Shown here in pieces: positions 1 through 64,000 of a stretch of 64,000 nt of DNA (within the stretch, counting starts at the first letter, position 1; every line of letters begins with the position of its first letter). Under the pieces are notes generated by a model. It was not told where the DNA came from. It searched no databases and saw only the letters and a list, made by a program, of their open reading frames with translations. The translations under genes were made by a program, and so were the position numbers. The stretch is from Candidatus Gastranaerophilales bacterium. Lineage in GTDB: Bacteria > Cyanobacteriota > Vampirovibrionia > Gastranaerophilales > Gastranaerophilaceae. The stretch lies in contig OZ006972.1 of assembly GCA_963931255.1 (NCBI GenBank), positions 1,204,421 through 1,268,420 of the forward strand. The letters are read 5' to 3'.

Positions 1-8346: not shown

Positions 8347-8961
8347 TTATATGTCCATTTGCATTGCTTTCAAAACTGCCTGAGTGCGGCTGCTTACTTT
8401 TAGTTTTTTAAAAACACTGTTGAGATGTGTTTTTACTGTAACTTCTTTGACAACAAGAGTGTCGGCTATTTCTTTGTTGCTTGCGCCTTGTGAAACGAGT
8501 TTTAGAATTTCTTTTTCCCTTGAGGTCAAAGGTATTGTATTTTCTTCCGAATCTGCCGCGGTGGTATTCTTTTTTTCGGAATGCCATTCACAGCGTCTGA
8601 GAACTGCTTCTATCCGTGCGAGCAGATTGGGTAAAATAAACGGTTTTATTATATAATCATCTGCTCCGTTTCGCAAGCCTGAAATCATTTTTTGATCTTC
8701 ATTCACTGCTGTAATCATTATTACAGGCATGTGTTTTGTTTGGTTGTCATTGCGGATGGATTTTAATGTTTCCCATCCGTTCATATTAGGCATCATAACA
8801 TCAAGTAAAATTAAATCAACACTTTGTGCATTTTTTTTCAAATATCTTAACGCTTGCACTCCGTCAGTAACTGATGTAACGTTGTATCCGTAGTAAGGAA
8901 GTGCATCATTCAGATATTTAGGATTGTCATCTACCAGCAGAATATTCTTTGATTCAGACAT
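8347..8961 (-). CDS. response regulator, REC domain plus LuxR/NarL-type HTH
   Basis: Trimmed to MSESKNILLVDD (ATG at 8961, AAGGAA upstream). Receiver motifs LILLDVMMPNMNG and GADDYIIKPF. C-terminal LTSREKEILKLVSQGASNKEIADTLVVKEVTVKTHLNSVFKKL. Confidence 0.85.
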   Translation of the reverse strand: MSESKNILLVDDNPKYLNDALPYYGYNVTSVTDGVQALRYLKKNAQSVDLILLDVMMPNMNGWETLKSIRNDNQTKHMPVIMITAVNEDQKMISGLRNGADDYIIKPFILPNLLARIEAVLRRCEWHSEKKNTTAADSEENTIPLTSREKEILKLVSQGASNKEIADTLVVKEVTVKTHLNSVFKKLKVSSRTQAVLKAMQMDI

Positions 8962-8986
8962 TTTTTTATTTCCTTTGCAAGTTGTT

Positions 8987-9637
8987 TTATACAATCTTGT
9001 ATTTTAAGGCTTTCAGTGCTGCTTGTAATCTGTCATCTACTTCTAATTTTTGCAATATATTTGCAACGTGAGCTTTTGTTGTATTTATACTGATAACAAG
9101 TATCTGGGCTATTTCCATGTTACTATAGCCCTCTGTCATAAGTTTCAATATTTGTGCTTCTCTTGCTGTCAGGTCGTAGGCTTTGCGGTTGTCGTCAGAG
9201 ATTTCCGCAGGTGAATGGGTGGTAGCTTTCAGAACTATGTGTGCCACATTAGGATCAAACCATGCTGCACCGTCTGCTACTGATTGTACAACCTGTACGA
9301 GTCTTTGTGGATTAATTTCTTTTGAGCAATAAGCGTTTGCACCTGCTTTAAGACTGTCAAGCACCTCGTGTTCATCATTGTGGGAAGTCAGAATAATTAT
9401 TTTTACGTCTTTGTTCATTGCATGGATTTGTTTTGTTGCTTCTATTCCGTTCATTTTCGGGAGTCCCAAATCCATGATTACTACGTCTATTTTGTAATTA
9501 CTGAAAAGGTTAATGGCAGTTTCTGCAGATTCTGCTTCATAAATATCTTCAACGTAGTCTACTCCGTCGAACGTTGTTTTTAAACCAAATCTTGTCAGTT
9601 CATGATCTTCTACTATCAGTATGTTTATTTTTTTCAT
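8987..9637 (-). CDS. response regulator, NarL/FixJ family (REC plus LuxR HTH)
   Basis: ILIVEDHELTRFGL, VVIMDLGLPKMNG, IIILTSH. HTH region LTAREAQILKLMTEGYSNMEIAQILVISINTTKAHVANILQKL. The start overlaps the upstream stop by 4 nt (ATGA at 9634-9637). Confidence 0.9.
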   Translation of the reverse strand: MKKINILIVEDHELTRFGLKTTFDGVDYVEDIYEAESAETAINLFSNYKIDVVIMDLGLPKMNGIEATKQIHAMNKDVKIIILTSHNDEHEVLDSLKAGANAYCSKEINPQRLVQVVQSVADGAAWFDPNVAHIVLKATTHSPAEISDDNRKAYDLTAREAQILKLMTEGYSNMEIAQILVISINTTKAHVANILQKLEVDDRLQAALKALKYKIV

Positions 9638-11178
9638 ATGCTTAATTCCTCTTTTGCAGGTGTAAAATCAGGATTAAGAATTAAACTTTTTTTGAAGTTG
9701 TAAACTGCCTCGTTTAAATTTCCCTGATGCTTGTACATCAATCCTTGATAATAATAATATCTAAAATCATTTTCGTCAATATAGTTAGCTACAGCGAGAT
9801 ACTGGTGAGCGGTATCAAAGTTTTGTCTTTCTATTTCACAGCGGGCAAGGTCAATCCAGCCGTCTATAAAATACGGGTTTAGCGCAACTGATTTTTTCAG
9901 GTATGCAAGTTCCTTGCTCTTATCAAATAATCCTATGTGATAATAAGAGAGATAAGATGACGAAGTTGCTTTCAATATTCTTGCATATAATTCATTTGCT
10001 TTTTTGTTATCGCCGAGTTTCTGGTATGTAAGGGCGACTTTTTCGGAATTTTCAAAGGAATGTTTATCTTTTGATTCCGCATTTTTGTAATATTTCAACG
10101 CAGTTTTGTAATCAGCATCTTTAAAGCTTAAATCCCCGAGTACAGACAGCGCAAGACTGTTGCCTCCGTCAAGTTTGTTTGCTTTTGTAGCCATATCAAG
10201 TGCTTTTTCAAAGTCATGATTATCGAAATATACTCTTGAGAGCAGTGCATAAATATCTTTGTTGTACTTTTTCTTTGTAGTAATAGCACCCTGCAAAGTA
10301 CGGATAGCTTTTATCGGTTCGTTTTCATAATAATAGTAATAGCCAAGGTAATATTTTTTTGTAATTTCATTTTTCTTAGCGAGGTAATTTACGTACATTT
10401 CAAGGGAGTTTGTTTTTCTGACAAATTCTGTAGAGGTCAGATTCTGGGATTTAATATATTCTACCAGTTTAAGTGCTTCGTTACCCTGTTTATTTTGTGC
10501 GAGGATTTCGGCTTTAAGCCTTTTGTAATTCAAATTTTGCGGATTCATTGATATTGCGGTATTTATGTAATTTTCAGCTTCAAGGTAGTTATTTGAGCGG
10601 AAAAAGCCGAGTGCCGCAATATAGTTTGCATAATCCGAATTTGCCATAAGTGTCGTGTTTTTAAGCAGTTCTTCCGTTGCTTCACGGCTCTGGGCATTAT
10701 AATTTATATTGGAAAAAACTTCTCCGAGATATATTTCATCGGCCTGTGAGAGTTTTTTAGACGGAAAATAATAGTGTTTGATATCATCTGCCATAACAGC
10801 TGTTAAATCTTTATCACCGGCTTTGGATATTGCATAATCGGAAAGTGAGAAAAATCCTATGTATGCAAGTTTTTCAGAAATCAGGATATATGCGGTATCA
10901 CTCGGGGACATTGTTTCCAGCAGCACTTTGAAATCTGCGTACGAAGATTTGACGTTGCTTTGCATAAATCTGTCAAGTGCTATAACGTAGTGGTTATGAA
11001 CGTCATTGTGAGTCAGAGTAACTTTTTTAGGCAGTTCTACTGTTGTGTTAACCGGAGTATCATTTCCGAAGTCAAGAGGGTTGGCAAATTTTATCAGGCT
11101 GAAACCGTCCGCTGCAAATGCAGACGAACCAATCATTACAGATATAGCTGCTATTGTTATTATGTTTTTTGACTTCAA
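9634..11178 (-). CDS. secreted tetratricopeptide (TPR) repeat protein
   Basis: Signal peptide MKSKNIITIAAISVMIGSSAFAADG. Repeated 34-residue A/Y/L patterns, for example YYYQGLMYKHQGNLNEAVYNFKKSLILNPDF. Confidence 0.8.
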   Translation of the reverse strand: MKSKNIITIAAISVMIGSSAFAADGFSLIKFANPLDFGNDTPVNTTVELPKKVTLTHNDVHNHYVIALDRFMQSNVKSSYADFKVLLETMSPSDTAYILISEKLAYIGFFSLSDYAISKAGDKDLTAVMADDIKHYYFPSKKLSQADEIYLGEVFSNINYNAQSREATEELLKNTTLMANSDYANYIAALGFFRSNNYLEAENYINTAISMNPQNLNYKRLKAEILAQNKQGNEALKLVEYIKSQNLTSTEFVRKTNSLEMYVNYLAKKNEITKKYYLGYYYYYENEPIKAIRTLQGAITTKKKYNKDIYALLSRVYFDNHDFEKALDMATKANKLDGGNSLALSVLGDLSFKDADYKTALKYYKNAESKDKHSFENSEKVALTYQKLGDNKKANELYARILKATSSSYLSYYHIGLFDKSKELAYLKKSVALNPYFIDGWIDLARCEIERQNFDTAHQYLAVANYIDENDFRYYYYQGLMYKHQGNLNEAVYNFKKSLILNPDFTPAKEELSI

Positions 11179-11180
11179 AA

Positions 11181-12920
11181 TTAATCCTCAATATTATCTA
11201 TTTTACCCTGATAGTAATAATTAAACAAGTTTACAATATTTTTTTGTTCTTCTGAAGCGTTTTCATCGTTTGTGAAGTTATAAATATCTCTCAGGTTATA
11301 ATGACTTAAAATTTCGCTGTCAGCATCCGTCAGGTTGTTATGATTTTCGGTCAGGAAAACTTTAACTATTTTGTCCGTAGATATTTTCAGGAATTCATCT
11401 ACGATATTTTTATCAAAATGTGTTCCTGAATCTTTTATAAGGATATTTATTACATTTGCAATAGGCATTTTATCACGATAGTGACGGCGTGAGGTTATGG
11501 CATCAAAGACATCGGATACTGCCAGAATTCTTCCCCCGTAAGGGATTTCTTCACCTTTTAACTGTCTGTAGTAGCCGGTACCGTCATATTTTTCGTGGTG
11601 AGAGCAGGCAATTTCAGTTATCATTTTGAAATCGTCTGACATATAAATTTTGTCTAAAATATTATGTGTAATTCTAACGTGTTCCTGAATATGCTTGTAT
11701 TCTTCCGGTGTTAATTTACCTTCTTTTTGAAGCACCGAGTCACGAATTCCGATTTTGCCTATATCGTGGAGCGCGGCTGCTTTTTCAATAATCTCTTTGT
11801 ACTTGTCATCAAGATTCAGTTGATTTGCTATAAGCATAGAATAAAGTTTTACTCTGAGAGAGTGACCTGCTGTAATTTTATCGCGGGCATCTATAGAAGC
11901 AGCAAGTGTATTAATAAAACTGTCAAACAGTTCTTTTTGCTCTCTGTAGAGTTCTTGTTGTTGTTGGAAAAGCTGTGCATTTTCAAGTGCAATGCTTGCA
12001 CTGCCGCCGATTGCGGTCAGGAGGTCTTCATCACTTTTGGTGAAGAGTCCGTTATGTTTATTCAAAACCTGAAATGCACCTATGATTTCCTGATTGTTGT
12101 TTTTTATAGGCATACAAAGAATTGTTCTGGTTGTATAGCCGCTTTTTGAATCTACGTCTTTATTAAACCTTGCATCGGTGTATGCATCCGCGATATTCAA
12201 GGTCTCTCCGGTTTGAACAACGTATCCTGCAAGCCCTTTATCCGCAGGAAATCTGATTTCCTGATTTTCCATACCTAAGGCGACCTTTGACCAGAGTTCA
12301 TTTTTTTCTTTATCCCACAGGAACACTGTACAGCGATCTGCCTGAATTGCTGTTTTAGTTTCTTCCGCAATAACTTTAAGCAGGACATTTATATCCGTAA
12401 GGGCTGAAATTGACTGACCTATTTTTACAAGTGAAACGAGCGGGTCGCTTTTCAGAGGCATTGTAAAATCCATTCCGTTTTTAACCTGTTTAATTCTTGT
12501 CAGAATGTAGCCCATCATAGAGAATTCGTCGCAATCTTGAGCGAAATTTCTTGCATTATTGTAATGGATAATTGCAAGGTCATTATTTTTTTCTCCAAAA
12601 TCAAGGCTGCCAAGTGCAAATTCATTGAACAAATTAGCGGTTATATTTTTGGAAAATTTTGCCATATATGCACCGTCGTTAATCAGAGAAAGTGCTTTTG
12701 AATAATTTTTTCTGTCGATTGAATATTCGATTAATCCTATCATACTCAGGCATATTGAGATATATTCGCTTGCATTTAGTCCTGTAAATATTACCTGTGC
12801 ATTTACAAATTTATTTTTTGCATCTTCATAATTTTTATCTTCTAATAGCAAAAGTGCGGCTTTTACTAAATTTTTGCCATCCTGTAATAGATTTTTATCT
12901 GTTTTTGATACCTGTTTCAT
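11181..12920 (-). CDS. TPR-like / GAF / HD-GYP domain protein (putative c-di-GMP phosphodiesterase)
   Basis: GAF-like region DRCTVFLWDKEKNELWSKVALG...GLAGYVVQTGETLNIADAYTDARF. HD-GYP region HSLRV, ALHDIGKIGI, HHEKYDGTGYYRQLKGEEIP. Confidence 0.85.
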   Translation of the reverse strand: MKQVSKTDKNLLQDGKNLVKAALLLLEDKNYEDAKNKFVNAQVIFTGLNASEYISICLSMIGLIEYSIDRKNYSKALSLINDGAYMAKFSKNITANLFNEFALGSLDFGEKNNDLAIIHYNNARNFAQDCDEFSMMGYILTRIKQVKNGMDFTMPLKSDPLVSLVKIGQSISALTDINVLLKVIAEETKTAIQADRCTVFLWDKEKNELWSKVALGMENQEIRFPADKGLAGYVVQTGETLNIADAYTDARFNKDVDSKSGYTTRTILCMPIKNNNQEIIGAFQVLNKHNGLFTKSDEDLLTAIGGSASIALENAQLFQQQQELYREQKELFDSFINTLAASIDARDKITAGHSLRVKLYSMLIANQLNLDDKYKEIIEKAAALHDIGKIGIRDSVLQKEGKLTPEEYKHIQEHVRITHNILDKIYMSDDFKMITEIACSHHEKYDGTGYYRQLKGEEIPYGGRILAVSDVFDAITSRRHYRDKMPIANVINILIKDSGTHFDKNIVDEFLKISTDKIVKVFLTENHNNLTDADSEILSHYNLRDIYNFTNDENASEEQKNIVNLFNYYYQGKIDNIED

Positions 12921-13026
12921 AACCGACCTTTAACACCAACTCTTCCTGTAATCACTAATTTACAATTCCATATTTATATTGTACAATATTTTTTATAATA
13001 TTACAATGTTTTTGGGAGCGAAAAAG

Positions 13027-13719
13027 ATGAATAAAATTACCATATTAATTCCTGTATACAATGAAGTGAACACACTTGAACAAATTTTGAAAAAAGTTGA
13101 GGATGCCTCATTTTGCGGTTTGCAAAAAGAAATTATATTGATAGATGACTGTTCAACAGACGGGACAAAAGATTTATATCCAAAATTCAATGATAAGTAT
13201 AAAATTCTCTATCACGAAAAAAATCAGGGCAAAGGTGCAGCTTTAAGAACCGGTTTTGAAGCTGCAACAGGTGATATTGTGGTAATACAGGACGCGGATT
13301 TGGAGTATGATCCGGTGGATTATGAACCTTTAATACAGCTTATACTGGACGGAAAAGCTGATGTGTGCTATGGTTCAAGATTGTCAGGCGGAAAGCCGAG
13401 CCGCTCTTTTATGTTCCACCATTTGCTCGGAAATAAATTTTTATCTTTGCTGACAAATATTTTGTACGGTTCAACACTGACAGATATGGAAACCTGCTAT
13501 AAGGCGTTCAGACGTGAATTTATTAAAGATATTAAAATTAAATCAGACAGATTTGATTTTGAGCCGGAGATTACGGCAAAAGTTCTTAAAAAAGGTGCAA
13601 GACTTTATGAACTTCCTATTTCTTACTACGGCAGAGAATTTGCCGAGGGTAAAAAAATTACATGGCGAGATGGTATCCATGCAATTATTGCACTGGTAAG
13701 ATTTAGATTTACGGACTAA
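13027..13719 (+). CDS. family-2 glycosyltransferase (polyprenyl-phosphate sugar transferase-like)
   Basis: Trimmed to MNKITILIPVYNE (ATG 13027, GGGAG at 13012-13016). Motifs IILIDDCSTDGT and VVIQDADLEYDP. Confidence 0.85.
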   Translation: MNKITILIPVYNEVNTLEQILKKVEDASFCGLQKEIILIDDCSTDGTKDLYPKFNDKYKILYHEKNQGKGAALRTGFEAATGDIVVIQDADLEYDPVDYEPLIQLILDGKADVCYGSRLSGGKPSRSFMFHHLLGNKFLSLLTNILYGSTLTDMETCYKAFRREFIKDIKIKSDRFDFEPEITAKVLKKGARLYELPISYYGREFAEGKKITWRDGIHAIIALVRFRFTD

Positions 13720-15085
13720 CCAGAGTTTTTAGTTCTTCTATTTTTGTCATGCTGTCGCTTTCAAAATATATTCTTAAAAGCGGCTCTGTTCCGCTCGGGC
13801 GTACTAAAATCCAGCTTGTATTATCTGAAAGATATAGTTTGACTCCATCTTTTGTATCTTTTTTTATAACGGAATACTGACCGATATGTCCGGTATTTTT
13901 GTATTTTTCCAGAACAGGTTCGACTTCATTTCTGTTTGCAAGTTTTAAGTCGATTCTGTCGTTGTAAAAATGGCAGCCCGCAAGGTCATATAAATCTTTT
14001 TGCAGTTCTGTGAGTTTTTTATTTTCATAAGCCATTGCTTCAAAAACAAGTAAATTGGCAAGCAGCCCGTCTTTTTCTGGGATATGCCCCTGAATACTTA
14101 ACCCGCCGGATTCTTCTCCGCCGATTACCGGATTAAATTCCCGCATTGCAGCTCCGACATGCTTAAATCCTACTGCTGTTTCTATGACTTCTACCCCGAG
14201 TTTTTCTGCAACTTTATTCAGTAAAAGGCTTGCTCCTACTGTTTTTACAAGAGGACCGTTCAGGTTTTTATGTTTTTTCAAATGCATTAAAAGTATTGCA
14301 ATGATTTCATTTGGAGTTACATACTCTCCGGCTTCATTTATAACCCCGAATCTGTCGGCATCTCCGTCATTGGCGCAGCCTATGGAATTTGGTACTGACT
14401 TAACTTTTTCAATAAGTTCTTTTATGTATTTGGGTTTAGGTTCGGGCATGCCGCCGCCAAAATTAGGGTCGTGGCTCATGTGCAGGCTCATATAAGGAAT
14501 ATTTTCCAGTTCTAAAATTTTGTCAAAATATCCTATGCTTGCAGAATAAAGCCCGTCAAAAATTATGTTTGTTTTGAGTGTCCGTATTTTGTCAAAATCA
14601 ACAAGAGTTTTAATGTGTTCATAATATCTGTTAAAGAAATCAACTTTTTTAATAGTGCCGTTTCGTTGTTTTTGAGGCTTTTGTCCCAGATTTCGGGTAA
14701 GTTCATCTGTGATTTCCGTTGTCGCGGGGCCTGCGTAATCCGGAATAAATTTCATTCCGAGATATTCCGGCGGATTGTGGGAAGCCGTGAACATAATTGC
14801 ACAGGCGTTTAAATCCTTTGCTCCGTAAGCAAGTACAGGAGTCGGAACGACTCTTTCGCTGTATTGAACATTAAATCCGATATCAGCGAGTAATTTAGCA
14901 CATTCTTCAGAAAATTTATCCGCCATATTACGCGGGTCATAGCCTATTATTACGGGCTTATCTATCCCGAAATTGTCCAGAATATATTTGCCTATGGCTT
15001 TTGTTACTGTTTCAACGTTTTCTTTATTAAAATCTTTTCCGACTACGGCTCGCCAGCCGTCTGTTCCAAACTTGATATTTTCCAT
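13709..15085 (-). CDS. phosphoglucomutase/phosphomannomutase family protein
   Basis: KFGTDGWR, phosphoserine loop TASHNPPEYLGMK, metal loop ANDGDADRFG, GGEESGG. Confidence 0.9.
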   Translation of the reverse strand: MENIKFGTDGWRAVVGKDFNKENVETVTKAIGKYILDNFGIDKPVIIGYDPRNMADKFSEECAKLLADIGFNVQYSERVVPTPVLAYGAKDLNACAIMFTASHNPPEYLGMKFIPDYAGPATTEITDELTRNLGQKPQKQRNGTIKKVDFFNRYYEHIKTLVDFDKIRTLKTNIIFDGLYSASIGYFDKILELENIPYMSLHMSHDPNFGGGMPEPKPKYIKELIEKVKSVPNSIGCANDGDADRFGVINEAGEYVTPNEIIAILLMHLKKHKNLNGPLVKTVGASLLLNKVAEKLGVEVIETAVGFKHVGAAMREFNPVIGGEESGGLSIQGHIPEKDGLLANLLVFEAMAYENKKLTELQKDLYDLAGCHFYNDRIDLKLANRNEVEPVLEKYKNTGHIGQYSVIKKDTKDGVKLYLSDNTSWILVRPSGTEPLLRIYFESDSMTKIEELKTLVSP

Positions 15086-15145
15086 TTGCTCTTCTTTTCT
15101 TTAATGATATAATCATCATAAAAGAAATACGGAGTTAAGTAAATA

Positions 15146-15997
15146 ATGAAATTTGATAATATTGACGAACTTGTATACCTCGGACCGACTGGCTCTTTTA
15201 CGGAAATGGCAAAAGATTTATTCTGCAACAAATATAATATAGTTGCTTACAACCGTCCGATGCAAACAATTCGTCAGGTTATAGAATACATTGATACAAA
15301 TCCTAATATGCTCGGGGTTCTTCCTGTTGAAAATTCCATAGAGGGTACAGTCAGAGAAAATCTTGACAACCTTATGATGACAAAAAATCCTAATATCAGA
15401 ATTCTGTCTGAAATTTCAATGCCTATCCGCCATTGTTTACTGGCAAGGACAACTGAAATTTACAGTATAGAAAATATAATTTCACATCCGCAGGCACTTG
15501 CGCAATGTCAGGGATTTATAAATCATGAAATGCCCCGCAATATTAATGTAATAGAGGCTGCAAGTACTGCGGAAGCTGCTCGCAGTCTGCAAAATTACAA
15601 CCTTACTTATGCGGCTATAGGCAGTAAAAAAACAGCGGAAGTTTATTATTTGAATGTTTTGAAAGAAAATATTAACGATGATAAGTCTAACAGAACAAGG
15701 TTTGTTCTGATTGGCGATTTTGAAACGGAAGAAACCGGAAAAGATAAAACAACACTTGCATTTTCTACCAAAAATAAGCCCGGTGCGCTTTTAGATGTGC
15801 TGCAGGTGTTTATGGATTATAATATAAATCTTTCACATATTTCTTCCCGTCCGTCTAAGGAAAAATTCGGGGAATACATTTTTATCGTAAATTTTGACGG
15901 ACACATGAGGGATAAAAAAATAATGAAAACTATTCAAGCAGTGAAAGACAGAGCTATATTTTTCAGATTTTTGGGTTCTTATGAACGCGAAGATTAA
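15146..15997 (+). CDS. pheA: prephenate dehydratase (PDT plus ACT domains)
   Basis: YLGPTGSFTEMA, ENSIEGTV, TRFVLIG. ACT-like C-terminus with ISSRPSK...FIVNFDGH. Confidence 0.9.
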   Translation: MKFDNIDELVYLGPTGSFTEMAKDLFCNKYNIVAYNRPMQTIRQVIEYIDTNPNMLGVLPVENSIEGTVRENLDNLMMTKNPNIRILSEISMPIRHCLLARTTEIYSIENIISHPQALAQCQGFINHEMPRNINVIEAASTAEAARSLQNYNLTYAAIGSKKTAEVYYLNVLKENINDDKSNRTRFVLIGDFETEETGKDKTTLAFSTKNKPGALLDVLQVFMDYNINLSHISSRPSKEKFGEYIFIVNFDGHMRDKKIMKTIQAVKDRAIFFRFLGSYERED

Positions 15998-16034
15998 TTA
16001 TTTAATATTATTTATTCTCTTGAATATTAGTTGT

Positions 16035-16268
16035 TTAATCAATACCGTTAACCAATTCCGATAATTTTATATTCAGGGCACGGGCTATGCGGTGTAAAGT
16101 TATAATTGTAGGTGCTTTTTCTGCTCGTTCAATACATCCGATAAAATTTCTCGCAGAATTAATTTTAAATGCTAAATCTTCTTGCGATATGCCGTTTTTT
16201 AATCTGTGTGTTCTTATATTTTGTCCTAACTTTATAAGTAGCTGAGCTTTTTCTTTTGCTTGACTCAT
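16035..16268 (-). CDS. XRE-family helix-turn-helix transcriptional regulator
   Basis: 77 aa. LGQNIRTHRLKNGISQEDLAFKINSARNFIGCIERAEKAPTIITLHRIARAL. Confidence 0.85.
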   Translation of the reverse strand: MSQAKEKAQLLIKLGQNIRTHRLKNGISQEDLAFKINSARNFIGCIERAEKAPTIITLHRIARALNIKLSELVNGID

Positions 16269-16318
16269 ACCACCTATTGTGGTACATTATTATAGAAGTT
16301 ACTACCACCTATAGGTGT
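16268..16318. promoter_or_regulatory. two palindromic putative operators in the divergent XRE / pilin-like intergenic region
   Basis: TACCAC-CTATT-GTGGTA at 16268-16284. CACCTATAGGTG (perfect 12-bp palindrome) at 16307-16318. Both begin with the direct repeat TACCACCTAT, 35 bp apart. Confidence 0.5.
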
Positions 16319-16329
16319 CATGGAGGTAT

Positions 16330-16995
16330 ATGAAAAAAGCTTTTACTCTTGCAGAGGTTTTGATTACTTTAGGAATAATAGGTGTGGTTGCAGCAATGAC
16401 ACTCCCTACTCTAATTCAGGATTATAAAAATAAAGTTGTTGAAACCCGTCTGGCGCATTTTTATTCTGTTATGAATCAGGCAATCAGGCTGTCTGAAGTT
16501 GAAAACGGTGATAAATCATATTGGTTTAATGAACACGCTGGAGGCTGGAATGAAGATCATACTGAAAATGCTAAATTAGTCTGGCTTGAAAAGTATATAT
16601 TACCATATATGAATGGAGTTAAATGCGTTATTCATGACGATATGTACCAGGAGTTACCTGTTTGTTATTTACCTAACGGCGGCGCGTTTGCCAGTTATAA
16701 TACTGCAGTTAACAGAGATTGGATATATTGGACCGGAGATCCCAGAAAGTGTAATCCGCATCATACTGAAAATATTGGAACTTGTTCATTTGCTTTTTTC
16801 TATAATCCTAATTCTAAATCTAATTCATTAAAAAATAGTATAGAACCGTGGAAACTCGGGTGGGATGGCACGAAAGAAATGCTATACCGTGAATGTATGA
16901 ATAATGAAGAAACTTATGACAGACCTTGTGCTGCCATAATTCAATATAACGGTTGGAAAATCCCTGATGATTACCCGTATAAGGTCAGATATTAA
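16330..16995 (+). CDS. prepilin-type N-terminal cleavage/methylation domain protein (type IV pilin / T2SS pseudopilin-like)
   Basis: Trimmed to MKKAFTLAEVLITLGIIGVVAAMTLP (ATG 16330, GGAGG at 16322-16326). Class III signal peptide with Glu at +5 of the predicted mature end. Cys-containing globular C-terminal part. Confidence 0.85.
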   Translation: MKKAFTLAEVLITLGIIGVVAAMTLPTLIQDYKNKVVETRLAHFYSVMNQAIRLSEVENGDKSYWFNEHAGGWNEDHTENAKLVWLEKYILPYMNGVKCVIHDDMYQELPVCYLPNGGAFASYNTAVNRDWIYWTGDPRKCNPHHTENIGTCSFAFFYNPNSKSNSLKNSIEPWKLGWDGTKEMLYRECMNNEETYDRPCAAIIQYNGWKIPDDYPYKVRY

Positions 16996-17023
16996 GAGTA
17001 TATTCTTTTGAGTCTGCAGCAGC

Positions 17024-17067
17024 TTGACGGATTTTCAGCAAACGTGGTAAAATAGAGTATCACACAC
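17024..17067 (+). promoter_or_regulatory. sigma70-like extended -10 promoter plus conserved initial transcribed sequence; copy 1 of a repeated element
   Basis: TTGACG-GATTTT-N9-TGG-TAAAAT-AGAGTATCACACAC. A near-identical element lies at 38192-38235. Confidence 0.6.
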
Positions 17068-17108
17068 CTCAACAAAGAATTGCCGGAAAGGAATTTCAGG
17101 CAAAATTT

Positions 17109-17744
17109 ATGAGTACAAATCCTATTATACCTTATACGTTTGTCCCCGGTACAAAGGCAAAGGCACAGGAAATTAACGCAAATTTTATCTCTGTTGCTGA
17201 CCAGATTCAGACTAATAGCGATTATGTGAACCAAAAGGTGAGCGAACTGGATGATGCAATTACGCTTGCTGTTACAAATTCAGATAATCATTTTGACGAT
17301 GTGGAAGAAACACTTGAGACAAAAGCCAATAAAGATTTGTCAAATATTACGAAACTTGCATCAACTTCTGCAAAAGGGCTTACGTGGTTTGGAACGGCTA
17401 CAGGTAACGTTGCCGCCACAAGACCTGCAGTTATTGTGACTGCATACAGTTCCGGTTCTACATGGTACAGGCTATATTCTGACAAATGGATTGAACAGGG
17501 CGGCATTACTGCAACAAGTAACAGTGCAGATTCCACTGTAACCATTACATTCCCGAAAGCTTTTAAAGATACAAATTATTCATTCCGTTACTCGGCACTG
17601 TGTAGTGATCTTGTGTATAACACATATTATTTCCCGAAACTTGATGTAGGCAGTTATACGTCAGCTAAAAATGCAAATCTGCAGTTAATGCTTGCTGCCA
17701 AGTTTAAACGTGTTGTCTGGTCTGCAGCGGGTTATATAAATTAA
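17109..17744 (+). CDS. phage tail-fibre-like protein
   Basis: The N-terminus PYTFVPGTKAKAQEINANF resembles the start of many prophage tail-fibre proteins. The C-terminal STWYRLYSDKWIEQGG...VTITFPKAFKDTNYSF resembles the short-tail-fibre C-terminal knob pattern (W-Y-R-x-Y-S-D-G-W-x-E-Q-G-G). Both matches are from memory and need an HMM check. Confidence 0.5.
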   Translation: MSTNPIIPYTFVPGTKAKAQEINANFISVADQIQTNSDYVNQKVSELDDAITLAVTNSDNHFDDVEETLETKANKDLSNITKLASTSAKGLTWFGTATGNVAATRPAVIVTAYSSGSTWYRLYSDKWIEQGGITATSNSADSTVTITFPKAFKDTNYSFRYSALCSDLVYNTYYFPKLDVGSYTSAKNANLQLMLAAKFKRVVWSAAGYIN

Positions 17745-17765
17745 AGTGAAAGGAGAAATAAATTT

Positions 17766-18110
17766 ATGTCATATACTGATGAAGCTTATACACAGATGGC
17801 AATTCAAGCCAATGAAACAGGTAAAATGCTCTATATTGTGAACGGAGAATTAGAGATTAATGAACCGGATTACTACATCTGTATCGGGAATACTAACGAA
17901 ACTGACGGAACATTAAATCCTGATTTCGGTAAAGTTAATAAAGATTTGCAAATTGCACAAATTCAGGAGCAGTTGTTTATGCTGGATCAGAAACGCATCA
18001 GGGCTGTTTGTGAGCCTGAATTGAAAGATACGGAATCCGGTGAAACATGGCTTGAATATTATAATGCTCAAATAGTTGAACTCCGTAATCAGCTTGCGGA
18101 ACTTCAATAA
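17766..18110 (+). CDS. hypothetical protein; by position and size possibly a tail-fibre assembly/chaperone-like protein
   Basis: AAGGAG 8 nt upstream. 114 aa with a helical C-terminus (LDQKRIRAVCEPELKD...YYNAQIVELRNQLAELQ). Followed by a terminator. The function call rests on context only. Confidence 0.35.
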   Translation: MSYTDEAYTQMAIQANETGKMLYIVNGELEINEPDYYICIGNTNETDGTLNPDFGKVNKDLQIAQIQEQLFMLDQKRIRAVCEPELKDTESGETWLEYYNAQIVELRNQLAELQ

Positions 18111-18117
18111 TTTTTCT

Positions 18118-18147
18118 AAAGACCGGTAAAACTGCCGGTCTTTTTTT
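18118..18147 (+). terminator. intrinsic terminator
   Basis: AAAGACCGG / CCGGTCTTT stem with an 8-nt loop, then a T7 run. Confidence 0.8.
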
Positions 18148-18190
18148 CTGTTTTTATTATATAATTAAACTCAGACAGGAGAGAATAGAA

Positions 18191-19414
18191 ATGGTAGATA
18201 TAAGACAAGAATTTATAGATCAGGCAGTAAAATTATCACGAGGCGCAGAAGTTTTGCCGGGCGGAATTGAAGAGTTAGCCGTAAAATTGCAGCACGCTCA
18301 TGATACAAACACTCCGCTAAGGGTTAAATTAGGGATGGATCCGACAAGACCTGATTTGCACCTCGGGCATACTGTTGTTATGAGAAAACTCCGAGAGTTT
18401 CAAAAACTCGGACATAAAATCGTCTTAATAGTCGGCGGTGCGACTGCAATGATTGGCGACCCGTCAGGTAAATCTGAAACAAGACCGTCTTTAACAAAAG
18501 AACAGGTTGAAGAAAACGCAAAATCCTATTTTGAACAGATGTCAAAAGTTGTGGATGTTGATAATGCTGAGGTTGTGAATAATGCGGACTGGCTCCATAA
18601 AATGGGATTTACCGAACTTTTAAAACTCGCTGCACAAATTACTGTTGCACAGATGATGACCCGCGATGATTTTGCAAAACGTTATGCAGAGGGACGTCCG
18701 ATTTCTATTCACGAATTTTTCTATCCGCTTATGCAGGCTTACGATTCCCACATAATTGATGCTGATATAGAACTCGGAGGAACTGACCAGAGATTTAACA
18801 CACTTTTGGGACGTGATATTCAAGCCGCTTACGGCAAAAAATACCCGCAGATGGTTATGCTTTTGCCGCTTATTGAGGGGACTGACGGTCTTGTTAAAAT
18901 GTCAAAAACATATCCTGAACATTGTATATCTCTCACTGACAGTGCAAAAGATATGTTCGGCAAATTAATGAGTATTCCTGATACATTGATTGTTAAATAT
19001 TTTACGCTTCTGACTGATGTTTCTGATTCAGAACTCAAAGACATTGAAGAAAAATTGAAAGATTCCTCAGTCAATCCGCGTGATATCAAACTTAAACTGG
19101 CATACACTATTACTGAAGAATATCACGGCAAAGACGGCGCAGACAAAGCACAGGCTGATTTCATCAATGTTGTATCTAATAAAGGTATACCGGATGATAT
19201 TCCTGAAGTTAAGGTAGAACAGGGCAAAGGTATTCTTGATTTACTTGTGGAATTAGGTTTTGTAGCAAGCAAGGGCGAGGCAAAACGCTTAATTCAAGGC
19301 GGCGGAGTAAAAATTGACGGTGAAAAAATTACCGATATGGCTTATTCCGTTAACTTTGATGACAGTGTAGTATTGCAGGCAGGTAAACGTAAATTTGCTA
19401 AACTCATAAAATAA
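18191..19414 (+). CDS. tyrS: tyrosine--tRNA ligase
   Basis: HIGH-type DLHLGHTV, KMSKS-type loop KMSKT, C-terminal S4-like SKGEAKRLIQGGGVKIDGEKI. Confidence 0.9.
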   Translation: MVDIRQEFIDQAVKLSRGAEVLPGGIEELAVKLQHAHDTNTPLRVKLGMDPTRPDLHLGHTVVMRKLREFQKLGHKIVLIVGGATAMIGDPSGKSETRPSLTKEQVEENAKSYFEQMSKVVDVDNAEVVNNADWLHKMGFTELLKLAAQITVAQMMTRDDFAKRYAEGRPISIHEFFYPLMQAYDSHIIDADIELGGTDQRFNTLLGRDIQAAYGKKYPQMVMLLPLIEGTDGLVKMSKTYPEHCISLTDSAKDMFGKLMSIPDTLIVKYFTLLTDVSDSELKDIEEKLKDSSVNPRDIKLKLAYTITEEYHGKDGADKAQADFINVVSNKGIPDDIPEVKVEQGKGILDLLVELGFVASKGEAKRLIQGGGVKIDGEKITDMAYSVNFDDSVVLQAGKRKFAKLIK

Positions 19415-19424
19415 GGCATGATAA

Positions 19425-20078
19425 ATGTTTAAACTTTTAAAACGCGGAATTACAAAGGTAAAAGAGGATATCAAAGTTATCTATGACAAGGATCCTGCTG
19501 CCGGCAATATTCTGGAGGTAATTCTTTGTTATCCGGGGCTGCATGCTTTGATAGCGTACAGGTTTGCGCATAGGCTTTACAAATGGCATATCCCGCTTAT
19601 TCCGCGTGTAATTTCTTATATTACAAGGATTATAACAGGGATAGAAATTCACCCTGCTGCGCGTATAGGCAGACGATTTTTTATTGACCACGGCGAGGGC
19701 GTTGTAATCGGTGCAACTACAATAATCGGAGATGATGTATTGATTTACCAGCAGGTAACCCTCGGCGGTACGGGAAAAGAACAGGGAAAACGCCATCCTA
19801 CTCTCGGTAATAATGTAATTGTCGGAGCCGGTGCAAAAGTTTTAGGGAATATTAATATTGGCGATTTTGTACGTATAGGTGCAGGGTCGGTCGTGGTTGA
19901 TAATGTTCCTGACCATTCAACAGTTGTAGGTGTACCGGGACGTGTTGTCCATCGCAAAATTGTTGATGAGAACGGTGTTTTAATGCATAACAGAATACCT
20001 GATCCTGTCAAATGTGAGCTTAACCGTCTGAAGTATGAAGTTCAGGAACTTAAAGAAAAAATAAACAGCAAAACATAG
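19425..20078 (+). CDS. cysE: serine O-acetyltransferase
   Basis: DPAAGNILEVILCYPGLHALIAYRFAHRL, IHPAARIG, FIDHGEGVVIG. Hexapeptide repeats. Confidence 0.9.
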   Translation: MFKLLKRGITKVKEDIKVIYDKDPAAGNILEVILCYPGLHALIAYRFAHRLYKWHIPLIPRVISYITRIITGIEIHPAARIGRRFFIDHGEGVVIGATTIIGDDVLIYQQVTLGGTGKEQGKRHPTLGNNVIVGAGAKVLGNINIGDFVRIGAGSVVVDNVPDHSTVVGVPGRVVHRKIVDENGVLMHNRIPDPVKCELNRLKYEVQELKEKINSKT

Positions 20079-20092
20079 CGTTTATATTAGTA

Positions 20093-21430
20093 CTATTTTT
20101 CTGCAGCAAGTTCTCCCTTTAGATACCATGTTTTAGCACCGGTTATTTTTGCGTTCACAAACTGGCCGGTCAGGTCTTTGTCATAAGGTATATGGACGGT
20201 TTTGTTGTTTCTGGTCTTGCCGGTATTGATAAACATTCCTTTTCTTTCGTAAAAACTTTCAACAAGGATTTCCATTTCGCGCCCGACAAATTTCTGGTTT
20301 GATTTAAGACAGTTTTCCTGAATTTTTTTGTTGAGCCGCTGGAACCTTTCATCTTTAACATCTTCGGGGATATATTTGTCAACCCATTTTGCCGCAACGG
20401 TTTTTTCTCTCGGGGAGTATGCCGCAACATTGGAATAATCCAGTTCAAATTCATCAATGGCAGTGAGTGTTTCCTGAAATTGTTCTTCTGTTTCTCCGGG
20501 GAAACCTGCGATAAAGTCGCTCGTTATCGTTACATCGGGAACCATTCTGCGAATTTTTTCAACGATTTTTGCATAAGTTTCTCTGTCATAGCGGCGGTTC
20601 ATTTTCTTTAGCACTTCTGATGAACCTGATTGCATAGGAATATGAAAATATTCGCAAACCTTATCAAGTTTAACAACAGTTTCAATGAGTTCATCGGTAA
20701 TATCCGTCGGGTATGAAGTTACAAAGCGGATTCTGAATTTGCCGTCAAGTGCGTTCAAATCTTTTAGCAAATCTGCCAGACGGTAATTTTTGTCTTTAAA
20801 ATCTTTCCCGTAACTGTCCACATTTTGCCCGAGCAGTGTAATTTCTTTAAATCCGTCATTCAGGGCATCCTGCGCTTCTTTAATAATAGTTTCCGGAAGT
20901 CGTGAACGCTCTCTCCCTCTTGTATACGGAACAATACAGTAAGTGCAGAAATTATTGCAGCCCTCGGTTATCGGAATCCAGGCATTTGTTGATTTTACAC
21001 GTTTTATTTCGTAGTCTTTTTCCCTGTCGGCTTCTGTTTGGTGGGTTTCCGTGCATTCACAGACTTTTTCTCCGCGGTTAACTTTTTCTAAAATATCAGG
21101 CAGAGAATATATTTTGTGTGTTCCGAGTACAAAATCTACGTATGGTGCGCGTTTGAAAATTTCTTCGGCTTTTTGTTGTGCAACGCAGCCGCAAAATCCT
21201 ATTTTTAACTTTGGATTATTTCTTTTTTTCCACATCCCCCATGTCCCGATAAGGCTGAACGCTTTATCTTCGCTTAACTGGCGGATTGAACAGGTGTTCA
21301 CCATCAATAAATCCGCGTCTTCAGGGGTTTTTGTTTCTGTATAATCAAAATGTGAGAGCATACCGAGCATTCTTTCAGTATCTGATTTATTCATCTGGCA
21401 GCCCATTGTTTCTATATAAACTTTTTTCAT
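20093..21430 (-). CDS. miaB: tRNA-2-methylthio-N6-dimethylallyladenosine synthase (radical-SAM methylthiotransferase)
   Basis: KVYIETMGCQMNKSD, radical-SAM CNNFCTYCIVP, C-terminal TRAM-like segment. Confidence 0.9.
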   Translation of the reverse strand: MKKVYIETMGCQMNKSDTERMLGMLSHFDYTETKTPEDADLLMVNTCSIRQLSEDKAFSLIGTWGMWKKRNNPKLKIGFCGCVAQQKAEEIFKRAPYVDFVLGTHKIYSLPDILEKVNRGEKVCECTETHQTEADREKDYEIKRVKSTNAWIPITEGCNNFCTYCIVPYTRGRERSRLPETIIKEAQDALNDGFKEITLLGQNVDSYGKDFKDKNYRLADLLKDLNALDGKFRIRFVTSYPTDITDELIETVVKLDKVCEYFHIPMQSGSSEVLKKMNRRYDRETYAKIVEKIRRMVPDVTITSDFIAGFPGETEEQFQETLTAIDEFELDYSNVAAYSPREKTVAAKWVDKYIPEDVKDERFQRLNKKIQENCLKSNQKFVGREMEILVESFYERKGMFINTGKTRNNKTVHIPYDKDLTGQFVNAKITGAKTWYLKGELAAEK

Positions 21431-21553
21431 ATTTCCTCTTGTGTGTAAATTTTGCCGTTAATTTAATTGTATAACAAACAAGCGTAACTTGACTTTTTCC
21501 GGTAAAAATAATATTCTTTTAAAGTACGGTGTTTATTTTTTAGGATTAAAGAA

Positions 21554-23227
21554 ATGGGATTAAAGAAAAAGAATATTCTTACTCTTTTACAGGAGAAAAC
21601 AGAAATTTACGGAGACAGAATAGCGCTTGGAATGAGGAGTTCTTTTGGTTGGAAAGAGTTTTCTTACAAAGGGATTGGCTTAATGTCCAGAAAAATTGCG
21701 AGTTATTTAATAAATGATTTGCAGGTGCATAAAGGTGAAAGACTTGCTATTCTTTCGGAGTCAAAACCGGAATTCGGTGCATGTGTTTTTGCATCTATTC
21801 TTGCCGGAATGACTACTGTGCCGCTTGATATAAAACTTACAAAATACGAATTATGCGCGATACTTTCAGATTGTGAACCTACTGTTATGCTTGTTTCACA
21901 ATTATATGCGGAAACTGCATTGCAGCTGCAAAAAGAAATTCCGTCTATCAAACATATTATTGTTATGGATGAGCCGTCTTATAATCAGGAATTGCCGAGC
22001 ATATATTCATTGCCGAATTGTTATGAGGCAAAATGGCGTCCGAGAAGTTCAAAATCAACAGCGCTTATTATTTATACATCAGGTACAACAGGGGCGCCCA
22101 AGGGGGTTGAAATTACTTTTAACAATATGTTTACGCAGCTTGATGATTTGGAAGATGCTCTCAATGCTATTTTGCCGGATCGTCATATTACGGTACTTTC
22201 AATTTTGCCTATGAATCATTTGTTTGAATTAACGGTGGGTTTTGCAACATTTTTGAACTTCGGGTTTTCAGTTTATTATACGCAGAGTCTTAAGCCTAAA
22301 GATATTCTCGGGATTATGCGAGATAAAAAAGTTGATTTTATGATAGTAGTGCCGGCTTTTTTAAAACTTTTAAAAACTTCTATTGAAAATGAATTGAAGT
22401 TACTCCCAAAGAGTAAACGCAGAGCATTTGACTTTATGTATAAAATTGCAAAATATATTCCGTCGTATAAGATTAAAAAAATTATGTTCAAGCCTATTCA
22501 TGATAAATTCGGCGGACATTTTATAGGCTGTATATCGGGCGGGGCACCGCTGGATGTTGCAGTGGGTGCTTTTTTTGAGCGTATAGGGCTGCAGGTATAT
22601 CAGGGATACGGTTTGTCTGAAACAAGTCCTGTTGTATCTGTTAATACGGATAAACGAAATAATCTTGCGTCTGTCGGCAGACCGTTGAAAACTTTTGAGG
22701 CAAAAATTGATGTGGAAACCGGTGAATTGCTATTGCGCGGACCGTCCGTTATGAAAGGGTATCATAACCAGCCTGAAATTACATCTCAAGTTATTGATAA
22801 AGACGGCTGGCTTCATACCGGTGATATTGCAAATATTGATAAAGACGGGCATATTTTTATTACGGGACGAATAAAAAATATGATAGTTCTATCCGGCGGA
22901 AAGAAAGTTTTTCCGGAAGAAGTCGAGTCTGTTCTGGAAAAAAGTCCTTATATAAACGAGGTTTGTGTATTGGGAACGTCAAGGACTTTCGGTGCGAAAG
23001 ACGGCACAGAAGAAGTCACTGCAGTTATTTATCCGGAAGCAAGTTTGTTTGAACGCTTTAATAGTGAAGAGTTGAACAATTTTATCAGGCTTGAGGTAAA
23101 AAATCTCTCACTAAAACTGACCGGCTACAAGCGTCCGAATAATATTATTGTAGTAAACGAACCTTTACCAAAAACAACCACACGAAAAGTTAAACGGAAA
23201 GACGTTAAAGCGCTTATTTCTGTATAA
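21554..23227 (+). CDS. AMP-dependent synthetase/ligase (long-chain acyl-CoA synthetase-like)
   Basis: YTSGTTGAPKGV, GYGLSETSP, HTGDIA, GRIKNM. Confidence 0.9.
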   Translation: MGLKKKNILTLLQEKTEIYGDRIALGMRSSFGWKEFSYKGIGLMSRKIASYLINDLQVHKGERLAILSESKPEFGACVFASILAGMTTVPLDIKLTKYELCAILSDCEPTVMLVSQLYAETALQLQKEIPSIKHIIVMDEPSYNQELPSIYSLPNCYEAKWRPRSSKSTALIIYTSGTTGAPKGVEITFNNMFTQLDDLEDALNAILPDRHITVLSILPMNHLFELTVGFATFLNFGFSVYYTQSLKPKDILGIMRDKKVDFMIVVPAFLKLLKTSIENELKLLPKSKRRAFDFMYKIAKYIPSYKIKKIMFKPIHDKFGGHFIGCISGGAPLDVAVGAFFERIGLQVYQGYGLSETSPVVSVNTDKRNNLASVGRPLKTFEAKIDVETGELLLRGPSVMKGYHNQPEITSQVIDKDGWLHTGDIANIDKDGHIFITGRIKNMIVLSGGKKVFPEEVESVLEKSPYINEVCVLGTSRTFGAKDGTEEVTAVIYPEASLFERFNSEELNNFIRLEVKNLSLKLTGYKRPNNIIVVNEPLPKTTTRKVKRKDVKALISV

Positions 23228-23260
23228 TAGCATGTTAGAATAATTGTTTGTATAAAATGG

Positions 23261-23295
23261 CGCCGGCGAGCGGATCGGACTCACCGGCGTTTACA
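23261..23295 (+). terminator. GC-rich hairpin, probable terminator of the acyl-CoA synthetase gene
   Basis: CGCCGGCGAG (23261-23270) pairs with CTCACCGGCG (23280-23289) with one mismatch, then TTTACAC. The U-tract is weak. Confidence 0.4.
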
Positions 23296-23417
23296 CATTC
23301 ACCTACCTACATTGCTCTACTGCTTTACACGTTGAGGAATTATAAAAAAGAAATCGAAATCGTTTTATGCCATGGCTTTACATGATTATTCTCCTTTTAT
23401 TTGTGTGTATAGATTTA

Positions 23418-25184
23418 TTATTGAGCAGCACGTTGTGCTTCTACAGCTTTAATAATGTTTACGATATTTCTAACAGATTCGTTAACTGTGCTGCTATTTG
23501 TCATCCATTTTGCGTTAAATTCGGCAAGCAGTTTATTGAATTGTTCAGCCAGGTTAATTTTACTACCGCTTTCGTCTTCAATTTCAATGTTAGATGTTAC
23601 TGCATATTTGCCCAAATCATCACCGTTGATTCTGTCAAATTCATCTTCATAAGTGCCGTCATCTTTTTGAGGCAGCTGCGGTATTGCTTTGGCACTTGCA
23701 ATGCCGAGTTGTATTGCGCGTTGAAGTAATGCGTTATAAATATAGTTCCCTAATTCATATTGTTGACTTGAATCGGCATCGTCTTCAAATGCTTCTATAA
23801 AGTCTTCGGCATTGTCTGAATTATCTTCAACAGGATTATATTTGTATTTATTCTTTTCACTTGTATAATAGTGGTCCATAACTTCTATAATATTATCGGC
23901 ATTTAAACTTTTTATTGCAGCTTTTAATTTGCCATCATTTGTGCCGCCGAAAAATGTATCTTCACCGTTAACTGCATCAGCAAATGTATTGCTGATATTT
24001 TCTACGTTTTTGTTGAAAGCTAATCTTGCTTGCGTTACGGCATCAACATCTGCCGTAAATTGTGTTCGTGCTTGAGCATCTGCTTGAGCTTTGTTGTGAG
24101 CCTCAATTCTTTCTTTTGCAGATTTCATTGCATTTTCTGCGGCTTCAATAGAATCGGCGGTACCGGTTCTGTCTGTAATTTCTCCGTTTACAACGTCTTT
24201 GAATGCAACTTTTATTTTACCATCATCTCCTGCGGACATACCTTCAGGAATATTTTCACCGTAGACAATTTTGAGGTTTTCTTCTGCGTCAGCTTTAGTT
24301 GTTGCTGTTAATTTTTTAGTCTCAGCTTGTAATGTTTCAATATTATCGTATGTTTTTGTTTCTTTTACTGATTTACCGTCTTTAATAACTGTAACTTCGC
24401 GGGTTAATTTGCCGTCATCTCCTGCGGTTACTGATGCCGGAACATTTTCACCGTATACTGTTGACAGGTTCGCTGTTGCTTCTTCTTTTGTTGTTGCTTT
24501 AGTTGATAATGCTGCTGTAACATCAGGATCACTGTCTCCATCTACATCGGTATCAGAATCACTGTCGCTGTCACCGTCCACTCTGCCATCATCTCCGCCG
24601 TCGTCTGCGCCGTCAACTGCGTCGTCATCATCGGCTTTGTTTTGTTCGGCAACTTCTTCAATCAGTTCTTTGATTTTTGTATCAATTTCTGTCTTTTCAC
24701 CCATGAGAACTTCAAATGCATCATAATTTTTAAGCCAATCTTTATCAGTTTTCATTTCAGGTTTCATTTTTTCAATTTTTGCTTGAAGTTCATGTATCTT
24801 TCTGATTTGTTCTTGGATAGTTGCTTTTTGAGCTTCGGTTACACCTTCCTGTGTTAACATTTTTTCAAGGTTTTCTACGGTTGAATCGAGTGTTTTCAAA
24901 GCAGTTTCCGCTTTTCCTAATACACGTTGATTCATTGACAGATTTACCTGTGCGTCTATAGCGTTGAAATTCATACTAGGCGCAGCCATTGGAATACCAA
25001 AGTTAATCATTCCGTTTATTGCTTGAAAATTATATGCCTGCCATGGAGCCATTGTCATTATCGAGTTCATATTGAATTGAACACCATTCCCCCATGTCGA
25101 TGTCCAGGCATAAGGCATGCCTGCTTGGTTGAGTGCTAAATTCATCAACAGATTGTTCATATCATTGTTGTATTGCCATCCCAT
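23418..25184 (-). CDS. hypothetical 588-aa protein: M/N/aromatic-rich N-terminus, coiled coil, poly-Asp/Ser spacer, tandem ~60-aa repeat
   Basis: AAGGAG 8 nt upstream and a TATAAT-like box further up. No signal peptide (MGWQYNNDMNNLLMNLALNQ). No family recognised. Confidence 0.8.
   Translation of the reverse strand: MGWQYNNDMNNLLMNLALNQAGMPYAWTSTWGNGVQFNMNSIMTMAPWQAYNFQAINGMINFGIPMAAPSMNFNAIDAQVNLSMNQRVLGKAETALKTLDSTVENLEKMLTQEGVTEAQKATIQEQIRKIHELQAKIEKMKPEMKTDKDWLKNYDAFEVLMGEKTEIDTKIKELIEEVAEQNKADDDDAVDGADDGGDDGRVDGDSDSDSDTDVDGDSDPDVTAALSTKATTKEEATANLSTVYGENVPASVTAGDDGKLTREVTVIKDGKSVKETKTYDNIETLQAETKKLTATTKADAEENLKIVYGENIPEGMSAGDDGKIKVAFKDVVNGEITDRTGTADSIEAAENAMKSAKERIEAHNKAQADAQARTQFTADVDAVTQARLAFNKNVENISNTFADAVNGEDTFFGGTNDGKLKAAIKSLNADNIIEVMDHYYTSEKNKYKYNPVEDNSDNAEDFIEAFEDDADSSQQYELGNYIYNALLQRAIQLGIASAKAIPQLPQKDDGTYEDEFDRINGDDLGKYAVTSNIEIEDESGSKINLAEQFNKLLAEFNAKWMTNSSTVNESVRNIVNIIKAVEAQRAAQ
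24117..24491 (-). repeat. tandem ~60-aa intragenic repeat
   Basis: TKEEATANLSTVYGENVPASVTAGDDGKLTREVTVIKDGKSVKETKTYDNIETLQAE versus TKADAEENLKIVYGENIPEGMSAGDDGKIKVAFKDVVNGEITDRTGTADSIEAAENA. Confidence 0.75.
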
Positions 25185-25254
25185 GACAAATTCTCCTTGA
25201 TTTTATCCTCGTTAATTATATAAAGATTTTTTCTCATGGGAAATTGCGTCACTG

Positions 25255-25914
25255 TTAAGAAATGTTAAGAGGAGTTAGAAGATTAATAATATCTTCTCTG
25301 CTAATTTCGGGGTTAATTTCTTTTATTGTTGTTATAGCATCTGTGTTGATATCTTCTTTAAAGATTTCTTTGAGCAGTTCTTTATTGTAATCATACAGGA
25401 TAGAACCGTGTTGGAGAATGTATCCGTTTTTTCTGAACTGGGCGGAGCCGATAAGTTTTTTCCCTTTGTAACAAAGATCTGCGCCTGTTGCAACCAGCAT
25501 ACAGTAGTCTATATTGTGAGAAGATTTTTTTATGCCGCCGAATTCGAGTTCAATTCCGAGCTTTGCAAATCTGTCAATAAGAATTTGGGAGATATCTTTG
25601 TATGAGCCGTCAACATTATCTCCGTGAGGCAGAAGACTCGTCGGAGTTATGTAGCTGTATGTAATTTCATCATCGTGTAACAGTGCTCGTCCGCCGGTCA
25701 GGCGTCTTATGGCATCTATATTTTTTTTATGTAAAAGTGCATAGTCTATAAAATCATCTTTTTGGTTTCGTCCGAGAGATACGCACGCAGGTGACCAGCC
25801 ATAAAGACGCAGGATAGGTTCTTTAAGCTCTTTTTCTATTGCAAAGTCAAGCAATTTGTTATCAATTTGCATGTTTTTGCTGCCAGTGTTTACTTCGTAG
25901 GGTATAAATTTCAT
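25255..25914 (-). CDS. lipoate-protein ligase / octanoyltransferase family protein (BPL/LPL catalytic domain)
   Basis: Trimmed to MKFIPYEV (ATG 25914). RLYGWSPACVSLGRNQ, RRLTGGRALLHDDEITYS, GKKLIGSAQFR. Confidence 0.8.
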   Translation of the reverse strand: MKFIPYEVNTGSKNMQIDNKLLDFAIEKELKEPILRLYGWSPACVSLGRNQKDDFIDYALLHKKNIDAIRRLTGGRALLHDDEITYSYITPTSLLPHGDNVDGSYKDISQILIDRFAKLGIELEFGGIKKSSHNIDYCMLVATGADLCYKGKKLIGSAQFRKNGYILQHGSILYDYNKELLKEIFKEDINTDAITTIKEINPEISREDIINLLTPLNIS

Positions 25915-25915
25915 A

Positions 25916-26827
25916 TCAGTTCTTCTTTTCCCGTTCATTTAAGTTAGTTTCAAATTGTTTAAAGACATCATTGCCTACAAACTGTTCCAGAGCTGCACGT
26001 TTTGAATAGAAATCGGAGTTTGCTTTTCTCTGGTTATCCAGTGCAGTTCTATAGTATGCGTCTGTAATCAGAATAACTTCCCGCGGCATGTCCTGTGATA
26101 TATCGTAATTTTTTTTGCGTTGTTCTGTCATTTTTGAAAGAAGTTTTAATTTTTCGCGTGAAGTCATGTAATCATAATAAAGGTTTACTGTTTTCTGCTG
26201 CAAATCTTCAATTTTTCGGACAAGAATAATCATATCAGCATCGGTTACTCTTGTATATTTATAGTTGAGAGCTTTTGTATCCTGAGTCATAATGCCTAAC
26301 ATATTGCCGCCGATTAGGGCGCCGCTTGCCAGAAGAGGGTTCCCCATACCGGCGCCTACAAGTGTTGACATACCGGCAATTGTTGTCAGAACTTTTTTTA
26401 CTGATTTTTCATTAGGTTTATTTTCATCAGGGTTTGCCAGTTTATACAGCGCAAAGTTTATTACATCGCTTTTTGAAGCTGCGCCCTGCCATAACAGTGT
26501 CAAATCTTCCATCATGTCATTTTGTTGGAGTTCTAAGTCTGTGGCTATTTCTTTTGACATCTTTTTAATACTTAAATCAGCATAGGTAACGTCTTCTATG
26601 TTATAACTTTCTATGTTATTTTCGTCAATTTTTTCTTTTTCAACGTGAGTTTTTTGTACTTTTTGAATGTCTTCGACAGCCTCAACATACATTTTTTCCG
26701 GAGTATCTGTGAGTCCTACTCTGAATGCAGGCGGTTTTGGTTTATTTATATCAGCATAATCCACGGCAAACGATGCTGTTTGCGTGAGAAATATTGTTAT
26801 AATCATTGCTGTTATTAATTTTTTCAT
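25916..26827 (-). CDS. secreted hypothetical protein, paralog A
   Basis: Signal peptide MKKLITAMIITIFLTQTASFA. Central Gly-rich hydrophobic segment TTIAGMSTLVGAGMGNPLLASGALIGGNMLGIM. Helical C-terminus. The start overlaps the paralog B stop by 1 nt (TAATG). Confidence 0.8.
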   Translation of the reverse strand: MKKLITAMIITIFLTQTASFAVDYADINKPKPPAFRVGLTDTPEKMYVEAVEDIQKVQKTHVEKEKIDENNIESYNIEDVTYADLSIKKMSKEIATDLELQQNDMMEDLTLLWQGAASKSDVINFALYKLANPDENKPNEKSVKKVLTTIAGMSTLVGAGMGNPLLASGALIGGNMLGIMTQDTKALNYKYTRVTDADMIILVRKIEDLQQKTVNLYYDYMTSREKLKLLSKMTEQRKKNYDISQDMPREVILITDAYYRTALDNQRKANSDFYSKRAALEQFVGNDVFKQFETNLNEREKKN

Positions 26828-27654
26828 TATTTACCCCTCGCCTTTTCTCCAACCAGTGTCGCATTATAGTTGTACTGGTAAAGGTTAAGGTTATCCACTA
26901 CTTTTTTGCCTGCAAGACGCTGAAGTTCCAGATGGTATTTTTTCGCGGTTTGCATATAATAAAATTCTTCTATCTGCATTTCGTCATACAGTGATGAAGA
27001 TATTGTAATTTCCAGCAGGTCATCTTCTGCTATGGCTTTTGAGTAATTTTTATTGTACAGAAGCAGTTTTGCACGCGTTTCTTTTAATTGTGTCAGGGTG
27101 CTTTTGTAGTTATAATAGGCATTAATAATTTTATCCTGAAGTTCTTCTACAAGTCCTGCAAGTTCAATCATTTCTGTATCAGTCAGAGGAATTTCCTGCG
27201 GTACATTTTTTCTGTTAATCAAGCTTTGTGCCAGACGACCAGCTGCAAAAGCGGATGACTGTACAAGATAATCAGAGCCTACCATATACGGCACAAAAGA
27301 GGCGCCTGCTGCAACTGCTGAAAGTGTTTTTGCCATAAGTGACGAATGAATTCTTCTTTCACTTTCAGGCGTTGCAAGCTTTTTCAGTGCAAATTCTATA
27401 ACCTTATTGTTAGCAACGGTGCCGTTCCAGAGATTTTCTATGTCTTCAATATCTTTTTCTTTTTGCATGCGGATAAGTTCGTCCACAATTGCTTTGTCAT
27501 TAACGAGCAGCGATTCTTTCTGGCGTAGTTCAGGTTTTTTCAGCTCAATTTGTTCTGCCTGAACGTTTTCCAGCTTAACTTCTTCCGCTGCCATTAAGGA
27601 CGCGGTATTTAACATACTCCCCAATATGATTAAACATACTACAAGCTTTCTCAT
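26827..27654 (-). CDS. secreted hypothetical protein, paralog B
   Basis: Trimmed to MRKLVVCLIILGSMLNTASLMAAEE (ATG 27654). Shares with paralog A: LW.G......VI.FAL.KLA.P, (V/L)TD..MI.L, E.LQ.K..N.YY.Y. Confidence 0.8.
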   Translation of the reverse strand: MRKLVVCLIILGSMLNTASLMAAEEVKLENVQAEQIELKKPELRQKESLLVNDKAIVDELIRMQKEKDIEDIENLWNGTVANNKVIEFALKKLATPESERRIHSSLMAKTLSAVAAGASFVPYMVGSDYLVQSSAFAAGRLAQSLINRKNVPQEIPLTDTEMIELAGLVEELQDKIINAYYNYKSTLTQLKETRAKLLLYNKNYSKAIAEDDLLEITISSSLYDEMQIEEFYYMQTAKKYHLELQRLAGKKVVDNLNLYQYNYNATLVGEKARGK

Positions 27655-27770
27655 ACTAAATTTATAGCACAAGCATAATAATAAATCCAATGATTGACAA
27701 AGTTATACATCCTTGGATTGTTCAGGCTGTATCCAAAAAAAAGTAGAATTTATATAGAAGAGGTAGAGCT

Positions 27771-28538
27771 TTGGTTACGGAAAATATCAACTTAAAATCA
27801 TTGAACGGCGCGGCCGGCAGCACTCCTTTGTGCAAATCCAGAGCGTTGTGCCTGCTTGCTGATGCCCTCAGAAAAAGCTGCTCTTACAAAGAAGCCGTTA
27901 CAAAATATTTGAATGCCATGCTTATAGACAGAAATAATGCGGATTCATATTTTGGGCTCGGCGTTTGTTATAAGAATTTAAAAATGTATCCTAAAGCTGT
28001 TAAATACCTTGAAAAAGCAACCGAACTCCGTGAAGATTTTTATCAGGCATATTTTGAACTCGGGCTCTGCCATCTGGCGGAGGGGATTTCGTGCGGCGCT
28101 ATAAAGAATTTTGTCCGCGCGGTTCAGATTAATCCTGATAATCCCGAAGCTATTCTGCATCTCGGGATTGCACATGAATCCTGCGAAGAATACGAACTTG
28201 CTTTAATGATTTATCAAAAATTAATTGAAAATTCGCCGAGATATATCAAAGGTTACGAAAACAAAGCAGCTCTGCTGATTAAATTAAACCGCTATAAAGA
28301 AGCCTCTGTTTTGCTTCATCAAATATTAAAAATCAACCCCGATTATTACCGTGCTTATATGAGCATAGGAATTTGTTTTGACAAATTGGGAAAACGTGCC
28401 GATGCACAGCGCTATTACAGAAAATTTCTCTTAAGAAAACCTAATTCGCATCAGGCACAGTTTGTCAAAACAAGGCTGGAACGGTTAAAGAATATTAAAA
28501 CCCGTAACATGCCGTTTTCTGTTGTAAGTCAAACATAA
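27771..28538 (+). CDS. TPR repeat protein
   Basis: TTG start with GAGGTAGAG upstream. Repeats such as YFGLGVCYKNLKMYPKAVKYLEKATELREDF. Confidence 0.8.
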   Translation: MVTENINLKSLNGAAGSTPLCKSRALCLLADALRKSCSYKEAVTKYLNAMLIDRNNADSYFGLGVCYKNLKMYPKAVKYLEKATELREDFYQAYFELGLCHLAEGISCGAIKNFVRAVQINPDNPEAILHLGIAHESCEEYELALMIYQKLIENSPRYIKGYENKAALLIKLNRYKEASVLLHQILKINPDYYRAYMSIGICFDKLGKRADAQRYYRKFLLRKPNSHQAQFVKTRLERLKNIKTRNMPFSVVSQT

Positions 28539-28754
28539 TCTTTGTTGTATTCAGCATAATTAAATCTCATTCGTGGTAATTTTATTACCATTTATGTCTA
28601 ATTTTATACTAAAATTCTACTTATTAAGTGTAATTATGAGGCAATATTTAGAGCTGCTGAGAAATTTCAGTAATTATACTTAAAGTGTAGAAATATGCGT
28701 AAAAATTCTATCTGTTACATGGGTAAATGTGAATGTAATATACTGCGCCGCGCA

Positions 28755-28967
28755 TTATTTCTTTTCGCGGATAACGATTTCATATCCCAGATAGTCTAAA
28801 ATTTGTTGGACGGTTTCAAATCTGATACGCTTGTTGTTTAATTGTGCAGAGATTGTACTGGACTGTGTTGTATCAATGCCGGCTTCTTTCAGGCGTGTAA
28901 CTAGCTTACGCATTGATAAACCTTTTCTCAATAATGCTATTTCTATTTCCATTTTGATATCTAACAT
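28755..28967 (-). CDS. small XRE-like helix-turn-helix protein
   Basis: 70 aa. LLRKGLSMRKLVTRLKEAGIDTTQSSTISAQLNNKRIRFETVQQILDYLGYEIVI. Confidence 0.65.
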   Translation of the reverse strand: MLDIKMEIEIALLRKGLSMRKLVTRLKEAGIDTTQSSTISAQLNNKRIRFETVQQILDYLGYEIVIREKK

Positions 28968-29330
28968 GCCAACAGTTTAATTTTTTATTTTTCAGTTGAC
29001 AATAAGATAAACTAATGTTAGATATTATAATATTATGTTTTATAATACAAGACAAATGTTAAGAATAAATAAATATGGCTGGGTCTGGCATGATGATATA
29101 AATATGATTATTCCTCTAACCGATGATGGAGAATGGTTGTATAAATATTTTGTTGCGGGATTCAGGTTCAATGATGAAAAAAAGTATACGTATTAAGCGG
29201 AAAATTATTAAAAATTTACGCGTACAAAGTGCATTTTTTAATTGTCTGCATAAAAGATACATTAAACCAAAATACCGGCGGTTAATGCGTAAATATAGAT
29301 TTCAATAGGGTTAGAAAAATTTTTGATACT

Positions 29331-29918
29331 TTAGACTTCAAGAGTGACAGCGCCTTGACGGAAGATTTTTATATCATCATCAAACACTCCGGCAACTGTA
29401 GATTCAAGCCCTTTGCAGGTGCAGCCGTAATCTTCTATAATCAAATCAGCGAGTCCTGACATATTTTCCAGAGCCTGTTGATAAGTTTTTGCGGACGGCT
29501 GGTGGGAGAGGTTTGCACTTGTGGTTGCAAGAACATGACCCGGGGCAATTTCGCAAATTTCTTTGAAAACTTCATTGTCAGGTACTCTAATGCCTACAGT
29601 GTCTAAACCTGATGTCATATAATCCGGTGTCATTTCCGGATTTTTTTTGACGACGAGGGTCAGTGCACCGGGGAAATATTTTTTAACAAGCTGCTGCCCC
29701 TTTTTAGGAATAATTTTCACGTAAGCCAGCAGGTGATAAATATCATCAGACATTAAAATAAGCGGTTTTTGAGCTTCGCGTTTTTTAATTTCATATATTT
29801 TTTTTACGCCTTTTTCGGATGACGGCAGGCAGCCTAATCCCCATACAGTATCTGTTACGTAAGCAATTACACCGTCATTTTCAAGTACTTTTTTTATCTC
29901 GTCAGCATTCTTAATCAT
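29331..29918 (-). CDS. tsaC: L-threonylcarbamoyladenylate synthase (YrdC/TsaC family)
   Basis: VIAYVTDTVWGLGC, KPLILM, PGALTLV, VGIRVPD, ATTSANLSHQPS. Confidence 0.85.
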   Translation of the reverse strand: MIKNADEIKKVLENDGVIAYVTDTVWGLGCLPSSEKGVKKIYEIKKREAQKPLILMSDDIYHLLAYVKIIPKKGQQLVKKYFPGALTLVVKKNPEMTPDYMTSGLDTVGIRVPDNEVFKEICEIAPGHVLATTSANLSHQPSAKTYQQALENMSGLADLIIEDYGCTCKGLESTVAGVFDDDIKIFRQGAVTLEV

Positions 29919-30266
29919 TTTTATTTCTCCGTAAAATGATTATAACATTAAAACAATTCGTAACTACTATACATTGAATTTGGTTAAGGTTCCTGTGAAA
30001 ATTTTGCTAAGACAAATGAGGAAATAATTTTTATTCACATTATGTATATATTATAAGAGCAATAATAATAGGCAATAGATTGATAAATAACGTAGTTATA
30101 CTTATGATTAAATCTTTTTTCAATAATTCGGCTTTCTTTTTTAATTTTGCAAATAATACAAAAGAATAGATAATTGCAACAGTAAATACTATAGGTATCA
30201 ATAAAAGCATTACCCGATGGTCTACTGGTAAAATGGCTAAAAGTTTTTATAACTGTTCTAGGATTT

Positions 30267-31862
30267 CTATCGGGAAAATCTGCTTAGTAACCGGTTGTAT
30301 AATTCTTTTGCATAATCCATTTTTAAAGCAAGATTAAGCATTGTATATACACTTATACAGATTGCTCCCACAATTCCGATTTTGAGGATTTGATATACAA
30401 ATTTAGGCATTTCCGGTGTAAATTTATCCATTAATAATGCGGCGCCTGCACACACTATAAGAGTTACAAATCCGGCTGCCAGCATTTTGAATAAATTACG
30501 GAAAAGCTCGCCGTAATTTAATTGTATTTTTTTGTTTATTAATACCCCGAGAACTACTGCATTAAATAAAGTTACAAAAGATGTTGACAGTGTAATGCCG
30601 CCTATACTCATGCCGAGAATGTTTATGAAGAGTATGTTTAAAAATACTTTTAAAATTATTGATGTAAATGCTACCATAAACGGAGTTTTGGAATCGTTAA
30701 ATGAATAATATACTCTTGTGATAGAATCTCTGAAAACATAAGGAAGTATTGATACAGAAAGAAACCACAGCGCTTCTGTTACCATAAACGTTGCTCTGCT
30801 GTCGAAAGCTCCGCGTTCAAAGACCAGTCCTATTCCGTCTATTCCGAGTACAATTATTCCTATTATAATCGGGATGGCTCCGAAAAATAACACCCCGACA
30901 CCTTTGTTAAAATAATTTTTAATCCCCTCGTAATCTTTTTCCATTACCAGTCTGGAAAATATAGGAAACAACGGTACAAGAAATGCTGTAACAAGAATTC
31001 CTACAGGAAACTGAAACACTCTGTTTGCATAGCCTATTGCTGTCCACGCGCCCTCTCTTAATGCAGAGGCAAAGAACATATCAACGTATATATGAATTTG
31101 TCCGACTGTGGAACTTAAAATTGCGGGGAATAAAAGTTCGCAAATACTTTTGAAGTTCGGGTTATTAACAACATCAATGTTGGGTTTTAAGCGGTAACCA
31201 AGCTGTCTGATTTTCGGAAACTGAACTACCCACTGTAAAATTGCACCGATTGTTGTTGCCAGTGCAAGTGTTGTTCCTGCGTGGTCGTTTTTGCCGGATG
31301 TCATTACCATTGCAATAATTACAACGGACATTATTATCGGAGAAACATTCGGCAGCATAAAGTATCTGTAGGTTACCAGAAGTCCGTAATATATCCCGAC
31401 AATTCCGCCGATTATAAGAACAGGCGACATTATTTTTAAATGTTCCGCAGCCAGACGAATTAATTCAGGCTCGCCGCCTGATGCAATTATTCCCATTATT
31501 TGCGGCGCAAAGAAATAGCATAACACCGCCAGCACCGTAAAAAATATTATAGTTGTCGTCATAAAAGTGCTGTAAAGTTTATTCAACTCTTCTGTCGGTT
31601 TATCTTTTAATGACGGAATTAATTTTGAAAAAATTGCAACCGTTGCACTGTGGAAAGGCCCGCCGACACCGCCGAGCAGGATTATTGACAGCGCCGGAAT
31701 CTGGTAAGCATAAAAGTATGCATCCGAAACAAGCGATGTGCCGTAATAATTAGCTATTACTACATCTCTTACAAATCCGATGAGCTTTGAAAATATAGTA
31801 ATAATTGCAATCAGCCATGCGGCTTTTAATACTCCGGAAGCTTTATCGTCAGCTGTCATCAC
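30267..31862 (-). CDS. murJ: lipid II flippase MurJ (MviN family)
   Basis: Polytopic protein. N-terminal IFSKLIGFVRDVVIANYYGTSLVSDAYFYAYQIP. Confidence 0.9.
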   Translation of the reverse strand: MMTADDKASGVLKAAWLIAIITIFSKLIGFVRDVVIANYYGTSLVSDAYFYAYQIPALSIILLGGVGGPFHSATVAIFSKLIPSLKDKPTEELNKLYSTFMTTTIIFFTVLAVLCYFFAPQIMGIIASGGEPELIRLAAEHLKIMSPVLIIGGIVGIYYGLLVTYRYFMLPNVSPIIMSVVIIAMVMTSGKNDHAGTTLALATTIGAILQWVVQFPKIRQLGYRLKPNIDVVNNPNFKSICELLFPAILSSTVGQIHIYVDMFFASALREGAWTAIGYANRVFQFPVGILVTAFLVPLFPIFSRLVMEKDYEGIKNYFNKGVGVLFFGAIPIIIGIIVLGIDGIGLVFERGAFDSRATFMVTEALWFLSVSILPYVFRDSITRVYYSFNDSKTPFMVAFTSIILKVFLNILFINILGMSIGGITLSTSFVTLFNAVVLGVLINKKIQLNYGELFRNLFKMLAAGFVTLIVCAGAALLMDKFTPEMPKFVYQILKIGIVGAICISVYTMLNLALKMDYAKELYNRLLSRFSR

Positions 31863-33576
31863 GTTCCTCCGCTTCTACAAAAATCCTCAGGGCTTTATTA
31901 TCCCCCTCAGTTACAGGATAATAGAAAGTTATGGAGTTGCGCCCGAATTTTACAAATCTTGATATATCTATACGGTTTACTCTTTTAGCCGGCAAAACAC
32001 TCTTTTCCAGCTGGAAAGTCTTTTCTTTTCCGTTTATAATTACAGGAAGTTCAGAAAGCTGGTATTTGTTATCAACAATCAATGCTGCTTTCTTTTTATT
32101 TAAATAAAAATTCTGTGTGACGTTTTTATTTTCTGCAGAGAGAATAAACGGTTTTGTTGCAAGAGTTATACCGGAATAATAATGTTTGAGGATTTTATCG
32201 TAGCTCTGGTGCATTTCAGAACCCATAAAACCTGCGCCATACTGGCTCATCCCGACTCCGTGTCCGTAACCTCCGCCGTAGGCCGTGATTGTGAGAAGAT
32301 TTCCGTTTTCGTCCCATTGATGTTCAAACACAACATTTGCACTAGGAAGCGCTTTGCCCTGATTTACAAGAAGCCGTCTTATGACAAGTTCTTTCCAGAT
32401 TTTATAAGTTTTGTCTTTTGTCACAATTTCCATTTCTATAATTTTTCCGGAATCACCGCGTCTTATAACTTTTAGTTCAACAATATCTCCGAGAGTTTCT
32501 CCTCTGGCAAAATGCGGATGTACAAAACCTGTTGCAGACTGTTCTGCAAGTGTACGGGCGAGAGTCTTTTGCAAATCCTCCTTAGTCCAGTTTCTTGTCC
32601 AGCGAAAGTACGGTGAACGAACGTCAAAGGAATCCGGTCTTGATTTGTAGTAGGCGGCTGCGGCTTCTTCCGTATTCAAAGGTGTTTGGCTCAGAATATC
32701 AGGTTTTGCATGCAAATAAGGTTTGTCCTCTGAGGGAAAAGACTTTGTTTTCGGATCCGAAGAGACATAGGCAAAACTTTCTGTGTAACCGCCTGCGGTT
32801 GAAGAATACTGTGCCAGTATGATGTTCCAATCGTATATTGCAACAATTCCCTCGGTTTCTTCTACAGCTTTATTGCCGAGTTGTTTTTCTGAATTTGCAC
32901 CGAAATAAACCTGACTTGCCACACTGTCAACAACGTCAAAAGCATCATAAGCTTTTGTTCTCGGTGAAAGTACATAGTTTCTTGCCGCAACACTCTGGGC
33001 TTTCAGTGCTTCCAGCCCAAATCGGACGGGCATTTCGTTCGGAACAACGCCTTTCAGGTATTCTTCGACTTCTATAACATTTACTATATGGAAAGTATTT
33101 TGCTTGTATTTTACAATTTCAAAGGCGCCGTGGTAGAGGGCATTACTACCTGCGCGTCTGAGCCCGCGTACTCCCAGAAGACCGTCATCACAGGTTATTG
33201 TATAAGGGCCGGAAGATTCTTCCAGCACTGTGCCGTCATCTTTGAAAAGGGTAATCATTCCGGATTCGGTTTTGATATTCAGATTTTGATTTGCCGGAAT
33301 TGCGCCTATCAAAATACCGTTTTCATAAATTTTTATTTCGGAAGTCCCGTAGATTGTGGTTTTGTCGTAATCGTATCTTGAAAAAGAATTATCGCCTATC
33401 CCGACTCTTATTATTTCTGATTCCGGAGCTTTTCTTATTTCGGAATAACCTCCGCTGTATGCTGCCTGCATCGTGTTTTCTGGAATTTGCGGCATGCTCC
33501 TTGCCGGTATAGAACTACCTAAAATTAATGCTATACATGAAATTATAAAACAGGATTTTGCTACTTGACTTCCCAA
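31849..33576 (-). CDS. SpoIID/LytB-domain protein (peptidoglycan lytic transglycosylase / amidase enhancer family)
   Basis: TTG start, signal-like KSCFIISCIALILGSSIPARS. AQSVAARNY, STAGGYTES, GGGYGHGVGMSQYGA. Confidence 0.85.
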   Translation of the reverse strand: MGSQVAKSCFIISCIALILGSSIPARSMPQIPENTMQAAYSGGYSEIRKAPESEIIRVGIGDNSFSRYDYDKTTIYGTSEIKIYENGILIGAIPANQNLNIKTESGMITLFKDDGTVLEESSGPYTITCDDGLLGVRGLRRAGSNALYHGAFEIVKYKQNTFHIVNVIEVEEYLKGVVPNEMPVRFGLEALKAQSVAARNYVLSPRTKAYDAFDVVDSVASQVYFGANSEKQLGNKAVEETEGIVAIYDWNIILAQYSSTAGGYTESFAYVSSDPKTKSFPSEDKPYLHAKPDILSQTPLNTEEAAAAYYKSRPDSFDVRSPYFRWTRNWTKEDLQKTLARTLAEQSATGFVHPHFARGETLGDIVELKVIRRGDSGKIIEMEIVTKDKTYKIWKELVIRRLLVNQGKALPSANVVFEHQWDENGNLLTITAYGGGYGHGVGMSQYGAGFMGSEMHQSYDKILKHYYSGITLATKPFILSAENKNVTQNFYLNKKKAALIVDNKYQLSELPVIINGKEKTFQLEKSVLPAKRVNRIDISRFVKFGRNSITFYYPVTEGDNKALRIFVEAEERDDS

Positions 33577-34937
33577 GTTGTGCCTTCCTTTGAATCTTTC
33601 AGAATAATTCCTTTTTCATCAAGCGCAATTCTGATTTTGTCAGCGATATCCCAGTTTTTTTCTTCTCTTGCTTTTTTTCTGTATGCAATAAGTTCTTCCA
33701 TACCGGCAAAATTTTCGCCGAGTTTTTCGGAAACATATTTTACTGCATCCTGCAGTTCTTCATCAGATAATGTAGCTTTTTCAAAGCTGAAGCCTAAAAC
33801 ATTTGCCAGTTTAAACAAGATAGTAAAAGCGTTTTTGTCGTCTTTATTCGCTTTATTGGCAAGTTCAAACAGAACGGCAAGCGCTTTTGAGGTATTTAAG
33901 TCGTCATCCATTGCCTCAATAAATTCTTTATATTCATCAGATTTTGTAATATCAAGTGAATCGTCAACAGGCGTGCGTTTTGCATTAAGAAGCCTTTTAA
34001 CTCCGGCAGCGGCTGATGACAGTGCTTCGTCGGAAAATTCAACAGGCATTCTGTAGTGATTTGTCAAAATGAAAAATCTGATAGTATTAGCATCATATTT
34101 TTTCAGCAAGTCATCTATAGTTAAGAAATTGCCGAGAGATTTTGACATTTTTTCTTTGTTAATTGTGACAAATCCATTGTGCAGCCAGTAGTTAACAAAC
34201 TTGCAGCCATTTGCGCATTCGGATTGAGCGATTTCATTTTCGTGGTGCGGGAAGATTAAATCTGCACCGCCTGCGTGAATATCAATAGTTTTGCCCAGAT
34301 ATTTCCGGCTCATAGCAGAGCATTCAATATGCCAGCCCGGACGTCCTTTTCCCCATGGGGAATTGTATCCGAATTTTTCATCTTTTTTCCATAATGCAAA
34401 GTCAAGGGGGTCTTCTTTATGCTCTCCGACTTCAATTCTTGCTCCGCTTTCAAGCTGGTCTATAGGCTGTTTTGAAAGATAGCCGTAGTTAGGAAATTTT
34501 TTTACTCTGAAATATACATCGCCGTCGGCTTCATAAGCGTAACCGTTTTTAATCAAGTCTTTGACTATGGCAATCATTTCTCCTATTGTTTTTGTTGCAA
34601 AAGGTTCAATGTCCGGTTTAAGTGTATTCAAAGCTTTCATGCTTTCAGAGAATGCCTTATACCAGTATGTAGAAACTTCTTCGGGGCTTTTGTTTTCGTT
34701 TACTGCTTTTTTTAATATTTTGTCATCCACGTCCGTGACATTACGGCAATAAGTAACGTCATAGCCGCGGAATTTTAGATATCTGTACAAAACATCCCAC
34801 GTAATATAACATCTTGCATGTCCAAGGTGTGCGTAGTCATAAACTGTCGGTCCGCAGACATACATTTTTACTTTATTATCTTCAATCGGTTTAAATTCTT
34901 CTGTTTGATTTGTGTAGGAATTGTGTAATTTCATCAT
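33561..34937 (-). CDS. cysS: cysteine--tRNA ligase
   Basis: YVCGPTVYD, HIGH-type HLGHARCY, WHIECS, KMSKSLGN. Start moved to the ATG at 34937 (or 34934) because AGAGGG abuts the first ATG of the track ORF. Confidence 0.9.
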   Translation of the reverse strand: MMKLHNSYTNQTEEFKPIEDNKVKMYVCGPTVYDYAHLGHARCYITWDVLYRYLKFRGYDVTYCRNVTDVDDKILKKAVNENKSPEEVSTYWYKAFSESMKALNTLKPDIEPFATKTIGEMIAIVKDLIKNGYAYEADGDVYFRVKKFPNYGYLSKQPIDQLESGARIEVGEHKEDPLDFALWKKDEKFGYNSPWGKGRPGWHIECSAMSRKYLGKTIDIHAGGADLIFPHHENEIAQSECANGCKFVNYWLHNGFVTINKEKMSKSLGNFLTIDDLLKKYDANTIRFFILTNHYRMPVEFSDEALSSAAAGVKRLLNAKRTPVDDSLDITKSDEYKEFIEAMDDDLNTSKALAVLFELANKANKDDKNAFTILFKLANVLGFSFEKATLSDEELQDAVKYVSEKLGENFAGMEELIAYRKKAREEKNWDIADKIRIALDEKGIILKDSKEGTTWEVK

Positions 34938-35111
34938 AATCGGCATCCCTCTTTTTCCTCATTTTACTACAAACATGTCAGATTATGATATTAAATACCG
35001 GTATTAAAATTTGTAACAATATAAAATTTTAATGCAATTTTTTATATCAGAAATATTTATAAAATATATACGTAATGTTGAGGTATACATAACCAAAAAG
35101 GAGAAGAAATT

Positions 35112-35591
35112 ATGCCAGAAAACAAGATTGAACGTAATTTACCGGGATTTTACGCTCGTGATGAGCATTTGGTAAAGGTACAGGTTACTGACACCGAAAA
35201 TCCTAAAAACATTAAGGTATTTTATGTTCCAAAAGGTACAACATTCAAGGGCAATACTGTAGAAGCCAAATTTGATGTTGACACAGAGATTAAGATGGCA
35301 AAATACCAGATGGCGGCAATGGAAGCTGCGGCAGAGGGCGATCGTTTCGGCGGTTCCGAAAGCAGGATTATTGATTTATATGACTCTACAGGGGCTGCAT
35401 ACGGCTTTGATGTCACAGAAAAGCTGATGGAATACGGTTCAAATTATAAAGTATCGCGCAATCCGAACTATGACGGCAAAGGCTTTGTGGCAGATGCAAC
35501 GGAATACGGATTATTCTTTGCGCAGTTTGAAGATAAAAACGGAAACACCGGCAGTTTTGAACTTCAATTACCTAAAGATTCCAGAAAATAA
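35112..35591 (+). CDS. hypothetical protein (159 aa)
   Basis: AAAGGAG 9 nt upstream. Followed by a strong bidirectional terminator. No motif recognised. Confidence 0.75.
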   Translation: MPENKIERNLPGFYARDEHLVKVQVTDTENPKNIKVFYVPKGTTFKGNTVEAKFDVDTEIKMAKYQMAAMEAAAEGDRFGGSESRIIDLYDSTGAAYGFDVTEKLMEYGSNYKVSRNPNYDGKGFVADATEYGLFFAQFEDKNGNTGSFELQLPKDSRK

Positions 35592-35606
35592 AAAATAATG
35601 ATAGTT

Positions 35607-35637
35607 AAAAGGCTCTGCTGTAACAGCAGAGCCTTTT
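35607..35637. terminator. bidirectional intrinsic terminator
   Basis: AAAAGGCTCTGCTG-TAA-CAGCAGAGCCTTTT. 10-bp GC-rich stem flanked by A4 and T4. Confidence 0.85.
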
Positions 35638-35666
35638 AATTTCCTGTGCATTATAATAATATGCGA

Positions 35667-36326
35667 TTATTTCAGACCGTTGTCAACAATGATTTTTGCA
35701 AGAATTCCGTTAATGAAAGATGCACTGTCATCGGTTGAATATTTTTTAGCAAGTTCAAGAGCTTCATCTACAACAACTTTCATCGGAGCATCTTTGATGT
35801 ATAAAAGTTCTACAATTGCTATTCTTAAGATGTCTTTGTCCATTTTGACAAGACGGTCAAAGTCCCAGCCTTTTGAATATTTTTTAATTAAACCGTCAAC
35901 TTCTTCGTGATTTTTTTGGAAAAATTCTGCGATTGTGACTGCATAATTTTTAACTTCATTCTGAGATTCAAGTGTTGCAAATTCTGCTATTTCCAATGCC
36001 AGAAGTGCCTTTTCAGTAATTTCCAGCATATCGTCAATTTTGCCTGACAAATCTGATGTCATCGGCAGCGGAACAGGAACATTTGCAACACCGATTGGTC
36101 TGTTGAGGTTTGTTTCGTGTTCTGCTTCATAAGTATCAATTTTATCTTTCAAATCAATCAACGAACCAAGAGTTAATTTTAACTCATCGCTTGCATTGCT
36201 TGTTAAAATTCTGACTGATTTGAGAATAATATTTTCTAAATCTTCTTTGGAGTAAGTTGTAATTTTTTTATCAAACTGTGAAAACAGTATAAATGCTAAT
36301 TCTCTTGCTGCTCTGCGGGCTTGCAT
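35667..36326 (-). CDS. nusB: transcription antitermination factor NusB (long form, 219 aa)
   Basis: N-terminal RRAARELAFILFSQ. C-terminal ILRIAIVELLYIKDAPMKVVVDEALELAKKYSTDDSASFINGILAKI. About 70 extra residues lie between them. Confidence 0.8.
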   Translation of the reverse strand: MQARRAARELAFILFSQFDKKITTYSKEDLENIILKSVRILTSNASDELKLTLGSLIDLKDKIDTYEAEHETNLNRPIGVANVPVPLPMTSDLSGKIDDMLEITEKALLALEIAEFATLESQNEVKNYAVTIAEFFQKNHEEVDGLIKKYSKGWDFDRLVKMDKDILRIAIVELLYIKDAPMKVVVDEALELAKKYSTDDSASFINGILAKIIVDNGLK

Positions 36327-36383
36327 GGTTTTCCTCTTTTTCTTTTAAGTTTTATACAAGTTTAATTTATCATGAAAAATTTT

Positions 36384-38150
36384 CTAAGACAACGCCCGAA
36401 TCATTTCGTGTGCTTCTTCACATTCAGGGAAAATTTCAACGGCTTTTTCAAGGTGCTGGAGAGCCATTTCAATATCACCGAGTTTTTCGTAGCATTTAGC
36501 GCAGCTTATAAGGACATTCACATTCATCGGACTTTTATCCAGAATTGTTCTGAATATAGTAACAGCTTGTTTGTAGTCTTCAAGTTCGTAGTAGCATAGT
36601 GCAAGAAGATTTCTTGTGTCGCTGTCCTGTTCCATTTCAAAAGATTTTACAAGGTAGATTTTGGCATCTTCGTATTCTCCGCGTAAAAATCTTATGCGTC
36701 CTGCTATGTACAACAGAAATGGGTCCTGCGGCAGGTGTGCCATAGCTGTATTAATTTCTTCCAGTGCAGTATCAAAATCTTTGAACTGGATTTTATTCAG
36801 GGCTGAAAATGCCATTGCCTTATAATTTTCGGGGTCTTTGGCTAGCACTTTCTGATAATATTCATCAGATTCTTTAAAACTGCTTGTGGCATGCAGGTAG
36901 TTTGCATATTCAAACATAATATCCGGATTATCAGGTTCGCATTTCAGAGCAGTTTCAAATTCGTCTTTTGCATAATCAAATAGTCTTCTGCCAAGGTAAA
37001 TTACTCCTAAATCTTTGTGTGCAGGAGCAAATTCAGGATTTAACGCAACAACTTTTTTCAGAATTTTTTCAGCTCTGTCAATATCGTTAGTCATAACGCA
37101 GATATGTGCATAATCATAGTAAATTTCCTGAGAAACACTACCCTGTCTTACAAGTTTTTCATAAATCTCTTTTGCATGGAGAGGTTGATTTACTTTCAAA
37201 TAGAGTCCTGCAAGTTTTAATGACATATTTACGGATTTCGGGTTTAGTGTGACAAGCCTTGTTAGGATGCCGATTGCGTAATGAAATTCACCTGTCTGCT
37301 CATAAGCGCAGGCAAGATTATATTGAAAATTAGGTTTTTCCGGATGTCGGGTTGCAAGTTTTTTATAATGTTTAATTGCTTCTTCGTACATTCCGCCTTT
37401 AAATTCCGAAAGAGCCATTGCTATTATATAGCTTTCCTGTTGTTCTATGTCGTAAGCTTTTTGGAAATATTCAATTGCTTCTTTGTGTTTTTCCTGAATT
37501 TGAAGAATTGAGCCTATGTTGTAGTATGTGATTGAATTATCCGGTTCAAGTTCGCTTGCTTTGAGAAAATTTTCGTATGCTTTTTCAAGATTACCCATTG
37601 TAACATAAGATGTACCGAGGTTGTTATAGAGCTGTGAGTGCTCCGGATTTAATGCAAGGGCTTTTTCCAGAAATTCAATACTTTCTTCATATCTTTTTAG
37701 CGACATACAGGCTGTCCCGACTATATAATACAGAGTGTAATCATCCTGTACAAATTCCAGTGCTTTTTTGCCAAGCTCAATTGCTTTTTCTGCTTCGCCG
37801 GATTTAACATAAACTACGCATAGGTTTTTGTATGCGTCAATGTAGTTTTCTCTTAGACGGATAACCTCCTGATAAGCAGATTTTGCATGCAAAAAATCAT
37901 CCATGTTGTCATAGCAGTTTGCAAGATAAAACCAGCTTGACGCATCTTCCGGTTTGTATTTTACTACTGTTTCAAAATCTTTTCTGCCTTCATCGTACTT
38001 TTCAAGATTAACATTGCATAATCCTGAAAGTTTCAGGGCTTCTATATTTTTTTCGTCGTCGTGTAATAATTCTTTGAGTGAATTTTGTGCTTCTTCAAAT
38101 TTCTTGTCTGATATAAGCTCGTTAATTTGTTCTAAAGTCATCTTTTCCAT
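36384..38150 (-). CDS. TPR repeat protein (588 aa)
   Basis: Many consecutive 34-residue repeats, for example WFYLANCYDNMDDFLHAKSAYQEVIRLRENY. Confidence 0.85.
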   Translation of the reverse strand: MEKMTLEQINELISDKKFEEAQNSLKELLHDDEKNIEALKLSGLCNVNLEKYDEGRKDFETVVKYKPEDASSWFYLANCYDNMDDFLHAKSAYQEVIRLRENYIDAYKNLCVVYVKSGEAEKAIELGKKALEFVQDDYTLYYIVGTACMSLKRYEESIEFLEKALALNPEHSQLYNNLGTSYVTMGNLEKAYENFLKASELEPDNSITYYNIGSILQIQEKHKEAIEYFQKAYDIEQQESYIIAMALSEFKGGMYEEAIKHYKKLATRHPEKPNFQYNLACAYEQTGEFHYAIGILTRLVTLNPKSVNMSLKLAGLYLKVNQPLHAKEIYEKLVRQGSVSQEIYYDYAHICVMTNDIDRAEKILKKVVALNPEFAPAHKDLGVIYLGRRLFDYAKDEFETALKCEPDNPDIMFEYANYLHATSSFKESDEYYQKVLAKDPENYKAMAFSALNKIQFKDFDTALEEINTAMAHLPQDPFLLYIAGRIRFLRGEYEDAKIYLVKSFEMEQDSDTRNLLALCYYELEDYKQAVTIFRTILDKSPMNVNVLISCAKCYEKLGDIEMALQHLEKAVEIFPECEEAHEMIRALS

Positions 38151-38191
38151 ACCCCGATTATACCTTAAAAAAATATTTTGTACAAAGCGGC

Positions 38192-38235
38192 TGGACAGAT
38201 TTTGCGTTTATATGGTATAATAGAGTGTCACACAC
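38192..38235 (+). promoter_or_regulatory. sigma70-like extended -10 promoter plus conserved initial transcribed sequence; copy 2
   Basis: TGGACA-GATTTT-N9-TGG-TATAAT-AGAGTGTCACACAC. Same spacing as the copy at 17024-17067. Confidence 0.6.
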
Positions 38236-38276
38236 ACAAGAATTTCCCCTTGTTCCTCTAATGAAAGGAACAAAAA

Positions 38277-38939
38277 ATGGGCAAAAAAAGTAAATACCCC
38301 GCATTTTCTAACGGTGCAGTTTCCGTAAACGGTCAGACTATAGCAACTACCAGTAAAAACGGCAATACTGTCACCACAAATTATAATATGTCTGATTCTG
38401 AAAAAAATCTTTATGATTATGTACAAAATTCTTTTACAGATTCTCTGAAAAACGTTAATGTATTTGATGATGACACAAAAAAGAATTTACAGGCACAGGT
38501 TGACGCTTATACAAATAAAGGTTTGGATTTAATCAACGATACCTATACACCTATGATTAATGACCTTAAAAATGACATAGCGTCAAGATTCGGGAACTTT
38601 GACAATTCCGTATTTATGGATAACTTAAATTCAATCGAAAGCAACAGAGCTGATGCTATGAATTCTCTTGCACAGGACGTGTTGACACAACAGTCAAATT
38701 TGATTAATGATGAACTTTCGCGGCGTTATAATTATTTGAATTTATTGAGCGGAACTCAAAACCAGATGATAAATAATATTATGAGTTATCTCGGTGCTGC
38801 TATGCAAAACAGTTCTGCCGGCAACTCTTACAATCAGGCTAGCTATAACGCAACAAACGGCGGCGGTGGCGGGTCATCGATTGATTACGCAAATCTTCTT
38901 TCTACAATAGGGCAGGCTTTTTTAAAGTCACGATTTTAA
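38277..38939 (+). CDS. hypothetical Asn/Gln/Ser-rich protein (220 aa) with a C-terminal GGGGG tract
   Basis: AAAGGAA 7 nt upstream. No signal peptide. NQMINNIMSYLGAAMQNSSAGNSYNQASYNATNGGGGGSSIDYANLLSTIGQAFLKSRF. Followed by a terminator. Confidence 0.75.
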   Translation: MGKKSKYPAFSNGAVSVNGQTIATTSKNGNTVTTNYNMSDSEKNLYDYVQNSFTDSLKNVNVFDDDTKKNLQAQVDAYTNKGLDLINDTYTPMINDLKNDIASRFGNFDNSVFMDNLNSIESNRADAMNSLAQDVLTQQSNLINDELSRRYNYLNLLSGTQNQMINNIMSYLGAAMQNSSAGNSYNQASYNATNGGGGGSSIDYANLLSTIGQAFLKSRF

Positions 38940-38945
38940 ATAGCG

Positions 38946-38969
38946 GCGGGGAAGAAATTCCCCGCTTTT
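38946..38969 (+). terminator. intrinsic terminator
   Basis: GCGGGGAA-GAAA-TTCCCCGC followed by TTTT. Confidence 0.8.
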
Positions 38970-38994
38970 CTTCTCTTTGTATTATAATAATCGT

Positions 38995-40329
38995 ATGAAT
39001 ATCACGCAAGAATTTGATACAATTACGGCAATAGCAACACCGATAGGAACGGGCGGAGTCGGCGTTATTAGAATTTCCGGCGATAACAGTTTTGATATTA
39101 TAAACAAGATTTTTTCCAAAAAAAATCCGGAAGCCGGAAAAATTGCCCATGGCTGGATTGTAGACGGCGATGTAAAAATTGATGAAGTTGTTGTACTTCC
39201 TTTTAAAAAACCTAACAGCTATACAGGTGAAGATGTAATTGAGATTCAATGCCATGGCGGGATTAATGTTGTAAGAAACATTCTTGACCTCGTTTTGCAG
39301 TACGGGGCGCGTATGGCGGAACGCGGTGAATTTACCAAACGGGCTTTTTTGAACGGCAAAATGGATTTGTCACAGGCCGAGGCGGTGGCTGATTTAATCC
39401 ACTCCAAAACAAAACAGTTTGCCAGACAGTCAGCCAAAAATCTTGCAGGAGTGCTTGCAGGTAAAATTGCCGAAATCAGAAAAGATATTTTTGAGGTACT
39501 TTCAAGAATCGTCGCGGGAATAGATTTTCCTGAAGATGTTCGTGAACCTGAATATTCATATCTTATTGATGAATTTAAAAAAGCTATTGAAAAGATAGAT
39601 AAAATTTTATCCTGCGCGCAGGCTTCGGATATTATGCGTCAGGGTGTTAAAATTGCCATTGCCGGCAAACCAAATGTCGGTAAGTCTTCTCTCTTTAATA
39701 CATTGTTGAATGTTGAACGTGCAATTGTAACTGATATTGCAGGTACTACCCGTGATGTTTTGAAAGAAAATCTTGATTGGGATGTTGCAATTACTCTGAT
39801 TGATACTGCAGGCATCCGTGACAATGATGAAGTTGAAAAAGTAGAAAAAATCGGGATTGAATATTCAAAACAATCTGTTGATGAAGCTGATCTGGTTCTG
39901 TTTTTATATAATGCACAGACCGGCATGAATGACGATGATATAAGTATTTTAGAGCTTTTAAAAGATAAAAGGCATATCATAATTGCCAATAAATGTGATC
40001 TTATAACAGAACGAAAACCTGATATTTTTTATCTTTCCACAGTTACCGGTGAGGGGTTGGAAGAACTCAAAAACAGAATTAAACAAATAGTGTGTGATTT
40101 TTCGCTTGATGATACGGAATTTATTACAAACAAAAGACAACAGGATTGTCTGGCAAAAACAAAAGAAAGCCTTACAACAGCGCTCGGAGCGGCAGAATAC
40201 GGCGAACTTCAGGATTTAATATCAATTGATGTGAAACAGGCGCTTTTGTATCTGGATGAACTCACAGGCGAAGTTATAACGGATGATATTCTCAATAATA
40301 TCTTTGACCACTTCTGTATAGGTAAATAA
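38995..40329 (+). CDS. mnmE: tRNA uridine-5-carboxymethylaminomethyl modification GTPase
   Basis: Trimmed to MNITQEFDTITAIATPIGTGGVGVIRISG. G-domain GKPNVGKSSLFN, DTAGIR, NKCDL. C-terminal CIGK. Confidence 0.9.
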   Translation: MNITQEFDTITAIATPIGTGGVGVIRISGDNSFDIINKIFSKKNPEAGKIAHGWIVDGDVKIDEVVVLPFKKPNSYTGEDVIEIQCHGGINVVRNILDLVLQYGARMAERGEFTKRAFLNGKMDLSQAEAVADLIHSKTKQFARQSAKNLAGVLAGKIAEIRKDIFEVLSRIVAGIDFPEDVREPEYSYLIDEFKKAIEKIDKILSCAQASDIMRQGVKIAIAGKPNVGKSSLFNTLLNVERAIVTDIAGTTRDVLKENLDWDVAITLIDTAGIRDNDEVEKVEKIGIEYSKQSVDEADLVLFLYNAQTGMNDDDISILELLKDKRHIIIANKCDLITERKPDIFYLSTVTGEGLEELKNRIKQIVCDFSLDDTEFITNKRQQDCLAKTKESLTTALGAAEYGELQDLISIDVKQALLYLDELTGEVITDDILNNIFDHFCIGK

Positions 40330-40992
40330 TTATCTGCTGCGCTTTGCTATGGCATCAAGCGATTCACGTGCTAACTTATACCATTCGTCTTTCGGATTTA
40401 AATAAGGCTGAAGCAGTTCTATATCTTTACCTGTGCCCTTTTCTTTCAGTATGCTGAATATTTGTGCGCGCAGGTTGGTGCTGTCGTGACCGTGAAACTG
40501 CAAATTTCTGTCTTCAAGGTACGGTTTTAGAATTGCGGTCATTTTGTCGTGTTCAATGTTTGTAAATACATTATATGCGTGGTATTGAAACTGTCTTACA
40601 TCCGAATTTAAAAAATCCAGCAGCATATCGCCTGTACGTTTACCGTCCAGTTTTTCCCTCGATAGGGTTTGAGAGATTTTAATGCTTTTTGAGATTTCCT
40701 CTTTTGATTTAAGCCAGAAGATACCGTTTGATGCATCTTTCAATGCTTTGTGTGCGCTTGTTTGCGGCTCCGGAGTTTTCTCTTTTTGTGTCAGTGCAAG
40801 AGTTAAGACGCCAATCGCCAGTACTGCTGCCGGTATAATTATGGCAGTAAAGATTTTTTCAGGTTTCGTATTTGACTTTTGTTTTTCAAAACGGTCTGAC
40901 TGCTGTTTATTATTTATATGATTGGGGTGTCGTTGGAAAGAAAGCGGAACTGCAGCCGCTATCGTAAGATTTTTTATTGAATTTATACGCAT
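40330..40992 (-). CDS. hypothetical membrane-anchored protein
   Basis: Trimmed to MRINSIKNL (ATG 40992). One TM segment (IFTAIIIPAAVLAIGVLTLAL). Helical-repeat-like C-terminal part. Confidence 0.6.
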   Translation of the reverse strand: MRINSIKNLTIAAAVPLSFQRHPNHINNKQQSDRFEKQKSNTKPEKIFTAIIIPAAVLAIGVLTLALTQKEKTPEPQTSAHKALKDASNGIFWLKSKEEISKSIKISQTLSREKLDGKRTGDMLLDFLNSDVRQFQYHAYNVFTNIEHDKMTAILKPYLEDRNLQFHGHDSTNLRAQIFSILKEKGTGKDIELLQPYLNPKDEWYKLARESLDAIAKRSR

Positions 40993-41057
40993 TTTATCTA
41001 AATTACTATATATAATAACGGGGTTGACAATAAAATAATAAAACAAAAATAAAAATA

Positions 41058-41381
41058 TTAATATCTGAAAAATCTGTCAAAATCTACATCGTCAAAACTG
41101 CACAAAAGCCTGAAAAGTTCATCATGTTCATCCATTCTCTGAAAATTATACTCATCAAATTTCCAGTATTTGGGTTTTATTCCTTTGACTCTTACGATTC
41201 CGGCATCTTTCAGGATGTTAAGTTTCTTTTTTACGATATCAAGTGGCAAATCTACAAGTTTGGCGAGTTCAACTGATGTTATTCCCTCTTCATTATCATA
41301 TTTTTCGGGTGTGAGAAACATCAATTCAAGCCCTACTTTCTTAAGCTCTTTGTCTTCTGTCTCTAATTCGTACTCGTACAT
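41058..41381 (-). CDS. small winged-helix-like DNA-binding protein (hypothetical)
   Basis: ITSVELAKLVDLPLDIVKKKLNILKDAGIVRVKG resembles a MarR/ArsR-type recognition helix plus wing. Confidence 0.5.
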   Translation of the reverse strand: MYEYELETEDKELKKVGLELMFLTPEKYDNEEGITSVELAKLVDLPLDIVKKKLNILKDAGIVRVKGIKPKYWKFDEYNFQRMDEHDELFRLLCSFDDVDFDRFFRY

Positions 41382-41536
41382 AATTTAATTTTATCAGGTC
41401 AATAGAAATTTTTATCATATTTTTGTATTAATTGTATGTATAATACTAGATTTTTTTATAATAAAAATCAAATAAACAGTGCGGAATGTTATTTGAATAC
41501 GATAGCGAACCGGTGCGTGAGAGTGTTACTTAAAAT

Positions 41537-42382
41537 CTAATGATGAAGTTCTGCCGCATTGTACGAACTTCTGACAAGCGGACCTATCTGATAATGCTTA
41601 ATCCCGCATTTTTCAGCAAGCTTTTTTAACTCTTCAAATTCTTCGGGAGTATAATATTTAGCAACGGGGAGGTGCTCTTTTGACGGCTGGATGTACTGAC
41701 CTATTGTTACAATATCGCACCCTGCTGAATTCAAAGCAAGAAGAGTTTGTTCTATTTCTTCAATAGTTTCTCCGAGACCAACCATCAGACCTGATTTGGT
41801 TATAATGTCACTGTTATCTTTTACGTATTTCAAAACCTCAAGCGAACGGGAATATATTGCCTGCGGACGTGCGGTTTTAAATAGGCGTTCAACTGTTTCT
41901 ATATTGTGGTTAAATACTTCGGGATGCGCTTTAATTATTACGTCAAGAGCATTCCTGTCGCCTTTAAAATCCGGTGTAAGAATTTCTATTTTAACCTCAG
42001 GCGTGAGGGTTCTTATTTCTTTTATACAGTTTGCGAAATGTTCAGCTCCGCCGTCTGGCAAATCATCGCGTGTTACTGATGTTATTACAGCGTATTTTAA
42101 CCCGAGAGCCTGAATGGCTTCTGCTGCATGTTTGGGTTCACCCTTGTCTAAGGGTTCCGGTTTTGCACATCCTATGTTGCAGTAACGGCAGTTGCGAGTG
42201 CAGACATTCCCCATAATCAAAAAAGTTGCGGTGTTTTTTGTGTAGCATTCATTTTTATTCGGGCAGCGCGCGTTTTCGCAAACAGTATTCAGGCATTTTG
42301 TTTTGAGAATTTTCCGGACGGTTCTTGTTTTGTCGGTGTCAATAATAGGACGTTTAAGATATTCGGGCAGTCTTTCTCTCAT
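41537..42382 (-). CDS. lipA: lipoyl synthase
   Basis: VCENARCPNKNEC auxiliary-cluster motif. Radical-SAM CTRNCRYC. Confidence 0.95.
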   Translation of the reverse strand: MRERLPEYLKRPIIDTDKTRTVRKILKTKCLNTVCENARCPNKNECYTKNTATFLIMGNVCTRNCRYCNIGCAKPEPLDKGEPKHAAEAIQALGLKYAVITSVTRDDLPDGGAEHFANCIKEIRTLTPEVKIEILTPDFKGDRNALDVIIKAHPEVFNHNIETVERLFKTARPQAIYSRSLEVLKYVKDNSDIITKSGLMVGLGETIEEIEQTLLALNSAGCDIVTIGQYIQPSKEHLPVAKYYTPEEFEELKKLAEKCGIKHYQIGPLVRSSYNAAELHH

Positions 42383-43621
42383 TTATGAAAACCTCCACAA
42401 GCTCTCAAAAATTCCCTCTGAATAGGTCGGGTGGGCAAAACAGATTTCTTTCAGCTTATCAATGGTAATATTATTCTGCATAGCTATTAAAATCTGATGA
42501 ATTAAGGCTGATGCTTCTTTAGAAACTATGTGGGCTCCGATTATTTTGTCATCCTGTGAAAGGATTTTAATAAAACCGTCTGTACAGTTATCGCAGTGTG
42601 CTTTACCGAGTGCGGAGATAAGCAGATTTGATTTTCTGTATGAGCCTTCCTGCAAATCCTGTTCACGTTTTCCTATCCACGCTATTTCAGGGCAGCCGTA
42701 TACTACCGACGGCACAAGATTTTCATCAAATTTAATTCCGTCAATCGCTGCTATTGCCTGTTTTATTCCGAAATGGGCAAGCTGAATAGAGCCGCATACA
42801 TCTCCGATATATGTCACCCCGCTGATTTTTTCTGTTGAAACAGGTTTTCTTCCGACCGCAAGAAGAATTTTTTCGGGATTAAGCTGTTCTCCGTTTGTGA
42901 GCAGAACATTTTTCCCGTCAATTCTCTCAACAGTTGTTCCGGTATAAAATTTAATCTTTTTAGTTTTGAACATCCGTTCAAGCCGTTTTGAAACTTCAGT
43001 GTCGGCAAGCGGTAAAAGGTGTCCGGCAAATTCAATAACAGTAACTTCTACACCGAAGTTTGAAAAAATTCTTGCCCATTCTGTTCCGATAGCGCCGGAG
43101 CCAATAATAAGTATACTTTTGGGCAGTTCTTCTAAATTCAATATGTCATCCGAGTTAAGGATGAATTTGTGGTCAAACTGTAATCCTTTAAGTTCTTTTG
43201 GTTCTGCTCCTGTTGCAGCGATGATTTTCCCGCACCTGAAAGTTTCTCCGTTTGCTGTTATTGTGTTTGAATCAACTATTTCAGCTTCGGAATGTATCAC
43301 CTGAATTTTGCTGTTTTTAAGGGCTAGTTCAAGATTTTTTCTTAATTTTTCAACAACCTGATTTTTATGTTCTAAAATTTTTTTATAATCAACGCCTGTG
43401 TTTTCAACTGACAGACCTAAATCTGCACAATTTTGCATTTCCTGATAGAGTTCAGATACATGGAGAATTGTTTTAGTCGGGATGCATCCTTTATTAAGGC
43501 AGACACCGCCTGTGCAGTCTTTTTCAAAAATTACAACGCTCAGCCCCTTTGATTTTGCGTGAAATGCTGCAGTATACCCTGCCGGACCTGCTCCGATTAT
43601 CCCTATATCAAAATTTTCCAT
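42383..43621 (-). CDS. dihydrolipoyl dehydrogenase-like FAD-dependent pyridine nucleotide-disulfide oxidoreductase (short, 412 aa)
   Basis: GIIGAGPAGYTAA, redox disulfide GGVCLNKGCIPTK, GSGAIGTEWA, C-terminal FAHPTYSE. Confidence 0.8.
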   Translation of the reverse strand: MENFDIGIIGAGPAGYTAAFHAKSKGLSVVIFEKDCTGGVCLNKGCIPTKTILHVSELYQEMQNCADLGLSVENTGVDYKKILEHKNQVVEKLRKNLELALKNSKIQVIHSEAEIVDSNTITANGETFRCGKIIAATGAEPKELKGLQFDHKFILNSDDILNLEELPKSILIIGSGAIGTEWARIFSNFGVEVTVIEFAGHLLPLADTEVSKRLERMFKTKKIKFYTGTTVERIDGKNVLLTNGEQLNPEKILLAVGRKPVSTEKISGVTYIGDVCGSIQLAHFGIKQAIAAIDGIKFDENLVPSVVYGCPEIAWIGKREQDLQEGSYRKSNLLISALGKAHCDNCTDGFIKILSQDDKIIGAHIVSKEASALIHQILIAMQNNITIDKLKEICFAHPTYSEGIFESLWRFS

Positions 43622-43628
43622 ATTTCAC

Positions 43629-44753
43629 CTATCTTGTATAAACCCTTGGCAGTCTGACTTTTAATCTGCAGGTTAATTCGTAATTAATTGTCTTTGCAAT
43701 ATGTGCCCACTCATCTATGGTGTTTCCGTTGCCGAGTAGTGTAATTGTATCCCCGACTTTGGCATCTGTACCGGTAATATCAAACATCATTTGATCCATG
43801 GTTATATTGCCCACCTGAGGAACTTTTTGTCCGTTTAGAATTCCACAGATTTTGTTGGACAGAATTCTCGGAACCCCGTCTGCATATCCTATAGGAACAG
43901 TTGCAATGGTTCTTGTTCCCTGTGCTCTGTATGTGTGGGAATAGCTTACGCCCTCACCGTCATGAGCTTCATGGATATGAACAATTCTCCCTTTAAGACT
44001 CAAAAGCGGTTTAAGGTCAAACTTGTTTTTGTCAGCATCCGGCGGCAGGTCTGGGTACAAGCCGTATAATGCTATACCAACACGCCGCATATTTGTAGTA
44101 GGAACTTCATAGTACATTGTTCCTACAGTATTTTGAATATGGAGAAGAAGCCCTGTTGTATCTATTTGTGAAATGATTTTATTCCATTTATCTATCTGTA
44201 ATTGAGTTTCATCCCGTTCTTCAGCTGATGCAAGGTGGGTGAATAGCCCTTTGAAGTCTATAAAGTCACAATTTTGAACCTGTTTTATAAAATCAACGGC
44301 TTCGTCAACTGATACTCCAATTCTGTTCATTCCGGTATCAATTTTAACGTGGATTTTAGGTTTTATGCCTGTTCTTTCATAAGCAAGACGGCAGGCTTCA
44401 ATGTGGTCTTTTGAAAATACTGATATAGATAAATCAGCCGCAACGGCACTTTCTACTGCCCATACCGGTACTGCTCCTAAAACAAGAATATCGCATCCGA
44501 TTTTTGCATTACGTAAATCAACACCTTCATCAATGGAGGCAACTCCGAGCATATCAATTCCCGATGCGAGAATTACAGGCGCAAGCATTACAGCACCGTG
44601 CCCGTAAGCATCTGCTTTTACGACCCCGAGAAGTTTTGTTTCTTTCGGGACATTTTTTCTGATTTCTTTTATATTATGTTCCAGGCTCTCTAAATTAATT
44701 TCAATCCAGGCATCCCTGTGTGTGTTTATATTCGTTTGTCTGACGTTTTTCAT
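43629..44753 (-). CDS. alr: alanine racemase
   Basis: PLP-lysine motif GVVKADAYGHG. Also IPIGYADG-type VPIGYADGVPR. Confidence 0.9.
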   Translation of the reverse strand: MKNVRQTNINTHRDAWIEINLESLEHNIKEIRKNVPKETKLLGVVKADAYGHGAVMLAPVILASGIDMLGVASIDEGVDLRNAKIGCDILVLGAVPVWAVESAVAADLSISVFSKDHIEACRLAYERTGIKPKIHVKIDTGMNRIGVSVDEAVDFIKQVQNCDFIDFKGLFTHLASAEERDETQLQIDKWNKIISQIDTTGLLLHIQNTVGTMYYEVPTTNMRRVGIALYGLYPDLPPDADKNKFDLKPLLSLKGRIVHIHEAHDGEGVSYSHTYRAQGTRTIATVPIGYADGVPRILSNKICGILNGQKVPQVGNITMDQMMFDITGTDAKVGDTITLLGNGNTIDEWAHIAKTINYELTCRLKVRLPRVYTR

Positions 44754-44859
44754 AACACAATTATATTATAAACAACAGGAAAAAGCTATGTGTATTCTCT
44801 CAATCTTGTTATATATAATCCTTTTGATTTATTATCCTGCAAAACACAGGTTGACAGAT

Positions 44860-45474
44860 TTAAATATTATAAGTAAACTGCAGCAGATTTCCCATTAAGT
44901 TTTCATTCCAAACCTGTACATCCTGCGGCACTTCAAGCACTACCGGCGTGAAATTCCAAATGTATTTTATGTTTGCACTCAGCAGATATTCTGCTGTTTT
45001 TTGCGCATATTCACGCGGAACTGTCAGAATTGCTATATCAGCATTTAATTCCTGTTTTAATTTGGCCAGTTCTTTGATATCCAATATTTTTTTGCCGTTT
45101 ACGATTTTCCCGATTTTATTTTTATCATTGTCAAACAGCGCCAGAATATTCAGACCGTAGTTCATAAAGTTATCATATTTTGCAAGTGCGGAGCCAAGAT
45201 TGCCGGCACCTATAATAAAAGCTTTCTTCTCCTTTTTGAACCCGAGGGTCTTTTCTATGGAGGCTTTCAATTCTTTTACTATGTATCCTACTCTTGATTT
45301 GCCTGAATTATTCAGGAGAGATATGTCTTTGCGCACCTGTGAATCGTCAATATTAAGGCGTGTTGCTATTTGTTTGCTGGAGATAAATTCTATATTTTCT
45401 TTAATAAAATCCGACAGTATGCAATGATATAATGTCAGACGTCCTATTACTTTATCAGATATTTTTTTGTCCAT
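44860..45474 (-). CDS. rex: redox-sensing transcriptional repressor Rex
   Basis: RLTLYHCIL, ISSKQIATRLNIDDSQVRKDIS, Rossmann IIGAGNLGSAL. Confidence 0.85.
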   Translation of the reverse strand: MDKKISDKVIGRLTLYHCILSDFIKENIEFISSKQIATRLNIDDSQVRKDISLLNNSGKSRVGYIVKELKASIEKTLGFKKEKKAFIIGAGNLGSALAKYDNFMNYGLNILALFDNDKNKIGKIVNGKKILDIKELAKLKQELNADIAILTVPREYAQKTAEYLLSANIKYIWNFTPVVLEVPQDVQVWNENLMGNLLQFTYNI

Positions 45475-45476
45475 AA

Positions 45477-45791
45477 CTAATTATTTCTTTTGCGTTCTTC
45501 CTGTCTTATATACTCGCAGTCTTCCGCAAGTTTTTTGTCCTCCATTTTTTCAATAAGGTCTTCAATTTTTTCGATTTTTTTTAATTCAAAACCTATTTCA
45601 GCCAGTAATACACAATCGTTGCAAAGTCTGTAATTCCCGTATTGGATTGACCCTGCAAGACATTGCTCTTTGCCGCAGCAATCACATATAAAATATTCAT
45701 CCAGAATATCAGGATTTTCTTCTATGTCATCAAGACGCATTTGTTCAGCGACTTTTTGCATTTCTTCTACTACTTCTTCGTGACTTTTCAT
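45477..45791 (-). CDS. small Cys-rich hypothetical protein (putative zinc ribbon)
   Basis: CDCCGKEQC...LCNDC. The stop lies 2 nt from the rex start. Confidence 0.6.
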   Translation of the reverse strand: MKSHEEVVEEMQKVAEQMRLDDIEENPDILDEYFICDCCGKEQCLAGSIQYGNYRLCNDCVLLAEIGFELKKIEKIEDLIEKMEDKKLAEDCEYIRQEERKRNN

Positions 45792-45811
45792 GTTTGATTA
45801 ATCCTTATTTT

Positions 45812-46522
45812 CTACTTTGTTAAATCAGCCATTTCTCTGACGGCTGCTGCGAGTCCTGTAAATATTGCACGTGAAATTATGCTATGACCTATATTAAGCT
45901 CATATAACCCTTGAATTTCATGCATTCTGTGTACGTTATCATAGTTTAGCCCGTGTCCTGCATTGACTTTTAGCCCGAGAGATTGTGCTAATTGAGCTGA
46001 TTTTTTGAGTTTTTGAAATTCTTCTTCCTCTTTTTCGGTTCCGTAAGCTTCCGAATATTGACCTGTGTGCATTTCAATAAATTGTGCGCCCGTTTTTGCA
46101 GAGGCTTTAACCTGTTCTTCATTCGGGTCGATAAATAAGCTTACGATAATTCCGGCATCTTTAAGCGGTTTTACAAAATTTGTAATTTTTTCAAGCTGCC
46201 CTGAAACATCAAGACCGCCCTCGGTCGTTATTTCCTGCCTTTTTTCCGGTACCAGACAAACAGAATGAGGTTTTATTTCAAGTGCTATTCTGCCCATTTC
46301 TTCTGTTACTGCCATTTCAAGATTTAAATTTGTTTTAAGTGTTTTTATAAGAGTTCTTACATCCTCATCTTTAATATGGCGTCGGTCTTCTCTCAGGTGT
46401 GTTGTGATTGAAGTTGCGCCGTTTTGCTCACAAATATCCGCAGCAAGTATTGTATCCGGCTCTTTCCCGCCTCTTGCATTTCTTAATGTTGCAACATGGT
46501 CAATATTTACACCGAGTAACAT
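45812..46522 (-). CDS. pdxJ: pyridoxine 5'-phosphate synthase
   Basis: LGVNIDHVATLRNARGG, IEMHTG, NAGHGLNY. Confidence 0.95.
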   Translation of the reverse strand: MLLGVNIDHVATLRNARGGKEPDTILAADICEQNGATSITTHLREDRRHIKDEDVRTLIKTLKTNLNLEMAVTEEMGRIALEIKPHSVCLVPEKRQEITTEGGLDVSGQLEKITNFVKPLKDAGIIVSLFIDPNEEQVKASAKTGAQFIEMHTGQYSEAYGTEKEEEEFQKLKKSAQLAQSLGLKVNAGHGLNYDNVHRMHEIQGLYELNIGHSIISRAIFTGLAAAVREMADLTK

Positions 46523-46537
46523 TTTGTACCTTCTTTC

Positions 46538-47875
46538 TTATTTTAATTTCATTTTGTCTATTTTTAAAAGAGCTGTGTATGACGGCAGAATAGTTACATT
46601 ATCACCGTTAACGCAAGCTTTTTCAATAGCCTGTTTTATATCAGGTTCAATAGTAATCCTGTTTTGAGCAATGCCTGCATATTTAAGTCTGGTGGCCATA
46701 TCATTTGCACGTGTACCGGATGTGATGACAAGTTTTTCTGCATTTTGTAATTGTTCAAAATCACTGTCCCAGAGCCATGAAATATCTCTGCCGTCAGCAT
46801 AATTATCGTTGATTGCTATTACTATATTTGATTTCAAATCAACGGTTTTAAGAACTTCACTTGCGCCTGTCGGATTTTTTATAAGCTGAATAAGGGTTGA
46901 ATGGCCTTTGATTATTCTGCGCTCCGTTCTTCCGAAGATTGATTTGTATGTATCGAGAGCTTTTTGAATTTCTGTCTGGTTCAGACCGTTTTCAAATCCT
47001 AAAGCGATTGCAGCAAGTGCATTATAGGCATTGTATAACCCGACAAGTTTTATCTTAAATTCAGAAATAATACCGTTATGTCTTACTGTAATTATGGAAA
47101 AATCTTTGTGAATTTTGGCATCAGCTTTATAATCACATTCGGGACGTTTAAATCCGCAGGAGCAATAATAGTGTCCTTGTTGTGCGAAAAATTGTTTTTC
47201 ATACCGGAGCGGCTTGCCGCAGATACAGTTGAACGCTTCTTCCGGTGCATTTGAATCTTTTTGTGCCTCTTCAAATACTACATCTTCAAACCCGTAATAC
47301 ACCGCCTGTCTGTTATGTCCGAAATTTGCAACTAACGGGTCATCCGCATTCAGTATAAGTTTCAGATTTTTATTTTTGTCAATGGCGTTCCGGATATACG
47401 ATGCGGTTGTGTTCAGTTCGCCGTAACGGTCAAGCTGGTCGCGGAAAAGATTTGTTACGACAAGATAGTCTGATTTTATAAAGTCATAAAGCTTTGTCAG
47501 ATATGCTTCATCAGATTCTAATACCGCATAATCATAACGTTTGAAAGGATACAAATTCAGAGCGAAAACATTCGCTATTCCTGTGAGCATATTGGCGCCG
47601 CGTACATTATGAATAACTTTTTGATGGGCATTTTCTAAAATATGCGCAATCAAGCCGGAGGTTGTACTTTTCCCGTTAGTTCCCGTAATAGTGATAATAT
47701 TTTCTTTTATATAATCAGGGCATTTGCGTAAAAAATCAGGGTAAAGTTTCAGCACCAGCATTCCTGCAAAAGATGTTCCAGAGGATTTGTTCAGAAGTTT
47801 AATCCCGAGAAATGCTGCCTTTGCCGCTATTAATGATGTATAAAACCTTAGATTACCGACTATTGTTTTAATCAT
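46538..47875 (-). CDS. murT: Mur ligase family protein, MurT-type (lipid II isoglutaminyl synthase subunit)
   Basis: ITGTNGKSTTSGL P-loop. Four-Cys ribbon CICGKPLRYEKQFFAQQGHYYCSCGFKRPECDY, as I remember it from MurT. DUF1727-like C-terminus. Confidence 0.75.
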   Translation of the reverse strand: MIKTIVGNLRFYTSLIAAKAAFLGIKLLNKSSGTSFAGMLVLKLYPDFLRKCPDYIKENIITITGTNGKSTTSGLIAHILENAHQKVIHNVRGANMLTGIANVFALNLYPFKRYDYAVLESDEAYLTKLYDFIKSDYLVVTNLFRDQLDRYGELNTTASYIRNAIDKNKNLKLILNADDPLVANFGHNRQAVYYGFEDVVFEEAQKDSNAPEEAFNCICGKPLRYEKQFFAQQGHYYCSCGFKRPECDYKADAKIHKDFSIITVRHNGIISEFKIKLVGLYNAYNALAAIALGFENGLNQTEIQKALDTYKSIFGRTERRIIKGHSTLIQLIKNPTGASEVLKTVDLKSNIVIAINDNYADGRDISWLWDSDFEQLQNAEKLVITSGTRANDMATRLKYAGIAQNRITIEPDIKQAIEKACVNGDNVTILPSYTALLKIDKMKLK

Positions 47876-47964
47876 AATTTTAAATACTACTTTGGGCGTA
47901 TTCCCTTTTTCATGTTGATATCTTATACTTCAAATATAATAATACAAAAGCAAGAATAATAAAA

Positions 47965-48330
47965 ATGTATTTCTTTATTGCAATAATTTTCATAGCAGAA
48001 TTAATTATCACGGCGACTGTGCTGTTTTTTATCACAATGGCTGACAAAAAGGTCTGCGTACTTTCTCAAAAGGTGCTTGAATCGAAAGACGGCTTGATTG
48101 AAGATGTAAAAACAGTCAGATGCGTAATAATTCAGGTAAAAGAAAAAATTGTTTCAGGCATTGAATATCTGGAAAGAAAAAAACGCAGATATCAAATTAA
48201 TATGATTAAAAATATACTAATGTATGTTTTGCTATTTAGCCTGAAAGGACGATGCAAAAAAGCTGCATCTATATGTAGCATGATTGCAATGGCAAAGGAT
48301 TTTTATGACAAAAATTATGCAAACGCATGA
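47965..48330 (+). CDS. small hypothetical membrane protein
   Basis: N-terminal TM segment MYFFIAIIFIAELIITATVLFFI and a second hydrophobic helix. No motif recognised. Confidence 0.5.
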   Translation: MYFFIAIIFIAELIITATVLFFITMADKKVCVLSQKVLESKDGLIEDVKTVRCVIIQVKEKIVSGIEYLERKKRRYQINMIKNILMYVLLFSLKGRCKKAASICSMIAMAKDFYDKNYANA

Positions 48331-48395
48331 CTTGCCGATTGTAATTGCTCCGACAATATGTTATAATAAGTAAACGAAAGACGAGGTTGATTATT

Positions 48396-48710
48396 ATGAG
48401 TAAAAATAAATCTTTTATGTTCGGAATGGGGCTTTTGGCAGGTGTTGTCGGCGGTATAGTTGCCGGCGTTCTGTTTGCGCCTAAACCGGGAGAAGAATCA
48501 AGAAGAGAGCTTAAAGAAGCTGCCTGTGAATTGTATGAAAAACATTCTCCGGCTATTAAAGAAGCTAAAAAACAAGCTCTTGAATCTGTTGATTTGATGA
48601 AATATAAATTGGAAAGACAATTGAGAAAATTCAATAATATGGTTAAATCCAGAAAGTTGTTGAAAGCTAAAGAACTTGAATCTTCTGCCGATGATGAGTA
48701 CGAATACTAA
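48396..48710 (+). CDS. YtxH-domain protein
   Basis: Trimmed to MSKNKSFMFGMGLLAGVVGGIVAGVLFAPKPGEESRRELKE (ACGAGG 9 nt upstream). Confidence 0.8.
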   Translation: MSKNKSFMFGMGLLAGVVGGIVAGVLFAPKPGEESRRELKEAACELYEKHSPAIKEAKKQALESVDLMKYKLERQLRKFNNMVKSRKLLKAKELESSADDEYEY

Positions 48711-48727
48711 CTATAAGGAAAAATTGA

Positions 48728-49087
48728 ATGGAACTATCTCAAATAGCTTTAAATCAAGGATTGACCTTTCTCGCCTGGGCAACCGGTGTTATTGTAATAG
48801 TTGTCGGCGTGTTTCTGGTTAAACTCCTGTATGATTTATCAACTCTGGCAAAGAATGTAAATGAGACATCATTACTTTTGAATAAAGAACTAAGGCCTGC
48901 TATTTATGAACTCAAAGAAACATTAGAGGCTGTAAATTCTATTATTCGCAGTACAGATAAAGGTGTTGATTCTTTGAAAACAGCCGTGGAAAATGTTTTT
49001 GGAAAAACAAAAATGATTTCCGAATCACTCTTCAACGGTATTATGAAAGGGTTTGTCACTGTAATGGGTTTATTTTCGAAAAAATAA
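48728..49087 (+). CDS. DUF948-like membrane protein
   Basis: N-terminal TM segment (LAWATGVIVIVVGVFLV) followed by helical LSTLAKNVNETSLLLNKELRPAIYELKETLEAVN. Sits between two YtxH genes. Confidence 0.55.
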   Translation: MELSQIALNQGLTFLAWATGVIVIVVGVFLVKLLYDLSTLAKNVNETSLLLNKELRPAIYELKETLEAVNSIIRSTDKGVDSLKTAVENVFGKTKMISESLFNGIMKGFVTVMGLFSKK

Positions 49088-49165
49088 CTAGCCCTAATCG
49101 GGGGTGCATAAATCCGTAAAACGAATTAAAGTAAATATGAATAAAAGAAAAGGAGTGAATTAATT

Positions 49166-49435
49166 ATGTCAGCAACAAAATTTTTAGCAGGTTTTTTGGT
49201 AGGCGGTGCTATAGGCGCTGTAGCAGGTATTCTTCTTGCTCCAAAATCCGGTGAAGAAACCCGCGCAATGATTGCAGACACTGCAAAAGATGTTGCAAAA
49301 CGTGCAGATGCAACTGTAAAAGAAATTCAGGCAAAAGCCGATGATGTTGTTTCTGATATGCAGAAAAAAGGCGATGAAATTAAAGAAAAATTACAAAACC
49401 TTATTAATCAGCAAAAACAGGAACAGGAAGCTTAA
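49166..49435 (+). CDS. YtxH-domain protein
   Basis: FLAGFLVGGAIGAVAGILLAPKSGEETRAMIADTAKD. AAGGAG upstream. Confidence 0.85.
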   Translation: MSATKFLAGFLVGGAIGAVAGILLAPKSGEETRAMIADTAKDVAKRADATVKEIQAKADDVVSDMQKKGDEIKEKLQNLINQQKQEQEA

Positions 49436-49455
49436 TTACCTGAAAAATTTAGTTT

Positions 49456-49490
49456 AAAAGTCCGCCTTATTACTCAGGGCGGGCTTTTTT
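49456..49490 (+). terminator. intrinsic terminator
   Basis: AAAAGTCCGCC / GGCGGGCTTTT stem with one G-U and an 11-nt loop, then a T6 run. Confidence 0.75.
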
Positions 49491-49618
49491 AATTACATAT
49501 TTTTATGTTTTACAATAATTATTTTTTATATTATAGTTTTTCTTATAAATCTCCTGTATACGATGTTTATAAAATCCTGCCGGCAAGTGATAGTTTTTTT
49601 AATAGGAGATAGAAGAAT

Positions 49619-50191
49619 ATGGACTTAATAAAATTTTTTGACTATATGAATAACCGCAAAAAAGTTGACGCTTCTTCGGGTTTATTTGAAGTTTTTAATG
49701 CATTGAGTCAGGAAGCAATTAAGATTACTATGGAAATCAACAACAAGTATCATACTCCGGAAGAGCTTGTTGAATTATTTTCAAAACTTACCGGAAAAGA
49801 TGTTGATCCGTCTTTTCGGATGTTTCCGCCTTTTTATACAGACTGCGGGAAAAATATTACCGTCGGGAAAAATGTATTTATAAATGCCTGCTGCCGTTTT
49901 CAGGATCAAGGCGGCATAACTGTTGGTGACGGATGTTTTATAGGACATAATGTTACAATTGCGACTTTGAACCATGATTTAAATCCTGAAACAAGAGCAA
50001 ATATGCTGCCTGCTCCGGTTATTCTGGGTAAGAATGTCTGGGTAGGTTCAGATTCAACAATTCTACCGGGGGTAGAAATCGGTGACGGTGCTATTATCGG
50101 TGCGGGTTCCGTTGTTACAAAAAATGTTGAGCCAAATACTATTGTCTGCGGGAATCCGGCGAGTTTTTTGAAAAATGTAATGCCGGATTAA
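49619..50191 (+). CDS. maltose/galactoside O-acetyltransferase family (hexapeptide-repeat)
   Basis: ITVGKNVFINACCRFQDQGGITVGDGCFIGHNVTIATLNH, GKNVWVGSDSTILPGVEIGDGAIIGAGSVV. Confidence 0.85.
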   Translation: MDLIKFFDYMNNRKKVDASSGLFEVFNALSQEAIKITMEINNKYHTPEELVELFSKLTGKDVDPSFRMFPPFYTDCGKNITVGKNVFINACCRFQDQGGITVGDGCFIGHNVTIATLNHDLNPETRANMLPAPVILGKNVWVGSDSTILPGVEIGDGAIIGAGSVVTKNVEPNTIVCGNPASFLKNVMPD

Positions 50192-50301
50192 TCATACTTT
50201 TAAGGCATAAATGAATATTCTTGATAAGTATTTGCTATTCTTCACCGTATATTATAAACTAATTGATGTGCAGGATAATACAGAAAATACAGGAGAAAGA
50301 G

Positions 50302-50844
50302 ATGGCGAAAAAAGTATTGATTATATCAACAAGTATAAGAAATAACAGCAATTCGGAAATTCTTGCCAAAGAAGCTGAAAAAGGTGCAAAAGATGCAGGA
50401 CATGAGGTTGAATTTGTTTCATTAAAAGATAAGGATATCAAATTTTGTAAAGGATGTCTTGCCTGCCAGAAACTCGGACACTGTGTCATTAATGATGATG
50501 CAAATGATATAACTGAAAAAATCAAGAATTCGGATGTTATAGTATGGGCAACTCCTGTGTATTACTATGAAATGTGCGGGCAGATGAAAACGGTTATAGA
50601 CAGAGCAAATTCATTATTCTGTTCTGACTATAAATTTAGAGAAGTATATCTGATAACAGCCTCAGCAGATGACGGCGATGATGTTGCACAAACTGTTATT
50701 AACGGCGTGAACGGCTGGATAGCCTGTTTTGACGGTGTAAAGTTCTGCGGGTATGTCAGCGGCGGCGGACTTAATAATCCGTCTGATGCCGAAAACCATC
50801 CGCAACTGCTTCAACAGGCTTATAACCTCGGTAAAAATATCTAA
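50302..50844 (+). CDS. flavodoxin-like fold NADPH-dependent FMN reductase / iron-sulfur flavoprotein family
   Basis: Trimmed to MAKKVLIISTSIRNNSNSE (AGGAG at 50291-50295). Cys cluster FCKGCLACQKLGHC. WATPVYYYEM. Confidence 0.8.
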   Translation: MAKKVLIISTSIRNNSNSEILAKEAEKGAKDAGHEVEFVSLKDKDIKFCKGCLACQKLGHCVINDDANDITEKIKNSDVIVWATPVYYYEMCGQMKTVIDRANSLFCSDYKFREVYLITASADDGDDVAQTVINGVNGWIACFDGVKFCGYVSGGGLNNPSDAENHPQLLQQAYNLGKNI

Positions 50845-50874
50845 CGAATAAAGTTTTTAAGTAAAACACAAAAA

Positions 50875-50904
50875 GCCGGTAAAAGTTCTGAGACTTCTAC
50901 CGGC
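50875..50904 (-). terminator. intrinsic terminator for the minus-strand small-gene pair; may also stop the plus-strand gene
   Basis: GCCGGTAAAAGT / ACTTCTACCGGC with one mismatch. On the minus strand it is followed by TTTTTGTGTTTT. Confidence 0.65.
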
Positions 50905-50937
50905 TTACAAATCCGCCAAATCTGCTAGTCCGTTCTC

Positions 50938-51216
50938 TTATTGTCTTGCAAAGCCCTCCTTGTGGAATTTCATGAGTTTTGCAAGGTGCCATTGTCTGGC
51001 TTTAATATCTTCTATTGAATTTTTTATCTCTTCCAGTTCAGCTAACAAGGTCGCAAGGCTTTTCCGATGCGGAATGTATACCGCTGCTGTTTGAATTTCT
51101 GCCTCCGCAGGACTGGATTCTTCAGTATCTTCGTCCGGGAAATGAGGTTCAATATCGTCTATGCCCCAGCTTGGAAGAAAACAATTTTTGTTGAATAAAT
51201 ACTTTTCTTCGTTCAT
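50938..51216 (-). CDS. hypothetical protein (92 aa)
   Basis: TAAGGA 9 nt upstream. Acidic N-terminal half, helical C-terminal half (LATLLAELEEIKNSIEDIKARQWHLAKLM). Confidence 0.6.
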   Translation of the reverse strand: MNEEKYLFNKNCFLPSWGIDDIEPHFPDEDTEESSPAEAEIQTAAVYIPHRKSLATLLAELEEIKNSIEDIKARQWHLAKLMKFHKEGFARQ

Positions 51217-51249
51217 TTCACATATCCTTAATTTTTATTTAGACTGCTT

Positions 51250-51459
51250 TTAATCTTTTTGTGAGATAAAAGAGTGGAATAAATCAACTAAATCAAACTT
51301 GCCGTATTTAAAAGCATAAGGCTGGTTTGCATAGTCACCTTCAGTAATTTTTTGTAACTCCTGCATTTGTCTGTAATCAAGTGAATTAAAATCAAAGCTT
51401 GTCATTTCTGCATAATCCACCATCATATCTTCCATATCAAGAATTTTTTTGTCTTCCAT
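51250..51459 (-). CDS. hypothetical acidic protein (69 aa)
   Basis: Trimmed to the ATG at 51459 (MEDKKILDMEDMM), with AAGGAG 8 nt upstream. Confidence 0.6.
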   Translation of the reverse strand: MEDKKILDMEDMMVDYAEMTSFDFNSLDYRQMQELQKITEGDYANQPYAFKYGKFDLVDLFHSFISQKD

Positions 51460-51640
51460 GTTACACACTCCTTATTAAACTGTTGTACATATATGTAATC
51501 GGTTTATTCTTAGTAAAACTTTAGTGTTTTTATTTATTTCGTTACATATTTTTACATTGAGAAAAATCATCTATATGAATGTTTGACTTTTTGCAAAATA
51601 TCATTAAGATAAGAAAAAGTAGAAAGCAGGAGGCTAGACA

Positions 51641-52192
51641 ATGGCTAATTATAATGGTTCATCACTATTTGCCGGATTTTATTCAGGGCTCACCAATACA
51701 TTTTCATATCTTTCACAGCTTTCTCCGGATGGTGTCACACTGGAGGGAATTAACGAGGCAAGAGGTGATTCTAAAAATAATTTATATCTAAATCAGACAT
51801 TTGCGTCTTATCTTGAAACTAACTTCAATAATATTGATAAAGATGAGGACGGCATCATAAGTCCGACAGAAATGACTAATCTCACAAACCAGATGTCATC
51901 AAAAGGACTGTCAAGACAGGATTTATCACAACTAATGATGTCCGGCATGTCCTCTGATACGCTTACTATGGTGCTTGAAAATTTTGATGCCATCGACACA
52001 AACCATGACGGATATGTTACAAATGCAGAAATTTCAGCATATCAGGTTGATGCTTCAAAGCAGGAAATGGTTGATAAATTTAACCATCAGATGGCAACTA
52101 ATATGTCAACATTCTACGGAGATGATTCATCATCTTCAGATTCAGATACATACAGTATGTTGAGCTATAAATACAAGAATATTAACGGTTAA
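51641..52192 (+). CDS. EF-hand calcium-binding protein
   Basis: Two canonical 12-residue loops: DKDEDGIISPTE (51836-51871) and DTNHDGYVTNAE (51995-52030). AGGAGG 8 nt upstream. Confidence 0.8.
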   Translation: MANYNGSSLFAGFYSGLTNTFSYLSQLSPDGVTLEGINEARGDSKNNLYLNQTFASYLETNFNNIDKDEDGIISPTEMTNLTNQMSSKGLSRQDLSQLMMSGMSSDTLTMVLENFDAIDTNHDGYVTNAEISAYQVDASKQEMVDKFNHQMATNMSTFYGDDSSSSDSDTYSMLSYKYKNING

Positions 52193-52236
52193 TATATTAT
52201 AACTAAAACTTAGTAACATTAAAAAGGGAAAAATTT

Positions 52237-52272
52237 AACGGCTTGTTTTATATAAAATAAGCCGTTTTGTTT
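52237..52272 (+). terminator. intrinsic terminator of the EF-hand gene
   Basis: AACGGCTTGTTTT / AAAATAAGCCGTT stem followed by TTGTTTTATTT. Confidence 0.65.
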
Positions 52273-52407
52273 TATTTCTCTTCGCGGTTTTTCCGGAGCA
52301 GATGCAAGTTTGTCCAGCGATTTGTAATTTTTGTACATGATGCTGGCATTCAAAGATGATTACCCGTAGAAAAGGTAATCATCTTTTATATTGCAAGAAT
52401 ATGAACG

Positions 52408-53820
52408 TTAATAAAATTTTTGAACAATTGGCAAATCAATACCTGCAAGGAAGGAGCGTTCTGTAAGGCGTGTTCCTATGCAGCATTGTTTACGTTTGTA
52501 AGCCATTCTGTATGTTTTTTTGATAACTTCATCGACAACCGGTTTATTGTATTTCTTGTAAATTTCTTCTGCCGGAATATTTTGTTCAAAATACATTTCA
52601 ATAATATCATCCAGAATTGCGTACTCCGGAAGTCTGTCCTGATCTTTTTGCCCCGGATGAAGTTCTGCAGATGGTGCTTTATCAATAATAGCCTGCGGAA
52701 TAATTTCTCCGTCTTTATTAATATAATTTGCAACTTTGTATACGTTTGTTTTTGTCAGGTCACAAATCATATTGTAGCCGCCTGCGAGATCGCCGTAAAG
52801 CGTTCCAAATCCCATTGCGCTTTCTGATTTGTTGCCGGTAGAGAGCAGAAGATATCCCCCGCGGTTTGAGAAAAACATCAAGATTAAGGCTCTTAATCTT
52901 GCCTGTAAATTTTCTTCCGCTAAATCTCCTTTTTTCTCATGCGCAATTTTTTCCATAAAGTTTTCAAAAAGCGGCGTAATAGAATGTTTTTCGGTCCTTA
53001 TTCCGAGGTTGTTTGCAAGTTCTACAGAATCCAGAACACTGCCGTCAGAAGAATACATACTCGGCATCATTATACCGAATACATTTTCAGAGCCTAAAGC
53101 TTTTACTGCAAGTGCAGCAGTCAGCGCACTGTCTATCCCGCCTGATAGCCCAAGCACAACTTTTTTAATACCTGTATTCTCACAGTATTCCTTAAGTGCG
53201 AATGTTGTTACATCAATTACCTGCTGTTCCATCGGTACTTCTTTGAACTCTGTAGGAGCAGAAAAATCAACTTTGCTGATAAATTCTTTGCACAGAGGTG
53301 CCTGCATTGTAATTTCGTTTTCTCTGTTTTTGGCAAAACTTCCGCCAGCAAATACATTGTAATCTGCTATTCCGAGAGCGTTAATATAAACAAAATTATT
53401 ATTTGTATTAATGCTTTCAACAAATTCTGTATATTTGTCAATGGCAAAATAACTGTTTTTTGCAAGAACGTATAAATCACAAATTACATCATCGCTGTAT
53501 TCATCAGCAACGTAGACTTTTGCACCGTTAATATCAAAAAATCCGTCTTCTGAAACTATTACCTCGCCATTCCGGATTAGAATATCACCTATGAGAATTG
53601 CTTTGTCAAATTGTTTTTGTGCAAGTCTGTCATAAAATTTTATCTGGCATTCCTGAACTTTGCTGTCTAAAAGCAAATCTCTGCCGCCGATATCATACAA
53701 ATCAGCTTCCGGAAATATGACAAGGTCTGCATCTGTTTGGTTAACTTTTTCAGTTATGGAATTGAAATTAAATTCAAAGTCCCCTGTTTTATATTTAGTT
53801 TGTGCAATCGCTATATTCAT
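52408..53820 (-). CDS. nadE: NAD+ synthetase with a short, probably degenerate N-terminal CN-hydrolase-like domain
   Basis: PP-loop VVLGLSGGIDSA. Synthetase domain from about aa 200. The N-terminal ~195 aa begins like a nitrilase fold (IAIAQ...LVIFPE). Confidence 0.85.
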   Translation of the reverse strand: MNIAIAQTKYKTGDFEFNFNSITEKVNQTDADLVIFPEADLYDIGGRDLLLDSKVQECQIKFYDRLAQKQFDKAILIGDILIRNGEVIVSEDGFFDINGAKVYVADEYSDDVICDLYVLAKNSYFAIDKYTEFVESINTNNNFVYINALGIADYNVFAGGSFAKNRENEITMQAPLCKEFISKVDFSAPTEFKEVPMEQQVIDVTTFALKEYCENTGIKKVVLGLSGGIDSALTAALAVKALGSENVFGIMMPSMYSSDGSVLDSVELANNLGIRTEKHSITPLFENFMEKIAHEKKGDLAEENLQARLRALILMFFSNRGGYLLLSTGNKSESAMGFGTLYGDLAGGYNMICDLTKTNVYKVANYINKDGEIIPQAIIDKAPSAELHPGQKDQDRLPEYAILDDIIEMYFEQNIPAEEIYKKYNKPVVDEVIKKTYRMAYKRKQCCIGTRLTERSFLAGIDLPIVQKFY

Positions 53821-53835
53821 AATTTTATACTCCTG

Positions 53836-54711
53836 CTATTCATCAAGTTTTATGTAATTAACTTTTTCCCAGCTCAAATCCAGATACTTAATTTTTGTAT
53901 CCATAAGTTTTACCTGCGGCAGAATTGACGGTATCCGTTCAATTCTTTCAAAAACAGTTTCATCAAGTTTTCCAAGACGGATTTTTACTGTTTTAATTTC
54001 AGCGTAAATATCATTCGGGTTTCTGAAATCCAGATAGAGAACAGGTTCTTTTGAGTAGGTTTCTATGTATCTGACAATTTTTTCAATTTTTTGTATTCTT
54101 TCTTTGTTCCATTTGTGGTAGTCATCGCCTTTGTTTCCGTAGGAGAGTACTTTTATTGTTTTATATTCCTGCGGGAGAGGGAGATATTCACGTCCTACAA
54201 GCGTTCCGTCTTTTGTAAAGAATGCAACAGGCTGAACCTTTTCATCAGGAGCTATTACGACTGACGGAATTTTTTCTCTCACTATGATATCAAGTCTGGC
54301 AGGAAAAGCATAACGTCTGATATAGACTTCGTCTACAGGTCCGAGTTTAAGAATTCTGTTTTGAATTTCCCCTGTTCTAAACAGAAACATCGGAACATTC
54401 GGGACATCTATATCATGTAAAACTTTGAAAATTTTTGCGGAGGGAACTATTTTATTCCCGACAATGCCGACATTATCCGGATTATAAACTTTGAAAGACG
54501 ATTTATCCAGATACCATTGCGGCAAGTCCACCAGAAATATTAACAGACAAATAATCCCTATACTTACAAAAAAACGAAAAATCCCGCGGATACGCTCCTG
54601 CCACATTCTGCCTTTGCGAATCTGGCGTTCCCGTTGAATTTTTTTAACTTTTTTTGCTTCAAGAATATCTTCTTCAGTCGGACATTCCTGATTGTTTTCG
54701 AATTCATCCAT
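53836..54711 (-). CDS. ftsQ: cell division protein FtsQ/DivIB-like (single TM plus POTRA)
   Basis: TM segment FRFFVSIGIICLLIFLV. Position immediately after ddl with a 1-nt overlap (TAATG). Beta-rich periplasmic part. Confidence 0.7.
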   Translation of the reverse strand: MDEFENNQECPTEEDILEAKKVKKIQRERQIRKGRMWQERIRGIFRFFVSIGIICLLIFLVDLPQWYLDKSSFKVYNPDNVGIVGNKIVPSAKIFKVLHDIDVPNVPMFLFRTGEIQNRILKLGPVDEVYIRRYAFPARLDIIVREKIPSVVIAPDEKVQPVAFFTKDGTLVGREYLPLPQEYKTIKVLSYGNKGDDYHKWNKERIQKIEKIVRYIETYSKEPVLYLDFRNPNDIYAEIKTVKIRLGKLDETVFERIERIPSILPQVKLMDTKIKYLDLSWEKVNYIKLDE

Positions 54712-55661
54712 TATTTATTTAAGCCTGCGCTGTTCATTATAAGTAACACAAGATTGTCATAATCTATGCCCATAGCGTTTGATTGTGCCGGTAAATCGCT
54801 GGTTTCAGTCATTCCGGGAGAAGTGTTGATTTCAAGAAAATAAGGTTTGTTATCCTTAATCATAAAATCTACACGTGAAACTCCTCTGCAGCCTGCAGTT
54901 TCGTGGGCTTTTACCGAAATTTCTTTTACCAGTTTTGTAGTTTCTTCATCCAATTCTGCCGGAAGAATAAATTCTGACATTCCTTTTGTATATTTGGCTT
55001 CAAAGTCATACCATTCATTTTTAGGGATGATTTCAAGAATTTCTGTGGCAAAATTTTTACCCTCATATTCAAGCACGCCGACGGTTACAAAAAATCCGTT
55101 GATAAATTCTTCTATTAAAACGTCATCATTATATTTTGCGGCTTCTTCATACGCGGCTTTCAATTCCTCGGGCGAATTTACCTTAGTCATCCCAAAGCTG
55201 GACCCTTCGCATACAGGTTTTGTTATTAAAGGATATGTTAAATCTTTGCAAGCCTCAACAACATCTTCACCTTTTCTTACAAAAACTGATTTAATCAGCG
55301 GAATATCTTTGCAGGTCGCAAGAATTCTTTTTGTATATTCTTTGTTCATACAAAGAGAACTTGCCATAACCCCGCAGCCTGTGTATGGAATCTGGAGGAT
55401 TTCAAGTAGACCCTGTATACAGCCGTCTTCACCATATTTGCCGTGCAGGGCATTATAGGCGTAATCGTACTTTCCGTTTTTTAAAGTCTCTGCAATATTT
55501 CTGTCGACTACAACCAGTTCGGCATTATTAAAGCCTAATCTTTTTAATGCTTCGTAGCAGCCTTTACCGGAACGCATTGAAATTTCTTTTTCAGAAGACA
55601 TCCCGCCGCATAATACAGCTATTTTTGCATTCTTATCTATATGATTTTCAAATCTTTGCAT
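54711..55661 (-). CDS. ddl: D-alanine--D-alanine ligase
   Basis: IAVLCGGMSSEKEIS, LHGKYGEDGCIQGLLE, FLEINTSPGMT. Confidence 0.95.
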   Translation of the reverse strand: MQRFENHIDKNAKIAVLCGGMSSEKEISMRSGKGCYEALKRLGFNNAELVVVDRNIAETLKNGKYDYAYNALHGKYGEDGCIQGLLEILQIPYTGCGVMASSLCMNKEYTKRILATCKDIPLIKSVFVRKGEDVVEACKDLTYPLITKPVCEGSSFGMTKVNSPEELKAAYEEAAKYNDDVLIEEFINGFFVTVGVLEYEGKNFATEILEIIPKNEWYDFEAKYTKGMSEFILPAELDEETTKLVKEISVKAHETAGCRGVSRVDFMIKDNKPYFLEINTSPGMTETSDLPAQSNAMGIDYDNLVLLIMNSAGLNK

Positions 55662-56527
55662 ATTTCTACCTCTTTACTGTTATCACCGAGAAATCTTACT
55701 TCCGGTCTTAGTTCTATATTAAACTTTTCTCTCACACTGTTTCTCATTTTTTGAATGACATTCAAAATATCAGATGAAGAGCCGCCTTGATTTATAATGA
55801 AGTTTGCATGGTTCTCCCAAACTCTGGCACCTCCTGATGTATAACCTTTGACTCCTGCCTGTTCAAGCAGCCTGCCTGAGGAATTTCCCTCAGGATTTCT
55901 GAAAACGCTTCCGCAATTCGGGAGGGTAAGCGACGGTTGATGGGTTTTTCTGAAATGCAGATTTTCATCCATTTTTGCTTTTATATCCTCTGCTGATGCC
56001 GGTTGAAGTTCAAATACAGCGCTTAGAACAATCAAATTTTTTGTCTGGCAGACAGAGGTTCTGTAAGAAAAATTCATGTCGTCTTTTTTCATTGTTATAA
56101 CGCCGGACTCCGGATTGTAGCACTTTGCTTCCACAAAACAGCCGGCAATATTTTGTCCGTGTGCGCCGGCATTCATAAAAACTTCCCCGCCTATGGTTCC
56201 TGGGAATGCTATCATAAATTCCAGTCCGCTCAACCCTTTTTCTTCTGCAGCCTGAGAAAGCTTTGCACCTTTTAAACCGCATTCTGCTTCAACTTTGTTT
56301 CCGTTAAAACGGAAGTTTGTCATTTTGGTTGTCAGTATGATTGTACCTGAATATCCGTCTGATGAAACAAGAGTATTTGTAAGGTTGCCGAAAACTTTTG
56401 CATCAGGATAGTCTTTTAATACCTGTACAAATTCTTCCACGGATTCGGGAAATATAACCTTTTTAATCTTCCCGCCGCATTTAAACGATGTCAGCCTTGT
56501 GACGTCAAAATTTTCTTCAACCAGCAA
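55637..56527 (-). CDS. murB: UDP-N-acetylenolpyruvoylglucosamine reductase
   Basis: TSFKCGGKIK, NAGAHG, GSVFRNP. I prefer the TTG at 56527 (AAGGAG 10 nt upstream, 11-nt overlap with the murC stop) over the track ATG at 56590, which would overlap murC by 74 nt. The start is uncertain. Confidence 0.85.
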   Translation of the reverse strand: MLVEENFDVTRLTSFKCGGKIKKVIFPESVEEFVQVLKDYPDAKVFGNLTNTLVSSDGYSGTIILTTKMTNFRFNGNKVEAECGLKGAKLSQAAEEKGLSGLEFMIAFPGTIGGEVFMNAGAHGQNIAGCFVEAKCYNPESGVITMKKDDMNFSYRTSVCQTKNLIVLSAVFELQPASAEDIKAKMDENLHFRKTHQPSLTLPNCGSVFRNPEGNSSGRLLEQAGVKGYTSGGARVWENHANFIINQGGSSSDILNVIQKMRNSVREKFNIELRPEVRFLGDNSKEVEICKDLKII

Positions 56528-57911
56528 CTTTTTCCATCTCCTTATCAAGTTGTAACAGTTCTTTTCCAAGTGTTGTAATAGTTCCCGCACCGAGTCCGAT
56601 TACAACATCTCCTGATTTTAATTCAGGGTATAGCTGTTGTGCTACGGATTTCATATCGCCTGCAATGTATTCACATGGAATTCCCCGTGTTTGCAGTTCT
56701 GTTGTAAAGTTTTCGGAATTTATACCGTCGATAGAGTCTTCGCTTGCCGCATATACATCTGTTACAATAACTTTATCCACTCCGTCAAAAGAGTCTAAAA
56801 ATTCATTCCACAAACTTTTTAATCTTGTGTATCTGTGCGGTTGGAATACTGCAATTACACGATGGTTTGAAAATGAAGATGCCGCTGAAAGAGTAGCTTT
56901 TATTTCTGTCGGGTGGTGTGCATAATCATCATAGAGTGAGATGCCCCCGAATTCTCCTACTTTCTGAAATCTTCTGCCCATACCGCTGAATGTTGCAAAA
57001 TGAGGCTTAATAAGATTGATATCTACGCCGTCCTGATGCAGGCTTGCAAATACAGCAAGTGAATTATAAACATTGTGTACACCTTTTAGAATGATTTTCA
57101 TATCTGTAAGGAATTCATCTTTGTAATAGATGTCATAAGTTGTGCTATCTTCTCCGTACACTATATTTTTTGCAGTGTAGTCCGCTTCATTCAAACCGTA
57201 TGAACATATATGATTAGGGATTAATGTAGAACATCCTCCGATTAATTCTTCAACGCCGTCACTGTCATTATTTGCAAGAATTATGGCATCAGGTTTCAAA
57301 CCGGAAAGAAATTTTTCAAATGTATCCAGAATAGCAGACAAACCTTCTTTATAAAAATCAAGGTGGTCAGCTTCCAGATTATTAATCACAACAGTATCCG
57401 GTGAATATTTGACAATTGTACCGTCACTTTCATCAAGTTCAGCTACAAAATATTTTCCGCTGCGATATTGAGCGTTTGTTGAAATTTCCGGAACTATTCC
57501 GCCGACCACAAATGACGGATTAAGACCTGCTTTTTCCAGTACATAAGATGCAAGTCCGCTTGTTGTAGTTTTACCGTGAGTTCCCGCATATCCTATGAAA
57601 AATTTTCCGCCGCGTGAAATTTCCGCAAGCAAATCAGAACGGTGGTAAATCGGCAGACCTAATTCTTTTGCTCTGAGAATTTCAGGATTGTTTGCACGTA
57701 TTGCTGTACTTGCAATTACAACACAATTATCAGGTACATTTTCTGCGCTGTGTCCGATATGGATAACTGCGCCTAAATCTCTTAACTGTTGAACATATTT
57801 GCTGTCGCAAATGTCAGAACCGCTGACTTCACATCCCTGTTCAAGCAAGTATTTTGCCAGCCCGCTCATTCCGACTCCGCCTATTGCTATAAAATAATAC
57901 TTCTTATTCAA
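56517..57911 (-). CDS. murC: UDP-N-acetylmuramate--L-alanine ligase
   Basis: YFIAIGGVGMSGLA, GTHGKTTTSGL. Confidence 0.95.
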   Translation of the reverse strand: MNKKYYFIAIGGVGMSGLAKYLLEQGCEVSGSDICDSKYVQQLRDLGAVIHIGHSAENVPDNCVVIASTAIRANNPEILRAKELGLPIYHRSDLLAEISRGGKFFIGYAGTHGKTTTSGLASYVLEKAGLNPSFVVGGIVPEISTNAQYRSGKYFVAELDESDGTIVKYSPDTVVINNLEADHLDFYKEGLSAILDTFEKFLSGLKPDAIILANNDSDGVEELIGGCSTLIPNHICSYGLNEADYTAKNIVYGEDSTTYDIYYKDEFLTDMKIILKGVHNVYNSLAVFASLHQDGVDINLIKPHFATFSGMGRRFQKVGEFGGISLYDDYAHHPTEIKATLSAASSFSNHRVIAVFQPHRYTRLKSLWNEFLDSFDGVDKVIVTDVYAASEDSIDGINSENFTTELQTRGIPCEYIAGDMKSVAQQLYPELKSGDVVIGLGAGTITTLGKELLQLDKEMEKVAG

Positions 57912-58027
57912 AACCGCTGTTTCCTAACTGTAATGGTAATTACTATCTATATAGTTAATATTATAATACTAAAAAAATTATTCCGGTTAAATGTTATGAT
58001 TTATTAATATTTTATGCAAAAATTTTT

Positions 58028-58618
58028 TTGTCCGGTTTTAATAGTTTTATGATAACAAATTTAACCCCTGTAATAAAAAAAGTGCCGCGGCTGCTTATCT
58101 ATACAAAAGACGTTTACTCACAAAAATACGGAATGATAAGCGCATATAATATGGCAAATACTGAAACCGGTGAATTTGCCGGAAGAATGTATACCAGAAA
58201 ACTCCACGAGGATTTTACATCCCAGTATTACCCGACATTATGCGGGTATGACTCATTAAAAATAGAATATCTTGCAACGGAAGAACAAAATCAGGGATAC
58301 GGCAGAGCCTTTATTAATCTGGCAAAGGCCGAAAGCCGGCGTCAGGGGTGTGACGGGCGTGTACACCTTGATGCAAGCCGTATTTATTGCCCGCGCAGAC
58401 CTCCGCATATTTTTTACCGTAAATGCGGTTTTACTTCAATTTATCAGGATAAAATTAAATATATAGATGAATGTATTAAACGTCATAAACCTATGCACTG
58501 GTCAAAGGCTGATAATCTCCCGATGTATCTTCCGCTTGAAGCGGAAAATTCCAAAAAAGTTAAAATGTATTCAAAACTTTTACTTTTTGTAAAAAAAATT
58601 AGAAATTTATTCGCATAA
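58028..58618 (+). CDS. putative GNAT-fold acetyltransferase (weak call)
   Basis: EEQNQGYGRAFINLAKAESRRQG resembles the Q/R-x-x-G-x-G/A acetyl-CoA loop, and FYRKCGF follows. The start is TTG 58028 or ATG 58049. Confidence 0.4.
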   Translation: MSGFNSFMITNLTPVIKKVPRLLIYTKDVYSQKYGMISAYNMANTETGEFAGRMYTRKLHEDFTSQYYPTLCGYDSLKIEYLATEEQNQGYGRAFINLAKAESRRQGCDGRVHLDASRIYCPRRPPHIFYRKCGFTSIYQDKIKYIDECIKRHKPMHWSKADNLPMYLPLEAENSKKVKMYSKLLLFVKKIRNLFA

Positions 58619-58680
58619 AAGCAAATTTTTCAGGTTTAATGTTTTTATTCATAATGTATAAGGTAGAAAGGTAATTAATT

Positions 58681-58953
58681 ATGGCAGTAATCGACAAAAC
58701 AAATTTGACTCCGAAACTTACACCGACGGAGAAACCTGTTATCAAATACACGGATAAAAACGGTGAAAGTTATATGGCAAGAGAAGTTCAACTTGAAAAC
58801 GGCTACAAATGTATGGCTGTTTCTAATACAAAAAATCCTGCGCAGGCTACTTTAATGAACCATGATGTATTTGAAAAAACATTAAAAGATTCAATCCCTG
58901 AAAAACCTGTTCAACGTCACGCGGGTGATACGTTTGAAATGTCTAAAAAATAA
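58681..58953 (+). CDS. hypothetical protein (90 aa)
   Basis: AAGGTAGAAAGG upstream. No motif recognised. Confidence 0.6.
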   Translation: MAVIDKTNLTPKLTPTEKPVIKYTDKNGESYMAREVQLENGYKCMAVSNTKNPAQATLMNHDVFEKTLKDSIPEKPVQRHAGDTFEMSKK

Positions 58954-59023
58954 CCTATAAAATGCAGATGTACTGTATATTTTACACGGGTTAGCCTTGA
59001 CAAACATGCTATAATAAAATTAT

Positions 59024-60505
59024 ATGATAAGAAGAAAAATTTGCCTGCTGATTATATTTATGATTTTAGGCGGATTTGTTAAGGCGTATGGTCAGGATGA
59101 CGATGATGAACTGTTTAAGCTGGTAGAGGTCAGGAACGGTACGTCTTTGTCCGTCATAGACTGTGTTGCCGTGGCGTTTAAAAACAGTCCTAAGATTAAA
59201 CGCCGCAAATACAATCTTGATATAGCTAAAAGTAATGTAGGTATTGCAAAATCCCAATATTTCCCTGTTATAAATGCCGGAACCGGTTTTTATAATGAAA
59301 ATAACTCGGACAACATTTATTACAATTCACATTATAGAGAGCTGCCGTCTGTCGGTGTTTCTGTTAATAAGTTAATCTGGAATTTCGGCAAGACTACGGC
59401 TTATATAAAGATGGAAGAGTTTTACAAAATAGGGGCAGAATATGAATTTATAGACAGCCTTTGCTCTACTTTATTTGATATAAAAGGGAAATACTATAAT
59501 CTTTTGCGCGCACAGGCGTTTTTGGATATTGCAAAGTATAATGCGGAGCTTAATGAAAAGTTTGTCAAGCTTGCGCGGGATAAGAAAAAATCGGACTTAA
59601 CAACCGCAGAATTGAATTTAAGTGAGGCTCAGGTTCAATATATAGAAGCCTTGAACGATTTTAATAATGAAAAAGTAAATCTGACCAATGCGATGTATCT
59701 TGAAAATCAGCCGGAATATATTATTAAACCTACCCAAACGTTTGCTTATAACAAAGATTTTTCTTATAATCCGAAAAATTTTGACAATGATAATTTAGTC
59801 TTTCAGCAATTTCCGTTTTCGCGGGAAAAAGCCGTTGATATTGCGTATGAAAATAGCCCTGATTTGCAGGTGTTGATGTCAACAAAGCAGGCAATGGAAC
59901 AATCTCTGCTATATATCAAGCGGACGTATCTTCCTGATTTAACGGCAAGTGCAGGTTACGGTTTTAATAATTCCAATATGGCAACGAATAACAGTTTTCA
60001 GGTCGGGGTTAATCTTTCTTCTGCCGTTAATATTATGGAACTCAGACATAGCATTAAAGGTGCTGATGCACAGGTACATCTTGCGGATAATGAAATTTTG
60101 CTTTTTAAAAAGGATTTGTATTTTGAATTAAAAAGAGCATTCAACAATCTTGATAAATCAGAAAAGGAAATTCCAACCGCAAAACTTGAAGTTATGCAGT
60201 CTTTTGACAATCTTGAACTTGTACAGGAACAGTACATAAAGAATGAGCTTAATTATGTTGCACTGCAGGATGCCAGAAAGGATTATATTAATGCTCTCAA
60301 GCGTTACGTTACAAGTTTATATAATTACAATATGTCGTTAATTCAGGTTGAAATGGCAATGCACTTCCATTTGGTGGACATTCACCACAAATCGGAACAT
60401 GCAATGCATTATCATTCAAAAGAACTGGTCGAACATCTTAACAGGGCACTTGGCTGCGATGAAGATGAAGTTAAAAAAGATAAAAGTAAAAAAGACAGTC
60501 TGTAA
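59024..60505 (+). CDS. TolC-family outer-membrane efflux protein with a His-rich C-terminal tail
   Basis: Signal peptide MIRRKICLLIIFMILGGFVKAYG. OEP-type repeats (DIAKSNVGIAKSQYFPVINAGTGF, LEQSLLYIKRTYLPDLTASAGYGF). Tail HFHLVDIHHKSEHAMHYHSKELVEH. Confidence 0.85.
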   Translation: MIRRKICLLIIFMILGGFVKAYGQDDDDELFKLVEVRNGTSLSVIDCVAVAFKNSPKIKRRKYNLDIAKSNVGIAKSQYFPVINAGTGFYNENNSDNIYYNSHYRELPSVGVSVNKLIWNFGKTTAYIKMEEFYKIGAEYEFIDSLCSTLFDIKGKYYNLLRAQAFLDIAKYNAELNEKFVKLARDKKKSDLTTAELNLSEAQVQYIEALNDFNNEKVNLTNAMYLENQPEYIIKPTQTFAYNKDFSYNPKNFDNDNLVFQQFPFSREKAVDIAYENSPDLQVLMSTKQAMEQSLLYIKRTYLPDLTASAGYGFNNSNMATNNSFQVGVNLSSAVNIMELRHSIKGADAQVHLADNEILLFKKDLYFELKRAFNNLDKSEKEIPTAKLEVMQSFDNLELVQEQYIKNELNYVALQDARKDYINALKRYVTSLYNYNMSLIQVEMAMHFHLVDIHHKSEHAMHYHSKELVEHLNRALGCDEDEVKKDKSKKDSL

Positions 60506-60554
60506 TGCCGGTAGCAATAATCTATACAGGATGATTTTATAGTGAATTCGGGTG

Positions 60555-60998
60555 TCAATTTTTATTATTGTAGATTTTTCCTATTTGCGTTTTGAAATCA
60601 GGGTTGGAGGCAGAGTATTCCGATATAAAACCGGCAAATCTGGTGAGTCTTTCAAACAGTTCATCGGAAACTATATGTTCCATACGGCACGCATTTGCGG
60701 CAGCTTCTTTTGCAGGAAGACAAAGAATTTCCGTGAAAAATTTTGTTATTGTGTCGTGTTTTTTTAAAATTTCTTTTGCAATTTTTTCACCGTCTTTGGT
60801 AATTGTTATTTTAGAGTAAGGCGCATAATTGATGAGTTTTTTTTCAGCAAGCTGATTCAGGGCGCCTGTGACGGATGCTTTTTTTACATTAAGTGCGTTG
60901 GATATCGCTGTTACACTTGCAAATCCCTGCTGCGTAACTTCTACATATATCTCTTCCAGATAATCTTCCTGACTTTGTGATAGCGAGAATTTTTCCAT
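60555..60998 (-). CDS. DtxR/MntR-family metal-dependent transcriptional regulator
   Basis: LSQSQEDYLEEIY, VTAISNALNVKKASVTGALNQLAEKKLI, FFTEILCLPAKEAAANACRMEHIVSDE. Confidence 0.85.
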   Translation of the reverse strand: MEKFSLSQSQEDYLEEIYVEVTQQGFASVTAISNALNVKKASVTGALNQLAEKKLINYAPYSKITITKDGEKIAKEILKKHDTITKFFTEILCLPAKEAAANACRMEHIVSDELFERLTRFAGFISEYSASNPDFKTQIGKIYNNKN

Positions 60999-61037
60999 AA
61001 TGGTTATTATAACATATAGGGGCAGGTTGTTGCAAAC

Positions 61038-62942
61038 TTAGTTTAAATCGTTTTCTATCAGGGTTACAAATTCATTAACAAGAGTAGCATTCCATTTTTT
61101 GCCGGCATCTTTTCTTATTTCAATCAAGGCTTCCTGCGGACTTAATTTTGAGCGGTAGGCTCTCTGTTCAAGCAGGGCAAAGTAGGAATCTACTATCAAT
61201 ATTATCTGGGATGCCAGCGGAATTTCATCTCTGGCAATTTTATTCGGATAGCCTGTTCCATCCCAATTTTCGTGGTGGTGTTCAATTATAGGAAGAATAT
61301 CCTGAATGTAGGAAATCGGTTTAAGAATTTCCTGTGCCGCAATAACAGGGTGCTCTTTGATATGTTGTTTTTCATCTTCTGTCAGAGGTCCAGCTTTTTG
61401 TAAAATTGCCTGCGGCAGAACGAGGTTTCCTATATCATACAAAAGCGTTGCAACGCGGAGTTTGTCTATTTCATCTTTTGAAAGGTCGAAACGTTTGGCA
61501 AGACTTACGGCAACCTGAACTTTAGATTTTATGGCGCCTTTTGTGTGGAGCGGGTTATAAATCTTAGTCAGCATATCTGCAATGGAATACAGAAGTTCTC
61601 TTTGCGGTTCTGTCTGGCTGTTTGCATTTCTGAGTTTTTCGCAAATTTCGTCTGATAATTTTTTATCAACAGGAACATTGTGTTTTGATAGAACATCAAT
61701 AAACGTATGAATTGCAACTTCCTGCCAGGATGTTTCGGATGCAGGTTTTGCAAGGGTTACCTGATTTCTGCCGTTTCTTTTTGACTGGTACATAGCCTGA
61801 TCGGTAAGTTCAATAACTTCTTCAATATTATCGGAATGTTCCAAGAACGTTCCGACCCCGATACTTGCCGTGATATGCCCTATTGTATCAAGTTCGGTAT
61901 CTTCTATGGCTTTCCTGATTCTTTCCGCGGCAACCATTGCGCCCTTTGAATCTACTCCGGGGAGAATTACGCTGAATTCTTCTCCGCCGAGACGTGCTGC
62001 TGTATCAACTGTACGGGCATTATGTTTGAGAACATCCGCAACTGCTTTGATTGCAATATCTCCAAATGCGTGACCGTATGCATCATTAATTTTTTTCAAA
62101 AAGTCCAAATCAATTCCGATAATGCTGAAAGGTTGATTTTGACGCTGAGCACGTTTAACTTCTTTATCAAGGTATTCTTCAAAATATCTGCGGTTATAAA
62201 GACCTGTCAATCCGTCTGTTACGGCCTGTTCTTTTACTGCATCAAACAAATCAGCTATAGTAATAGCCATTTCCACCTGCTGGGCAAATATTGACAGAAA
62301 ATCCGTTTCAGAGTCAGTCAGCGAATCCCTTGAAGATAATACGACCAGCCAGCCGAAAGGCTTTTGGCGTGTGTATATAGGAATTATGATGATTGATTTG
62401 CTGGACATTTTTCCGAGCACCATATCTATATTTTCTTCGGAAAGCCCAGGAATTACGTATGACATTGCTCCTCTAAGGTCATTAGATTGAACAATTTTTT
62501 TATTCACGAGGGCTTCTGCAAATTTCCCCTCTGCATCGTATTCGATTCGCTGCATGTGTAAAGGCGGGGTTAATTTCTCGTTTAGAAAATCTATAATCTT
62601 GTTTTGTGACTGGGTGATAATCGTCATAAAGTCGCCCTGTTCATCGGTTTCTTTACGAATAATTACACAATGCAGATACCCTAATTCACCTTTAATACTG
62701 TTTACAATTTTATCAAGAACGCTTAACAGCGGTTTTGATGAATTCATCATTTCCCAGATGTGCTGGAGTGTTAACATGCGTTTGTTTGCCATGTTAAGTT
62801 CCATGGTACGCTGTTCAATTTCTTTTTCCAACTGGAGGTTGCGTTCGTAAATTTCAAGATATTCCTGTTTCCCGCCGTAGATTGCACTTTCTACTTCGGA
62901 AATTTTTGACCTTATTTCCCGTATTTTGTCAAAAAATCCCAT
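61038..62942 (-). CDS. coiled-coil / GAF-like / GGDEF / HD-GYP multidomain c-di-GMP turnover protein
   Basis: GLTGLYNRRYF. RTVD (RxxD I-site) five residues before GGEEF. LLYDIGN, HHHENWDGTGYP. Confidence 0.9.
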   Translation of the reverse strand: MGFFDKIREIRSKISEVESAIYGGKQEYLEIYERNLQLEKEIEQRTMELNMANKRMLTLQHIWEMMNSSKPLLSVLDKIVNSIKGELGYLHCVIIRKETDEQGDFMTIITQSQNKIIDFLNEKLTPPLHMQRIEYDAEGKFAEALVNKKIVQSNDLRGAMSYVIPGLSEENIDMVLGKMSSKSIIIIPIYTRQKPFGWLVVLSSRDSLTDSETDFLSIFAQQVEMAITIADLFDAVKEQAVTDGLTGLYNRRYFEEYLDKEVKRAQRQNQPFSIIGIDLDFLKKINDAYGHAFGDIAIKAVADVLKHNARTVDTAARLGGEEFSVILPGVDSKGAMVAAERIRKAIEDTELDTIGHITASIGVGTFLEHSDNIEEVIELTDQAMYQSKRNGRNQVTLAKPASETSWQEVAIHTFIDVLSKHNVPVDKKLSDEICEKLRNANSQTEPQRELLYSIADMLTKIYNPLHTKGAIKSKVQVAVSLAKRFDLSKDEIDKLRVATLLYDIGNLVLPQAILQKAGPLTEDEKQHIKEHPVIAAQEILKPISYIQDILPIIEHHHENWDGTGYPNKIARDEIPLASQIILIVDSYFALLEQRAYRSKLSPQEALIEIRKDAGKKWNATLVNEFVTLIENDLN

Positions 62943-63018
62943 AAACCCTTTTGCAACTCCGTTTGGATGTGTTTACTTTTCTATTATACCATATTTGTCA
63001 AGATTTTTCAGTATATTG

Positions 63019-63981
63019 TTAAAAATTTTTCCTGTCTTCAAGGAATGCAGCGCCGATGACACCTGAAAAATCACCGAGGGTAGCTTTTTTAAATTCTATT
63101 TTTTCTGCAGGAACCGGAAGTGATTTAGCGCGTGCTTTTTTGATGGTTTTCTGGTAGAAAAAGTCAACGGCTTCTATCAATCCGCCTCCCAGTACAATCA
63201 ATTTAGGGTTTACAAAATTGATTACGCTTGCAAGTCCGCCTGAAAGGTACTCTGCGGCTTCTGTTACGCACTGTATAACAAGTTCGTCATCTCGCTCAAT
63301 GGCTTTTTGAATCATACCGGAGGTAATAGACTTTCCTCCCTCAAGGTAATCAAGAATGCAGGATTTTCTCCCTTTTCTTAACGCTCCCTCTATTCTTCTT
63401 TCTATTGCGGAACGGGATGCGTAGGCTTCCAGACATCCGTGTGCGCCGCAGCCGCACGGTCTGCCGTTCAAATCCACTATAACATGTCCGATTTCGCCTG
63501 CTGTACCGGTTGCACCGTAGATGATTTCTCCTTTTTTTACTATTGATGAGCCTACGCCTGTGCCTACAAATATGCAGACAAAGTCATCATACCCCTTTGC
63601 CGCTCCGAATTTCATTTCGCCTATTGCGGCTATTTCAACATCATTTCCGAGATGAACGGGGATATTAAAATGTTCTTCCAGTTGCTGTTTTATGTTCAAA
63701 TCATAGCAGTCAAGATTCGGGGCTCCTATCAAAATTCCGTTAACTCTGTCGACCTGACCTGCTGCTCCAACGCCGATTGAACTGATTTCATCTTGTGAAA
63801 TGCCGCTCTCTTCCATCAGTTCTTCAATTCCGTCAAGCATTTTTTTTATAATATTTTTAGGGCCTTTGTCTTTTTTTGTCTTCTTCTTAACGGATGCGGC
63901 AACTTCTCCTGTTTCGCGGTTAACCAGCGCTATCAGAATTTTTGTGCCGCCTAAATCTATTCCTATTGAATACTTTTTCAT
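63019..63981 (-). CDS. ROK-family glucokinase
   Basis: GIDLGGTKI, GTAGEIGH, Zn motif CGCGAHGCLEAY. Confidence 0.85.
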   Translation of the reverse strand: MKKYSIGIDLGGTKILIALVNRETGEVAASVKKKTKKDKGPKNIIKKMLDGIEELMEESGISQDEISSIGVGAAGQVDRVNGILIGAPNLDCYDLNIKQQLEEHFNIPVHLGNDVEIAAIGEMKFGAAKGYDDFVCIFVGTGVGSSIVKKGEIIYGATGTAGEIGHVIVDLNGRPCGCGAHGCLEAYASRSAIERRIEGALRKGRKSCILDYLEGGKSITSGMIQKAIERDDELVIQCVTEAAEYLSGGLASVINFVNPKLIVLGGGLIEAVDFFYQKTIKKARAKSLPVPAEKIEFKKATLGDFSGVIGAAFLEDRKNF

Positions 63982-64000
63982 ATACCGGAATTATATCTTA

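Follow-up and report, generated by a model that had tools for sequence, protein, structure and literature searches.

We examined the interval between pheA (15146–15997) and tyrS (18191–19414) in the window, that is, the whole 64,000-nucleotide stretch of a Candidatus Gastranaerophilales genome analysed here, and found all four open reading frames (ORFs) of the original prediction as described. An XRE gene on the reverse strand (16035–16268; 77 aa; Pfam HTH_3, E 1e-11) is followed on the forward strand by a pilin-like gene (16315–16995; 226 aa; Pfam N_methyl and DUF6613), a fibre gene (17109–17744; 211 aa) and a small partner gene (17766–18110; 114 aa), the last starting 21 nt past the fibre stop codon. 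Fibre and partner form a two-gene operon, with neither promoter nor terminator in the gap between them and with a common intrinsic terminator on the forward strand (18118–18143; an 11-bp stem with five GC pairs, then a T-run). The operon promoter and its ~55-nt 5' leader occupy 17024–17108 on the forward strand. This promoter (TTGACG-18-TAAAAT with a TG extension, at 17024–17053) was the best sigma-70-like site within 15900–18300, is near consensus and is nearly invariant among three genomes of the same genus, consistent with the dedicated conserved promoter proposed for the fibre gene.

The pair was not anomalous in GC, and att-like direct repeats, looked for at both of its flanks, were not found, as predicted. 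We found no other phage genes within tens of kb of the pair and no second fibre copy across the source genome; in the window, only the fibre gene and a gene at 38277–38939 matched related phage contigs. The source genome carries two ordinary prophages, at ~605–643 kb (Mu-like) and ~659–691 kb (serine recombinase), which were rejected as the source of the fibre: both have sheath and baseplate genes, and their fibres are unrelated.

A possible link to the adjacent pilin-like protein had also been raised, and did not survive comparison with other genomes. The pilin-like gene has 20 paralogues in this genome, at least nine of them paired with an XRE gene, and in G001, a genome of the same genus, as well as in other genera, neither gene is present between pheA and the fibre gene. 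The XRE and pilin-like genes are a dispersed multi-copy cassette, unrelated to the fibre. This bears on the idea that the fibre is a domesticated adhesin displayed on the cell's own surface, perhaps acting with the pilin-like protein and controlled by the XRE regulator. The XRE/pilin adjacency, confined to this genome, and the lectin-like knob described below speak in its favour; against it stand the dispersed nature of the cassette, the fibre's own promoter downstream of the pilin-like stop codon and, on reading the sequence, no obvious N-terminal signal peptide. We regard the adhesin reading as highly improbable.

Identification of the 211-aa product as a tail fibre was borne out by an N-terminal motif that heads viral receptor-binding proteins (aa 1–35; 17109–17213, forward strand), a putative tail-attachment segment, and by the fold of its C-terminal part. 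In the AF2 monomer model (pLDDT 77.9), a single 73-residue helix (aa 16–88, forward strand; pLDDT 77–91) makes up the shaft, and a beta-sandwich, the predicted receptor-binding knob, spans aa 109–210 (17433–17738, forward strand). Foldseek searches with this model against PDB returned the fibre tips of R1/R2 pyocins (6ct8, 6cl6, 6cxb and 6cl5; E 2e-4 to 3e-3), to which the knob is ~20% identical in sequence, and those against BFVD gave 55 matches at E ≤ 1e-3; of the matches with names, the highest-ranking were mostly tail fibres, 'gp53-like C-terminal domain' proteins among them. Direct sequence searches were less productive: Pfam and PHROG searches with fibre and partner and a phmmer search of PDB were weak or empty, tblastn against INPHARED gave one weak match, and a single-sequence scan of IMG/VR gave nothing. 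For the fibre, Pfam Gp53-like_C (PF21882) scored 16.5 bits (E 0.012; aa 128–169 only), below its gathering threshold of 24.9; that threshold was passed by knob-sharing homologues (P0008, 36.7 bits, and many other PF21882-tagged matches). Since the N-terminus matched neither Phage_T7_tail nor Mtd_N at E ≤ 1 in the Pfam scan, and its alignment profile (A2) had no relative in PDB, the motif is an undescribed adaptor type. Taken together, sequence and model indicate that the protein is a genuine podovirus-type, receptor-binding tail fibre.

The N-terminal alignment A2 was the sole query that reached viral relatives in IMG/VR. The motif PYxFxPGTKAKAxEVNxNF opens receptor-binding proteins of 160–402 aa in 15 contigs; in those that we read, the gene lies directly after that of a giant internal or nozzle-like protein. 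Two motif-bearing viral proteins were tested: one (L049) was Mtd-like, and both were followed by a reverse transcriptase. Along contigs L050 and L051, capsid is followed by adaptor (212-aa type), nozzle (504-aa type), acetyltransferase, a 220-aa-type protein, proteins of 677 and 967 aa, and fibre. One phage lineage has all pieces contiguous, in T7/SU10 order. A tail fibre gene would be expected in a tail module beside nozzle or baseplate genes; this is its place in viral contigs L044–L056 and in the relative G140, unlike in the source genome. The fibres of T7 (gp17) and SU10 and the Mtd protein of Bordetella phage BPP-1 consist of an N-terminal tail-docking segment, a helical shaft and a C-terminal receptor-binding domain. 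Our fibre resembles them in having a docking segment, a shaft and a receptor-binding end, in the place of its gene after internal-protein genes in related phages and, for Mtd, in its same-N-terminus relatives, one of which is Mtd-like and has a reverse transcriptase after it; the Pfam matches obtained were SU10_adaptor, SU10_portal and mtd_2nd. It differs from these fibres in being much shorter at 211 aa, in matching neither Phage_T7_tail nor Mtd_N, and in being encoded away from tail genes.

The partner protein was directly downstream of the fibre in all relatives read. Among 30 homologues, its N-terminal half was variable, and the C-terminal motif LDxKRIRAxCEPE...TWLEYYN...LR was invariant. 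Partner variants from other genera matched a phage ORF that itself sits after a fibre (1e-12 to 1e-22). The protein had no Pfam or PHROG match, its profile (A4) no PDB match and its AF2 model no BFVD match at E ≤ 1e-3, and known chaperone families (Caudo_TAP, T4 gp38/gp57-like and others) were matched in neither sequence nor fold. In R-type pyocins, a small chaperone gene (PA0621) follows the fibre gene (PA0620), and the PA0620 fibre (6CL6, 6CT8, 6CXB and 6CL5) provides the best structural matches to our knob. The likeness has its limits, the pyocin being a contractile tail devoid of a head, with a fibre only ~20% identical to ours, and the partner here matching no known chaperone family. The chaperone role suggested for the partner is a positional one: going by its downstream, co-transcribed place, the partner is a putative accessory protein that probably helps the fibre to fold or assemble.

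We then turned to related genomes. In at least eight further genomes or contigs, tyrS or cysE is the neighbour of the pair, and pheA mostly lies upstream; in several genera the pair is found beside tyrS, usually between it and pheA. The ORFs that we read, in more than 20 genomes, were intact. Within-genus dS is saturated (~1 or more), which makes dN/dS rough, and we therefore report pN and pS: within a genus, fibre pN was 0.16–0.28 versus a pS of 0.61–0.74, corresponding to pN/pS ratios of ~0.25–0.45 overall and ~0.07–0.2 in the N-terminus. The N-terminus and the knob core were the most constrained regions, whereas dN in the shaft and distal knob, with the same reservation as to dN/dS, was ~10 times that of tyrS. 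Knobs and the N-terminal halves of partners were modular and differed between species of one genus. The fibre pair is under purifying selection, and knobs are exchanged between species. These findings also bear on the view, put forward as a second possibility in the original prediction, that the locus is inert, the last thing left of a decayed prophage. The scarcity of phage genes around the pair would fit a remnant, but the same site is occupied across genera, the pN/pS ratios are low overall and in the N-terminus, and no related genome was found with a prophage at this site. Because the fibre is intact, its promoter conserved and the gene maintained by selection, as had been argued for the opposite view, we reject the remnant reading, to which we give less credence than to any other considered here.

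A search of the 2.24-Mb genome for the fibre promoter and leader revealed one further near-copy (38192–38276, forward strand; 23-nt core TGGTAWAATAGAGTRTCACACAC, 2 mismatches). It lies upstream of a second detached phage structural gene, 'ivp220' (38277–38939, forward strand; 220 aa), whose product has homologues of 226–298 aa in the same phage contigs as the fibre (blastp 1e-7; phmmer 5e-8). In G020 and G024, the leaders of the two genes are again alike, yet their sequence differs by genus. In the phages, the homologous gene comes after those for nozzle and acetyltransferase and before those for the giant proteins upstream of the fibre, and by this position the 220-aa protein resembles a small internal or ejection protein in the slot of T7 gp14. 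Host homologues of the large internal phage proteins (677, 967 and 1300 aa) were searched for and not found. Two long ORFs of the window were tried as the missing giant internal protein and rejected: 2377–7716 (1,779 aa) gave hhalign probabilities below 1% against the phage 677-, 967-, 1300- and 300-aa groups, and 23418–25184 (588 aa) also stayed below 1% and is essentially genus-specific.

Approximately 717 kb from the fibre locus, ORF mapping with PHROG and Pfam assignments delineated a podovirus-like head cluster of 10.7 kb (genome positions 494,033–504,750). It encodes a Zn-ribbon protein, a LuxR-type HTH protein, an amidase, a nozzle-like protein of 504 aa, the major capsid protein, an SU10-type adaptor, TerS, an acetyltransferase, an SU10/T7-type portal, TerL and a holin-like protein. 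The ORF map contained no integrase, replication or lysogeny genes, and in the source genome the cluster has no fibre gene. A 547-aa gene after the cluster was rejected as a member of the element, as it belongs to a host family with 14 copies that occurs in 119 of 121 genomes, and it matched no phage protein. Gene order in the cluster was conserved in most of the 12 other genomes compared, which represent at least nine genera, and its upstream host genes were common to G001, G020, G024 and G033. Strong matches to the capsid protein (40–92% identity) were present in 63 of the 121 family genomes; the protein is mostly single-copy and 73–92% identical across most genera having it. The host head cluster is a domesticated element. 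In G140, the cluster itself contains a fibre-like gene and a partner, placed between its amidase and nozzle genes.

The fibre N-terminus and the 220-aa gene had identical distributions: each occurred in 73 of the 121 family genomes, and the 73 were the same for both. The fibre was present in 60 of the 63 capsid-bearing genomes; the three exceptions, all of genus g31, also lacked the 220-aa gene, and in the g31 cluster examined (G033) the nozzle gene was cleanly deleted. This joint absence argues that fibre, 220-aa protein and nozzle work together with the cluster. Conversely, 13 of the 73 genomes carried the fibre and the 220-aa gene without the capsid gene of the cluster. The five of these that were tested, near-complete (98–99%), also lacked TerL and the nozzle protein, and terminase sought with two family models in three of the five gave no match. 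In the cluster-less genus g15, the fibre N-terminus had a pN of 0.08–0.10 versus a pS of 0.60–0.72, with knobs still exchanged; there, the fibre is therefore kept without its presumed docking partner.

This distribution also helps to judge whether the pair is a recognition cassette shuttled by phages, recurrently recombining with infecting phages at a permissive site and re-deposited rather than used by the host. Such traffic would account for the modular knobs and partner N-terminal halves that differ within a genus, for the raised dN of shaft and distal knob, and for the finding of the same knob and partner modules in phages and prophages. It sits poorly with the intact ORFs, with an N-terminus, promoter/leader and chromosomal site conserved within and between genera, and with the perfect match in occurrence to an unlinked gene that lies ~20 kb off or on another contig, which passive deposition would hardly produce. 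We consider a phage-shuttled cassette improbable.

More weight is due to a capsid-independent module, in which fibre, partner and 220-aa protein would constitute a two-locus regulon used by the host without heads of its own. In its most concrete form, the module would act as a structural decoy: the two proteins, made from strong promoters, would be incorporated into the progeny of an infecting related podovirus through the N-terminal adaptor and the core-protein fold, yielding virions that bind or eject poorly on kin cells. A capsid-free host system would account for the joint persistence, in lineages that have lost the head cluster, of just these two add-on virion parts and no others, and it agrees with the complete co-occurrence that extends to the 13 capsid-less genomes, with the missing TerL and nozzle in five of them and with the N-terminal constraint in g15. 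Moreover, the promoter/leader of the two genes co-evolves between genera and was not found in the intergenic regions of the head cluster; it is of a near-consensus housekeeping type, not obviously induced, and free related podoviruses with the same adaptor motif circulate. Set against this are the pair embedded in the G140 head cluster, the lack of fibre and 220-aa gene in g31 together with the nozzle-less G033 cluster, and the sister species of capsid-less species in g57, g72 and g76, which retain heads, so that head loss may be recent in some species. A decoy, for which we found no precedent as a defence, would moreover have no obvious need for a folded, selected and often exchanged knob with a dedicated partner. 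We judge a capsid-independent module unlikely, and a stand-alone, co-regulated two-locus host system without a host capsid, of which structural decoys are an example, somewhat less likely again.

On balance, the reading that we favour, with modest confidence and from gene content and sequence, is that fibre and partner are the cell-binding part of a dispersed, vertically inherited, podovirus-derived particle system of Gastranaerophilaceae. The original prediction had preferred a receptor-binding protein working outside a phage context; against this speak the fibre-less particle cluster, ~717 kb distant, and the second detached phage gene, which has the same promoter. The system would be spread over at least three loci: the head cluster, the fibre with its partner, and the 220-aa gene under the same promoter/leader. 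The N-terminal adaptor would dock on the tail, plausibly at the adaptor/nozzle junction, followed by a shaft that we infer to be trimeric and a knob that would bind a surface receptor, with the co-transcribed partner, by its position, probably helping the fibre to fold or assemble. Thus armed, the particles would bind cells chosen by the fibre. Its knob evolves fast and is swapped among species, which recalls the recognition loci that the Rhodobacter capsulatus gene transfer agent (RcGTA) has away from its main cluster. The fibre pair inside the G140 cluster, the presence of a fibre in 60 of the 63 genomes with the capsid and the precedents of separate recognition loci in RcGTA and FpGTA count for a particle; the persistence of fibre and 220-aa gene in 13 genomes without the capsid gene, a cluster without their promoter motif and the large internal proteins not found in the host count against it.

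The system may be an undescribed gene-transfer-agent-like (GTA-like) one, putatively packaging host DNA. Two hallmarks of such agents were found: at 494,033–504,750, a structural, packaging and lysis cluster without replication, integration or lysogeny genes, and vertical inheritance under purifying selection, seen in the collinear cluster, the 73–92% capsid identity and the flanks common to four genomes. RcGTA comprises 24 genes in five loci; the tail fibre (rcc00171) and the head spikes (rcc01079/01080) are encoded outside its structural cluster, and its recognition loci evolve faster and are exchanged with phages (Hynes et al. 2016, PMC5026251). The two systems are alike in a small structural cluster without replication or integration genes that is fixed in the host lineage, and in recognition genes hundreds of kb away that evolve faster and exchange with phages. 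They differ in that RcGTA is siphovirus-like and alphaproteobacterial, with no homologous protein in the Gastranaerophilales system; its loci have been shown to be co-regulated and required, whereas here, as read from the genes alone, a promoter is common to the fibre and 220-aa genes only, and the detached genes persist in cluster-less lineages. In the podovirus-like FpGTA of Faecalibacterium prausnitzii, operon I (10.5 kb) encodes TerS, TerL, portal, scaffold and capsid, a separate operon II encodes baseplate, tail fibre, receptor-binding protein (RBP), holin and endolysin, and particles, ~9-kb DNA fragments and the particle proteome have been demonstrated (Borodovich et al. 2026, PMC12946183). 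The likeness to FpGTA is one of gene layout: in both cases the host is a gut bacterium, heads and packaging are encoded in a ~10-kb cluster resembling that of a short-tailed phage, fibre/RBP genes lie at a second locus and some strains have just one of the two loci. FpGTA belongs to another phylum, its particles are demonstrated while the Gastranaerophilales system is known from genes alone, and in the latter the lysis genes sit with the heads, leaving only fibre and partner at the second locus.

To our knowledge, GTA-like particles are known from just a handful of lineages, and we found no publication on such particles in Melainabacteria, the non-photosynthetic gut cyanobacteria, and no published description of this system. 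The N-terminal motif of the fibre and the C-terminal motif of the partner would serve as simple markers for finding such modules in metagenomes. That the fibre and a single internal virion protein are kept together so exactly in genomes without heads could mean a new use of phage structural proteins. If the particle reading is true, the locus is the receptor-binding part of a GTA-like system in Melainabacteria, whose 'genome' would be split over at least three loci, like those of RcGTA and FpGTA, and the fibre knob would decide who receives DNA from whom in a common uncultured gut lineage.

The predicted four-gene layout was borne out, with ORFs matching the original description (coordinates refer to the window unless marked genome): an XRE-type gene (16035-16268, reverse strand), a pilin-like gene with N_methyl and DUF6613 domains (16315-16995, forward), a 211-aa tail-fibre-like gene, here called the fibre (17109-17744, forward), and its 114-aa partner (17766-18110, forward), which starts 21 nt past the fibre stop. 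The fibre and partner are flanked by pheA upstream and tyrS downstream. With their own promoter-like site, the strongest in the region (TTGACG-18-TG-extended TAAAAT, 17024-17053), and a terminator with an 11-bp stem behind the 114-aa gene (18118-18143), the two genes are predicted to be a self-contained operon. GC content at the locus was unremarkable, and no att-like repeats flanking the pair were found.

Sequence searches with the fibre gave no match in PHROGs or PDB, and the Pfam family Gp53-like_C remained below threshold (16.5 bits, cut-off 24.9). Proteins carrying the same knob motif (GSTWYR..SDxWxEQGG...TFPKAFxxTNY...WxAxGY) exceeded the PF21882 threshold, and in a siphovirus tail module one of them is encoded directly behind the tape-measure gene. 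An AlphaFold2 model built from a 58-sequence alignment (mean pLDDT 77.9) predicted one helix of 73 residues (aa 16-88) followed by a beta-sandwich (aa 109-210), and Foldseek placed the knob near the R2/R1 pyocin fibre tips in PDB (E 2e-4 to 3e-3), with the receptor-binding domain of the cyanophage Pam1 tailspike also among the neighbours; BFVD returned 55 matches at E<=1e-3, the named top-ranked ones being mostly tail fibres. A profile of the first 55 residues (invariant F11, P13, G14, K16, A17, A19, N23, N25 and F26) retrieved 15 IMG/VR viral contigs of 30 to 68% GC, in which the motif forms the very start of 160-402-aa proteins, located in the contigs read directly behind a giant internal-type or nozzle-like protein. 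No family in Pfam, the N-terminal domains of T7 tail fibres and of Mtd among them, matched this N-terminal motif, and its relatives are almost all labelled Candidatus Gastranaerophilales or Melainabacteria. In two viral contigs the motif-bearing fibre is followed by a reverse transcriptase (L049, 4398-7239, the one tested for an Mtd second domain, which its fibre carries, and L056, 9995-12842); these proteins are likely targets of diversity-generating retroelements and, as such, would be receptor-binding proteins. The knob relatives, fold matches and viral occurrence of the N-terminus thus confirmed the predicted tail-fibre character: the 211-aa protein is a phage fibre, which would form a trimer. 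Its partner, for which no known fold or family was found, is always adjacent to the fibre and has an invariant C-terminal motif; related variants come after fibres in phages, and it may act as the fibre's chaperone.

All three genomes of the same genus have a full-length fibre orthologue, 59-73% identical, compared with 97% for tyrS and 95% for pheA. Other genera kept the N-terminus with different shafts and knobs, in ORFs of 190 to ~950 aa. Four family genomes (G001, G020, G024, G023) and one metagenomic contig (L043) have the pair between pheA and tyrS. It adjoins tyrS in G002, G003, G022 and contigs L071-L073, and lies between pheA and cysE in L074; in two genera it occupies a different conserved site, adjoining a carbon-nitrogen-hydrolase-like gene and a 392-414-aa protein (L024 from G017 and L032 from G031, genera g15 and g29). 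Elsewhere it is found amid other housekeeping genes, likewise without phage neighbours. Within the genus, fibre pN was 0.16-0.28 versus pS 0.61-0.74 (tyrS pN 0.02), residues 1-35 and 91-160 being the most constrained and residues 36-90 and 161-211 the fastest evolving, and the promoter and leader were nearly invariant. Neither G001, in its pheA-fibre interval, nor other genera have the XRE/pilin-like copy. The genome contains 20 paralogues of the pilin-like gene, of which at least nine pair head-to-head with an XRE gene, and cassettes of a small XRE-type HTH gene and a prepilin-type (N_methyl plus DUF6613) gene recur, for example, at genome 1335267-1336301, 377532-378596 and 1570300-1571319. 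The remnant and pilin-partner readings in the original prediction are therefore contradicted: the orthologues, synteny, purifying selection and retained promoter exclude the last remnant of a decaying prophage, and the pilin-like protein, suggested as a possible working partner of the fibre, belongs to a dispersed multi-copy cassette whose two genes are unrelated to the pair.

We then compared proteins of low-GC viral contigs with the whole host genome (2.24 Mb, single contig). Besides two ordinary contractile-tailed prophages, their matches fall at three sites: the fibre, a 220-aa ORF (38277-38939, forward) and a 10.7-kb podovirus-like cluster (genome 494,033-504,750), ~717 kb from the fibre and ~700 kb upstream of the window start. 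The prophages (genome ~605-643 kb, Mu-like with a transposase, and ~659-691 kb, with a serine recombinase) carry sheath, baseplate and fibre genes of their own, the fibres being unrelated to the 211-aa protein; an RT-like ORF homologous to the L049/L056 reverse transcriptases lies behind an unrelated 550-aa prophage fibre (genome 684,989-688,311). The cluster opens with genes for a Zn-ribbon protein and a 68-aa LuxR-type HTH protein, possible regulators of the cluster, and continues with an amidase, a 504-aa nozzle-like virion structural protein and the major head protein (phrog_267, 1e-52). Two small proteins follow, then an SU10-type adaptor, TerS, a 119-aa protein and an acetyltransferase, and the series closes with an SU10/T7-type portal, an acidic 157-aa protein, TerL and a holin-like protein; no integrase, repressor, replication gene or fibre was found in it. 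Two phage contigs (L050/L051) carry capsid, adaptor, nozzle, acetyltransferase, a 220-aa-type protein, proteins of 677 and 967 aa and the fibre, in this order, which is the T7/SU10 layout. The host thus has the same parts list with the 220-aa gene and the fibre detached; the phages' large internal proteins had no detectable counterpart in its genome.

A collinear cluster occurs in most of 12 further genomes (at least nine genera), and the host genes upstream of it are common to G001, G020, G024 and G033. Strong capsid matches (40-92% identity) occurred in 63 of the 121 sampled family genomes, mostly as a single copy 73-92% identical across most carrying genera. Capsid divergence tracks host divergence, and the cluster is a fixed host element. 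A 547-aa protein starting MGLAASQARFLAITARK (genome 504,869-506,512), with no Pfam match, has 13 other matches in the same genome; its family, conserved in its N- and C-terminal parts and variable in the middle, is present in 119/121 family genomes with up to 16 matches each.

Of the 63 genomes with the capsid gene, 60 have the fibre N-terminus; the 220-aa gene occurs in exactly the same 73/121 genomes as this N-terminus. The three capsid-bearing exceptions, all of genus g31 (G033, G106, G138), also lacked the 220-aa gene; in the sole g31 cluster examined (G033, contig L070), the nozzle, acetyltransferase and holin genes are cleanly deleted while capsid, portal, adaptor, terminase and amidase remain 43-83% identical, so that it resembles a derivative without a tail that selection still maintains. 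In one genome (G140), a fibre of 185 aa with the same N-terminus and a partner of 128 aa are encoded within the cluster itself, between the amidase and nozzle genes, with overlapping stop and start codons. Wherever the viral contigs offered a searchable region upstream of the fibre, it contained a nozzle-like gene, which directly precedes the fibre in a 66%-GC contig. For the 23-nt core of the promoter and early leader of the fibre, the genome has exactly one further near-match, upstream of 38277-38939. The two genes also have a common leader in G020 and G024, of a different, genus-specific sequence (ACGCCTTATTAA-type), which indicates concerted evolution of a common control element.

In thirteen genomes the fibre and 220-aa genes occur without a cluster capsid gene. 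TerL and the nozzle protein were not found in five of them (98-99% complete), and two terminase family models had no match in three of these five. In cluster-less g15, whose three species carry different knobs, the first 40 fibre codons showed pN 0.08-0.10 versus pS 0.60-0.72. Both detached genes are therefore maintained, with the docking end conserved, without the presumed docking partner, as would be expected under the main rival explanation, a fibre/220-aa regulon with a head-independent function such as decoy subunits against related podoviruses. We consider this explanation unlikely. Several cluster losses look recent, sister species in g57, g72 and g76 having kept the cluster; its absence from all three sampled species of g15 and g29 leaves room for a capsid-independent role.

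We count as established that the protein is a phage fibre, that its locus is conserved, selected and syntenic, and that a fibre-less cluster exists and is fixed, as well as the phyletic patterns, the shared promoter and the one in-cluster fibre. The reading that we favour, by a modest degree, makes the pair a receptor-binding module encoded in trans to a domesticated podovirus-like particle system spread over several loci. Its closest known analogues are RcGTA, which occupies five loci with detached recognition genes that evolve fast and are exchanged with phages (PMC5026251), and FpGTA, podovirus-like with a separate fibre/RBP operon (PMC12946183). The FpGTA paper does not mention Melainabacteria (PMC12946183), and we found no paper in which GTAs or such prophages are tied to this group. 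In such a system the fibre N-terminus would dock on the adaptor or nozzle, and the host would make particles, which may transfer DNA.

Follow-up and report, generated by a model that had tools for sequence, protein, structure and literature searches.

The window analysed here (the whole 64-kb stretch) carries two short units on its forward strand, each headed by its own copy of a shared control element and made up of a predicted promoter, a leader of ∼50 nt, one or two genes and a terminator. Unit 1 contains g211 (17109–17744, + strand), encoding a 211-aa tail-fibre-like protein with an N-terminal helix and a Gp53-like C-terminal beta domain, and g114 (17766–18110, +), encoding a 114-aa protein that by synteny always lies 3′ of g211 and has no Pfam or PHROG match. 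A terminator-like intrinsic hairpin of 11 bp with a T tract (18118–18143, +) closes this unit before tyrS. Unit 2 contains only g220 (38277–38939, +), encoding a 220-aa Asn/Gln-rich protein, and is closed before mnmE by a similar hairpin (9 bp, 6 GC) with a T tract (38945–38966, +). Back to back with the second control element is the divergent promoter of a TPR gene, its −35 hexamer (TGTACA) at 38179–38184 on the − strand. Below, g1 and g2 denote the control regions of the g211 and g220 loci, and L-numbers denote loci in related DNA. Both tyrS and mnmE lie outside the units, beyond the terminators. In L011 an extra opposite-strand gene stands between g114 and tyrS, and in L016 and L017 two opposite-strand genes stand between g220 and mnmE. 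The best explanation is that the transcription units are autonomous and stop at the predicted terminators before tyrS and mnmE.

The original prediction described g211 as tail-fibre-like, and both its homologues and its structural matches agree. The g211 protein itself has no match to PF21882 (Gp53-like_C) at E ≤ 0.01 and does not reach the Pfam gathering score; its homologues P0008 and P0009 pass it (36.7 and 34.8 bits vs 24.9) and align with it over the C-terminal domain. An AF2 model of g211 has a mean pLDDT of 58, rising to ∼70 in the C-terminal domain, a moderate quality that limits the weight of the following comparisons. Searched against BFVD, the model gives 19 matches at E ≤ 1e-3, mostly annotated as tail fibre and including gp53-like C-terminal proteins; in the PDB it comes closest to the R2 pyocin fibre (6ct8, E 3.7e-3). 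The modelled C-terminal fold thus appears to be that of a receptor-binding tail-fibre tip: it resembles Gp53-like_C tips in alignment and in its viral structure matches, with g211 below the Pfam threshold. PDB sequence searches with g211 and g220 returned nothing below E 0.09. Among GenBank phages, g211 has one weak match (E 2e-3), to a faecal phage whose record carries no annotation, and g220 has no tblastn match.

The second gene had been called functionally obscure, a description that now fits less well, as the g220 family is related by homology to the N-terminal portion of a virion fibre protein from a phage. The g220 protein has no Pfam or PHROG match and lacks the Peptidase_S74 domain (PF13884), which is found only in longer relatives of 308–336 aa. 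The family aligns with the N-terminal ∼150–190 residues of fibres that end in a Peptidase_S74 chaperone domain, with hmmsearch E-values of 1.3e-29 (P0181) and 1.6e-8 (P0251), and hhalign of A5 against P0251 gives a probability of 97.4 (E 9.4e-12, 141 columns). P0251 belongs to a podophage-like module, where it is flanked by an SU10_adaptor gene on one side and large structural genes on the other and lies 3′ of terminase, portal-like and major head genes. Compared with PF13884 fibres, in which Peptidase_S74 is a C-terminal intramolecular chaperone, g220 corresponds to the N-terminal part without the S74 domain. An AF2 model of g220 was discarded as unusable (pLDDT 43.5). The g211 and g220 proteins show no relationship to one another (hhalign probability 0.1), which leaves the control region as the sole element common to the two loci; because the g220 family is derived from a phage fibre, the two target genes do share a theme. 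That both units encode orphan phage-fibre-derived proteins is the best explanation of these homologies. Unlike the fibre genes of phages, g211 and g220 are single genes at conserved chromosomal positions outside prophages, where they evolve faster than their housekeeping neighbours.

Near-identical promoter-plus-leader elements had been proposed at 17024–17067 and 38192–38235, and both copies are present there with the letters originally given. Copy 1, on the + strand, consists of the −35 hexamer TTGACG (17024–17029), GATTTT directly 3′ of it (17030–17035), the extended −10 TGGTAAAAT (17045–17053, with an 18-nt spacer and TG), the block TATCACACAC at the presumed transcription start (17058–17067) and the leader block ACAAAGAATT (17072–17081), which ends a CA/A-rich 5′ tail predicted to be unpaired. 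The −35 hexamer and the start-site block are invariant in four species, and GATTTT is invariant in g1 orthologues. Copy 2, also on the + strand, has TGGACA (38192–38197), GATTTT (38198–38203), the extended −10 TGGTATAAT (38213–38221), TGTCACACAC at the presumed start (38226–38235) and the leader block ACAAGAATT (38236–38244); it includes a small palindrome, GTGT-C-ACAC. The identical spacing of −35, 18-nt spacer and TG-extended −10 is confirmed in both copies, and each also has the (A)CAAGAATT string downstream. The pattern GATTTT-N9-TGGTAWAATAGAGTRTCACACAC matches the window exactly twice (17030–17067 and 38198–38235, both +), gains no match when up to 3 mismatches are allowed, and has 0.00 matches in 100 dinucleotide-preserving shuffles. 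Searched alone with up to 2 mismatches, the 14-nt block after the −10 occurs only at these 2 sites in the window, against 0.29 expected. Regex, mismatch and profile (nhmmer) searches agree that the window contains no third copy. A chance likeness between two AT-rich intergenic regions could appeal to the low G+C of the window (37%) and to nothing further; the empty shuffles and, as independent evidence, the conservation in orthologues refute it, and we give it negligible probability. A further common feature, overlooked in the original prediction, is the Shine-Dalgarno (SD) sequence GAAAGGAA, which occurs twice in the 64 kb with both strands counted (17086 and 38263), each time preceding g211 or g220.

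Both copies show the layout of a sigma-70-type extended −10 promoter (TTGACG-18-TAAAAT, 10/12, and TGGACA-18-TATAAT, 11/12, each with the TG), and each is the best-scoring promoter-like site of its region. They share with TG-extended −10 promoters of sigma-70 (group 1) the −35 (here TTGACG/TGGACA), the 18-nt spacer and TGnTAWAAT. Compared with a generic sigma-70 promoter, ∼30 more positions are conserved beyond the RNAP hexamers, the additions being GATTTT after the −35, a 10-nt block (TRTCACACAC) 4 nt past the −10, and the leader blocks. From its spacing to the −10, we infer that the transcript starts inside TRTCACACAC. The window holds 36 TGnTAnAAT sites, and the flanking blocks accompany two of them, the two copies. 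A 46-position nhmmer profile of nine instances found only the g1 and g2 sites in 200,625 bases of related DNA (E ≤ 1.7e-10), the next best match having E > 1; of the source genome, ∼3% was covered (64 kb out of a ∼2.28-Mb contig). Since the element is restricted to two loci even though the searched DNA includes rpsO, groES/groEL, acpP and rpmF, it is not the local strong-promoter consensus. The claim that it differs from a generic promoter is therefore upheld for the ∼200 kb of related DNA, and in those 200,625 bases the motif does not stand ahead of many housekeeping genes.

Orthologues confirm that conservation continues past the −10. Promoter and leader of g1 are invariant at 67 of 80 positions in four congeneric species, vs 34 of 139 fourfold-degenerate sites (24.5%) of the adjacent tyrS in the same comparison, indicating purifying selection. 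Variation is concentrated in the spacer and discriminator, and the leader is invariant throughout down to the ATG, beyond the block at +1. Between species, promoter plus leader share 85–88% identity vs 65–74% for the g211 coding sequence. The distance from the −10 to TRTCACACAC is 4 nt in all nine instances, with indels solely 3′ of the block. GATTTT becomes GATTTY in g2 orthologues, down to 59–64% protein identity. TRTCACACAC is limited to one genus-level clade (amino acid identity of at least 90% in tyrS and at least 94% in mnmE); in remoter relatives the architecture of the promoter and the hairpin with the SD persist, with different leader sequences and no TRTCACACAC.

Two further strings link the loci. 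TGTACAAA(T/G)CGGCT lies upstream of the −35 in L008 g1 as well as in the g2 promoters, and L011 g1 and L032 g2 have the same 9-nt spacer, CAAAACACG. Because these strings occur at both loci, homology of the two control regions through common ancestry is the best explanation of their likeness. The TGTACAAA-CGGCT string at the −35 of the divergent TPR promoter also recurs upstream of g1 in L008. Wholesale homogenisation by gene conversion is an unlikely cause of the identity since locus-specific states are stable from species to species (TTGACG/TAAAAT in g1 vs TGGACA or TTTACA/TATAAT in g2).

Wider scans turned up few candidates. A search of GTDB species representatives with GTANAATAGAGTNTCACACAC gave one match, on an unrelated Solibacteraceae contig, which we judge to be chance; since species differ in the AGAG discriminator, this pattern is too strict. 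JGI metagenomes searched with GATTT-N10-TGGTAWAAT-N4-TRTCACAC yielded one 1.4-kb contig (L018) of similar architecture without a downstream gene. Nine IMG/VR matches to the −10 plus block lack the −35/GATTTT context and were likewise judged chance. An IMG/VR scan for the −35 to −10 segment found one phage group with TTGACGGATTTT-N9-TGGTATAAT before an ImmA-like gene, lacking the downstream block; with an estimated ∼6 chance matches expected, this group is no evidence of a link. The element has no blastn match in GenBank phages. The shared sequence could in principle be residual homology from an old promoter-fragment duplication, or convergence on the best strong promoter of the lineage, with no shared regulation or leader function. 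The generic −35 and TG-extended −10 are compatible with this view, as are the ordinary promoters of the same architecture in remoter relatives of both genes and the phage promoter ahead of an unrelated gene. We nonetheless consider it very improbable: the copies agree at ∼30 positions that the generic hexamers do not cover (in GATTTT, TRTCACACAC, ACAAAGAATT and GAAAGGAA); these blocks show no change across species in which ∼75% of fourfold-degenerate sites have changed in at least one lineage, while the spacer has diverged freely; and the 200 kb hold no similar promoter elsewhere.

The rigid geometry also bears on a reading at the DNA level, in which TRTCACACAC, possibly with GATTTT and the ACACG of the spacer, would be an operator. 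A dedicated factor sitting over the start site would repress (or activate) both fibre units jointly, leader conservation being secondary. Block and −10 keep a fixed distance in every instance, indels arising only after the block; GATTTT and the spacer CAAAACACG, which are not RNAP contacts, are conserved across loci and genera; copy 2 carries its palindrome; and the clade-specificity of the block at both loci would fit co-evolution with a clade-specific factor. However, most instances read TATCACACAC, which is neither palindromic nor repeated, and no second half-site is conserved; a symmetry test found no conserved dyad in TATCACACAC, a result compatible with a monomeric binder. No regulator gene is conserved beside either locus, the HTH_3 gene adjoining unit 1 (16035–16268) being strain-variable (of six strain contigs in which the promoter is retained, five lack this gene), and an operator fails to explain why the entire g1 leader is invariant to the ATG. 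We therefore regard an operator as a serious possibility that is unlikely on balance. Known sites compared by eye did not fit: a DnaA box is off by one base, NtcA (GTA-N8-TAC) misfits at the third base of the second half, CRP/FNR (TGTGA-N6-TCACA) finds no dyad, and a CodY box scores 10/15, as is usual for AT-rich DNA.

Folding predictions divide the leader into two parts. In all six folded leaders the first ∼17–20 nt are predicted to be unpaired, followed by an SD hairpin. At copy 1 the hairpin is TTGCC-GGAAAGGAATTTCA-GGCAA (17080–17103, +) with the SD GAAAGGAA at 17086–17093; the same stem carries another loop in L034, and L028 has another stem sequence (ATGTC/GACAT). At copy 2, TTGTTCCT-[8 nt]-AGGAACAA (38250–38273, +) would sequester the SD GAAAGGAA at 38263–38270. 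A compensatory double change converts TTGTTCCT/AGGAACAA to TTGTCCCT/AGGGACAA in L014 g2, among few independent sequences overall. The g1 SD is mostly in the loop rather than the stem, so its sequestration would be weaker. The interval −45 to +6 has an MFE of −11.8 and −11.4 kcal/mol at the two copies, whereas the same interval in 36 other window genes averages −4.07 (sd 2.7); the TIRs of the two copies rank 2 and 3 of 38, ∼2.8 sd below the mean of the other genes. Nine orthologous leaders range from −7.8 to −13.6 with differing stem sequences, and relative to shuffled sequences the hairpins have modest z-scores (−1.3 to −2.3). Rfam 15 has no match at gathering thresholds in the whole window; at permissive thresholds copy 1 has only a 16-bit match on the opposite strand (gathering score 70) and copy 2 has none. 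Two other readings of the leader were dropped on inspection of alignments by eye: anti-SD mimicry by CACCTC, which is not conserved in orthologues, and a 10-codon uORF from TTG 17080, whose frame is not conserved in L010.

The predicted single-stranded 5′ segment beside a structured RBS is a trait of ribosome standby sites. In E. coli, standby activity before a structured RBS is maximal with CA-repeat 5′ tails of 16–18 nt (Sterk et al. 2018, PMC5934652). The present leaders resemble standby sites and CA-rich enhancers (the MS2 coat and tisB models) in having a ∼18–22-nt unpaired C/A-rich tail before an SD hairpin. They differ from these models in that the tail sequence itself is conserved, beyond its single-strandedness, and in being known from sequence alone; unlike the E. 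coli systems, they belong to a host unrelated to E. coli in which many genes look leaderless. CsrA-type leaders and SD-sequestering RNA thermometers also have a short hairpin near the start codon that contains GGA or the SD, and the present hairpins resemble them in this respect, with no Rfam family matched.

Conservation of the unpaired tail in sequence as well as structure could reflect a shared post-transcriptional regulator that switches translation of both fibre mRNAs. This might be a G/U-rich small RNA (candidate string GUGUGUGA) pairing with the C/A-rich tail in a GcvB-like manner, or an RNA-binding protein acting on GGA motifs of the hairpin, as CsrA does. The hairpin has GGA motifs, in its loop in g1 and in its 3′ arm in g2, both leaders carry the unusual SD GAAAGGAA, and upstream regions rich in C and A are known to serve as sRNA targets and to enhance translation (PMC5934652). 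Leader likeness between g1 and g2 may also be clade-specific, L034 g1 giving z 8.1 and 6.8 against L012 and L032 g2, compared with z ∼2 against g2 of the window clade, although L034 may differ in clade or genome from L012 and L032. Searches of the 64-kb window identified no candidate sRNA or CsrA gene, and its GTGTGTG strings are all inside coding regions. On this evidence such a switch seems doubtful. The strict conservation of TATCACACAC and CAACAAAGAATT is unneeded for a purely structural tail, and points to a sequence-specific partner, protein or RNA, that would lie outside the standby-tail model.

A shared regulatory motif as such is an ordinary kind of feature. The reading we favour, and hold to be somewhat probable, is that the element is a near-consensus sigma-70 promoter and leader module that co-expresses two orphan domesticated fibre genes. 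Its −35, 18-nt spacer and TG-extended −10 would allow strong firing without an activator. The transcript would begin inside TRTCACACAC and carry a two-part leader of ∼50 nt: an unpaired CA/A-rich 5′ tail (the first ∼18–22 nt) and a hairpin holding the unusual SD GAAAGGAA close upstream of the ATG. The tail may act as a single-stranded landing (standby or enhancer) site from which ribosomes reach the structured RBS. With one leader in common, the two mRNAs would be alike in start, stability and translation and might answer to a single trans-acting regulator, so that the two fibre-like proteins are made together. We infer that these unlinked fibre genes, with the same promoter and leader, form a small co-expressed pair.

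The closest parallel is the dispersed regulon of a domesticated phage element. In the Rhodobacter capsulatus gene transfer agent (RcGTA), head-spike, tail-fibre and lysis genes are up-regulated alongside the core structural cluster (PMC6363796). The present genes are similarly of fibre type, lie off any phage cluster and seem to be co-controlled. In contrast to RcGTA, the promoter looks constitutive rather than activator-dependent, and no GafA-like activator was identified in the 64-kb window. The same window shows no capsid, sheath/tube, tail, portal, terminase or lysis cluster.

More tentatively, and with well under even confidence, we propose that the promoter–leader marks in cis a small regulon, specific to the lineage, of domesticated phage-fibre genes in the gut relatives labelled 'Fusobacterium sp. 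CAG:439'. (These relatives are probably Gastranaerophilales/Melainabacteria.) Fast-evolving fibre-like proteins at fixed core-genome positions would then be co-produced and might equip a tailocin- or GTA-like particle of phage origin whose genes lie elsewhere, or alternatively serve as host surface fibres or anti-phage decoys; in each clade, the leader would evolve in step with a dedicated trans-acting regulator.

To our knowledge, almost nothing is known of gene regulation in uncultured non-photosynthetic gut relatives of cyanobacteria. The analysis supplies a defined 45–90-nt cis-module under selection with two target units, and a thematic link between two orphan phage-fibre-derived genes at conserved chromosomal sites. 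The module is also a compact, predicted natural case of a CA-rich 5′ tail before a structured RBS. Should it be no more than a strong promoter and an optimised leader, it would be of use mainly as an expression part for the clade. If it does mark a regulon, scans of complete genomes with the module would list the other members, and could show that this lineage has a domesticated machine of phage-like type or a system of surface fibres.

The two sequences that the original prediction described as a near-identical promoter and leader before two distant genes are present exactly as quoted at both sites: copy 1 at 17024-17067, before g211, and copy 2 at 38192-38235, before g220. Matches to the composite pattern GATTTT-N9-TGGTAWAATAGAGTRTCACACAC lie at 17030-17067 and 38198-38235, and a search allowing three mismatches found no third site in the window, which bears out the statement that no other copy lies there. 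The chance expectation was 0.00 matches (100 dinucleotide-preserving shuffles); chance resemblance of the two copies is poorly supported, and we regard it as vanishingly improbable. A window search for the 14-nt block after the -10, with ≤2 mismatches, returns only copies 1 and 2, and only these two among the 36 TGnTAnAAT sites carry the flanking blocks. The best sigma-70-like matches, both with TG, are TTGACG-18-TAAAAT in the copy 1 region and TGGACA-18-TATAAT in the copy 2 region. In pairwise alignment, the likeness begins ∼10 nt upstream of the -35, spans the -10 and the TRTCACACAC block (4 nt past the -10, after the discriminator) to an (A)CAAGAATT string, and returns at the ribosome-binding site. 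Counting both strands of the 64 kb, the octamer GAAAGGAA is found just twice, in the Shine-Dalgarno regions of g211 and g220.

The window is ordinary chromosome (37% G+C, with cysS, murJ, spoIID, lipB, nusB, alr and the like elsewhere), and no phage cluster was found in it. Copy 1 is flanked on one side by a strain-variable HTH_3 and DUF6613 prepilin-like pair, with pheA further upstream, and on the other by g211 (211 aa), beyond which lie g114 (114 aa), tyrS and a hexapeptide transferase gene. Copy 2 lies between a divergent TPR gene and g220 (220 aa), with mnmE as the next gene after g220. An intrinsic-terminator-like hairpin lies behind g114 (18118-18143) and another behind g220 (38945-38966). 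In related loci, an opposite-strand gene sits between g114 and tyrS (L011), and an RloB and AAA_21 pair sits between g220 and mnmE (L016 and L017). These hairpins and inserted genes indicate that the predicted promoter element serves g211-g114 and g220, not the housekeeping genes. The RloB and AAA_21 pair is itself a defence-like insertion in a sister species (L016 6521-8584; L017 3540-5603).

Among same-species strains, three different upstream contexts each join the conserved sequence at, or ≤17 nt from, the -35 of copy 1, and this promoter therefore travels with its gene. The HTH_3 regulator and the DUF6613 protein, which has an N-terminal prepilin methylation motif, form a strain-variable module (16035-16995) inserted directly upstream of the promoter; the window and L004 carry it, and five other same-species contigs lack it. 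An identical g211 protein occurs on many metagenome contigs, one of 2.28 Mb. Among named organisms, ‘Fusobacterium sp. CAG:439’ (current NCBI name) has the closest relative of g220; we take this bin to be placed by GTDB in Gastranaerophilales (Melainabacteria/Vampirovibrionia). In the CAG:439 relative, a similar HTH_3/DUF6613 pair is found downstream of mnmE (L012/L013 12157-13343).

Three congeneric species, L008, L010 and L011, yielded orthologous g211 loci (g1); their tyrS protein identities are 97.5, 96.8 and 90.4%. Their identity to the window is 85–88% in the promoter and leader, 65–74% in the g211 coding sequence and 81–86% in tyrS DNA. Of 80 aligned g1 promoter and leader positions, 67 are invariant in all four species, but only 34 of 139 fourfold-degenerate sites of tyrS (24.5%) are. 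Residual homology without function is poorly supported, and we judge it very unlikely. The 13 variable positions are mainly seven in the spacer, three of the four in the discriminator and two or three after CACACAC. At the g220 locus (g2), the orthologues L016 (mnmE 93.8%) and L031 keep CTGGACAGATTTY, TGGTATAAT and TATCACACA(C/T) with unchanged spacing. A profile of nine distinct instances, searched against 200,625 bases of related DNA, recovers just its own nine sites (E 2e-14 to 2e-10), with no other site below E = 1, including at rpsO, groES/groEL, acpP and rpmF. In the DNA covered, ∼3% of the source genome together with the neighbourhoods of the orthologues, the motif therefore does not behave as the generic strong-promoter consensus that the original prediction had weighed against itself: its matches are confined to nine g1 and g2 sites. 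Searches of Rfam, of GenBank phages and of IMG/VR gave no match to the element.

Other promoter-like sites were seen in passing. A CTTGAC or TTGAC string, e.g., CTTGACAAATATGGTATAAT, lies 1–5 nt upstream of an extended -10, much too near for a normal -35, at 59007(+), 62991(-) and 41396(-), before an OEP gene, a GGDEF-HD gene and a small HTH-like gene. A short metagenome contig (L018 1357-1427 (-), JGI24699J35502_11016359) carries GTGACTGATTTT-N9-TGGTATAAT-GTCC-TGTCACAC, with an inverted TGTGTGTGACA ∼55 nt upstream and no obvious ORF downstream (profile E 4.5e-5, small database). On a phage contig (IMG/VR UViG_3300045988; L038 966-1529, also L039 and L042), TTGACGGATTTTTTAGAATGGTGGTATAAT precedes a gene for an ImmA/IrrE-like HEXXH peptidase; it is nearly the L010 g1 promoter without the downstream block, a likeness that may be accidental or may mean that the phage infects a related host.

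Locus-specific states are steady across species (TTGACG/TAAAAT at g1; TGGACA or TTTACA/TATAAT at g2), which rules out recent gene conversion as the cause of the identity between the copies. L011 g1 and L032 g2, at different loci in different genera, have the identical 9-nt spacer CAAAACACG; the spacers of the window's own copies have diverged from each other. Upstream of the -35, L008 g1 has TGTACAAATCGGCT, matching the TGTACAAAGCGGCT of g2 promoters, in which TGTACA serves the divergent TPR promoter as its -35. The g211 and g220 proteins are unrelated (hhalign probability 0.1). On this sequence evidence, the simplest history would be that one locus received a copy of the other's promoter-leader fragment, both copies afterwards being retained by selection. 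The source was probably g2, since a word-index search found >568 homologues of g220 and 10 of g211.

More distant relatives lack TRTCACACAC but retain the promoter architecture. At g2, L012, L013 and L032 (mnmE 79–81%) have TATCAACGCC, and L014 (mnmE 72%) lacks both GATTTT and the block. At g1, L034 (tyrS 81%) has TTGACTAAATTTT-N8-TGGTATAAT-GGGC-TTACCAGC, and in L028 the promoter is a plain TTGACC-N17-TATAAT. The leader of L034 g1 resembles the L012 and L032 g2 leaders, TTCATWWAATTTTTG…CGGAAAGG (z 8.1 and 6.8 against shuffles), and scores only z ∼2 against window-clade g2 leaders. If L034 shares the clade of L012 and L032, this hints, as a lead, that g1 and g2 leaders may change together clade by clade.

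If transcription starts 5–9 nt after the -10, the mRNAs would begin at about (A/G)UCACACAC. The predicted layout is the same in six leaders (z-scores -1.3 to -2.3): ∼17–20 unpaired C/A-rich nt, then a hairpin containing the Shine-Dalgarno sequence. The -45..+6 regions of g211 and g220 have minimum free energies of -11.8 and -11.4 kcal/mol, ranking 2 and 3 among 38 window genes (mean of the others -4.07, sd 2.7). Nine orthologous leaders reach -7.8 to -13.6 kcal/mol despite differing stems (TTGCC/GGCAA, ATGTC/GACAT, TTGTTCCT/AGGAACAA, TTGTCCCT/AGGGACAA and TTTTTGTTC/GAACAAAAA), and TTGTCCCT/AGGGACAA is a compensatory double change. No Rfam family matches the leader. At least six window genes have leaderless-looking starts (38150(-), 41381(-), 44753(-), 59024(+), 60998(-) and 63981(-)), at which a TATAAT or TAAAAT hexamer ends 6–8 nt before the ATG without a Shine-Dalgarno sequence. 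This suggests that leaderless mRNAs may be frequent in this organism, and against such genes the conserved ∼50-nt leaders of g211 and g220 stand out.

In layout, the unpaired tail and structured ribosome-binding site correspond to a ribosome standby site. Translation through a structured ribosome-binding site was maximal in E. coli with CA-repeat 5′ tails of 16–18 nt (PMC5934652). We think it fairly probable that the module as a whole joins a strong extended -10 promoter to a conserved leader, whose unpaired CA-rich tail would let ribosomes into the structured site, and that the common sequence would make the two fibre mRNAs behave alike in expression. The strict sequence conservation of the tail argues for a sequence-specific partner, which could act alongside a standby role. 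A DNA-binding regulator over the start site is one possible partner, which we put forward tentatively; an sRNA or RNA-binding protein would also account for the conservation, and C/A-rich upstream regions are known sRNA targets (PMC5934652), but we consider it somewhat unlikely.

The g211 protein has an N-terminal PY(T/S)FVPGTKAKAxE(I/V)NANF and a long helix, then a C-terminal beta domain that aligns to proteins passing PF21882 (Gp53-like tail-fibre C-terminal domain). Its AF2 model (mean pLDDT 58; ∼70 in the C-terminal domain) has 19 matches at E≤1e-3 among viral models, mostly annotated tail fibres; among PDB entries, the R2 pyocin fibre matches best (E 3.7e-3). A more distant species has, at the corresponding pheA-tyrS locus (L034 1344-2453), a longer 369-aa fibre (P0007) whose similarity to g211 is limited to the N-terminal 47 residues (66% identity) and the C-terminal tip (35%); a middle segment was thus swapped or inserted. 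g220 has no Pfam or PHROG match, an unusable AF2 model and only 171 relatives at E≤0.001 among 1.84 billion representatives (profile search). In longer relatives (308–336 aa), a Peptidase_S74 domain is added at the C-terminus, an intramolecular chaperone of the kind typical for phage fibres and tailspikes. The gene for one of these relatives, P0251, sits among terminase, portal-like, major head and SU10-adaptor genes in a phage structural module, and the g220 family matches this protein with probability 97.4 and E 9e-12 (hhalign). Given these fibre-tip and virion-fibre homologies, both units thus encode orphan phage-fibre-derived proteins whose genes occupy conserved sites in the core genome. 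Their sequences change faster than those of the neighbouring genes (g211 56–74% identical where tyrS is 90–97%; g220 84% where mnmE is 94%). From its position, g114 might be a fibre-assembly helper, a purely speculative role. Many database entries for g220 orthologues are 24–41 residues too long (P0011, P0013 and P0016; L016 5716 and L031 961): gene callers carried the ORFs too far upstream, across leader and promoter, and the surplus N-terminal residues are promoter DNA in translation. Elsewhere, a 1779-aa ORF (2377-7716 (+)) has no Pfam or PHROG match, and four small genes in a row (47965-49435 (+); 121, 121, 119 and 89 aa) include two that encode YtxH-like proteins and one that encodes a DUF948 protein.

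A shared promoter and leader marking co-expressed genes is a known kind of feature, here in a new lineage-specific instance, and the mechanism itself is of an ordinary nature. It is conceivable, though speculative, that the two units form a regulon dedicated to a phage-derived particle or to a surface-fibre system, with the leader co-evolving with its regulator. What lifts the finding above the routine is the pairing of the module with two unrelated domesticated phage-fibre genes, under clear evolutionary constraint, in a barely studied lineage.
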